DNA from: an uncultured Pseudomonadota bacterium
GTDB lineage: Bacteria > Babelota > Babeliae > Babelales > RVW-14
NCBI GenBank assembly: GCA_964354855.1
Contig: CAYHBO010000005.1
Location: 1,514 to 61,128, forward strand
DNA length: 59,615 nucleotides
Reading direction: 5' to 3'
The notes beneath the pieces were generated by a model. It saw only the letters and a program-made list of their open reading frames with translations. It searched no databases and was not told where the DNA came from. Shown piece by piece: positions 1-59,615 of the stretch. A program made the translations under genes and the position numbers. How positions within the stretch are numbered: the first letter of the stretch is position 1; each line of letters starts with the position of its first letter.

Positions 1-402
1 AGGCTCTAAAATTTTTTTTAATATTGTCAGTGGGTCAGAAGCTGGCCAATCATTGATTGCTCGGTGCAAGGAGGTGTTTCCTGCGGTATCCTGTTGAGAT
101 AGATTAATTGATTCGGTTGGTGTGTTTTTGTCATCGTTTTCTGATTCAGATACGATTGTTACGTCTGGTTGAGGAGTGCTTGTCGGAGCAGGAGCAGTTG
201 GTAGTGATAGAGAGTCACTTAGTCTTTCAAGCTCTGTGTGTAGGGTTGTGATGTTATTTGTTACGGCTTGAAGATCTTGCTGTAGTTTTTGAAGTTGTGT
301 TTTTACTTGGTTTTCAGTTCTATGCTTTTTCTTTGGAGCACCGTTCAGCTGGAAACTTGTTCCGAGTGTGATAATAAAAAATACGAGCGTAGATTTTTTC
401 AT
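1..402 (-). CDS. Secreted ankyrin-repeat protein, N-terminal part (runs off window start)
   Basis: Hand-translated open frame from ATG at 402 with GGAG upstream: MKKSTLVFFIITLGTSFQLNGAPKKKHR..., then a coiled coil, a P/T-rich linker and QDTAGNTSLHRAI (ankyrin start). Not in the ORF track. Confidence 0.7.
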   Translation of the reverse strand, partial: MKKSTLVFFIITLGTSFQLNGAPKKKHRTENQVKTQLQKLQQDLQAVTNNITTLHTELERLSDSLSLPTAPAPTSTPQPDVTIVSESENDDKNTPTESINLSQQDTAGNTSLHRAINDWPASDPLTILKKILEP

Positions 403-506
403 GATTGGGCTCCAATAAGATAAAATTTAAAAAATGAGTTATATAAATTTTATTTTATTGGAGACCAATTCAATGAGTCAATGAAATAAACGAAACGCTT
501 GCTTGT

Positions 507-1406
507 TCAAGCTGTGTTTGCAAGTAGCTCCAGTATTTTTGCAGCTTCTTCATGTCTCTTAGCAGCTCCTCTAGTTCGGTGTTTATGATTTCTTTTATGA
601 TGATCGCGTTTTGTTGAATCAAATATTTCTTGTACAAAGTCTTTTGGCGTAAGACCGTCAGGAGTCAGTGCATTAACGTCAGCGCCAGCTTTAATGAGTT
701 TTTCTATCAGTTTAGTATCAAGGTGCTCAGTTAGAATTGCTGTATGAAGAGGGGTAAACCCAAAGATATCTATAGAGTTAACGTTTATATTTGCTTCATG
801 GATTAATATATCAAAAATATCTAGATACTGTTGTTTCAAAGGGCTTAGATAAGGAGCATTAGCAAGATAAAAGACTATTTGATGAAGGATGGTTTGGTTA
901 TCTTTATTCTTTGTTTCAACGTCAGCGCCTTGTCTTATAAGATCTATCATGATTTCTTTAATGTCTGATGAGTTGGTTCCCAGATGGAGAGCATCTAAAG
1001 TAAACGGGATAGGGGTAAGTGGGGTGTTGTGGTCAAAAGCTTTAGTTGCGTAGTGCTCAAGAGCAGGGCATGTGTCATTCCAGAGGCCAACGGTAGCAAA
1101 TAAACTAAGCCAGTCTGTTGGTGTGAAATTGGTTAAAGCTTCGGTCCCGTTTTCTATGAGAGTAGAGCAGTTTTCTTGTAACATTTTCAGTGCTTTTTGT
1201 TGCTCTTTAGGAGGCATTATTGCAAGAAGAGATGTAAGAGCATAATATACTGCGGTTCCTACTGCTATGACTCCAAAAGCTTTTGTGCTCCAGTACAAAT
1301 ATTCTTTAGGTTGGCGTAGAATTTTTTTCATAGCATTAGCAGGTGTTATGAAACAGATGTTTAAAGACAATAAGAAAGGTAAGATCTTTAGATTTTTTGT
1401 TATCAT
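507..1406 (-). CDS. Secreted ankyrin-repeat protein
   Basis: Ankyrin motifs GADVETKNKDNQTILH, NVNSIDIFGFTPLHTAI, GADVNALTPDGLTP; signal peptide; GGAG RBS. Confidence 0.85.
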   Translation of the reverse strand: MITKNLKILPFLLSLNICFITPANAMKKILRQPKEYLYWSTKAFGVIAVGTAVYYALTSLLAIMPPKEQQKALKMLQENCSTLIENGTEALTNFTPTDWLSLFATVGLWNDTCPALEHYATKAFDHNTPLTPIPFTLDALHLGTNSSDIKEIMIDLIRQGADVETKNKDNQTILHQIVFYLANAPYLSPLKQQYLDIFDILIHEANINVNSIDIFGFTPLHTAILTEHLDTKLIEKLIKAGADVNALTPDGLTPKDFVQEIFDSTKRDHHKRNHKHRTRGAAKRHEEAAKILELLANTA

Positions 1407-1509
1407 GAGTTACTCCAGAATAAACGAGCGATAGTTATAGCCTCATTGGCCGATGCTCTGGAGTTTAAGTGAAGTTATTTTTGATATCAAGAGTCTTTAG
1501 GACAAATAG

Positions 1510-1547
1510 AAAAAGGACCAAGATTTGAAACTTGATCCCTTTTTTTA
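1510..1547 (-). terminator. Rho-independent terminator after macrodomain gene
   Basis: Minus-strand stem GGATCAAG/CTTGGTCC followed by a T-run. Confidence 0.55.
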
Positions 1548-1565
1548 ATTTTGCTTATTGATGGG

Positions 1566-2666
1566 TTATTTCTTCCCGGCTAATTTGAATACCATAGGGG
1601 GGTTAGAGCATGAACTCTTAGTGAGAGCTGTCCAGCGAGCAGCATCGATTGTTTTAAGATCGGTGACTTTTTCAAGGATGCCATTTTTGCAATGTTCTTC
1701 TAACGCTTGTATGTAGGTTGGATAACCTTTTGAAGGTTTAGTTTGATCAAAATCAACAAAGCGAACTTCTTCAAGATTTGATTTAGGGTGATGAGCGAGG
1801 TAATTTAATGTTGTTGCTATGGCAACCGGAGTAGCTTTCTTGATATCATATCCAAATATACCGGTGCTAATTGGAGGGATTGCGATGGTGGTAAGGCCAT
1901 TCCAAGGCTTATCAGTACTACTTACTGGAAGACTTTTTTGAAACTCTAAGCCATTTTTAACTTTACCGTGTTGAGTATCAAGATCAGCACAAGAGAGTGT
2001 TTCTTTGTAGGTAGTAGTTAATTTCTCAGGATACTCTCCCATTGGTCCAACCGCATGAATAATGTACCCGACATTTTTTTCTAAATCCTGGGCATGCGTT
2101 ATGACGGCGCCAACTTCAGGGATATAGTTTTTTACTTTGTTTTTTTTATTGGCTTTTTCGAGATGGCCTTGCCCTGCTACTGCATGAATAGCGCCATCAA
2201 TGCCACTACCACCAGCTAGACCGGTGTTTGCAGCGTTGGTAATTGCTGAAGTTGTAGGGTCTTTGAATTGTTGTTGAACCATATCTCCTTCAACAACGGT
2301 TATGAAGACGTCATGTTCGCGAGGATTTTTGTTGAATGTTTCTATTAACTCTTGGGGACTTTTTGTGGGGGAGCTAGAGGCAGGGGTGTTACTTGTGGTA
2401 TCTGCTTTTTTGTTAAATTTTTCTAGAAGCCCATACGACAAACAAAACATTGTAAGTCCTGTTAGTGCACCATAGAGAACCGGTTTTGTCCACTTACTTT
2501 CTGTCTCTGTAGGTTCAGTTTTATTGTAGGTGTAAAATCCAACTCCAAGAGCTACGGTAAGACCAGCTAATCCAGATATTATCTTATGATTTGAGCTATG
2601 TATTTTTTGTCCAAAAAGTAAAACACATATAATGAGCCCTAGAGTTTTTATATTTTTTCTTATCAT
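1566..2666 (-). CDS. Macro-domain (ADP-ribose binding/hydrolase) protein with N-terminal signal and hydrophobic segments
   Basis: Macro motifs VEGDM, ITNAAN..LAGGSGIDGAIH, IIHAVGP, IAIPPISTGIFGY. Confidence 0.85.
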   Translation of the reverse strand: MIRKNIKTLGLIICVLLFGQKIHSSNHKIISGLAGLTVALGVGFYTYNKTEPTETESKWTKPVLYGALTGLTMFCLSYGLLEKFNKKADTTSNTPASSSPTKSPQELIETFNKNPREHDVFITVVEGDMVQQQFKDPTTSAITNAANTGLAGGSGIDGAIHAVAGQGHLEKANKKNKVKNYIPEVGAVITHAQDLEKNVGYIIHAVGPMGEYPEKLTTTYKETLSCADLDTQHGKVKNGLEFQKSLPVSSTDKPWNGLTTIAIPPISTGIFGYDIKKATPVAIATTLNYLAHHPKSNLEEVRFVDFDQTKPSKGYPTYIQALEEHCKNGILEKVTDLKTIDAARWTALTKSSCSNPPMVFKLAGKK

Positions 2667-2777
2667 GATCTACTTTCGTTTTTTTGATGGAGTCAATGTT
2701 TTTACTTATCATGAGTATGAGTAAATATAAGAAAGAAGCTAAAGGGTCAGGGTTTTTTAAAATTTCAGATTGAATTT

Positions 2778-3311
2778 TTATCGCCAGACGAGTCTGCTGC
2801 GTTGTGGGCAGTATGGGCAGTAGCGATATTCTGATCGAGGACTAAATCCTTCATGGCAGTAGTCACAAAATTTTTCATAAACCAACACATCGCCACAATC
2901 ACCACAGCGACGTGCGCCGCTAATATTTACTGTTTTATAGCAGGTTGAGCACCAATTGCCAGTATGGCGTGGTGCAGGTGTTGTGTGAACGACGACAACT
3001 GATTTTGGCTTGCTGCGTTCATAGGCAAGTTGTTGTTCCTTTGAATGACGTTCAGCTCTTTCGTCTGCTACCTCTCCATCTGCATCACGGCCCATTTCGC
3101 TACCGAGTATGCCACCTAATGCTGCGCCTACTAATGTTCCAAAGCCTTTACTCTTCCCACCGGTAATAATGTTTCCAAGAGCGCCACCTGCTACAGCGCC
3201 GACAGCGCCACTGCGAGCTTCATGTTTACCACAGCCGGTAAATATGGTTAATAGTGGGATAAGGGAGAGAAGAAGGAGGGTGAGCGGCTTTTTTACGTTA
3301 GCTTGTATCAT
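2778..3311 (-). CDS. Glycine-zipper lipoprotein with C-terminal Cys-rich zinc-ribbon region
   Basis: Lipobox-like IFTGC; GAVGAVAGGALG/GAALGGILG zipper; four CxxC pairs. Confidence 0.7.
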   Translation of the reverse strand: MIQANVKKPLTLLLLSLIPLLTIFTGCGKHEARSGAVGAVAGGALGNIITGGKSKGFGTLVGAALGGILGSEMGRDADGEVADERAERHSKEQQLAYERSKPKSVVVVHTTPAPRHTGNWCSTCYKTVNISGARRCGDCGDVLVYEKFCDYCHEGFSPRSEYRYCPYCPQRSRLVWR

Positions 3312-3339
3312 TTATGTAGAGCCTTTGTCTTAAGTTCAA

Positions 3340-4137
3340 TTAAATTTTTTCAAATACCGTGTTGTTAATCCACCCCAGTTTGCCTTTGAATGAAACTTTA
3401 TAGTAAGGGTCAGTTACCTTCTTGATGGTTCCTTCATCCCCTTCGTGAACCGTCATGATGGATTGAAAGGTTTCTCCCGGTCCTGATCGTACCATTGCTT
3501 TAGGAGTAATAACGATGCCCTTCTGTGTCATACGTAAGCCGTATTTTACTGCGAGCATGAAACCAAAAATGCAGAGTAACAATAACAACGGTATCGTAGC
3601 AAACTTAAGCTTTTTGGCAACAGGCCAACGTTTTATAAGAAAAATAGAAATCCATGCTATTAGAAATAATAATTGTAAATAGAGGAGTTGGATGCTTTGT
3701 ACGATCGAAAGAACGGTGATCTTGCAGTATTGCGATAGCGCAATAATAAAGGATCGTGTTTCTTCTTTTTTGTCATTATGTTCATTAAGACGTTTTTTTA
3801 CTTCACTTATGTTATGGGTAAGTTCGGCTCTATTGAATAATCCCCAATTTGTCTCTGCTTTGCGCCAATAAAGAAGGGCATAGCCTAGTTTATTTAACTT
3901 ATAGGCACAATTGCCAAGATTGTAGTGTACGTGAGCACTTTTTTTTGGAATCTGCTTATAGCATTCGTATGCTTTTTCATAATTTCCTGCTTTATATAGC
4001 TCATTAGCCTGTAGAAATAATTCCTGAGGAGGCGTAGTGTTGAGCGGATCATTTGTGGTACAAAAAGCTATAATGGTCGTCAGTAAGAAAAATTTATAAT
4101 TCATGGGTACAACCTTTTTTGTTATGGGCATCTTCAT
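3340..4137 (-). CDS. batE: BatE-like TPR + SH3b protein
   Basis: TPR (ANELYKAGNYEKA, HYNLGNCAYK), TM segment, C-terminal SH3b (VRSGPGE..GWI); last gene of the Bat cluster. Confidence 0.7.
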   Translation of the reverse strand: MKMPITKKVVPMNYKFFLLTTIIAFCTTNDPLNTTPPQELFLQANELYKAGNYEKAYECYKQIPKKSAHVHYNLGNCAYKLNKLGYALLYWRKAETNWGLFNRAELTHNISEVKKRLNEHNDKKEETRSFIIALSQYCKITVLSIVQSIQLLYLQLLFLIAWISIFLIKRWPVAKKLKFATIPLLLLLCIFGFMLAVKYGLRMTQKGIVITPKAMVRSGPGETFQSIMTVHEGDEGTIKKVTDPYYKVSFKGKLGWINNTVFEKI

Positions 4138-5964
4138 TTACTGAGAGAGAATGAGCATCCAGTGGGCTGCTTTTTCTAATAAGACGGATTGTTCTTTGTT
4201 ATGTGTTGCAACAAAATGGAGGCTTGCGCATTCATTTAAAAAATCAATCAAATTTGTGGCCTTGCTGATTTCCCATCCCTTTTGGGGAAGATTTTCACTC
4301 ATCCATTGTTCAGTTACTTCTGTAGCTTCAATATTATTTTTGAAAGCAATAAGCGAGACAAAGAAATGGTAGAGCTGTTGTATATCTTTTTTTTGTAAGA
4401 GGGAATCAAAATCCTGCTTAAACTTTTGTGTCATTTTTTTGTTAGTGTGGTTTGAAAGGAGCTTTGCTGGGATGAGTGATTTAAGTTTTCCTCCGGACAT
4501 GTCGCCAACAAGAAATAATGGGATAAACAAAAGAAGTATGAAAATATACCATGGCACTTCAAAGATGCTTTGCTTAATCGGGTTACCTTCTTCTTCAATG
4601 AAAGAAATCTCATGATTTTTTTCGATTGGAAGATCTTTGGGCCCTGATGGTTCGTTGTGATGAGCGCTTGCTGGGGTGTTGAGCGTTGGTTGTGGGGTTT
4701 CGCGTTGCTTAATGGTGAGTATGAGGGGTTCTGTAATAAGTGTTCTATAGATTTTTAATTCGGTGTCAAAGTAGGTAAATTTCTGAGGAGTAATTGTAAT
4801 ATTGCCGGTTATCGAAGGTTGTAGAATAAATTCAAAAATCTTGGTGCTTCCGGTGTATTCATTGGTCAGATCTTCGATAACGTTTGTTTTAGATTTATAA
4901 AATTTTATTCCTGATGGTAGTATTAATTTTGGGTCAGCAATTTGATCGAAGTTTCCTTTTCCTGAGAGTTCAACTTTAAGAACGACTGGATCATTGACGG
5001 TAACTTCAAGTTTTTCTAGTTGAGCTGTATAGCTTTTAAAGGTGCCAATGCCGTCTACCGTGCCCTGATGGCGTGGAATTTCTTTTACCAATAATGAAAT
5101 GGGATTTGATGAGGTGCTAAATTCTTTAACGCGTGAGCCTCCAAAAAAATCGGCAAAAAAATCATCTGCAAAAGAACCCGATCTTTTTTGCTTTGCCTGT
5201 TGTACTTGTGCCGCATAAGCAACTTTTATAGGTTCTATTTTTTTCTCTCCCGGTTGCTTAGCGATAAGAATGTATTTTTTTTGTATGAGCCCATAATCGA
5301 TACCGTTACGTTTCACTGATGCTCCATGAACTTGTCCAATTTCTTTGATCCAAAATCCAGGAAATTTAGGTTGTTCTATCCCGGTTTGTAAAATATTGCC
5401 ATTGCTATAAATATTTAAGGAGAGATCAAATGGTTCGCCAACAAAAACTTGTTTTTTGCTTACATTAAGCTCACAAAATAAGGAGGCTTCTTCTGGTTTA
5501 TGTTCCTGTTGGAATGAACCTTCTTGAGGAGTCGGTTTGGCCGGTGGGGCATCATTTGTAATTTTTATGTGGATGACGTTTGATTCAATAGATCGGTCAT
5601 TTTTTTTTATGATAGCTGGGCCAATGGTTACCGTGCCTGTGTGATCAGGTTGTACTTCATAGGTGTAGGTTGTATTAGAAGAATAACTACCATTATTTAA
5701 GGAAAAACTTGAAGATTGACTGCTGCCAATAATCCGCAATTCTTTGAGGCCTTTAATTTCTGTCAAACCGGTATCTCGATTGCCATTGATAACATTAACT
5801 TTAATTTGAAAAGGGGTTCCCTTATACGCTATAAAATATCCTTGTGGATCTTGTGTTAGGTTTACAATTTCCATGACTACTTGAGGATCATTGGCGTTAA
5901 GAAAAGATCCAAAAAATAAAGAAACGACCGTTATAATCGATAATAATTTTTTTATTCTTTTCAT
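4138..5964 (-). CDS. batD: BatD-like oxygen-tolerance protein
   Basis: Signal peptide, repeated Ig-like BatD segments (TVTIGPA, VFVGEPF, G.GNFD.I..P, ITPQKFTYFD), C-terminal TM; operon position. Confidence 0.75.
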   Translation of the reverse strand: MKRIKKLLSIITVVSLFFGSFLNANDPQVVMEIVNLTQDPQGYFIAYKGTPFQIKVNVINGNRDTGLTEIKGLKELRIIGSSQSSSFSLNNGSYSSNTTYTYEVQPDHTGTVTIGPAIIKKNDRSIESNVIHIKITNDAPPAKPTPQEGSFQQEHKPEEASLFCELNVSKKQVFVGEPFDLSLNIYSNGNILQTGIEQPKFPGFWIKEIGQVHGASVKRNGIDYGLIQKKYILIAKQPGEKKIEPIKVAYAAQVQQAKQKRSGSFADDFFADFFGGSRVKEFSTSSNPISLLVKEIPRHQGTVDGIGTFKSYTAQLEKLEVTVNDPVVLKVELSGKGNFDQIADPKLILPSGIKFYKSKTNVIEDLTNEYTGSTKIFEFILQPSITGNITITPQKFTYFDTELKIYRTLITEPLILTIKQRETPQPTLNTPASAHHNEPSGPKDLPIEKNHEISFIEEEGNPIKQSIFEVPWYIFILLLFIPLFLVGDMSGGKLKSLIPAKLLSNHTNKKMTQKFKQDFDSLLQKKDIQQLYHFFVSLIAFKNNIEATEVTEQWMSENLPQKGWEISKATNLIDFLNECASLHFVATHNKEQSVLLEKAAHWMLILSQ

Positions 5965-5968
5965 ATTG

Positions 5969-6925
5969 TTACCAAGCTTTTTGATTGTTTTGAGATTTTC
6001 CAGCTTGCTTAAGTTGAGATTTTAAATGTTCTTTTTGGGTATCTTTTTCTTGCTGATCTAAGGTCTCGAGGAGTGCACTCATTTCGCGCATTTCACGATC
6101 TTCTACTGGAGCCTCTTCTTGTTGAGGGCTAGCTTCAGCTTGTTGTTCTTGATGTTGTCCTTGTTCTTCTTTGGCGGGCTTTTCTTCTTCTTTGGGTTTT
6201 TCTTCTTTTTTGCTATCGGCTTGTTCTTTTTTCTGTTCTTGCTTGTCTTTGTCGTTACCGGCTTGATCTTTTGAATCTTTATTTTCGTTTGATTTATCTT
6301 GTTTGCCATTTTGATCTTGGCTGTTCTTGTCTTGTTTATCTCCTTGTTCTTGTTTATCGTTGCCTTTTTGATCTTGATCTTTTTTATCTTGGTTTTGTTT
6401 GTCCTGTTTTCCTTGCTGCTGTTTTTTGAGTTTTTCTTCGAGTTTTTTGAGGAGTTCTTCGCTTGCTATAAGATTTGTTTTTCGGTCTTCTGCGTCTTTA
6501 TCTAAAACGAAATAGCTTTTGTAGTCGGCAATAGCTCCATTAATCTCGGTGATTGCTTTTAGTATAAGTTCTTCTTCAATGTCTTTTTTTTCCCAGCCGC
6601 TACTAAGCATGGTAAGACAGTTTTTGTATTCGCAATTACCGGCATTAAAATAGCTCCGCTTGATAAGCTCAACGTTCCCTTTGGCATGTTCCAGTGCGCG
6701 CTTAAAGTTTTCACGTGCTTGTTCGTATTTTTTTGCTCGGTATAAGGCAACGCCATAATTATAATTAATAAAAGGGTCTAGTGGTTTATCAACTTGTTTT
6801 TTTTGTAGCGTTGTTAAGTCGTCTTGATTTGATTTTGGTTTCTTGCTTCCCCACAGTGACCATGCAGATAATTGAGGAGAGCATAATGAGCTTGTAAATA
6901 ATAAAAATAATAAATGATACTTCAT
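5969..6925 (-). CDS. batC: BatC-like TPR protein with Q/D/K-rich linker
   Basis: TPR (YNYGVALYRAKKYEQA, YFNAGNCEY), low-complexity tail, ends in ..KAW like BatC; start taken at the MKYHLL ATG. Confidence 0.7.
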   Translation of the reverse strand: MKYHLLFLLFTSSLCSPQLSAWSLWGSKKPKSNQDDLTTLQKKQVDKPLDPFINYNYGVALYRAKKYEQARENFKRALEHAKGNVELIKRSYFNAGNCEYKNCLTMLSSGWEKKDIEEELILKAITEINGAIADYKSYFVLDKDAEDRKTNLIASEELLKKLEEKLKKQQQGKQDKQNQDKKDQDQKGNDKQEQGDKQDKNSQDQNGKQDKSNENKDSKDQAGNDKDKQEQKKEQADSKKEEKPKEEEKPAKEEQGQHQEQQAEASPQQEEAPVEDREMREMSALLETLDQQEKDTQKEHLKSQLKQAGKSQNNQKAW

Positions 6926-6927
6926 GA

Positions 6928-7920
6928 TTATAAAATCCATTCTAACGCGAGGAGTAGCCATGCTACTCCTAAAAACCAGTGATATTGTTCTTCGTATAAA
7001 GAAACTTTTTTATCTTTAAACCGTTCTTTTTCAAAGCCTTTTACAAGGTTTGCTAGTTGGTTAATGTCATTATCGTCATAGGAAGCAGATAAGTACGTGC
7101 CGTTTAACTGCTTACAGGTTTCTTGTAACAAAGGTTCATTAAGTTTAGTGAGTATAATTTCTCCCGAGCTTTCGGTTTCATGTCCTATACGTTTTCCTTC
7201 AAGGTCAAACTTAGGGACAGGAGCTCCTTCTTTGCTGCCAACGCCAAGAATAAATAAGGTCATGCCAAGTTCTTCAGCTTTTTTCCTTACGCTCGATAGG
7301 GTTGTTGAAAAGTCTTCACCATCGGTAATCAGGAGGGAGAGTTTATTTTTCCGTTCTTCGCTTGCTTCAAAGATTTCAATACCCTTGTTGAGGGCTGCAT
7401 CGATTGCTGTAGTTCCCGAGGGTATTGAATGGACATCAACTTGGTCAAGAAAAAGTAAGAATGCGGCACGGTCTGCGGTGAGAGGACATTGTAAAAATGC
7501 GGTTCCTGAGAAAAGGATAAGTCCAACACGATCAACGGGGAGCTGTTCTAGAAGATTTCGAATTTTTAATTTTGCAAAATCAAGTCTGGTTGGGCTGATG
7601 TCTTCAGCAAGCATGCTTCGTGAAACGTCGAGCATGATTAAAAGATCGCGGCCTTCTTGGATAACCGTCTCGTCATGTTTGCCCCATTGCGGTTGAATCC
7701 ATGCAATGAGAAGAAAAAAGAGACTTCCAAGAAGGAGTATCGTTTTAATAATTTGTTTGCGTGATGAAAAATAAGGGAATACGGAGGATTGCGTTGCCTT
7801 GTGCGTGATAAGCGTTATAGACCGTAAGATCTTAAAGCAATTTCTTAAGGCGATTAAGCCGATTATAATAAAAATAGGGGCAAAAATAATTCGATGTATT
7901 CCTGCGAAATGAATATCCAC
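6928..7920 (-). CDS. batB: BatB-like VWA domain protein
   Basis: MIDAS DVSRSM, RLDFAK, CPLTAD, LITDGED; GTG start at 7920 follows GGAGAGG and overlaps the batA stop. Confidence 0.8.
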   Translation of the reverse strand: MDIHFAGIHRIIFAPIFIIIGLIALRNCFKILRSITLITHKATQSSVFPYFSSRKQIIKTILLLGSLFFLLIAWIQPQWGKHDETVIQEGRDLLIMLDVSRSMLAEDISPTRLDFAKLKIRNLLEQLPVDRVGLILFSGTAFLQCPLTADRAAFLLFLDQVDVHSIPSGTTAIDAALNKGIEIFEASEERKNKLSLLITDGEDFSTTLSSVRKKAEELGMTLFILGVGSKEGAPVPKFDLEGKRIGHETESSGEIILTKLNEPLLQETCKQLNGTYLSASYDDNDINQLANLVKGFEKERFKDKKVSLYEEQYHWFLGVAWLLLALEWIL

Positions 7921-8915
7921 TATAAAATTCCTCTCCAAATAAAGAGCCGCAGAAAAAATTCTAAACCGATAAATAAAAGTAACATCCAGATGAAGCTGAG
8001 AAATAATTCATAATAATTTCTGAAAATGTTTGTTTCGTAAGAAGTTGTTTCTAAGGTATCAATTTTATCATAGATAGCACGCATGTCTTTTGGGTTATGT
8101 GCCTGAAAAAATTGGCCGCCGGTTTGGTGCGCTATTTTTTCAAGAAGTCCTTTGTTGAATAAGGGAGCTTGAGTTTGTTGTATTCCAAATATTGGGTGCT
8201 TAAAGAACGCATGTTTATCATTGCCGATGGCGATGGTATAAACTTTAATGCCAAATTTTTTGGCAAGATCAATAGCGGTTTCTGGGTCTATTTTTTCTTG
8301 AGGAGTTGGTTCTCCATCGGTGAGTAAAATAACGATCTTACTTTTTGCCTTAGATGTTTTTAAACGATTTACGGCTGTGGCTAATCCAGTTCCAAGAGAA
8401 GTTCCGCTTGGATCAATAATGCCAAGTTGCATGGCGCCAACGATTTCTTTGAGGAAATTTTTATCTAAGGTGAGTGGGCAGTAAGAGAGCGTATCTTTAG
8501 CAAAAATGACTAACCCGATAGGGTCATTGATTCTTCGTTCAATAAAGCGGATAGCCTCTTCTTTTGCTACTTGAAAACGTGTTCTGCGATCATTGAGATC
8601 ATCAATGAGCTGCATACTTCCAGAAACGTCAAGCGTAACGACAATATCTACCCCATCGACATTAACTACCGATTTTTCATCGACCATTTGTGGCCGAGCT
8701 ATAAGCAATGCTAACCCTGCAAGGCTGATGAGCCTGAGCATAAAAAAAAGTTGCTTATGGTAGGAACTTTTAAGTTGCCCCTGTTGCTTGAGAATTTCAG
8801 TGAGCGGGTAACGATAGCAGGGGGTCTTGTACCATCTTAAACGATAGATGACAATCCCTAAAAGCAGTGGGAGTAAACAATATAAAATCTCTACATAGGC
8901 AAATCGGAAAAACAT
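7920..8915 (-). CDS. batA: BatA-like VWA domain protein
   Basis: LARPQ-like segment, MIDAS DVSGSM, GTSLGTGLATAVNRL, ILLTDGE, KVYTIAIG. Confidence 0.85.
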   Translation of the reverse strand: MFFRFAYVEILYCLLPLLLGIVIYRLRWYKTPCYRYPLTEILKQQGQLKSSYHKQLFFMLRLISLAGLALLIARPQMVDEKSVVNVDGVDIVVTLDVSGSMQLIDDLNDRRTRFQVAKEEAIRFIERRINDPIGLVIFAKDTLSYCPLTLDKNFLKEIVGAMQLGIIDPSGTSLGTGLATAVNRLKTSKAKSKIVILLTDGEPTPQEKIDPETAIDLAKKFGIKVYTIAIGNDKHAFFKHPIFGIQQTQAPLFNKGLLEKIAHQTGGQFFQAHNPKDMRAIYDKIDTLETTSYETNIFRNYYELFLSFIWMLLLFIGLEFFLRLFIWRGIL

Positions 8916-8931
8916 ACTATTCCTTGTCCGT

Positions 8932-9693
8932 TTATTCTTCTGACGATGCTTGAAGCCTTTTAACCTCGTTTGACATCCATTCATGAGCTTGTGCTATAAA
9001 TGCTTCACGTGATTTTGATGGGTCAAAAAAGATTGGCTTCCCTATACTTATTTTAACCATAGATGCTGAAGAATCAATGAGAATACGTTGCTTGGGAAAA
9101 ATTTTATGTAAGCCATATATGGCTATGGGAATTATTGGTCGATTTAGTTTCTCGGCGAGTACGGCAAACCCGCTAAAAAAAGCGTGTACTTTCCCATCGT
9201 TATGCCGTGTGCCTTCGGGAAAGAGTACAAGGTGTCGGGCTTGATGGTTGGTAAGTTGATAGGCTTGTTTAATAACTGAAAGCATTTGAGTAGGAGAATT
9301 TCTTTTTACCAGGATACTCATGCGTTTAAGTAAGAAGCCAAACAAAGGGACTTTTGAATAATCGTTACTGATCCAGATGTGAGGTTGGCTTTTTAGATGC
9401 ATGACGACCAGCGGAATATCGAGTAGTGAGCTATGATTGATGACAATAATTGCCGGTTGTTCGGTTACAAGTGGAATATTTTCAAGCCCTTCAATGGAGG
9501 CAAGCGATGTAAAGGATGATTTGAAAAACCAGCGGCACCATAAGGTATTAACCCAAAAGAAAAATCTATTGTCATAACGCTTGTGTCCGGGGAGAAGGAC
9601 TACTGGAAGCAGAATAAAAGAAAACATAAGAGATATGGCAAGCCATGCGCTATAACTGATACTGGTTTTGGCTATTTGGATGCAACGACGCAT
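8932..9693 (-). CDS. plsC: 1-acyl-sn-glycerol-3-phosphate acyltransferase
   Basis: NHSSLLD (HxxxxD) and FPEGTR motifs. Confidence 0.85.
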   Translation of the reverse strand: MRRCIQIAKTSISYSAWLAISLMFSFILLPVVLLPGHKRYDNRFFFWVNTLWCRWFFKSSFTSLASIEGLENIPLVTEQPAIIVINHSSLLDIPLVVMHLKSQPHIWISNDYSKVPLFGFLLKRMSILVKRNSPTQMLSVIKQAYQLTNHQARHLVLFPEGTRHNDGKVHAFFSGFAVLAEKLNRPIIPIAIYGLHKIFPKQRILIDSSASMVKISIGKPIFFDPSKSREAFIAQAHEWMSNEVKRLQASSEE

Positions 9694-9697
9694 GATG

Positions 9698-10546
9698 TTA
9701 CTCAAAAAAACTGTTGGTATAGGATTTTCCACGCTTCTGTTTGAAGAAGCTGTACAGAATGCTGATCATAAAAAATTCAACTAAAACACTTAGATATTTT
9801 ATTGCTACGGTAATGATGATTGATAACCATTCTGGGAGCGTTTTTAAGAATGCAAACACAGCATCAATAAGAGGTTGGTTCTCGTTGATTTTGGTAATGC
9901 GTGATAACAAATATTCCAGCCCCCACGAACTGCCAATCGCAAAAAATATGATAACAGCAAAGAACGGTGCGTTGTAGATCAATAAGTTAGTGCCACGTTC
10001 GAGCGAGATGAAAATATCTCTGAATGATCCTGGTGCATCTAACCAATAAAAAGTAGTTAAGGTTCCTAAGAAGTGAAAGGGAATGAATAACCAGATGGAT
10101 GTTTTCGGAAGTGTTGTGATGCCAAGGTTTACAACAAGCATTACCACCAATAAAAACAAGATGAAAAACATAAGACGCATATGGATCAAACGAATAAAGA
10201 ACGCTTTAAAATAATTGACGTTACTGAGTTGATCTGAGCGAGAACGAACGAATAGGGTGAATGCTGCGCTTAGCAGCAGTAAGCTAATGGATATAAACAG
10301 TCCAAGAATTATGGCGAGAGGACTTTTATCGCTTATCAGATCGATTTTAAAGGTTTCTAAAAGATACTGTTTAGGGATCAGATTAAGCGCTAGGTTGATC
10401 AGTAAAACCCACCAAAAAAGAGCGAGTGTCTGGTAGATGCCATAGATAAATCGTTGGCATGTAGCAAACATAAGAGCATATAATGCTCTTGGTTTGAAAA
10501 TGGACAGTGAAGAAAACCAGTAGCGGAAAATAGTTAAAAATTGCAT
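9698..10546 (-). CDS. Multi-pass membrane protein, unknown function (paralog of 10662-11423)
   Basis: About 6 hydrophobic helices; shares SSLSIFKPRAL and FYWLD motifs with its neighbour. Confidence 0.6.
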   Translation of the reverse strand: MQFLTIFRYWFSSLSIFKPRALYALMFATCQRFIYGIYQTLALFWWVLLINLALNLIPKQYLLETFKIDLISDKSPLAIILGLFISISLLLLSAAFTLFVRSRSDQLSNVNYFKAFFIRLIHMRLMFFILFLLVVMLVVNLGITTLPKTSIWLFIPFHFLGTLTTFYWLDAPGSFRDIFISLERGTNLLIYNAPFFAVIIFFAIGSSWGLEYLLSRITKINENQPLIDAVFAFLKTLPEWLSIIITVAIKYLSVLVEFFMISILYSFFKQKRGKSYTNSFFE

Positions 10547-10574
10547 ATGAGTAACTCGAAAAAATAAGACATGT

Positions 10575-10627
10575 TAATTGTTTATTACGTTATTATGAGG
10601 GTTTTACATTAGCGTAATAAACAATTA
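10575..10627. repeat. Perfect 15-bp inverted repeat
   Basis: TAATTGTTTATTACG (10575-10589) and CGTAATAAACAATTA (10613-10627), 23-nt loop. Confidence 0.8.
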
Positions 10628-10661
10628 TTGCCAAGAGTTTCTGCTGGGTTGGTTTATTTTA

Positions 10662-11423
10662 TCAGTTAATTGTTTCTTTTTTTTGATAGTAATATGCATA
10701 GGCTATACTTATTCCAAGTAAACTAAAAAGCCATTTGAAGTATATCAGCAACAGGTTAATGATAGGTTCCATCAGTGTATAAGATTTCATGTATGATTCC
10801 AGATTACTTATCAGTGTTCCTATAAACATCGCTCCAACAAAATACATGGCAAAAAATATAACGAAAAGGGGAAGTGAATACAGAATAAGTTTGCCGCTGT
10901 ATTTAAGCGGCACTAAAAGTTCTTCTGAAGGAAAGACGTCAGAGTCTAGCCAGTAGAATAAGGCAACCAAAAATATTATGCCGAAGAGAGGGGTATAATA
11001 ATAGGCAAGGGTACATCTTGCGTAGTAATCGATAAATAGTAGAGGAGAAAGAATTACTAACAATATTACCGTAGTACAAACGGAATATGACAAGTAAGAT
11101 ATGAAGTTTTTGACCGTAGCGATATCACCTGAGTTCGGTCTCATTAAAAAAATAAATGCAATGGTAATGAAACCTTGAATTATTTCATTTATCACTGGAA
11201 GTAAGTCTCCAAAAAGATAATAATGCTTGATAAATTCAGGGGTAATGTATTTCACGATGACAATGTTTAGGATCATATTGATCGTTAACAGTATCCAAAA
11301 AGAGGTAACTATTCTTTTGCATCCATGCGTAAAAATCTGCCAAGCAGCATGACATAAGGAAACAAGATTTCTTGGGTTAAGTATCGTTAATGATGAACCC
11401 CAAGCATTCAGAATAGAAAACAT
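10662..11423 (-). CDS. Multi-pass membrane protein, unknown function (paralog of 9698-10546)
   Basis: Hydrophobic helices; SSLTILNPRNL, FYWLDS; AAGGAG RBS before ATG 11423. Confidence 0.6.
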   Translation of the reverse strand: MFSILNAWGSSLTILNPRNLVSLCHAAWQIFTHGCKRIVTSFWILLTINMILNIVIVKYITPEFIKHYYLFGDLLPVINEIIQGFITIAFIFLMRPNSGDIATVKNFISYLSYSVCTTVILLVILSPLLFIDYYARCTLAYYYTPLFGIIFLVALFYWLDSDVFPSEELLVPLKYSGKLILYSLPLFVIFFAMYFVGAMFIGTLISNLESYMKSYTLMEPIINLLLIYFKWLFSLLGISIAYAYYYQKKETIN

Positions 11424-11443
11424 GCGAAACTCCTTGAACATGG

Positions 11444-13039
11444 TTAAGTAATGCTATTATTTTTTTCTGCAATCGTCCCGGGTGCTTTTTGATTTATTTT
11501 AAACGTAATCGCATCGATTATTGCTTGCTTAGTTGTTTCTTGAGATATGTTGTACGTAGCAAGTCCTGATAGTTGCTTAACCTGGTCTGGCGTGTAAACA
11601 AAATTAATAGTTGAGGTAAAAGAGCCTGGAGCTAGCGGACTTGGATTCCAATTGTTTTGATAGGTAGGATTTTTTATCAAAGGTAAGTAAATAACAACGG
11701 GGCAGGTTTGATTGTTTTGATCCATGTGTACTGAGCAAATTTGATTAGTTTTAGAGTAGTCGATTGGTGGGAATATGCCGTTATGCGCTTTAGCATAGGT
11801 TTCTGTATCTTTTAAATCTTGCCCATCTTCAGGTTTTTGACTGTTCCCGAAAATAATTATGATATCAATCGGTCGATTTGAATTTAAAAAAGAGGGTGTT
11901 GGAATATTAACTAACAAGCCAGCGTCGGCTAAAGAGAGTGTATCTTCAGTGCCGAGCGGGTTAGTGGTTCCATAGTTCCAGTTGCATACTTTGGTAGGTT
12001 GAACGGGACGAATTTGTTGAAAGAACATTCCCAGTGGTGATTGAAGTAATAAATTTACAAAATCTTGTCCTTCGGAGGGGAGGTGTTGTTTGAAGCTGCC
12101 TAACATTTCGGAGAGATTGGCTGTTTGTCCTGATCCCCAAATGCCTAAGCCATAGCTTAATGGTTGTGGTGGTGGGGTGTCGGTTGATGTTCCCTCATTG
12201 AATTTTCTACCGAATGCCCAGGTTGGGATAGAACTTTTAAGGAAATCAGGGCTTCCCACTTCATAGGGAGTGAACTCTACCCATTGATAGTTGTTCTGTT
12301 GCACGATCACTGAAGTGTATACTGGCAAGGGGAGTTTTCCGTCATGAACGAGAGTAGAGCAGGTATCAATATAAAAATCATGAGGATTATTCTTGCCACT
12401 AAGGCTGCATAGTATTTTTTGAGCGATGAGTGAACCGTAAGTATCAATTGAGTCTACTGTTTGGTTAAAAGATTTTTTACGCAGGAGCATTTCATCAAGA
12501 TAATTTTTGTTGATGTTGTTATCGAGTGGGGTCTGTAAACGATCATAAAGCTGCGTGAGGTATTGCTGAGCGGTAAGCCCTGATTGCATGAAGCCTGCAA
12601 TGGTCCAGGTAGAGCCTGAAACACCGGCGAGGTAGGTAGTAATGCCAAGCAGCCCCCAATTTTCAGCGCCAGCGGCTGACCCTGCGAATGCGATCATAGA
12701 ACGAAACCCTCCTCCACTGCCGCAGATGGCTATGCGTGGGATGGCGTTATCAGGGATTGCTACGTTTTCTAAAAGCTTTGAAAGATTTGCTTGTACTACT
12801 TTAAGGCGCTTGTTTAAAAACTCTTGTTCTTGTGGTGATATTCCACCATCAACTCTTACCGTTGCTTTATCTTTGATGTGTGGGTAGCTATTTTTTGTTT
12901 TCTTTTTTTTGGACATTTTTTTCGTAGGTGTTTTTGTTATGGGAGGTTGGGGGAGTGTTAATGTGAGAGTAGAGTGTGCGTAGAAGGGGGTTGCTAGGTG
13001 TAGAATGAGTAAGATTGTGAGTGTTTTTTTATAAAGCAT
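11444..13039 (-). CDS. Secreted cPLA2/lysophospholipase-family phospholipase
   Basis: IAICGSGGGFRSM (oxyanion/Arg), YLAGVSGSTW (catalytic Ser), EFTPYEVG, LADAG (catalytic Asp); signal peptide. Confidence 0.85.
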   Translation of the reverse strand: MLYKKTLTILLILHLATPFYAHSTLTLTLPQPPITKTPTKKMSKKKKTKNSYPHIKDKATVRVDGGISPQEQEFLNKRLKVVQANLSKLLENVAIPDNAIPRIAICGSGGGFRSMIAFAGSAAGAENWGLLGITTYLAGVSGSTWTIAGFMQSGLTAQQYLTQLYDRLQTPLDNNINKNYLDEMLLRKKSFNQTVDSIDTYGSLIAQKILCSLSGKNNPHDFYIDTCSTLVHDGKLPLPVYTSVIVQQNNYQWVEFTPYEVGSPDFLKSSIPTWAFGRKFNEGTSTDTPPPQPLSYGLGIWGSGQTANLSEMLGSFKQHLPSEGQDFVNLLLQSPLGMFFQQIRPVQPTKVCNWNYGTTNPLGTEDTLSLADAGLLVNIPTPSFLNSNRPIDIIIIFGNSQKPEDGQDLKDTETYAKAHNGIFPPIDYSKTNQICSVHMDQNNQTCPVVIYLPLIKNPTYQNNWNPSPLAPGSFTSTINFVYTPDQVKQLSGLATYNISQETTKQAIIDAITFKINQKAPGTIAEKNNSIT

Positions 13040-13129
13040 GGGGAGCTCCTGTGACAATTAGTTTTTACTCATGGTATGATGCATGTAGTTAAAAATTCAA
13101 CAGTTTTTTTAATTTTTGGAATTTAATCT

Positions 13130-13819
13130 ATGAACAATCTTGTGCACATTAAACAGCTTCTTGAGGAGTCTATCACATCATCTCCTGCGGTTTTTTTCAA
13201 AACGGGACCGGGGGACTATGCTGAGCATGATAAATTTATGGGGGTTACGGTTCCTGCGCTCAGAAGTATTGCAAAAAAATTTAAAGATCTTTCACTTCCA
13301 GAAATCCAGCATTTTCTTGAATCAGCTATTAACGAGTATCGGCAACTGGCATTGTTTATTCTGGTTGACCAATACAATTGTGGGGATGCTTTTACCAAAG
13401 AGAAACTGTACCAATTTTATCTTAAAAATATTAAGTATGTGAACAACTGGAACTTGGTAGATCTATCGGCTCATCTGATTATCGGTGTGCACTTGTTAGA
13501 GCAAGATAAAGCTATTTTGCTATCGCTATCAACTTCCCCAGTTTTATGGGAACGTCGGGTTGCCATCGTGTCTACCTGGTGGTTTATTAGAAAAAATCAA
13601 TTTGACTGGACGGTAAAAATCGCAACGATGCTCTTGCATGATTCTCATGATTTAATTCATAAATCGGTTGGTTGGATGCTTCGTGAAATGGGTAAGCGAG
13701 ATGTTGAAGCTTTGAGAACTTTTTTAGCGCAACATGCAAGTAGTATGCCACGGACTATGCTACGCTATGCGATTGAGAAATTTTCACCAGAAGAACGCGC
13801 TGCTTATTTGCGTAAGTAA
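13130..13819 (+). CDS. DNA alkylation repair protein (AlkD family)
   Basis: GVTVPALR, NNWNLVD, LWERR, DLIHKSVGWMLRE, RYAIEKF. Confidence 0.85.
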   Translation: MNNLVHIKQLLEESITSSPAVFFKTGPGDYAEHDKFMGVTVPALRSIAKKFKDLSLPEIQHFLESAINEYRQLALFILVDQYNCGDAFTKEKLYQFYLKNIKYVNNWNLVDLSAHLIIGVHLLEQDKAILLSLSTSPVLWERRVAIVSTWWFIRKNQFDWTVKIATMLLHDSHDLIHKSVGWMLREMGKRDVEALRTFLAQHASSMPRTMLRYAIEKFSPEERAAYLRK

Positions 13820-13843
13820 TATTTTTGTTAACCGAAAGTTGTT

Positions 13844-14275
13844 ATGAGTTACGATGTTTTTGTTAAACTCGGCGTAGTTATTCCTGAATCTGAGCTTGAA
13901 ATTTCTGCAAGTAAGTCTGGTGGGCCCGGTGGGCAGCATGTGAACAAAACCGAGTCGCGTATTACCGTTCGTTGGAATGTTAAAACAACCTTGGTGCTTT
14001 CAGAAGAACAAAAAGAACGGGTACTACAAAATCTTCAGAGTCGGTTAACGGGGGATGGGGATCTTATCATCAATGAAGGTGGCTCTCGCAGTCAGCAACA
14101 GAATAGAGAGTCAGCACTTGCTCGTCTTGGGCAAGAAATTCGTAAGGCTTTACATGTCCCCAAAAAACGTAAGGCTACCCGAGTTTCTTTAGGCGTTAAG
14201 AAACAGCGAGTTGAAACTAAGCGGCGTCATGGAGAAACCAAAAAGATGCGAAGCGTCAAAGTTCGCGATGATTGA
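13844..14275 (+). CDS. arfB: Alternative ribosome-rescue peptidyl-tRNA hydrolase ArfB
   Basis: SGGPGGQHVNKTES (GGQ) and a basic C-terminal tail. Confidence 0.9.
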   Translation: MSYDVFVKLGVVIPESELEISASKSGGPGGQHVNKTESRITVRWNVKTTLVLSEEQKERVLQNLQSRLTGDGDLIINEGGSRSQQQNRESALARLGQEIRKALHVPKKRKATRVSLGVKKQRVETKRRHGETKKMRSVKVRDD

Positions 14276-14287
14276 TAACCCTCTTTC

Positions 14288-14368
14288 CTTGAATTTCAAC
14301 CACCACTGACTTACACTAAGCCTGAATTTCAACCATCAAAGTACCAAATTATCCCTGAATTTTGACCA
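14288..14368 (+). repeat. Three 33-bp-phased direct repeats (YTGAATTTYRACCA) overlapping a putative promoter
   Basis: TGAATTTCAACCA at 14290 and 14323, TGAATTTTGACCA at 14356. Confidence 0.85.
14289..14317 (+). promoter_or_regulatory. Putative sigma70 promoter of the AAA+/DUF4143 gene
   Basis: TTGAAT (14289-14294), 17 nt, TACACT (14312-14317). Confidence 0.45.
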
Positions 14369-14379
14369 TGGAGTGTTTC

Positions 14380-15729
14380 ATGAAGCGTTTTATCGATTAT
14401 TTTCTTCTTAAATGGAAAACGAGTTCTTTGCGTAAACCGCTTTTGATTCGTGGGGCGCGTCAAGTTGGGAAGACTCATTCGGTACGTGAATTTGGAAAAT
14501 CATTTACTTCGTTTGTAGAAGTAAATCTTGAGTTTCATCAAGAAGCGCGTGAAATTTTTGAAAAAAATCTTGATCCAAAAATTATCATCACAAAAATTTT
14601 TGTTTTTAAAGGGCAAGAAATTATTCCTGGTGAAACATTGCTCTTTATCGATGAAATCCAAGTGGTTCCAAATGCAATTACAGCCTTACGCTATTTTTAT
14701 GAGATGATGCCAGAGCTTCATGTTATTGCTGCGGGTTCGTTGTTAGATTTTGCGATAAAATCTGTTGGTATGCCGGTTGGAAGAGTTTCTTCAGTTCATA
14801 TGCATCCGCTATCATTTATTGAATTTTTAAGTGCCATGGGGTCTCGTGGTGTGATCCAAGAAATTTTATCGCATGATCTGAGTCATGAAATTGAGATTGG
14901 TTTTCATAATAAGTTTCTTGATTTGCTGAGCCAGTACTTAAGTATTGGAGGGATGCCAGAGGCTGTAGCATGCTGGCAGCAGGATCAAAATCTACGAACT
15001 TGTTCCGAAATTCCTTTGTCGTTAATCAGAACGTATAAACAAGATTTTGAAAAATATGCAGAAAAGCATCAGTTAAATTATCTTAATATTTTGTTTAATC
15101 ATATTCCTCAACAACTTGGAGGAAAATTTAAGTACAGTGATGTTGAAGGTGAATATAGAAAGAGAGAGCTTGCGCCGTGCCTTGATTTGTTATTAACCGC
15201 TCATGTTGCGCATAAAATAATGAGAACGGGTGCTCAGGGGATTTCCTTGGGAGCTCAAGCTGACTTACAATCGTTTAAAATCATGCTCATTGATGTTGCA
15301 CTTACACAATTTATTTTAGGGTTAAAAACAGGACATTGGATGCTTAATCCTCTAGAATCTTTTGTGAATAAAGGGGCATTGATTGAGGCGTTTATAGGAC
15401 AAGAACTGATTGCTTATGAACATCCCATGAATGATACACAACTTTATTATTGGCAGCGTGAGACTCGTGGAGGAGAAGCGGAAGTTGATTATGTCATTCA
15501 ACGAGAAACGCAGATTATTCCTATTGAAGTTAAAAGTGGAGCAGGAACTGCTATGCGCAGTATGAAATCGTTTTTGGAAAGTCATCCAGCCTCAACATAT
15601 GGGATTCGTTTTTCTACTAACAATTATTCAGTTCACGAGAACATTCATTCATATCCATTGTATGCTGTTGCTAAAATAATTGCTGATGCTGATCAAGACG
15701 TTAAAGCTGCGCTTATGTCATTATCTTAA
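14380..15729 (+). CDS. AAA+ ATPase (AAA_14) with DUF4143 / PD-(D/E)XK-like C-terminus
   Basis: Walker A GARQVGKT, Walker B LFIDEIQ, GGMPEA, EVDYV..IPIEVKSG; GGAG RBS before ATG 14380. Confidence 0.85.
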   Translation: MKRFIDYFLLKWKTSSLRKPLLIRGARQVGKTHSVREFGKSFTSFVEVNLEFHQEAREIFEKNLDPKIIITKIFVFKGQEIIPGETLLFIDEIQVVPNAITALRYFYEMMPELHVIAAGSLLDFAIKSVGMPVGRVSSVHMHPLSFIEFLSAMGSRGVIQEILSHDLSHEIEIGFHNKFLDLLSQYLSIGGMPEAVACWQQDQNLRTCSEIPLSLIRTYKQDFEKYAEKHQLNYLNILFNHIPQQLGGKFKYSDVEGEYRKRELAPCLDLLLTAHVAHKIMRTGAQGISLGAQADLQSFKIMLIDVALTQFILGLKTGHWMLNPLESFVNKGALIEAFIGQELIAYEHPMNDTQLYYWQRETRGGEAEVDYVIQRETQIIPIEVKSGAGTAMRSMKSFLESHPASTYGIRFSTNNYSVHENIHSYPLYAVAKIIADADQDVKAALMSLS

Positions 15730-16447
15730 AAAACTTACCTACTACCTCACTTAACTCTTCTGGTTTATCCACAAGCATGCTTGGCTTTGCTTCTTCCAGG
15801 AGTTCTTTTTTATTAAAACCACAACTAACCGCAATCACATTGATGCCTGCTTTATGGCAAGCTTCGATGTCGCGTGTTTCATCGCCGACATACACAACAT
15901 CTTTTTGAGTTAGTCTAAACATGCTTAAGAAATCTTTGAGTGTGACGTGTTTGCCAAAAAGGCTTGAGCCTGAATGAATAGCGTCAAAGTAGTCCATGTT
16001 ATGATTTTTTAAAAACTTCTTTACATTGCCTTCTGCGTTGGAAGTGACGATGGCAAGACTGAAACCTTGAGCCTTAAGTTCTTGAAGCGCTTCTCTGATT
16101 CCTGCAATGGGTGTTAGATCATCAATTCTATCCTTCATGATTTCCTGAGCACGTTTTTGAATAAACGGTAATTTGTAAAGAGGGACGTTGTGGCTTTTAA
16201 GTATAGCGGTTAGATGTTGTGTTCTAAGATCTTCTGCGGTAACGGTGCCAGGGTAGTTATATTCACGCAGAATTTGGTTTGAAAGAATTACCATTACATC
16301 TAATGAATCTGCGATGGTGCCATCAAAATCAAAAATCACGACGGGGGCTTTTAGCTTTTTAGTTGGCTTGTTTCTTGTTAAGAAAAAATAGCTTGATGTG
16401 ATACAAGCGATGCTGACTAGAATTATTAATAACACTTTAGTTTTCAT
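15713..16447 (-). CDS. HAD-family phosphatase with N-terminal membrane anchor
   Basis: VIFDFDGT, IVTSN, YVGDETRD. Confidence 0.8.
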   Translation of the reverse strand: MKTKVLLIILVSIACITSSYFFLTRNKPTKKLKAPVVIFDFDGTIADSLDVMVILSNQILREYNYPGTVTAEDLRTQHLTAILKSHNVPLYKLPFIQKRAQEIMKDRIDDLTPIAGIREALQELKAQGFSLAIVTSNAEGNVKKFLKNHNMDYFDAIHSGSSLFGKHVTLKDFLSMFRLTQKDVVYVGDETRDIEACHKAGINVIAVSCGFNKKELLEEAKPSMLVDKPEELSEVVGKFFKIMT

Positions 16448-16539
16448 ATGAATTCCTGATGCGTCTTGAAAATAAACAATGATATGTTAAGCTCCCGCTC
16501 CATATTGAATCGTCGAATTTATCACACATGAGGAGCATT

Positions 16540-17307
16540 ATGAAATTATTTCGGTTGTTAGCAACACTATTATCTCTCGCTTTAGTTTCTCCAGTTTTTC
16601 CGGTTATCATTGATCCGGTCCCTTCTATGCAAGAAGTTCATAAGCATGTTGATTTACATCTTAATGATGGGTCGTGTTGGGTTGTGTGGGACCTTGATAA
16701 CACGGTGATGGATCCGGCGAACAAAGATGGGTTTGGTGGTGACCTTTGGTTTGCAGCAAAAGTTAAAACACTTACTGATCAAGGTATCACTTATGTGGAT
16801 GCGGTTGCTCAGACCGTACCAAATTACTTTGCGATTCAAGCGAAACTTGCTATGAAGCCGGTTGAAGATCATGTGGTGACACTGATTGATTTATTACAAA
16901 AAAAGAATGTTGTGGTTATTGGTCTTACTGCACGCTCTGGTCCATTGGTAACACGGAGCATTGAGCAGCTTAATGCGATTAATATTTCTTTTTCAAAAAC
17001 GACCCCACAACTTAAGAACCCTCTAACATTTGACCATTTAAAGTTCCCGGTTGAATACAATGAGGGAATTCTTTTTTGCCACAACAATGCCAAGGGAGAT
17101 GTTCTTAAGACGATTCTTGGTGTGGTTGAACAGCAACCGAAAAAGATTATCTTTGTTGATGACCGTGAAAAGCATGTAGCCTGTGTTGAGAAGGCTGGAA
17201 AGGCTTTAGGAATAGAAGTTGTTGGACTACGTTATTCGTATCTTGATGAAGCAGTCAAAAACTATGTGTTGCCTACTGAAGTAGTGGCTGTTTCGTCACA
17301 CAGCTGA
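16540..17307 (+). CDS. Secreted HAD-like DUF2608-family protein
   Basis: WDLDNTVM, GLTARS, IIFVDDREKH; signal peptide; AGGAG RBS. Confidence 0.65.
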   Translation: MKLFRLLATLLSLALVSPVFPVIIDPVPSMQEVHKHVDLHLNDGSCWVVWDLDNTVMDPANKDGFGGDLWFAAKVKTLTDQGITYVDAVAQTVPNYFAIQAKLAMKPVEDHVVTLIDLLQKKNVVVIGLTARSGPLVTRSIEQLNAINISFSKTTPQLKNPLTFDHLKFPVEYNEGILFCHNNAKGDVLKTILGVVEQQPKKIIFVDDREKHVACVEKAGKALGIEVVGLRYSYLDEAVKNYVLPTEVVAVSSHS

Positions 17308-18401
17308 TTAATGTGCTGCAGTAAGACTGGGTTCTTTTCATAAAGTTTCTTGAATGATTGTTTGAGATCTTCTCTCTCTATTTGTATACCAAGCTCTTCA
17401 ATGATCAATGGTGTTTTTGCCCAGAGGTAAGAACCAAGAGCTTCAATAAGACTATGTGTTTGGATATCTTTGTTGATCGCAGAGCCAACAATATCAAATG
17501 TAATTGACGTATGTAATCGCGTTAATACTTCGGTGATGATTGCCGTTTGATAACGAACATGCGGTTGGTTTGAAATAAAGACGATTGTTTGTATCTCTGA
17601 GTGGCCTTGAAGCCAGGTATTAAGTTCCATAATTGTTGTTTCTGTTGTTGGTCGAGGTAAGTTTCCTGAGGGTGTGTCAATGACATGGATTGGTAATTTG
17701 TTATAAATAGCTGACGTTTGATATGCTTTTTTTCCCAAATGAGTTTCTGTTAGCTGAGAGAGGTCATTAATACCAAATTCTTGGGCTACAGCCTGAAGTT
17801 CTGCTTCATTGCCATCGACATTAATTGAAGCGCGTCGTTCTCCAACAAGAAGAATTAGTTGCTTCGTTTTGATTCCTTCAGAGAGTAGTTTTGATACGTA
17901 AGCCAACCGTTCTTTTATAGATTTGAAGGTGCTTCCCAGAATACAAATAGCATCAGGATTTTTGATCGTAGGGTATACACTATTAATTACTTGAAGTGTT
18001 TTAAGCTTCTCCAAGATAGTTTTCTTGTCACTTTGTTCCATCCAGACTGAGGGGGTTACTTCCCAGCGCTCTTTGTTGCCGCTTCTGAGTGAAAAATATT
18101 TTTGCGTGAGCTGTACCAGATCTAAAATATCACCAAGAATTTCTTGTTGATTACTTCGTGCTGGGAATCGGTCACTAAGTGTTTTTTCTGATGCAATAAT
18201 GCCGGCTTGTTGTAGAAGATACTCGAGGGCTTTTTTTTCTTCTGGTTTTTTATAACCATATAAATCTAAAGCCTGTGAGAGTGATTTGGCTTGTGTTTGC
18301 GGTGCGACTGTCGACTGATGTCCACAGCTGGTAATAAAAAAACTAACCGGGAGCGTGAGAGCGAGAAGAAGGGTGCGGTAGTAGCTGTATAATTTATTCA
18401 T
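17262..18401 (-). CDS. Lipoprotein, possibly DUF218/YdcF-like fold
   Basis: Lipobox ITSC; ICILGS, RPTTETT, VFISNQPHVRYQ resemble YdcF-like motifs. Confidence 0.45.
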   Translation of the reverse strand: MNKLYSYYRTLLLALTLPVSFFITSCGHQSTVAPQTQAKSLSQALDLYGYKKPEEKKALEYLLQQAGIIASEKTLSDRFPARSNQQEILGDILDLVQLTQKYFSLRSGNKERWEVTPSVWMEQSDKKTILEKLKTLQVINSVYPTIKNPDAICILGSTFKSIKERLAYVSKLLSEGIKTKQLILLVGERRASINVDGNEAELQAVAQEFGINDLSQLTETHLGKKAYQTSAIYNKLPIHVIDTPSGNLPRPTTETTIMELNTWLQGHSEIQTIVFISNQPHVRYQTAIITEVLTRLHTSITFDIVGSAINKDIQTHSLIEALGSYLWAKTPLIIEELGIQIEREDLKQSFKKLYEKNPVLLQHINQLCDETATTSVGNT

Positions 18402-18987
18402 TGATGGTCTCTTGTACTGAGACGATTTCTATTTCAGCATTATAACATTTCGCATCTTTTTCTATGAATTTTAGCGTTTGGCAGCCGTCTGTATAAATTT
18501 TGACAGAATCAGCACAGTCATAAAAAAATATTTCTTGTAATGCGCTACATCCTATCATAATGAGTTCTTCTGCGGGACAATCAATGTATAAGTGTGTCAG
18601 TTGAGAATTATATGAAACATCGATTATTTTTAAGCGGTTATGGATCACTGTTATTTTTGATGGCTTGATATTGATAATTTTAATGGTTTGTGTCTCTGGA
18701 TTTTGATCTAAAAATGTTTGTGTAAAAGACCATGGTTTTTTGAGTGTAATATATTTTGTTATCTGCTGAGATAATGCTGAAGAAAGAATGCTTGAGATAT
18801 CTATCATTGGTTCTTCGGGTAGAGGGTTTGGTCTATGAGTGGCTTCTGGGGTATTGGGGTCTGAGAGTCCTTGATTGTCTTCGGGATAGGGTTCGAATTC
18901 TTTTTTTTGCATTGAGAAGACAATTTCAACGTTGCTTAACAACCCTCCTGTTAAGCATAAAATTTTGAGTAACATTTTTTTAACCAT
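18394..18987 (-). CDS. Secreted degenerate leucine-rich-repeat protein
   Basis: Signal peptide ..VFS-MQK; LxxLxIxC-type repeats. Confidence 0.55.
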   Translation of the reverse strand: MVKKMLLKILCLTGGLLSNVEIVFSMQKKEFEPYPEDNQGLSDPNTPEATHRPNPLPEEPMIDISSILSSALSQQITKYITLKKPWSFTQTFLDQNPETQTIKIINIKPSKITVIHNRLKIIDVSYNSQLTHLYIDCPAEELIMIGCSALQEIFFYDCADSVKIYTDGCQTLKFIEKDAKCYNAEIEIVSVQETINE

Positions 18988-19084
18988 GGCAGATTTTCGC
19001 TTGTAAAAACCACATGACAATAACATTTAATGTGAAGTCTACTCCGCTTTATTTTTTTTAGAAGCATAAGTTGAGAAGGGTTTT

Positions 19085-19204
19085 TATTAAAGAGCCGTTT
19101 GCCCCGATGGAGCGAACGTAGTGAGCGATTAGAGGGGTTTGATTGACCGTCGCACCCCTCTAATCGGCCAAAGAGGGCCTCCATCGTGGCGAGCGGCTTT
19201 AATA
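19085..19204. repeat. 120-bp GC-rich nested palindrome (MITE/REP-like element or structured RNA)
   Basis: Ends TATTAAAG/CTTTAATA; CGATGGAG (19105-19112)/CTCCATCG (19179-19186); perfect 12-bp stem CGATTAGAGGGG/CCCCTCTAATCG. Confidence 0.7.
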
Positions 19205-19207
19205 TTG

Positions 19208-19861
19208 TTAAGCGTCTTCTTCAGTATCAATGATTTCTACTGTTCTAAACTGCTGGCTTAAAGCTCGCTTAAGGTCTTTTTGGTCTGCCTGTACGTAAAT
19301 TGTTTTAAGTTTTTCAGGATTACTGAAGTTTATGGTGAGTAAGTTTGTACATTCATAGACATTAAGTTTTTCTATTGGGGCATTAAGTTCAAGCACGCGG
19401 AGATTTATGCAATTTGGAGCATATATTGTCGATATCTTTTCATGACTTATTCTGATAAAAGTCTCTTGCCGATTAGCGATACTTAGATAGTTAAGGTTGG
19501 GATTAAGTGCAATTTCTCCTTTGATGGGGGTCCATGTTAGATCAGGGTCTGCTTCGTATGAAATGACAGATGTCTTTGTTAAAGATCCTGGGCTTAGTGG
19601 TGTAATACGCTGAAGACGAGGATGGTACATTAGCTGTTTATAATCAAGTGGCGGGACTTGACTTGTAGGAATAGTAGGACTTGTTTGTGTTGCTTGAGTT
19701 ATTTCTATTTTTTGTTTTTTTAATGGGCGATGGTACAACGTTATTGCAGTACCAATAATTATTAATTGAGGGTATTTTGCTTGCATTGCAGTACAAGAGC
19801 TGTTGATCGTTAGTAGATGGACGCAGAAGAAAAGTTTAAAGAATAATGTTTTGTTACACAT
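19208..19861 (-). CDS. Secreted degenerate LRR protein
   Basis: Signal peptide ..CTA-MQ; IYAPNCINLRVL, LNVYECTNLLTI. Confidence 0.6.
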   Translation of the reverse strand: MCNKTLFFKLFFCVHLLTINSSCTAMQAKYPQLIIIGTAITLYHRPLKKQKIEITQATQTSPTIPTSQVPPLDYKQLMYHPRLQRITPLSPGSLTKTSVISYEADPDLTWTPIKGEIALNPNLNYLSIANRQETFIRISHEKISTIYAPNCINLRVLELNAPIEKLNVYECTNLLTINFSNPEKLKTIYVQADQKDLKRALSQQFRTVEIIDTEEDA

Positions 19862-19954
19862 GGAATATCCCCCCACTATAGACCCCGCATTACATAATTC
19901 ATATTGAAATAATACTTAGGATTATTTATTTTGAAAAGCTTCTGTTAAAGTTTA

Positions 19955-20008
19955 TTAAAAAAGCGTAGCCGTAATCAATTTTATATGATAACGGCTACGC
20001 TTTTTTAA
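19955..20008. terminator. Bidirectional-type intrinsic terminator
   Basis: TTAAAAAAGCGTAGCCGT / ACGGCTACGCTTTTTTAA, 18-bp perfect arms. Confidence 0.8.
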
Positions 20009-20030
20009 AATCTAAAGGTGTTTTTTATTC

Positions 20031-21440
20031 TTAGATTCTAAGATCGGTGGTATCTACTTGCGTTGTATCGCCTAAATCTTCTCTTAGTTGATTAATTAAT
20101 GTTTCTTTACAACCACGAGCATAAATGATTTTAGGTGTAGTATACACATCAAATGTTACGTTCTCTAAAAAATGACATTCGGAGATATTCAGCGTTTCTA
20201 GCCTCTCTGCATTGATGGTTAATGTACGTAAGTTATTACAACAGAAGACATCTAGGTCCATAACGTTTGCATGGGTAAATTCTATTGATTGATCTTCACT
20301 GTCAGCGATGGACACTGTTCTTAATAACATGTTATTTTCTACTAATTTTTTGAAATCGCTCCAGAATTTTCCTTGAGAAACAAAAAATGTTTTTTCTTCA
20401 GTGGCTTGGTTTAGATACCTTTGTGCTAGTTTCTCGCTAGCGGATTTACTAACTTCGTCGAACTCGGGAGATTTTTTGGCTCCCCAAATCCGTATTCGGT
20501 TGTGATGAGTCTTATAGTTTTGATTTGACTGATACTTCTTAATGAGCTCCAGAAATTCCAGTTCGTCTACGGTCGGTGGGAGTTCGATGACAAGAGAAGA
20601 GCTTTGGTTGTGTTGGGATAATAAAACTTCTAATCCATCCATGTCTACTCGATAACATCCATCAAGGTAGATTTCCTCAATATATCGAGAGGTCCTTCCG
20701 AGGGTCATAAGAGCTTCATTTTGAAGTATGTTACAATCAGTTAAATTAACCATGACAAGAATTTGAGCTTCAATGTCTAAGCTCTCTAAATTTATGCACC
20801 CAGCAAGGTTGAGTTTTATGAGTTTTGGTGCATGTATGATAAGTCTTGTTAAACTCTCACTGGTTATGTTGATTTCTCTTACTTCTTCATTCGAGATTTC
20901 GATTTCTTCGAGTATATCATTTCTAATATTTATACATTGAACAGGAGGGGTGTGTGGTGATTCAGGAGACAATGTTACGGGAAATTCAAGGCCTTTATTT
21001 TGCACCTCAAATCTTATTCTACTTTTATTACTTCCACTTGCATTTTTCTTTAAACAGCTATTTAGAGATCCTACGCAAGAAGCAGAAGCGCTGTAACTTG
21101 ATAATCCAAGGGAATCTTCTAATTCATATACTGGTTTGGATATCCATGGAATACCGGTGGCGTATAATGAGCTAGGATTAAGGTCGTCATTAAAACTTGA
21201 CGATGCCGGTGATGGCTTTGGTGGTGATGGTTTTAAAACTTCTGATCCGAGTTTACATGGTGGATATGGCGTGCGAAGTTTTTGTAATGCCCTTAGTGAT
21301 GTTGCTGAAGTCAATCGAGTAAATGGTTTTTGTTCAGGACCACTTTGAGGTTGTTGAGGATGCATAGCAATGACCACGCTTCCTGTGGACAATAAACTTA
21401 CAACGAATACTATTTTTTTTACTATGTTTTTGTTAGTCAT
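20031..21440 (-). CDS. Secreted Cys-containing LRR protein
   Basis: Signal ..VIA-MH; S/P-rich linker; LNLAGCINLESL, VNLTDCNIL, IYLDGCYRV, LNISECHFL. Confidence 0.7.
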   Translation of the reverse strand: MTNKNIVKKIVFVVSLLSTGSVVIAMHPQQPQSGPEQKPFTRLTSATSLRALQKLRTPYPPCKLGSEVLKPSPPKPSPASSSFNDDLNPSSLYATGIPWISKPVYELEDSLGLSSYSASASCVGSLNSCLKKNASGSNKSRIRFEVQNKGLEFPVTLSPESPHTPPVQCINIRNDILEEIEISNEEVREINITSESLTRLIIHAPKLIKLNLAGCINLESLDIEAQILVMVNLTDCNILQNEALMTLGRTSRYIEEIYLDGCYRVDMDGLEVLLSQHNQSSSLVIELPPTVDELEFLELIKKYQSNQNYKTHHNRIRIWGAKKSPEFDEVSKSASEKLAQRYLNQATEEKTFFVSQGKFWSDFKKLVENNMLLRTVSIADSEDQSIEFTHANVMDLDVFCCNNLRTLTINAERLETLNISECHFLENVTFDVYTTPKIIYARGCKETLINQLREDLGDTTQVDTTDLRI

Positions 21441-21469
21441 GATTATTCCTCTGTTTATAGCGTTTAGTG

Positions 21470-22123
21470 TTATGAAATAATAGTCATTCCTGCTGTGGCG
21501 AATGTGATTATATTTTCGTGTATTTCATCAGAGAGTCCAGATAAGTCATAAGTTTTTGAAGCTGTTGAATGGTGTGTTTCTCGAATAATGTCAGCAACGT
21601 TATTCCATGAAAGTTGTGTACATCCTGCCAGTGAAACGAATTTAAATGGATGGTTTTGCTTCACTATTTTTTTTATTTCGGTCCATGATGCAAGACTGGT
21701 GCAATTACTGATATCAAGATGTACTAAGCATGGAAATGTTTCCTTTATAAAACCAAATTGGTTGAGGCTGCTACATCCTGAAAAATCTAAAAAGGCTAGG
21801 TTTGGTGTAATAATAGTAACTTCTTGAAGCTTAATACTGTTTGCAAAGCTGATGTGTGTTGCATGTGGGGCATTGAGTGTTATTTTAGAGAGGTTAGTAT
21901 CGTTAATGCTTATTCTAGGTTCATCTGAGTTGATGATGAGATCCTTAGGGGTACTTGAATCTGATACACAGGTTGGTGAAGCTTCTGTTGTTGAAGAAGG
22001 AGAATTAAGACCATTTCCACATGGATCAACGAATGTGACGCGTGGTTTCATAGCGATGACTGTGGTTCCTGTAGTTAATAAACTTACAATAAATAACATA
22101 TTTAATAATTTGTGATTAATCAT
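21470..22123 (-). CDS. Secreted Cys-containing LRR protein
   Basis: Signal ..VIA-MK; LDFSGCSSL, LDISNCTSL, VSLAGCTQL. Confidence 0.7.
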   Translation of the reverse strand: MINHKLLNMLFIVSLLTTGTTVIAMKPRVTFVDPCGNGLNSPSSTTEASPTCVSDSSTPKDLIINSDEPRISINDTNLSKITLNAPHATHISFANSIKLQEVTIITPNLAFLDFSGCSSLNQFGFIKETFPCLVHLDISNCTSLASWTEIKKIVKQNHPFKFVSLAGCTQLSWNNVADIIRETHHSTASKTYDLSGLSDEIHENIITFATAGMTIIS

Positions 22124-22382
22124 GATTGATTCCTTTTTTATTAAGCTTGGTTAAGAAGATATAACGCTCCATTTATTTTTAAATAAATATCCATTTAAGT
22201 ATTTATTTAATTACATATTTATTTTTTATTACTAACAATAATATTATATTAAATTGCTAGCTTGTCAATCGGACGAGAATTATACAGGTTTTTACGCAAA
22301 AGCAATATATTTATTATATGTTTTTATGTTCTTCTGTTTGAATACAATTTTTAACTAAAAAGCCACATTTTACATTGAAAAA

Positions 22383-23252
22383 TCAAACAAATTTAGCGAA
22401 AATATCGGTTATTTGTTCAAAGATGGATTGATTTATGCCATCTTCAAGCGCCCAGGTCCAAGCGAGGACCGCTTGAACAAAACACCACTGGGTTATACGG
22501 GTGGGGTCTAGGCTTAATGTTGAGGCGAATAGGTTTATGCGATTTTGAATTATTTCTGTGACGTCTTGCTCTGAAAGTAATGCTTGTATAGGATTACGGA
22601 TAAATGCTCCAACCTCATAAGCAGGATCACCCACAACTCCTTTAGGATCAATTGCTACCCATTTGGTTCCATGCTGTAAAATGTTGTCATGGTGCAGGTC
22701 TCCATGTAGGAGTACTGGACTAGGTGATGTTGCGATAAGATGCTTAGCAAATTCTAATGCTTTTTGACGATAACTGTTTGGGATATTGCTTTCTTGATCG
22801 AGAGTTTTAAGCCAGTCCTGTAGTGTTGGTAGCTTGATAGCTGTAGGAATTTCATCTTGATGAAGCCTGGTGATAATTGTACAGGCTATGATGATTGCTT
22901 CTTGTTCTTGTGTTGGGAAATAGTCGCTTAATGGCATTCCCGGAATGGCTTTGGTAAGTAAGATTGCCCCACGGCTCTCTGCGAGTAGTGCTATGGTGCC
23001 GAGACCTGCATAGGCGCGTAGCATGGACGCTTCTTGTTTAATGCCATCAAGATCAAGACTGATTTTTAAGATAATTTCTTGAGTCCCCTGTTTTCCTGCT
23101 AGAACATAATTGTAAGAAAGATTTTGCATGGGCTTAAGGTCATACAGGTTCCATTGGTCAGCAAGCTTTGTAACGGTGTTAGATAGATTTGCAAGCCACG
23201 CTTTGCCGACGGTGCCGTGTTGATTAATGATGGTTTTTTGAAAGTTGTTCAT
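22383..23252 (-). CDS. Aminoglycoside/hydroxyurea resistance kinase (APH(6)/StrB-like)
   Basis: LLHGDLHHDNIL, WVAIDPKG, GDPAYE. Confidence 0.8.
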   Translation of the reverse strand: MNNFQKTIINQHGTVGKAWLANLSNTVTKLADQWNLYDLKPMQNLSYNYVLAGKQGTQEIILKISLDLDGIKQEASMLRAYAGLGTIALLAESRGAILLTKAIPGMPLSDYFPTQEQEAIIIACTIITRLHQDEIPTAIKLPTLQDWLKTLDQESNIPNSYRQKALEFAKHLIATSPSPVLLHGDLHHDNILQHGTKWVAIDPKGVVGDPAYEVGAFIRNPIQALLSEQDVTEIIQNRINLFASTLSLDPTRITQWCFVQAVLAWTWALEDGINQSIFEQITDIFAKFV

Positions 23253-24571
23253 GGGATATCGATTCTTTGTGCTTGGTGTTTAAGAAGTAAGCCAAGTGTA
23301 ATTTCTCCTAGTCCAAGGATGATGATTTGTCCGTAGAGAACCATGTGCCATAGAAGATCAGGTATCCAGGCATTATTCAAACAACATATAGTAGCAAGTC
23401 CAATGGCAATATAGCTTATGCCAAAGAAGAATATAATTGGAGGGCTATAAATTCCTCCTGGGAGACGGTTTGTGCCAAAAAATATTAAGAGCAGACTAAT
23501 TGCAGGTCCAATGTTGTTGGTCATTAGTAGAGGTAATATTAAAAAAACTGGATTGAAAAATGGTGCTGTAAATCGTGATAAATTAAAAAAATTGTTGATA
23601 GTTGTTGAATCGTAGTCATTGGGAATAGAGTATTTTTTTATAGCCCAGAGAATGTAGTTGTATACGAGGGCGAATATAATGTAAAAGTTATAAACAATAG
23701 CAAATTTCCAATACCACTTGGCGAATAGGCTGCCATGTAGCCAAGAGAATACATGCATGAGTATTGGGAATAAGAGTAAAATAGTTAAACCCATCGAAAT
23801 GGTATTTTGCCATAATATTATGAAAATTTTTTGAAAAATATTTTGTATTTTTATCGTTCTTTCTAGGTCTATAGGTGGATATTCGGGTTTTTGTTTTTGA
23901 ATTAGATAACCAGTAATGATAGTAGCAATGCCTAAAATAAGTAATAAAATATAGGCAATAATTTGGGCTTCCTCATATGAAGCAATTAGTTGGTGTATGT
24001 TGTATTTGCCATTTTGAGGTTGAAATAGTAAGTGAATATAAAAAATAAAACTCATACTTAACCAAAAATAGAAATAAGCCAATATGATAAGTGATTTACT
24101 TGTCCAACGGCTTATAATGGCGAGAAATCGACTAATAAAAAAACATACGATTGGAATAGCAAGAAGAGTTTCTGAATTTAATACCAATATTATTGCGGTA
24201 GCAAGAGGGATGATTGCAACCCTCAATTCATAGTTAAGGCTTAGGTTACAAAGAATTTTTTGGGCAATTTTTTCTCGTTTTCCAAAGATGTTGACGATGC
24301 TATAAAAAAATAAAGGATAGAAGAGCGCACGTAAAAATATAGGTAACAAAAATTCTAAAGTATATATTTGGTCTAGAGTTAAAAAAGTAGTCCATGACCA
24401 TACAAAAAACTCAAAAAAAGCTTTAGAAGTCTGTGGAAATAAAAAAAATTCAAAAAAAGCGGTTAAGATAAGCGCTACTCCTAGAGCCATGATGCGTTTT
24501 CCTGGCATCATAATGCGCGTTTCTTCTCGTGCGAATTGATGAAATTCTTGGATTTGTTCTTGTGTGATCAT
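23249..24571 (-). CDS. Multi-pass membrane protein, apparent internal duplication
   Basis: About 12 TM helices; MMPGKRIMALG and IIPLATAIIL match 25758-26363. Confidence 0.6.
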   Translation of the reverse strand: MITQEQIQEFHQFAREETRIMMPGKRIMALGVALILTAFFEFFLFPQTSKAFFEFFVWSWTTFLTLDQIYTLEFLLPIFLRALFYPLFFYSIVNIFGKREKIAQKILCNLSLNYELRVAIIPLATAIILVLNSETLLAIPIVCFFISRFLAIISRWTSKSLIILAYFYFWLSMSFIFYIHLLFQPQNGKYNIHQLIASYEEAQIIAYILLLILGIATIITGYLIQKQKPEYPPIDLERTIKIQNIFQKIFIILWQNTISMGLTILLLFPILMHVFSWLHGSLFAKWYWKFAIVYNFYIIFALVYNYILWAIKKYSIPNDYDSTTINNFFNLSRFTAPFFNPVFLILPLLMTNNIGPAISLLLIFFGTNRLPGGIYSPPIIFFFGISYIAIGLATICCLNNAWIPDLLWHMVLYGQIIILGLGEITLGLLLKHQAQRIDIP

Positions 24572-25314
24572 AGAGTTCTCTCTATAGGTTGTAGGGTTGC
24601 GGCAATATTCTGAAGTGCCTGTTGTTCTTCTGGGTTGTATGTGTAGGTTGCAGAATGATCGATATGAGCTTCATGCAGTTTAAATCCTAGGCGTTCATAT
24701 TCTGTTGTTTCTCTAGAGTTTAATGTGATAATGAGTGAACTAGGTTGTTGTGTTGCTGTAAAGAGTGTTGCTGTTAAGAGATTTTCTATCCCTTTATTTT
24801 TGACGAATCTTTTGGTTATGAGGTCGCAAATTGTTACGGTTCCAGTTTCTTGTTCTTCTTTAATCGTCATCCAACCGATTAACCCCTGATCTTCTTCTCT
24901 GGCTGGATAATGTGCGGTAATAAGATAAAACTTTTTTGTTTTGCTCATATTGTTAAGGTCTTCAATGTACATCTTCAATTCTGTTTTATGGCGGAAATCT
25001 TTTGATGATAGATCCATGAAAATAGCTCCCCAGGTGAATGGGTATAGCATAAGCCATGGAGATGAGCAAAGTATGTCTGGGTCGAAGAATGAAGACATTT
25101 TATCAGCGTACATGCTTGCTATTGTGTTGCGGGTTTTTTCTTCTAGTGGTTGCTCGCTGGTTATTTGCCTTGCTTCAATAACTATTTGTTGTCCATGAAA
25201 ATTTGTGGCGAACCATTTTCCTGTAGTTAATGTGGGAGAAAACTGGTTATTCATGCTGTGTAGTGAAAAAAAACAACTGACGGTTGTGAGAAAGAGAAAT
25301 GTTCTTAGTATCAT
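24568..25314 (-). CDS. Secreted protein with probable GNAT-like C-terminal fold
   Basis: Signal ..LHS-MN; LIGW..VTICDL..VKNKGI..YERLGFK resembles the acetyl-CoA-binding pattern. Confidence 0.45.
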   Translation of the reverse strand: MILRTFLFLTTVSCFFSLHSMNNQFSPTLTTGKWFATNFHGQQIVIEARQITSEQPLEEKTRNTIASMYADKMSSFFDPDILCSSPWLMLYPFTWGAIFMDLSSKDFRHKTELKMYIEDLNNMSKTKKFYLITAHYPAREEDQGLIGWMTIKEEQETGTVTICDLITKRFVKNKGIENLLTATLFTATQQPSSLIITLNSRETTEYERLGFKLHEAHIDHSATYTYNPEEQQALQNIAATLQPIERTL

Positions 25315-25463
25315 GACGCACCCCTTACGTATGTTAGATTGCCTTGACAGCTACTGACCTGTAAGGAGCTTATAAAATATTTCAAATAAAAATCAAAGAT
25401 CAAGAATCAACCTGTTTAAGGCTGTTGTTTTACTTGGTTTTTAATATGAAGAGAGTAGGGTGT

Positions 25464-25748
25464 TTATTCCAGAGAAATTATTTTTCTAAGTTCAGCCACA
25501 TATTCATTGAATGCCACTTGTCCTTCAGGGGTAATGTGGTAAATGGTCTTTGATTTCCCATCAACGGTGAGTTTTTCAGCGAATACATAACCATTGCCCA
25601 ATAATTCACGCATGTGAGTGGTCATATGACCATCAGACAAATTAAAAAGCTTTTTGACGCCGTTATAATCACAGTTTTCATGTGTTACTAGGTAGGCCAT
25701 GATCTGTGTTCGTATGGGTTGGTGGAGGATACGGTTAAGTTCACTCAT
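25464..25748 (-). CDS. Winged-helix transcriptional regulator (ArsR/MarR_2-like)
   Basis: LHQPIRTQIMAYL, LSDGHMTTHMREL, YHITPEG. Confidence 0.8.
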   Translation of the reverse strand: MSELNRILHQPIRTQIMAYLVTHENCDYNGVKKLFNLSDGHMTTHMRELLGNGYVFAEKLTVDGKSKTIYHITPEGQVAFNEYVAELRKIISLE

Positions 25749-25757
25749 GGCAGCGTC

Positions 25758-26363
25758 CTATGAAAGGTTTGAGCGGTGTTGTGTGGAAAGCACAAGCCCG
25801 GCAATGATGCATCCAATCCCTTGAAATGCCAGAAGTATGAACATGAGGTGTGGAATATTCAAAGTAGAAAGATAGATGCCGCCGATTCCAACGATGATGT
25901 ATACGCATGCCAATATCGTGATTATTGGGGAGGTAAAACGTCCGATGAGAGCCCAATAGCAACCAACCAGGATGGTAACGATAGGCATTACAAGTTCTTT
26001 ATGACCGATCAATGCGAGTATGCCTCCGGTGGCTATCGGTATGATTGGGAAGAAATCATTAAGAGCCCATGCGCGTCGAATAGCCGGGTGGATGGTTTCT
26101 TTAGGTTGTGCGTATTTACTCAGTGAATAAAATGAGGTCCAGTAAAAAATGGTTCGAAGAATAAAAATAATGGGGCTCGTTAAGCCTGCTGCAATGAGTC
26201 GGTGGTCTATGTATAGATGTAACAATGACTCGATGAAGGGGATACAGGTGATGCCAATGCCGATGGCGATGAGAAGTTTGCCGGGGAGCATGACTAAAAA
26301 GCTCTTTTGAATAACTTGGTAAATTTCGTCAATTTTTTCAATGGCGTTATTTTTGTTTGTCAT
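25758..26363 (-). CDS. Six-TM membrane protein paired with the wHTH regulator
   Basis: Hydrophobic profile; immediately upstream of and co-oriented with the regulator. Confidence 0.6.
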   Translation of the reverse strand: MTNKNNAIEKIDEIYQVIQKSFLVMLPGKLLIAIGIGITCIPFIESLLHLYIDHRLIAAGLTSPIIFILRTIFYWTSFYSLSKYAQPKETIHPAIRRAWALNDFFPIIPIATGGILALIGHKELVMPIVTILVGCYWALIGRFTSPIITILACVYIIVGIGGIYLSTLNIPHLMFILLAFQGIGCIIAGLVLSTQHRSNLS

Positions 26364-26601
26364 GAGTGTTTTTCCTAAAAAGATGGTTAAAATGCTTATT
26401 ATCACCTGGCTATTAAAATAATAGAATAAAATTCGATAGGGGTCAAGGGGTGTAAGTTGTTTTGAAGAGATTCCTTTAGTTATCGATAATAATTTCTCAT
26501 TAGAAATAATTCATTGAGTTTTATTTGTTTTTTATCCTAAAATGAAATACAGGTTAAAATAGCAGTGTAAAATTCGCTGGGGGATGTTAGGGATTGAAGC
26601 C

Positions 26602-29598
26602 ATGATAAAAACTTTATCAAAAAAACGTTTGATAATACTTCTGATCATTGGGGTTTTACTGCATGTTGAATGTAAGTCTACCGATGAGTTTAATGATAAG
26701 TTTCAGCCGATTCTGTTGGATATGGCTGAGGTTGTTAATAACATTGATGGACGTGATGATTTAATTGCTAAATTTATTTATGAAGCAAGCATTGCCATCA
26801 ATCATTTACAACGAGATATTTTGGCTCAAGGTATTGATATTGAACTTAAGGCTATGCAAAAAGTTCAGGGAATAAAGCAAAAAATTAGTAATGAGCTTCG
26901 AAAATTGCAGCTTAATACCGATATGATGGCACTGTCCATGCAGGATGCAATTAAGCAAGAATCAATTTGGTTAAGTCATCGTGTGGGGAAAAAAACTTTA
27001 GATATTATTGATAATGTTGAGCGAGTTGTTTTTGCATTGCGTAAAAGTAAACTGTTGGCTCCATGTGTGTCAGAACCGAAAAAATGTGTACTTCGTCCGT
27101 CAATGATTGGTGTTAGTAATAAGCAGTCTTCTGTGGTGCTTCCTGAACAATCGGCAAGTTTGTTGCGACAATGTGCTTATCCGATAGGGGTTGATGTTAG
27201 TCCTCAGCAGTGTTCGAAGATAGTTGCAGATACGGCGTGTTCGAAGATGATCCCTGATAAATCAGTTAGTTTATTGCGTCAGTGTACTTACCCTGCTTCT
27301 GTTATGTTACCACGTAGTGATATTACCGAAGCAATTATTAATAACGGCGAATATGTAAATGCTGCAGGATCAATTGTTCTTGATCAATCAAAGCTGTTTT
27401 GTTCAGCTCCTCTAAAGCGGTCAGTAACTTCTGAATGGAAAAATAAAATTTCACGTGATTTCTATCAGAATGTTTCTTTTTTGCGTGACATTATTGTGTC
27501 AGCTGAGTCGCCACAGGAATCGCGCGATTTTTCAAATCGTTTTGCAGAGCAAAGTTTTTGGTTTGATAATACTTTGAGGTCAACGCATTTTGTATATGAT
27601 CCATCGTATACCTCGATTGTACAAAAATGTTCTCGTTTAGAAGATATTGTTTCAGCGCAAAAGAAGGCTGAAGCATTTTTAATGAAAGCTATAAATCCTT
27701 TAGGGTTATCAAGAATTGAATCGCAGAAAATGAGACTTAGTTTACTTTATAATCTTTATTCTTTACTGCCTGATGGTGTTTCGTTGCCGAACCAATCCTG
27801 GCTACCGGTTGGTTTGACCGAACAAAGAATCAAAGAAGAGGTACAAAAAATAGTCTATTCATTGCAACCGACGCAGGGGGTTTTATGTGAACCTTCGCGT
27901 TATCAAATGATTCCAACCGTGTTATCAGGATTATCTCACTTAGAAATTGAATCGCTTATGAAGCCGGTTGAACCAATTGCTTCAATAGGGCATGAAGCAT
28001 TAGTTGCGTCGGTGAATACTCCGCATGTACCGGTAATTTCTACTAAAGAATTTGAAGATCTTATGCAGCCGGTAGTGGTTACTCCTTCGATATCTTCTGC
28101 GCAAGTTCCGGTACCAGCTGTATCTGAAAATGTATCCTTGAATAAAGAAATTGAATCGCTTTTAAAACCGGTGACATTGAAGGGAGAAGAAGATCTGACT
28201 AAAATAGTTCAGGCTACTCCTGCTGCTGCAATTTCTACTAAAGAATTTGAAGCACTTATGAAACCGGTGGGTGTTCATGAAACGGTTACTCAAAAAGAGA
28301 TAGATGCAAAGCCGGCTGCTTTAGTGATGAAAAGTCCACTTGAAGAAGTAAGAGATTTACTCAGAGATAATCGTCGTTACTTTGAAGAAGTAAAAGAGGT
28401 GACCAAGAAGCGAGAACGTCAAGCCGGAGAATTTTTAAATAAGGCTATTCAAGCTCAGGAAATAGAAAAACTAGAGCTTGAGGTACAGATGAAAAAAACG
28501 AATAACTCTCTTGAAGAAATTCGTATAGCACAACAAGAGTTATTAGGGATTCAGCCGGAAGAGAAAGAAAAACCTGTAGAGAAAGAGAAGCTGGTAGCGA
28601 AAGAGAAGCTGGTAGAGAAAGAGAAAGAAAAACCATTGTTGTTGCATGAATCGGTAGCGGTTATTGATGCTCCTTCTGTCTTAGATCCGGTAGAGAAAAA
28701 GTCGTGCTCGCTTATTAATAATTCGATTGAAAATAAATCTTGTTCTCTTTTGGTTGACCCAAATAATGAGGCTCTTAATCGTGTGCGTTATGAAAAACAG
28801 CTTACAGTTGATCAGTTACAGAAGGAACTTATCAACAAACAAGATCTACAGGTAAAAATTGAAATTCTTAATAAAAAAAATATTGATTTACAAATATTAC
28901 TTAAGTCAGCAGAAGCAGCCACTGATCATGTTAAACAACAAACAATGGATCTTGTAAGACAACGAACACAAGAGGTCAGAGATGAGCTGACAGCGATTAT
29001 GACTGCACGATTACAAGGTCGTGATCATGAAGTTTCCGATCAGATTGCAGTAGTGAAAAAGTACCAAGTACATGTAGAAGCACAAGAAAAGAAAAATCTT
29101 CAGCTTGAATCAGATTTGCGAAGCAATAATCAGCAGGTGATGTCTCTTGAAAAAAGGGTCTTAGATAGTGATCAAAAAGTTAATCAGTTATCAAGTAGTC
29201 TTCAAGGAGTGACCAAAGAGAATACTCACTTAGGAGATATGCTTAAGTCTGTAAATGAAGAAAAAAATTATCTGAGAGGATCATTACAGGTGGTTCAACA
29301 ACAGGCTGATCAATTTAAACAAGAGGCAATAATCAATAAGAATTTGTATGTTGAAGCTGGAGCGAAATCGATATTGATAGAAGAGTCTTCTAAGAAATCT
29401 ATTGATTATCTCGCTCGTGAACGAGCTTTGCTTGCTAAAGAGCGAGATATGATGGCACAACTTCTTGATCGTGAACGTAAAGAAACTGAACAAAAAATTC
29501 TTGCTCTAAAAAATCAACTTACTGAACGATCAACTTTATTTACGCCTCAAAATGCGATATCAGTAAACAATGGGTTGAGAGCTGGGAATGATGCATAG
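26602..29598 (+). CDS. Large secreted repeat/coiled-coil protein, unknown function
   Basis: Signal peptide; internal repeats SLLRQC.YP, (STKEF/KEI)E.LMKPV, EKEKLV; long heptad C-terminus. Confidence 0.65.
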   Translation: MIKTLSKKRLIILLIIGVLLHVECKSTDEFNDKFQPILLDMAEVVNNIDGRDDLIAKFIYEASIAINHLQRDILAQGIDIELKAMQKVQGIKQKISNELRKLQLNTDMMALSMQDAIKQESIWLSHRVGKKTLDIIDNVERVVFALRKSKLLAPCVSEPKKCVLRPSMIGVSNKQSSVVLPEQSASLLRQCAYPIGVDVSPQQCSKIVADTACSKMIPDKSVSLLRQCTYPASVMLPRSDITEAIINNGEYVNAAGSIVLDQSKLFCSAPLKRSVTSEWKNKISRDFYQNVSFLRDIIVSAESPQESRDFSNRFAEQSFWFDNTLRSTHFVYDPSYTSIVQKCSRLEDIVSAQKKAEAFLMKAINPLGLSRIESQKMRLSLLYNLYSLLPDGVSLPNQSWLPVGLTEQRIKEEVQKIVYSLQPTQGVLCEPSRYQMIPTVLSGLSHLEIESLMKPVEPIASIGHEALVASVNTPHVPVISTKEFEDLMQPVVVTPSISSAQVPVPAVSENVSLNKEIESLLKPVTLKGEEDLTKIVQATPAAAISTKEFEALMKPVGVHETVTQKEIDAKPAALVMKSPLEEVRDLLRDNRRYFEEVKEVTKKRERQAGEFLNKAIQAQEIEKLELEVQMKKTNNSLEEIRIAQQELLGIQPEEKEKPVEKEKLVAKEKLVEKEKEKPLLLHESVAVIDAPSVLDPVEKKSCSLINNSIENKSCSLLVDPNNEALNRVRYEKQLTVDQLQKELINKQDLQVKIEILNKKNIDLQILLKSAEAATDHVKQQTMDLVRQRTQEVRDELTAIMTARLQGRDHEVSDQIAVVKKYQVHVEAQEKKNLQLESDLRSNNQQVMSLEKRVLDSDQKVNQLSSSLQGVTKENTHLGDMLKSVNEEKNYLRGSLQVVQQQADQFKQEAIINKNLYVEAGAKSILIEESSKKSIDYLARERALLAKERDMMAQLLDRERKETEQKILALKNQLTERSTLFTPQNAISVNNGLRAGNDA
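28576..28627 (+). repeat. In-frame 18-bp tandem repeat
   Basis: GTAG(A/C)GAAAGAGAAGCTG about 3x, encoding VEKEKL/VAKEKL. Confidence 0.75.
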
Positions 29599-29753
29599 TT
29601 AGTCAATATTTTTTCGTTAGTAATTAATCTACTTATAAATATTATCATTTCTTGCCTAAATGTCTTTTCATAGTATAACCTACCTGTTAAGCAATGTGGT
29701 GAGAGCATGCGTTGAGACTGAACAAGTTAACCCCTTAAGTTGAGGAGAGTAGG

Positions 29754-29936
29754 ATGAAGTGTCCAAAATGTAGCGGGTTAATGATACTGCAAACGTTTTT
29801 TGATCATTTCATTAATTTTGAGGGGTGGAAGTGCCTTAATTGTGGAAAGATTGTTGAAAAGCGAGAAAACACTTTTAAGGACGATTCTTTTAATGTATTC
29901 TATCAACGTCAAAAGATTAAAAAACAAAACACTTAG
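29754..29936 (+). CDS. Small zinc-ribbon protein
   Basis: MKCPKCSGLM...GWKCLNCGKI (two CxxC); GAGGAG RBS. Confidence 0.7.
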   Translation: MKCPKCSGLMILQTFFDHFINFEGWKCLNCGKIVEKRENTFKDDSFNVFYQRQKIKKQNT

Positions 29937-29950
29937 TAAGATTTTATTGC

Positions 29951-30655
29951 ATGTTTCCTCAGTTATACGTCAGTGTTCAAAACACTTATCATTGTCTTCA
30001 ACTTGCGCTTTTCTCTCAAGAAATTTGCTTGCAAAAAATGGTATTGCAAGGTACTCGTGCAAGTTCCCATCTTATTTTGCACATCGATACGTTACTAAAA
30101 AATAATAATCTTACGCTTTCTGATTTGAATTTTATAACGGTAGATAAAGGTCCCGGTGCTTTTACTTCGCTACGCGTGGCAATTGCGTCTATCAATGGCA
30201 TTGCGTTTAGTCATAAAATGCCTCTTGTCGGCGTTGATGGTCTTGAAGCGTTATTGCAAGATGGCTTAGCTAAAGCGGTATCGCATAACAACATTGTTGG
30301 GGTTGTTGCTCTCTTAAATGCTTACAATCATGATGCTTATTTTGGTATTGTTTCAATCGATGATGCCGCCAAAAAGCAGATGGGTTGTAAAAAAATTCAG
30401 GAAGTTGTTATAACGATCCAACAAATGTTTCCAACGGGTAACTTGCTTGTTCTGGGAAATGGGGCTACGGTTTTTTTAACCGAGTTGCAAGATGCTTTTA
30501 ACGATCGCTTGGTGATAGAATCTCCAGTTCAAGAAGTGTCATCGGTCGAGCGTATAGCTGAACTTGGTTATCAGCAGTGGCTCGGGCAGCAAGAGCGAAG
30601 TTATAACATTACGCCAAATTATCTTAAAACGCAGCTTTTTGTGATGCAGAAGTAG
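29951..30655 (+). CDS. tsaB: tRNA threonylcarbamoyladenosine biosynthesis protein TsaB
   Basis: ITVDKGPGAFTSLRVAIASINGIAF, LVGVDGLEAL, ..PNYLK. Confidence 0.85.
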   Translation: MFPQLYVSVQNTYHCLQLALFSQEICLQKMVLQGTRASSHLILHIDTLLKNNNLTLSDLNFITVDKGPGAFTSLRVAIASINGIAFSHKMPLVGVDGLEALLQDGLAKAVSHNNIVGVVALLNAYNHDAYFGIVSIDDAAKKQMGCKKIQEVVITIQQMFPTGNLLVLGNGATVFLTELQDAFNDRLVIESPVQEVSSVERIAELGYQQWLGQQERSYNITPNYLKTQLFVMQK

Positions 30656-30739
30656 TTTGTTTGACCCCTCCTTAATTCTCCTTTATTCTGAGGTAAGTTA
30701 GTTTTTTAGAATTATTTTTAGTCAGAGGAAATAACGCTT

Positions 30740-31459
30740 ATGATGCAGCAAGAAATGTTATCATTGATAAGTTGGATTGCCCTTCTTTTCCCCGTGTTAG
30801 TTTGCGTTTTTACGTTCCGCGGTTTTTTTAAAGCACTGGTTGCTAAATTGATGGGTGATAGGACTCCTCAGGAAGAAGGTTTTCTAACACTCAACCCTAT
30901 GGCCCATGTAGATGTTTTTGGTCTTACAACAACCATGGTTATTATTTTGGTATTAGGGTTTGTGTTTGGCGGGGGATTACCGCGAGGTTCTATTTTACTG
31001 ATCCTTATTGTTCTTGGGGTACGATGGACCACTCCTGTTATCGTTGATAGTCGTAATTTTAAGTATTATCGTTTGGGTGGCATTCTCACCTCTCTGGCCG
31101 GTTCATTGGGAAATATTTTATTGGCATTTTTAATGCTGTGTTGTTTTAAATTTATGCCATTTCACCTATTTCCATTGAATGTACAGAAAACGCTTGTTGA
31201 GTTAATGCAGTTACTGGTGTATGTTGCCGTTTGGTTTGGGGTTATTGATTTAATACCTATCCCACCATTTGATGGTGGAAAGGCATTGTACTACATGTTA
31301 CCGCGCTCTCAACAGCATGTTATTGAAATGCTTGAAGAATATTCTTTTTATATCATTTTAGTGTTGGTTTTTATGCCGGGGATAAGTGATATTTTTTTTG
31401 GCGGGCTCTCTGTCGCGAGAGAAGTGATTATAGCTTTTCTTGAACGATTAATTTTTTAG
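30740..31459 (+). CDS. Site-2 protease (M50) homolog lacking the HExxH motif
   Basis: LTLNPMAHVD, SLAGSLGN, IPIPPFDG retained; HExxH position reads RGFFK. Confidence 0.75.
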   Translation: MMQQEMLSLISWIALLFPVLVCVFTFRGFFKALVAKLMGDRTPQEEGFLTLNPMAHVDVFGLTTTMVIILVLGFVFGGGLPRGSILLILIVLGVRWTTPVIVDSRNFKYYRLGGILTSLAGSLGNILLAFLMLCCFKFMPFHLFPLNVQKTLVELMQLLVYVAVWFGVIDLIPIPPFDGGKALYYMLPRSQQHVIEMLEEYSFYIILVLVFMPGISDIFFGGLSVAREVIIAFLERLIF

Positions 31460-31466
31460 GATTTTT

Positions 31467-32099
31467 ATGGTTCAAGAGTTATTACATTTTTTGGCAGAAG
31501 TAAGTGTCTTATTACCGGTATTCTTAGTTGCATTATCGTGTCATGAATTTTGTCATGCATGGGTAGCAACCTTGTGTGGTGATGATACGTCGCGAAGAAT
31601 GGGGCGATTGACACTTAATCCAGTAGCGCATATTGATCCGCTCGGACTTTTATTTTTATTGGTATTTCGTTTTGGGTGGGCACGGCCGGTCTGTTTTGAT
31701 CATCGTAATTTTAAGTATCCACGATTTTATACGGTTCTGACGGCGTTAGCTGGGCCATGTGCAAATTTTATACTTGCATTGATTAGCTTGTATGTCCTGA
31801 AATATTTCCCCTACGGTTCAGTTTCTCCTACGGTGGTGCTTACGGTAAAACAAATTACTGAAGTTATGATTCAAATTAATATTATGCTTGGAGTGTTTAA
31901 TCTGCTTCCTATTCCCCCCCTTGATGGGAGTCATATTTTTGCCGTGTTTGCAGTGGATTATTTCCCTGGTGCAGTGCGTTGGCTTTATCAGTATGGGTTT
32001 TTTATTTTACTTGGGCTTTTTATGGTTCAACAAACGCGTATGATGTTGGTACAGATGATGGTGATTGCCGAAAAACTTTTAACAATGTTGGTTTTCTAA
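31467..32099 (+). CDS. Site-2 protease (M50 zinc metalloprotease)
   Basis: HEFCH, LTLNPVAHIDP, FGWARPV, ALAGP, NLLPIPPLDG. Confidence 0.9.
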   Translation: MVQELLHFLAEVSVLLPVFLVALSCHEFCHAWVATLCGDDTSRRMGRLTLNPVAHIDPLGLLFLLVFRFGWARPVCFDHRNFKYPRFYTVLTALAGPCANFILALISLYVLKYFPYGSVSPTVVLTVKQITEVMIQINIMLGVFNLLPIPPLDGSHIFAVFAVDYFPGAVRWLYQYGFFILLGLFMVQQTRMMLVQMMVIAEKLLTMLVF

Positions 32100-33299
32100 A
32101 TGATGCATGACATAGAAAAATCTCTAGAAATTATTAAGCATGGTACGGTTCAAGTAACTCCTGAGGCTGATCTATTATCAAAACTGAAACGTGGTAAAAA
32201 ACTTAAAATAAAACTTGGGGCCGATCCTACCGCGCCCGATTTGCATCTTGGTCATGCGGTGGTGCTTAACAAACTACGGCAGTTCCAAGACCTTGGGCAT
32301 GAAATTATTTTTTTAATCGGTGATTTTACCGCACTGATTGGTGATCCCACTGGCAAGTCAAAAACGCGTCCGCCAATGACCACTGAAGCTATTGCGACAA
32401 ACGCACAAACCTACTTTGAGCAAGTATCAAAAATTCTTGATCCAACGAAAATGACCATTCGCTATAACGCTGAATGGCTTTCGACATTATCATTTGCCGA
32501 TGTGCTGCTGCTTGCGGGTAAGACAACCTTGGCGCGTATCATTGAACGTGAAGATTTTCAAACGCGTTTACGTGAAAACAGTCCAATCGGGTTTCATGAA
32601 CTTTTCTATCCACTCATGCAAGGCTATGATTCCGTTGCGTTGCAGGCCGATGTTGAGCTCGGGGGAACGGATCAGACGTTTAATTTGTTAATGGGACGGT
32701 TTCTGCAAGAACAATATCATCAAGAACCGCAGGTCATTGTTACGCTTCCATTGCTTGAGGGCCTAGATGGCGTACAAAAAATGTCGAAAAGCTTGGGTAA
32801 CTATGTCGGACTTGCAGAAGATGCGGCAGCTGCATATGGAAAATTGATGTCGATTTCAGATGAGCTCATGTGGCGTTATTACCATTTGTTACTTGATAAA
32901 AATGAGCATGACGTTGCCGTTATGAAGCAAGATGTGGCATCAGGATCCTTGCATCCAATGAATGCCAAGAAACAGATGGCATGGGGAATTATCAATCGCT
33001 TCTGGTCACATGCCGATGCTGATCGTGCGCAACAAAACTTTGAAGCGTTATTTCAGAAACAAGATCATTCTCAAGCAAAAGAATTTCAGGTTTTGGCTAA
33101 TGTCTCAAACCCGGTATGGATTGTTGATTTACTTAAAGCGCTTGGTGCTATTAGTTCTTCATCAGAGGCGAAGCGTTTAATCGAATCAAAGTCGGTAAGC
33201 ATTGACGGTGAAGTGGTGACAGACTTTAAAGCAGAGATCAAAGGATCTGTTGGTATGATTGTTAAAGTAGGTAAACACAAGATCTATAAACTTTCGTAA
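32100..33299 (+). CDS. tyrS: Tyrosine--tRNA ligase
   Basis: [33 protein letters not shown]-terminal S4 domain. Confidence 0.95.
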
Positions 33300-33300
33300 A

Positions 33301-34647
33301 TTATTCAATCAGCGATTCAAATGCAGAGCGTTGCTGATCTAAACAAGTTTGAACAATGGCATACAGTGGATAAGAGTTTATTTTTTCATACACTGAATAA
33401 TTTTGTGTTGAAAAGCGTATGCCATAAGGGGATTTAGGATGGCTTTCAAGGAACAAATGTATGCTTTTGAGGGTTGATCCTTTTCCCCCCTTAACTTCAA
33501 CAGGGATAATATGTTCATTGCGTTGAACTAAATAATCTACTTCTGCGCTGCCGTTTGCCTTATGGCGATGCCAGTAGTAAAGCTCAGGGTAATAAATGGG
33601 GTTGGTATAAGCTAAAAATTCTTGTCCAACAAAGGCCTCAACGAACTCTCCTTTATTTACCAATGATGTTTCTGCATTGAGAATCCAGTTGTTAAGTTGT
33701 AATCCTAAGAGGGCCTGGCTTAATCCGATATCAACCAAAATAACTTTGAAGTCCCTGAGATCTTTTTGAGCACCAAGGGGAATGCCATTTCCCGTTGAAT
33801 GCCATACTTTTTGAGTAACATTTGCCGTACAAAGCAAATCTAGTGCTGGAGATAGTTCGCGAGATCGATAATCTCCCTCAACCTCGCTGTACTTAAATTT
33901 TTTACTCAGTTGTGATGGTAAGTTTTCAAAGAGTGTTGTGACATACTGGATTTGTTGTTGCTTGGTATATTTGTAAAAATCTTGTCGATAGCTGCTGAGT
34001 AACGATTGATGAGACGTTGCGCATTGAAGTAAGTCTTGTGTGTTGATCCACATTTGAATGGCTTCAGGCATGCCGCCTGTGGCAAAATATTGAGCGAGTA
34101 AGCGTAGTAATTTATCGTGTAAAATTTTGCTCATTTCTTGTTTAATGTCATGGTCAAAAATTGTTTTGATAATAGATTTTTCATCAAGCGCACTTAGATA
34201 TTCGATGAATGATACTGGATGCATGTACAGTGATTGGACTCTTCCAACGGGTAACCCAACCTGCTGAATTGCAAAATCAAGCAAGGAACCGGCTGCTGCA
34301 ACATGCAGCTCAGGGAGCATCTCATAAAAATAGCGTAATGCGATGATTGCTTTTGGAGCCGCTTGGACCTCATCAAAAAAGAGAAATGATTTACCTGGTA
34401 TGAGTGGTTTAATATTAAGGGAAGCTGCTATTTCACGAATAATGCGTCTTGGGTCGAGGTCTTCCTCAAATATTTCTATAAACTTAGGGAATGTTTCAAA
34501 ATTAATTTCAATAAACTGCTCAAACGTTTTGCCGAGCTGACGGAAGGCATAGGTTTTCCCAACCTGTCTTGCGCCACGCACGATTAGTGATTTTCGGTAG
34601 GGATTTGATTTCCAGGCTAAGAGGTGGTGGTCGATCAGGCGCTTCAT
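33301..34647 (-). CDS. AAA+ ATPase (AAA_14) with DUF4143 / PD-(D/E)XK-like C-terminus (paralog of 14380-15729)
   Basis: GARQVGKT, FFDEVQ, GGMPEA, EVDYL..IPVEVKGG. Confidence 0.85.
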   Translation of the reverse strand: MKRLIDHHLLAWKSNPYRKSLIVRGARQVGKTYAFRQLGKTFEQFIEINFETFPKFIEIFEEDLDPRRIIREIAASLNIKPLIPGKSFLFFDEVQAAPKAIIALRYFYEMLPELHVAAAGSLLDFAIQQVGLPVGRVQSLYMHPVSFIEYLSALDEKSIIKTIFDHDIKQEMSKILHDKLLRLLAQYFATGGMPEAIQMWINTQDLLQCATSHQSLLSSYRQDFYKYTKQQQIQYVTTLFENLPSQLSKKFKYSEVEGDYRSRELSPALDLLCTANVTQKVWHSTGNGIPLGAQKDLRDFKVILVDIGLSQALLGLQLNNWILNAETSLVNKGEFVEAFVGQEFLAYTNPIYYPELYYWHRHKANGSAEVDYLVQRNEHIIPVEVKGGKGSTLKSIHLFLESHPKSPYGIRFSTQNYSVYEKINSYPLYAIVQTCLDQQRSAFESLIE

Positions 34648-34652
34648 CTTTT

Positions 34653-34783
34653 ATCCTTTTTTTGGTTTAAAACTGTCCCATGATAGCCATGTATTGGTTA
34701 AAAAGTAAACATGTTTTAGTCAATGCATGGTTAAAATATCCTCAAGATTTAGCCATGCTATGGTTATTTTTACCCCATGATTT
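34653..34783. repeat. Degenerate 33-bp tandem array with internal palindrome
   Basis: Units start at 34685, 34718 and 34751, with a partial unit at 34653; TGGTT cores at 34663, 34695, 34728, 34761. Confidence 0.85.
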
Positions 34784-34831
34784 GTCCAAAATGCTAAAAT
34801 ATGCAACTTATTGTGGATATTTTTTAGCAAT

Positions 34832-34864
34832 AAAAATGGGGCCACTTTAAAAAAGTAGCCCCAT
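34832..34864 (-). terminator. Intrinsic terminator after 34887-35495
   Basis: Minus-strand stem ATGGGGCTACTTT/AAAGTGGCCCCAT followed by TTTT. Confidence 0.65.
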
Positions 34865-34886
34865 ACGTTTTATGTGACAGAAAAAT

Positions 34887-35495
34887 TTAAATTGAAAGTC
34901 TAAACTTAAGATTGTTTTCTGTTTCACTTTGTGATTTAAGATTAAAAGAAAGTATTCTTCCATAATTTTCCTGAGCCACAAACATCATCCTGTTCGTCGT
35001 TGAGTGAGGTGGAATTTCTACCTGTGAGCTGAAATCAATGCAGCGCTCTTTAAAATCATGTGCAAGCTTGCTATTTGCTGATGAGGACATGCCACCATCA
35101 CATGCAGCAACAATTAAAAATGGTATCCCGAATATAAATAAGCTTGGGATAACCCACAGTAAGCCACGATTAAGTGCTTTAATCTGAGCTTTCTTTGTTA
35201 TGAAGCTAATTGATTCAAGAGGAAGATTGATGCTTCTTGCATTAAGTACGTAGGCTTTTTCTGTGTTGTTAGTAATCGTAAGTTGAATAGTTTTGTAACC
35301 TTTTTTTTCTACGTTTCTAGAAAAAGTATGTTTACAATCACTTACTGACAATGTATGAGCAGCTGATTCAACACCTGCCTCAACTTGTTTAGGTCCGAAT
35401 GATGGTGCAAATGGATGAGGTTTATATTTTGCACAGCCGGTGATTATCGTAGCGGCGAGTAAAAGGTTACATACAATAAGATTACGTTTTAGCAT
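34887..35495 (-). CDS. Lipoprotein, unknown function
   Basis: Lipobox ITGC; one internal hydrophobic helix. Confidence 0.6.
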   Translation of the reverse strand: MLKRNLIVCNLLLAATIITGCAKYKPHPFAPSFGPKQVEAGVESAAHTLSVSDCKHTFSRNVEKKGYKTIQLTITNNTEKAYVLNARSINLPLESISFITKKAQIKALNRGLLWVIPSLFIFGIPFLIVAACDGGMSSSANSKLAHDFKERCIDFSSQVEIPPHSTTNRMMFVAQENYGRILSFNLKSQSETENNLKFRLSI

Positions 35496-35880
35496 AGATC
35501 CCCCCTGTAAAACTAATTACAGATAAAAGCGTTAGTGGTTATTACGTTGACAGAGCTGCATAATTAAGCTTTTTATTGCATGGTGTTATGTATGAAAAGT
35601 CAAAAAATATAAAAGGTATAGCCTGTGGCCTTGTATGCTTAATTATTCTGTTTGAATTTTTTATTAATTTGGTTGAAATTAGTATGTATTGGTATCAAAA
35701 GTTGCTTTCAGGGTGCTGTTGATAATATTGTTGTCCCAGACGTTTAAACTGCTTTTTTGGGTTGAAACTCAGACATGTTTTGATACTTTTTGGTTAAAAA
35801 GCACGGTAGTCTATTGATTTCTTTTTACTAAGTTTTTTATGGTATCCACATCTTTTATACATTTTATGGTGGAGAATATC

Positions 35881-37131
35881 GTGAAGATAAAAAAAATAGT
35901 GGCACGTGAAATTCTTGATTCCCGTAGTAATCCAACGATTGAATGTCATTTAACCTTAGATGATGGGTTTGTAGCCTGTGCATCGGTTCCTTCTGGTGCC
36001 TCGGTTGGTAGTGAAGAGGCGTTTGAGTTGCGTGATCATGATCCCAAGCGCTTTGAGGGCATGGGCGTGTTAAACGCTATTAACAATATTGAAAATATTA
36101 TTGCACCAGGGTTAATTGATACATCACCAGATATCAAAACAGCCGATATATTTATGATTGATCTTGATGGGTCACAAAACAAATCAAAGCTGGGGGCCAA
36201 TGCCATCTTGGCGGTGAGTATGGCGGTAGCGCGTGCTCAAGCGCATATGCAGCAGCAAGAACTCTATGCCTTCTTGGGTGATTATTTTAACCGAAAGCCG
36301 GATTTGCCATATTGTATGTTTAATATTATTAATGGTGGTATGCATGCGCAAAATGGGGTTTCATTTCAAGAATTTATGATCATGCCTTGTTTCAATTCAG
36401 TTATTGAATCGGTGCGCACCGCTTCAGAAATTTATCATGCGCTTAAAGAGCTTTTGCATGTTGAAGGGTATGCAACAACCGTTGGTGATGAGGGTGGCTT
36501 TGCGCCGATGATGACGACTGGTGGATTTCGTTCAGAAATTACTCTCTTGTCGATCTTACAGGAGGCTATGAGAAAAGCAGATTATCATCCTGCTGATGGT
36601 GTTAAAATTTGTTTAGATGTGGCTGCTTCAGCATTTTATAACAAAGATCAAAAAAAATATTATGTTGCTGATGATACTTTTGAATCAAATTTTATGATTA
36701 GTTTTTATCAAGCATTATGTTCGACGTTTCCTATTTTTATGATTGAAGATGGGCTCAGTGAATTTGACCGTGTTGGTTGGCAAGCGCTTACCGAGAAACT
36801 TGGTTCTAAAACTTGTTTGGTTGGGGATGATATTTTTGTTACTAACCCAGAAAAAATTATGATGGGCATTCAAGATAAGATTGCTAATGGGGTTCTTATT
36901 AAACTTAATCAAATCGGGACCGTGAGTGAAGCAGCACGAGCACTGCTGCTTGCCAAACAACATGGTTACACAACGGTGGTTTCGCATCGGTCAGGTGAAA
37001 CTGAAGATTCTTTTATTGCAGATTTTGCGGTAGGCTTGGCTGCTGGGTATATCAAAGCGGGGGCTCCAGCACGCGGCGAGCGTTTAGCCAAATACAATCG
37101 GCTCATGGAAATAGAACAATTTCAGATATAA
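35881..37131 (+). CDS. eno: Enolase
   Basis: REILDSRSNPT, VPSGAS, VGDEGGF, LIKLNQIG, SHRSGETED; GTG start after GGAG. Confidence 0.95.
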   Translation: MKIKKIVAREILDSRSNPTIECHLTLDDGFVACASVPSGASVGSEEAFELRDHDPKRFEGMGVLNAINNIENIIAPGLIDTSPDIKTADIFMIDLDGSQNKSKLGANAILAVSMAVARAQAHMQQQELYAFLGDYFNRKPDLPYCMFNIINGGMHAQNGVSFQEFMIMPCFNSVIESVRTASEIYHALKELLHVEGYATTVGDEGGFAPMMTTGGFRSEITLLSILQEAMRKADYHPADGVKICLDVAASAFYNKDQKKYYVADDTFESNFMISFYQALCSTFPIFMIEDGLSEFDRVGWQALTEKLGSKTCLVGDDIFVTNPEKIMMGIQDKIANGVLIKLNQIGTVSEAARALLLAKQHGYTTVVSHRSGETEDSFIADFAVGLAAGYIKAGAPARGERLAKYNRLMEIEQFQI

Positions 37132-37274
37132 ATATTTACATCGAGAGGTTATCAAATAATTCCATTATATCAACATTATTCCCGTTTTTCTTAACGCCCT
37201 AAATCAAGTATTCTTAATACTGGTTTTAATTTAAACCGTTCATGCGTGGGGCATGGGTTTTTTTAGGGAAATGA

Positions 37275-38777
37275 ATGGGAATATTTGTTAACAGGTACTT
37301 ACCGAACATTTTTTGTAAGACGTTTTTTGCAACCATATTTTTTGTGGCTGCATCTGTTGGGGCTGAAGTGCTTTGCATGTCGGTTACTGATGCACAACAT
37401 CAGAAGGTTAATGCTGCTACTGAGAAAGTATTTGAGAAACTTCCTGAGATTGATAAAGCTTGTGAGAAAGCATCAGAGGCTATTGATAAAATGCCACCTG
37501 AGGCTTTCATGTCTCGGCTTGAGCGATTTAAGAATAAACCATTAGTAAAGGTAAGTGGAACGATTACTCGTGTGAATGTTCCTGTGACTCCTGATAGTAC
37601 TGATGAGCATATTATTGTTGCAGATGAAGGAGATCCTTCGGTAATCCGATCTATTCCTCTTACGGCATCGTTAAGCTTTAGTGGCAAAAATCTTTTACAA
37701 GCAGGTTTTTTAGGAACGGCTTATGGGATTGATTATTTAAAGTACAAGGATTTAAACAAATTCGATGAAGATTTATTGCTTAGAAAAATGGTTGAGCATA
37801 AAGATCAATTAATCAAGCTGCTTCAAGATCTTAAGTACACCGGAAAAAAAGGTTATTTTTCTAAGTTAAAATCGGGTTTTTCGAGCGTAGCGAAAATTTT
37901 TGATGGTAGTTTTATTAATTCATTAAAATCGGATAACAAGAAAAAAGAAACTCCTCCTGATGAAGATAAAGCATTAGATACGCTTAAATCGTTTCTTAAG
38001 AAAGAATGTATTAAGTCAGCATTGCTTAAGTTTAGAGATCATCTTCCTGGTGCGCTTGGTTATATGGTAGCACAAGAAGGTATGTGTATGGCGCATGATA
38101 AAGCCTTTGATGAGTCAGCATCCACAAGTAGCAATTTTATTAAAACGTTGAAAGCTGCAGAAAGTATTGATGCTACCATCGGCTTTTGGACAAAGAATGT
38201 GTATCAAATTAAGCGTTGTTACAATAATAAAACGAATAAAATAGATGTGCCGGTTGAGTTGTTAGCTGCGCCATTTTTTGGTGCTTCTTATGCTTTGTAT
38301 TTTAATAATACTTATGCTTCGAATAAAAACTCAGTTACCAAATGGCTTTTAAAGTGGGCTTATCCAAAAACTTCACTTGATTGGCTTAATTCTCGTTGGT
38401 TTTATCTTATGAAAAAATCAGCTATGCATGCGCGGTTTATTCAACAATCCAATGGTCATTATGAACAGCAAGTACTTGATTATTGTATGATGCATAGCAA
38501 AGAACTTCTTAACATTCTTACAGAAAAAATTGAAAACTTAGTGCCATCAAAAGCTGAAAAACCTACTTCACCAGAACCGGTTAAGTCTCAGCGAGAATTA
38601 TTACGTACCTTTATTCATGATGCATCTACAGAATCTTTTTATGCATGGCGTAATTTTAAATATACCAGCCTTAATCGCACCTCGATGTTTTTTGAATTGG
38701 CGACCTTGCTTCCTGCGGTGCCAAAAATTTATTCGGCGCTTCGCAAGTTGTGGGAATTTGTTCGAACTGATTATTAA
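37275..38777 (+). CDS. Secreted hypothetical protein
   Basis: 500-aa ORF with a signal-like N-terminus; no motif recognised. Confidence 0.55.
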   Translation: MGIFVNRYLPNIFCKTFFATIFFVAASVGAEVLCMSVTDAQHQKVNAATEKVFEKLPEIDKACEKASEAIDKMPPEAFMSRLERFKNKPLVKVSGTITRVNVPVTPDSTDEHIIVADEGDPSVIRSIPLTASLSFSGKNLLQAGFLGTAYGIDYLKYKDLNKFDEDLLLRKMVEHKDQLIKLLQDLKYTGKKGYFSKLKSGFSSVAKIFDGSFINSLKSDNKKKETPPDEDKALDTLKSFLKKECIKSALLKFRDHLPGALGYMVAQEGMCMAHDKAFDESASTSSNFIKTLKAAESIDATIGFWTKNVYQIKRCYNNKTNKIDVPVELLAAPFFGASYALYFNNTYASNKNSVTKWLLKWAYPKTSLDWLNSRWFYLMKKSAMHARFIQQSNGHYEQQVLDYCMMHSKELLNILTEKIENLVPSKAEKPTSPEPVKSQRELLRTFIHDASTESFYAWRNFKYTSLNRTSMFFELATLLPAVPKIYSALRKLWEFVRTDY

Positions 38778-38801
38778 ATGATGTTAATGAAAGGCTAACC
38801 T

Positions 38802-59615: not shown

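Follow-up and report, generated by a model that had tools for sequence, protein, structure and literature searches.

Conserved 33-bp-phased direct repeats on the predicted promoters of AAA_14/DUF4143 ATPase-nuclease genes, a candidate operator array

The window analysed here, a 59,615-nucleotide stretch of contig CAYHBO010000005.1 from a 1.59-Mb Dependentiae genome, carries on its minus strand a gene (gene A, paralog A) whose product joins two Pfam domains: AAA_14 (PF13173) at residues 18-151 (E 1.4e-21) and DUF4143 (PF13635) at residues 222-386 (E 2.8e-28). The gene is intact and encodes every residue that is invariant in 75 homologs, namely Walker A (G25-T32, GARQVGKT), Walker B (D92/E93) and the nuclease residues E337, D371, E384 and K386. 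An AAA+ domain combined with a restriction-endonuclease-like C-terminus, as an earlier sequence-only reading had described the family, is thus what the Pfam domains and the invariant PD-(D/E)XK residues support; the PD-(D/E)XK superfamily includes DUF4143 (PMC3424549). PADLOC matches the product to three PDC-S01 models (E 2.5e-135, 1.2e-133 and 2.5e-83), the best being PDLC04788 over residues 1-421. PDC-S01 is a listed phage-defence candidate. NCBIfam and PHROGs profiles returned nothing informative for the product. Coordinates of all features are collected in the table.

Features of the gene A locus and of the paralog B locus within the window
Feature	Position	Strand	Details
AAA_14 + DUF4143 gene (paralog A)	33301..34647	-	448 aa; ORF, Pfam, PADLOC PDC-S01
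Proximal degenerate unit, array A	34652..34684	-	sense strand ATCATGGGACAGTTTTAAACCAAAAAAAGGATA; at predicted transcription start and 5' leader
Third (penultimate) unit, array A	34685..34717	-	sense strand AAAACATGTTTACTTTTTAACCAATACATGGCT; core within predicted promoter spacer
Second unit, array A	34718..34750	-	sense strand AAATCTTGAGGATATTTTAACCATGCATTGACT
Distal unit, array A	34751..34783	-	sense strand AAATCATGGGGTAAAAATAACCATAGCATGGCT
Outer half-site TTGGACAAAT, array A	34780..34789	-	counterpart of the TTGGCTTAAAT block that the closest relatives conserve
Sigma-70-like promoter match, the sole one in the intergenic region	34680..34709	-	TTTACT, 18-bp spacer, TATCAT
Intrinsic terminator of the upstream gene	34836..34864	-	13-pair stem, then T run
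Array of paralog B	14287..14379	+	three units, (C)CTGAATTTYRACCA cores at 14290, 14323, 14356
AAA_14 + DUF4143 gene (paralog B)	14380..15729	+	449 aa; 52% identical to paralog A

Among the defence-type systems of prokaryotes, PDC-S01 (AAA_14 + DUF4143; COG1373) is reported to rank fourth in frequency (PMC12988326), and published work treats it as an abundant candidate embedded in defence loci with mechanism and protection unvalidated (PMC12988326; bioRxiv 10.1101/2024.01.29.577857). The accessible parts of these two papers say nothing on DNA-sequence specificity or upstream repeats. Gene A has the same two Pfam domains and is likewise a single-gene unit. Its surroundings differ: whereas copies of the family are embedded in defence loci, gene A is neither in nor beside a known defence system and stands among housekeeping genes, its neighbours being tyrS, an ORF without a family match, and enolase (eno). 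The gene was said to be convergent with tyrS across a 1-bp gap, and in fact tyrS ends at 33299 and the stop codon of gene A starts at 33301, with no terminator-like site at the junction. On the other side, the upstream gene (34887-35495, minus strand) ends in an intrinsic terminator, so gene A is a separate transcription unit. In relatives, synteny is kept upstream of tyrS and differs downstream in every one, and no empty site or insertion border can be read from the flanks.

An AlphaFold2 model of the product, built with 75 sequences (pLDDT 96.1), predicts an AAA+ ATPase followed by a lid, a winged helix and a PD-(D/E)XK nuclease. The predicted winged helix, set between the AAA+ lid and the nuclease, spans residues 230-305 as a helix-helix-helix-hairpin module; its helices include 230-246 and 262-274, the latter the putative recognition helix, and its hairpin lies at 278-304. 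A sequence-based search of the PDB gave no relative. With Foldseek, the best structural matches of the model are the archaeal 'Arch_ATPase' AAA+ proteins PABY2304 (PDB 2qen) and SSO1545 (PDB 2fna) (E 2.9e-07 and 5.5e-07; TM-score 0.50-0.52 on the target), which differ from the gene A product in having no nuclease domain and are 14-16% identical to it; behind these rank ORC subunits and an Orc1/Cdc6 structure in complex with origin DNA (2qby_A), with E values from 3.5e-05 to 1e-04. The model thus predicts a winged helix within an Orc1/Cdc6-like AAA+ frame.

Directly upstream of gene A, at 34652-34783, lie four 33-bp units (the last of 32 bp), which we call array A. Three of them had been noticed from the letters and are found exactly as quoted on the plus strand; the partial fourth described at the ribosome-binding site corresponds to the weaker proximal unit, which runs into and contains the AAGGA of gene A (34654-34658). 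The half-sites of the array read TTTAACCA / TGGCTAAA, and a scan allowing up to two mismatches per arm places imperfect TTTARCCA-N5-TGGYTAAA palindromes at 34650, 34682, 34715 and 34748, that is, at spacings of 32, 33 and 33. The six closest relatives (64-70% protein identity) keep these half-sites and a phase of 33-34 bp, which points to selection on the palindrome of array A; the number of units goes down to two in close relatives. The palindrome claimed for each unit therefore stands for gene A's own clade, but it is not a family-wide feature.

Taken by itself, array A is a poor specimen. Its three full units are pairwise identical at 20-21 of 33 positions, the proximal one shares merely 9-13 of 33 with the others, and Tandem Repeats Finder passes over the array, even at a score of 30. 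Core identity within it is 0.43, against 0.78 and 0.80 within the arrays of paralogs B and D, making it the most degenerate of the genome's four and placing it at the level found between arrays. In fact, when a matrix derived from close relatives is run over the genome, the sites of paralogs B, C and D and of an orphan array rank high while the units of array A are absent from the 40 best hits. What signal the array carries comes from its phase and from gene A's own clade, not from the score of any single site; it is weak on its own and clearly real in context.

That context begins in the same genome. Gene A is one of four paralogs (A-D, 52-55% identical), each of which has a private TTTYAACCA-type array that ends at the ribosome-binding site. 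The 33-bp-phased array attributed earlier to the paralog at 14380 (paralog B; PADLOC PDC-S01, E 6.5e-137) is there as described, with TGAATTTCAACCA at 14290 and 14323 and TGAATTTTGACCA at 14356. Same-strand clusters of TTTNRACCA (at least three within 110 bp) number four in the 1.59-Mb genome where about 0.01 would be expected, an expectation obtained by arithmetic from the 236 single hits, and three of the four clusters stand upstream of three of the four paralogs. Moreover, a position matrix made from other genomes only recovers 17 site pairs here at 32-34 bp, as against one to three at other short spacings and seven at 65-67 bp. Cores of B and D are 0.52 identical between the arrays, compared with 0.78-0.80 within them, and such private cores within one genome argue against a shared host factor. 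The paralogs have the genome's own G+C content and belong to a set of 16 DUF4143 family members in this genome; other DUF4143 subfamilies carry private palindromes at the same place. Two or three orphan arrays precede unrelated genes, one of them, of paralog B type, standing on another contig before a secreted kinase-like gene, so sites can exist without a family gene downstream.

The layout extends far beyond this genome. Our array caller found two to five direct repeats at 60 of 80 homologous loci from many phyla, and among 109 unit spacings 90 are 33 bp, 16 are 32 bp, two are 34 bp and one is 31 bp. A test for 33-bp autocorrelation upstream of family genes, proposed with the original observation, gave a self-match of at least 13/16 in 58 of 78 homolog upstream regions, again from many phyla, with a best lag of 33 in 48 of these, 32 in four and 64-66 in five, whereas 974 control upstream regions of this genome gave a flat distribution with no preferred lag. 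Across the family the unit recurs in direct orientation, measures some 20 bp and reads approximately TTGCCTTGAaTTTTtAAC; its consensus per period is TTGaat, 17 bp, TAAAAT; the conserved 18-20 bp or so also takes in CC before the TTG and TTTT..AAC(C)A after it. Within arrays, identity is 76% over a core of some 18 bp and 48% over the spacers, whose length is kept, and a conserved core with a diverged spacer of constant length is the pattern expected of binding sites and not of recent duplication. An Rfam search yielded no match near gathering score for the array. We conclude that these comparisons support a cis element conserved together with this gene family, in strict 33-bp phase and probably lying on the promoter.

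The family itself is patchy in distribution, multi-copy and also plasmid-borne, and more than 7,000 close homologs exist; a Glaesserella plasmid homolog adjoins a type III restriction-modification system. Among cultured carriers are the Bacteroides pMMCAT plasmids (NZ_CP072253), Segatella copri and plasmid 1 of Criblamydia sequanensis. Around family loci no neighbour gene is conserved, the sole recurrent one being a gene of another DUF4143 subfamily, which rules out a conserved partner gene and leaves gene A plus its array as the self-contained single-gene unit that had been supposed. Thus, the only protein that is always present is the family gene's own product. For 56 of 57 arrays, both strands out to 2.5 kb are free of additional unit copies. 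A two-ended mobile element, which would need a second repeat set within that distance, was ruled out, and so were transposon ends of the Tn7-like or Mu-like kind, since no inverted second set exists in these 56 arrays and the recurrent neighbours are DUF4143 genes only.

Where the units fall relative to the promoter is telling. The one sigma-70-like match in the intergenic region upstream of gene A was found again, in the same register and one base off, by a separate promoter scan (TTACTT, 17-bp spacer, TATCAT). Across the family, a -10-like hexamer stands exactly 17 bp after the TTG of 29% of units, compared with at most 10% at other spacings, so that the TTG of such a unit is predicted to serve as the -35 box, and the last unit covers the predicted transcription start. 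Any such -10 box is present in 24 of 44 arrays, usually at a single unit, and mostly it belongs to the penultimate one (17 of 44 arrays). The promoter-like match upstream of gene A falls in this same register. In Bacteroidota, the -7 box TAnnTTTG lies +22 or +23 from the TTG of the penultimate unit in seven of 14 arrays. The array sites are thus predicted to overlap the core promoter of the family gene. As for the operator- or iteron-like platform first proposed, a conserved, 33-bp-phased, promoter-borne array is what we find, but the replication-type 'iteron' part of that idea gains no support.

We favour the view, to which we would give a probability of about 60%, that the four units are operator sites on gene A's own promoter, most likely bound by its own product for autorepression. 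One protomer would bind per unit, and in gene A's clade one dimer per palindrome. With three helical turns from one site to the next, neighbouring sites present almost the same side of the helix, and proteins on them could make contact and bind cooperatively. Protein on the array should block RNA polymerase, since the penultimate unit would overlap the spacer and the -35 region and the last unit would cover the predicted transcription start, and a blocked promoter would hold the nuclease at a low, self-limited level. The recurrence of this layout in relatives of many phyla makes the repeats most likely the protein's own binding sites, and the private cores of the paralogs, together with the lack of a conserved partner, lend indirect support to self-binding. 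Against this view count the degeneracy of array A, the orphan arrays before unrelated genes, and covariation tests that gave no specific link between winged helix and repeat sequence.

The same features could be read differently. Unlikely as we think it, the array may be the working platform of the ATPase-nuclease, either seating an ATP-dependent head-to-tail oligomer as a primed sensor or effector, or providing a nick/cut site, with autoregulation a by-product; in the nick/cut version the cassette would be copied or moved by way of this cis site. The invariance of ATPase motifs and nuclease residues in 75 homologs does imply that the protein is more than a repressor. Besides, the strict phase is kept across phyla with differing promoter types, the fold is similar to those of Orc1/Cdc6 and MuB, two proteins that assemble on DNA, and a patchy, multi-copy, plasmid-carried family with a variable number of units (two in close relatives, four in array A) would suit such a role. 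However, a second end, a target duplication and a nearby integrase or transposase are all absent; the paralogs are old, as their 52-55% identity and native G+C content indicate; and the register of the units with the -35 and -10 boxes is a requirement of repressor sites.

Improbable, in our judgement, is a different binder altogether, a host regulator or another DUF4143 paralog acting in trans, with the downstream gene merely its target. The orphan array of paralog B type before the secreted kinase-like gene would fit such a scheme, and the 16 family members of this genome could cross-regulate. Our covariation tests also fail to tie the repeat to the protein's own winged helix: in partial Mantel tests of repeat-core against protein distance the winged helix gives r 0.09 (p about 0.07), the AAA+ domain does best (partial r 0.26) and is also the best phylogeny marker, and mutual information between protein columns and repeat positions, computed with average-product correction, puts its top pairs at scattered places without winged-helix enrichment. 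Yet the cores are private to each paralog of one genome, the layout accompanies the gene in many phyla and also on plasmids, without any neighbour being conserved, and a host factor shared from Dependentiae to Bacteroidota and specific to one gene family is unlikely.

Far less plausible is that the units are tandem promoters with no dedicated binder, each a -35 box, 17 bp and a -10 box, with 33 bp being a promoter plus 4 bp. Such an arrangement would account for the TTGaat-17 bp-TAAAAT consensus in every period and for the sharp -10-like peak at the 17-bp spacer, but not for conserved bases that sigma-70 does not read (CC; TTTT..AAC(C)A), for cores private to each paralog, for a -10 box in only about half of the arrays (24/44) and there mostly at one unit, for the same period in Bacteroidota, where promoter geometry is different, or for the absence of the pattern from other gene classes of this genome. 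That array A reflects chance or decay in an AT-rich intergenic region, without function now, would agree with its 20-21 of 33 shared bases, its escape from Tandem Repeats Finder and its between-array level of core identity, yet is scarcely tenable given the half-sites and 33-34-bp phase kept in six relatives, a position, orientation and period that fit the family pattern, four clusters against about 0.01 expected, and an intact gene A with all invariant residues.

Operator sites of this kind have partial counterparts among known systems. Classical autorepressor operators overlap -35, -10 and +1, and the geometry predicted here, with sites across the -35 region and transcription start of the regulator's own gene, agrees with them; they consist of one or two adjacent palindromes, whereas this family has two to five sites three helical turns apart and its putative repressor is a 50-kDa ATPase-nuclease. 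Archaeal Orc1/Cdc6 (S. solfataricus, PDB 2qby) shares AAA+, lid and winged helix with the modelled gene A product. The Orc1/Cdc6 gene stands next to origin recognition boxes, and in both cases several repeated sites are found directly upstream of the gene for the binder, a putative one for gene A. In contrast, the gene A product has no Cdc6/ORC sequence membership (Pfam gives AAA_14 and DUF4143 only), adds a PD-(D/E)XK nuclease and a strict 33-bp head-to-tail phase, and comes from a family at 16 copies in this genome, a number that argues against replication origins. Iteron-binding Rep proteins of theta plasmids (pPS10 RepA, F RepE, R6K pi) recognise direct repeats 17-22 bp long, which usually recur about every 22 bp; they have two winged helices and neither an AAA+ domain nor a nuclease, and their iterons also serve autorepression. 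The likeness lies in direct repeats phased by whole helical turns and adjoining the gene of the (putative) binder. The period of 33 bp instead of about 22, the lack of anything else here to suggest a replicon and an AAA+ ATPase-nuclease as the protein led us to reject a plasmid iteron/Rep module. We found no description of a 33-bp-phased array in the searchable literature.

More broadly, and quite tentatively, we envision PDC-S01 proteins as sequence-specific, Orc1/Cdc6-like ATPase-nucleases with private, fast-evolving specificity, for which the promoter array is the DNA partner and at once a switch and a rest state. Bound to the array as a head-to-tail oligomer that depends on ATP, the protein would shut the gene and keep the nuclease resting, and foreign DNA, titration or loss of supercoiling, for instance, would disturb the complex and free expression as well as nuclease activity. 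Some copies in the reduced genomes of Dependentiae may also have been recruited as ordinary transcription factors, a possibility at which the paralog-B-type orphan array before the secreted kinase-like gene hints.

For those who study PDC-S01, the phased promoter sites of about 20 bp are a first concrete candidate DNA ligand for biochemistry and structure, and each paralog's specificity could be read straight from the genome sequence. Self-repression may affect defence-assay constructs in which some 150 bp of the native upstream sequence is retained. In the cell, the array would explain how a potentially toxic nuclease stays at a safe level.

The DUF4143 gene under study (paralog A) encodes a protein with AAA_14 at residues 18-151 and DUF4143 at residues 222-386, and its G+C content is that of the genome. 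As the sequence-only reading had stated, the gene converges on tyrS with a 1-bp gap: the tyrS stop ends at 33299, paralog A at 33301, and the two stop codons together span 33297-33303. We looked for a terminator-like site or hairpin at this junction and found none, so the two transcripts should overrun each other. At the other end, the neighbouring gene finishes in a strong terminator, and paralog A thus needs its own promoter within 34648-34835. Among the relatives (loci L112-L130), the order of genes upstream of tyrS is kept across the genera of the family. Downstream of tyrS it is different in every relative, which makes the 3' side of tyrS a synteny breakpoint.

Features of the paralog A locus (window coordinates)
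Feature	Position	Strand	Remarks
tyrS	32100-33299		convergent to paralog A
DUF4143 gene (paralog A)	33301-34647	minus	448 aa; Pfam AAA_14 + DUF4143
Fourth, weaker unit	34652-34684		extends into the ribosome-binding site
Three full units	34685-34717, 34718-34750, 34751-34783		paralog A promoter region
Promoter-like match (TTTACT, 18 bp, TATCAT)	34709-34680		only such match upstream of paralog A
Strong terminator of the upstream gene	34864-34836	minus
Neighbouring upstream gene, 202-aa ORF	34887-35495	minus	ends in the strong terminator

The three 33-bp units described earlier are present as quoted, and the partial fourth unit is recovered as a weaker one. The full units have 20-21 of 33 bases in common, and array A, as we call this set, was not called by Tandem Repeats Finder. 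The palindrome that had been read in it, TTTARCCA-N5-TGGYTAAA, is imperfect and recurs four times, at 34650, 34682, 34715 and 34748. By family standards the array is degenerate: its within-array core identity is 0.43, versus 0.78 and 0.80 for the arrays of paralogs B (window 14380-15729, plus strand) and D, and a scan with the family matrix gives its units no high rank. We compared it with six clade relatives of 64-70% identity, taken from metagenome contigs. Four half-sites are conserved in all six, TGGCTTAAA, then TATAAAATAACCAT-N4-TGGCTAAAA, then TTTTAACCA, each orientation being repeated every 33-34 bp. Thus, the palindrome is genuine, and selection acts on it in this clade; its central part occurs in three copies in array A versus one in the relatives.

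How general is this layout? A pattern search limited to one genome per species gave 80 homologous loci (proteins 36-58% identical) from Dependentiae, which hold the nearest ones, Chlamydiota, Legionellaceae, Bacteroidota, Spirochaetota, Verrucomicrobiota, 'Deltaproteobacteria', Aminicenantes and others. Nearly all have direct repeats immediately upstream of the start codon. A self-match of at least 13/16 was obtained in 58 of 78 usable upstream regions, with a best lag of 33 in 48 of them, 32 in four, 64-66 in five and 37 in one, while 974 control upstream regions from the window's own genome had evenly spread lags with none preferred. A stricter caller found arrays in 60 of the 80 regions, including those of paralogs A, B and D, with two (n=22), three (n=30), four (n=5) or five (n=3) units spaced by 33 bp (90 times), 32 bp (16), 34 bp (2) or 31 bp (1). 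The consensus over one period is approximately aaaaTTgCCTTGaaTTTTtAAc(c)aaaa, with the highest information at TTG and TTTT. Units of one array are identical at 76% of positions in the 18-bp core and at 48% in the remainder of the period, whose length is kept; such a pattern marks binding sites under selection rather than recently duplicated DNA. Further unit copies within 2.5 kb were absent from 56 of 57 arrays. Homologs are also present on 60 plasmids, and the more distant plasmid-borne ones keep the period but differ in sequence; Criblamydia plasmid 1, for instance, has three AATTTATCC..TTTTCTCTAAAA units.

The window's assembly (1.59 Mb, 38% G+C, 71 contigs) carries four paralogs of this type, mutually 52-55% identical, and all four are preceded by TTTYAACCA-type repeats that end at the ribosome-binding site. 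The whole genome has four same-strand clusters with at least three TTTNRACCA within 110 bp, against about 0.01 expected by our own arithmetic from 236 single hits. Three of them lie upstream of these paralogs. When the genome was scanned with a position matrix derived from other genomes only, 17 site pairs were found at spacings of 32-34 bp and seven at twice the period (65-67 bp), versus one to three at other short spacings.

The fourth cluster is an orphan of paralog B type, outside the window on contig C47 (minus strand, about 3333-3428). Of its three units, the two proximal ones, ATCCCTG(C/A)ATTT(C/T)(G/A)ACCATG, have a 33-bp spacing, and the more proximal of them is almost identical to that of paralog B. 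The gene that directly follows is unrelated; its product has a signal peptide and resembles EcKL kinases weakly (E 5e-4, under the cut-off). Paralog B may act on this orphan in trans, or the array may be left over from a DUF4143 gene since lost. Between the 202-aa ORF and eno, at window 35775-35807 (minus), there are two family-type sites, ACCGTGCTTTTTAACCAA and TGTCTGAGTTTCAACCCA, with a 32-bp spacing; they are some 280-310 bp upstream of the ORF and could be a relic array or chance. Another pair, AGCGTCTTTTTTAACCAT and TCCGTCTATTTTGACCAA, 33 bp apart, occurs on contig C52 (plus, 2968-3018), some 120 bp ahead of a 235-aa ORF outside the DUF4143 family. We rejected a long 33-bp-period tandem repeat on contig C55 (about 8300-8560) as an operator array: it lies within an open reading frame, encodes 11-residue protein repeats and matches the site matrix by chance.

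The arrays are also in register with predicted promoters. For phyla with sigma-70-type promoters, we scored hexamers matching the -10 box in at least four of six positions, with A2 and T6. Such a hexamer lies exactly 17 bp past the TTG hexamer in 29% of units, versus at most 10% at any other spacing from 8 to 27 bp. At least one is found in 24 of 44 arrays, mostly on the penultimate unit (17/44). In Bacteroidota, the -7 box TAnnTTTG lies at +22/+23 from the penultimate TTG in 7 of 14 arrays. The promoter-like match of array A has the family's register, and paralog C has TTGATT, 18 bp, TATAAT between two inverted units. Thus, the penultimate unit shares sequence with the -35 region and spacer, and the predicted start site falls within the last unit; on the predicted promoters, this is the geometry of a repressor.

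What might bind there? An AlphaFold2 model of paralog A, built on a 75-sequence alignment (pLDDT 96.1, pTM 0.94), shows an AAA+ core (1-150), a helical lid (about 155-227), a helix-helix-helix-hairpin module (about 230-305) whose modelled fold fits a winged helix, and then an alpha-beta-beta-beta-alpha-beta domain bearing the invariant residues E337, D371, E384 and K386. The alignment shows no variation in the Walker A, Walker B or candidate arginine-finger residues. Foldseek placed the archaeal AAA+ ATPases 2qen and 2fna first, followed by ORC subunits, S. solfataricus Orc1/Cdc6 on origin DNA (2qby), NLRs and MuB. Sequence searches of PDB, NCBIfam and PHROGs gave no informative match; PADLOC assigned the protein to PDC-S01, its phage-defence candidate family (E 2.5e-135).

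No conserved neighbouring gene was found beside the array-bearing loci, the sole recurrent neighbour being a gene of another DUF4143 subfamily. Such subfamilies, in the window's genome and other Dependentiae, have a private palindrome in the corresponding position, such as TGGACAAAT, about 17 bp, ATTTGTCCA. The 390-aa subfamily (contigs C66, C12, C10, C13 and C35; loci L081-L110) is without 33-bp direct repeats and carries a single private palindrome, about 36-40 bp long, immediately 5' of the ribosome-binding site (TTGGACAAAT, 16-17 bp, ATTTGTCCA; or GTGCTAAT...ATTAGCAC), its spacer often resembling a -10 box. A gene of yet another subfamily, starting near 15068 on the plus strand of C35, has units phased at 33 bp, every one a palindrome: CCAAATGTAAGG-TGGA-CTTTGCATTTAG, then CCAAATGTAAAG-TCCG-CCTTACATTTGG. 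Genes of the FYIDKT...PRRFGKT type, such as a 590-aa ORF on C47 and those at loci L006 and L017, recur near DUF4143 genes; from their motifs we take them to resemble AAA-ATPase_like plus PDDEXK_9, a second AAA-ATPase-plus-nuclease family.

The simplest account is that the phased array is a putative self-operator of the DUF4143 gene. Each protein would read a private 20-bp site by its predicted winged helix, perhaps assisted by the AAA+ domain as in Orc1/Cdc6, and occupation of the -35 region and start site would repress the gene. Since the sites are three helical turns apart, we propose that bound protomers face one side and can bind cooperatively. We infer self-binding indirectly, because each paralog in one cell has private cores, the layout accompanies the gene from phylum to phylum and there is no other conserved protein; two covariation tests of protein against repeat did not confirm it. 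The main rival is that the array may also be a resting or working platform of the ATPase-nuclease. The invariant ATPase and nuclease residues speak for it and show that repression is not the protein's only role. The operator/iteron-like platform of the sequence-only reading is supported in part: the repeats stand and their register with the predicted promoter is that of an operator, while membership tests place the locus outside plasmid iterons. Iterons with Rep and Orc1/Cdc6 with origin boxes beside its own gene are, with classical autorepressors, the closest functional analogues, and the defining tests exclude the locus from both of the first two.

The family, known as COG1373, DUF4143 or PDC-S01, has been described as very abundant and untested. 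The searchable literature on it makes no mention of upstream repeats or sequence-specific binding, and Rfam holds no motif matching the array. It is carried by 42 of 61 genomes of the class and is strongly expanded in these reduced genomes, with 16 DUF4143 matches in the window's genome and 24 in another of 1.9 Mb. Paralog A is a new member of this known family, and the putative phased operator array is, as far as we have found, an unpublished hallmark of it.
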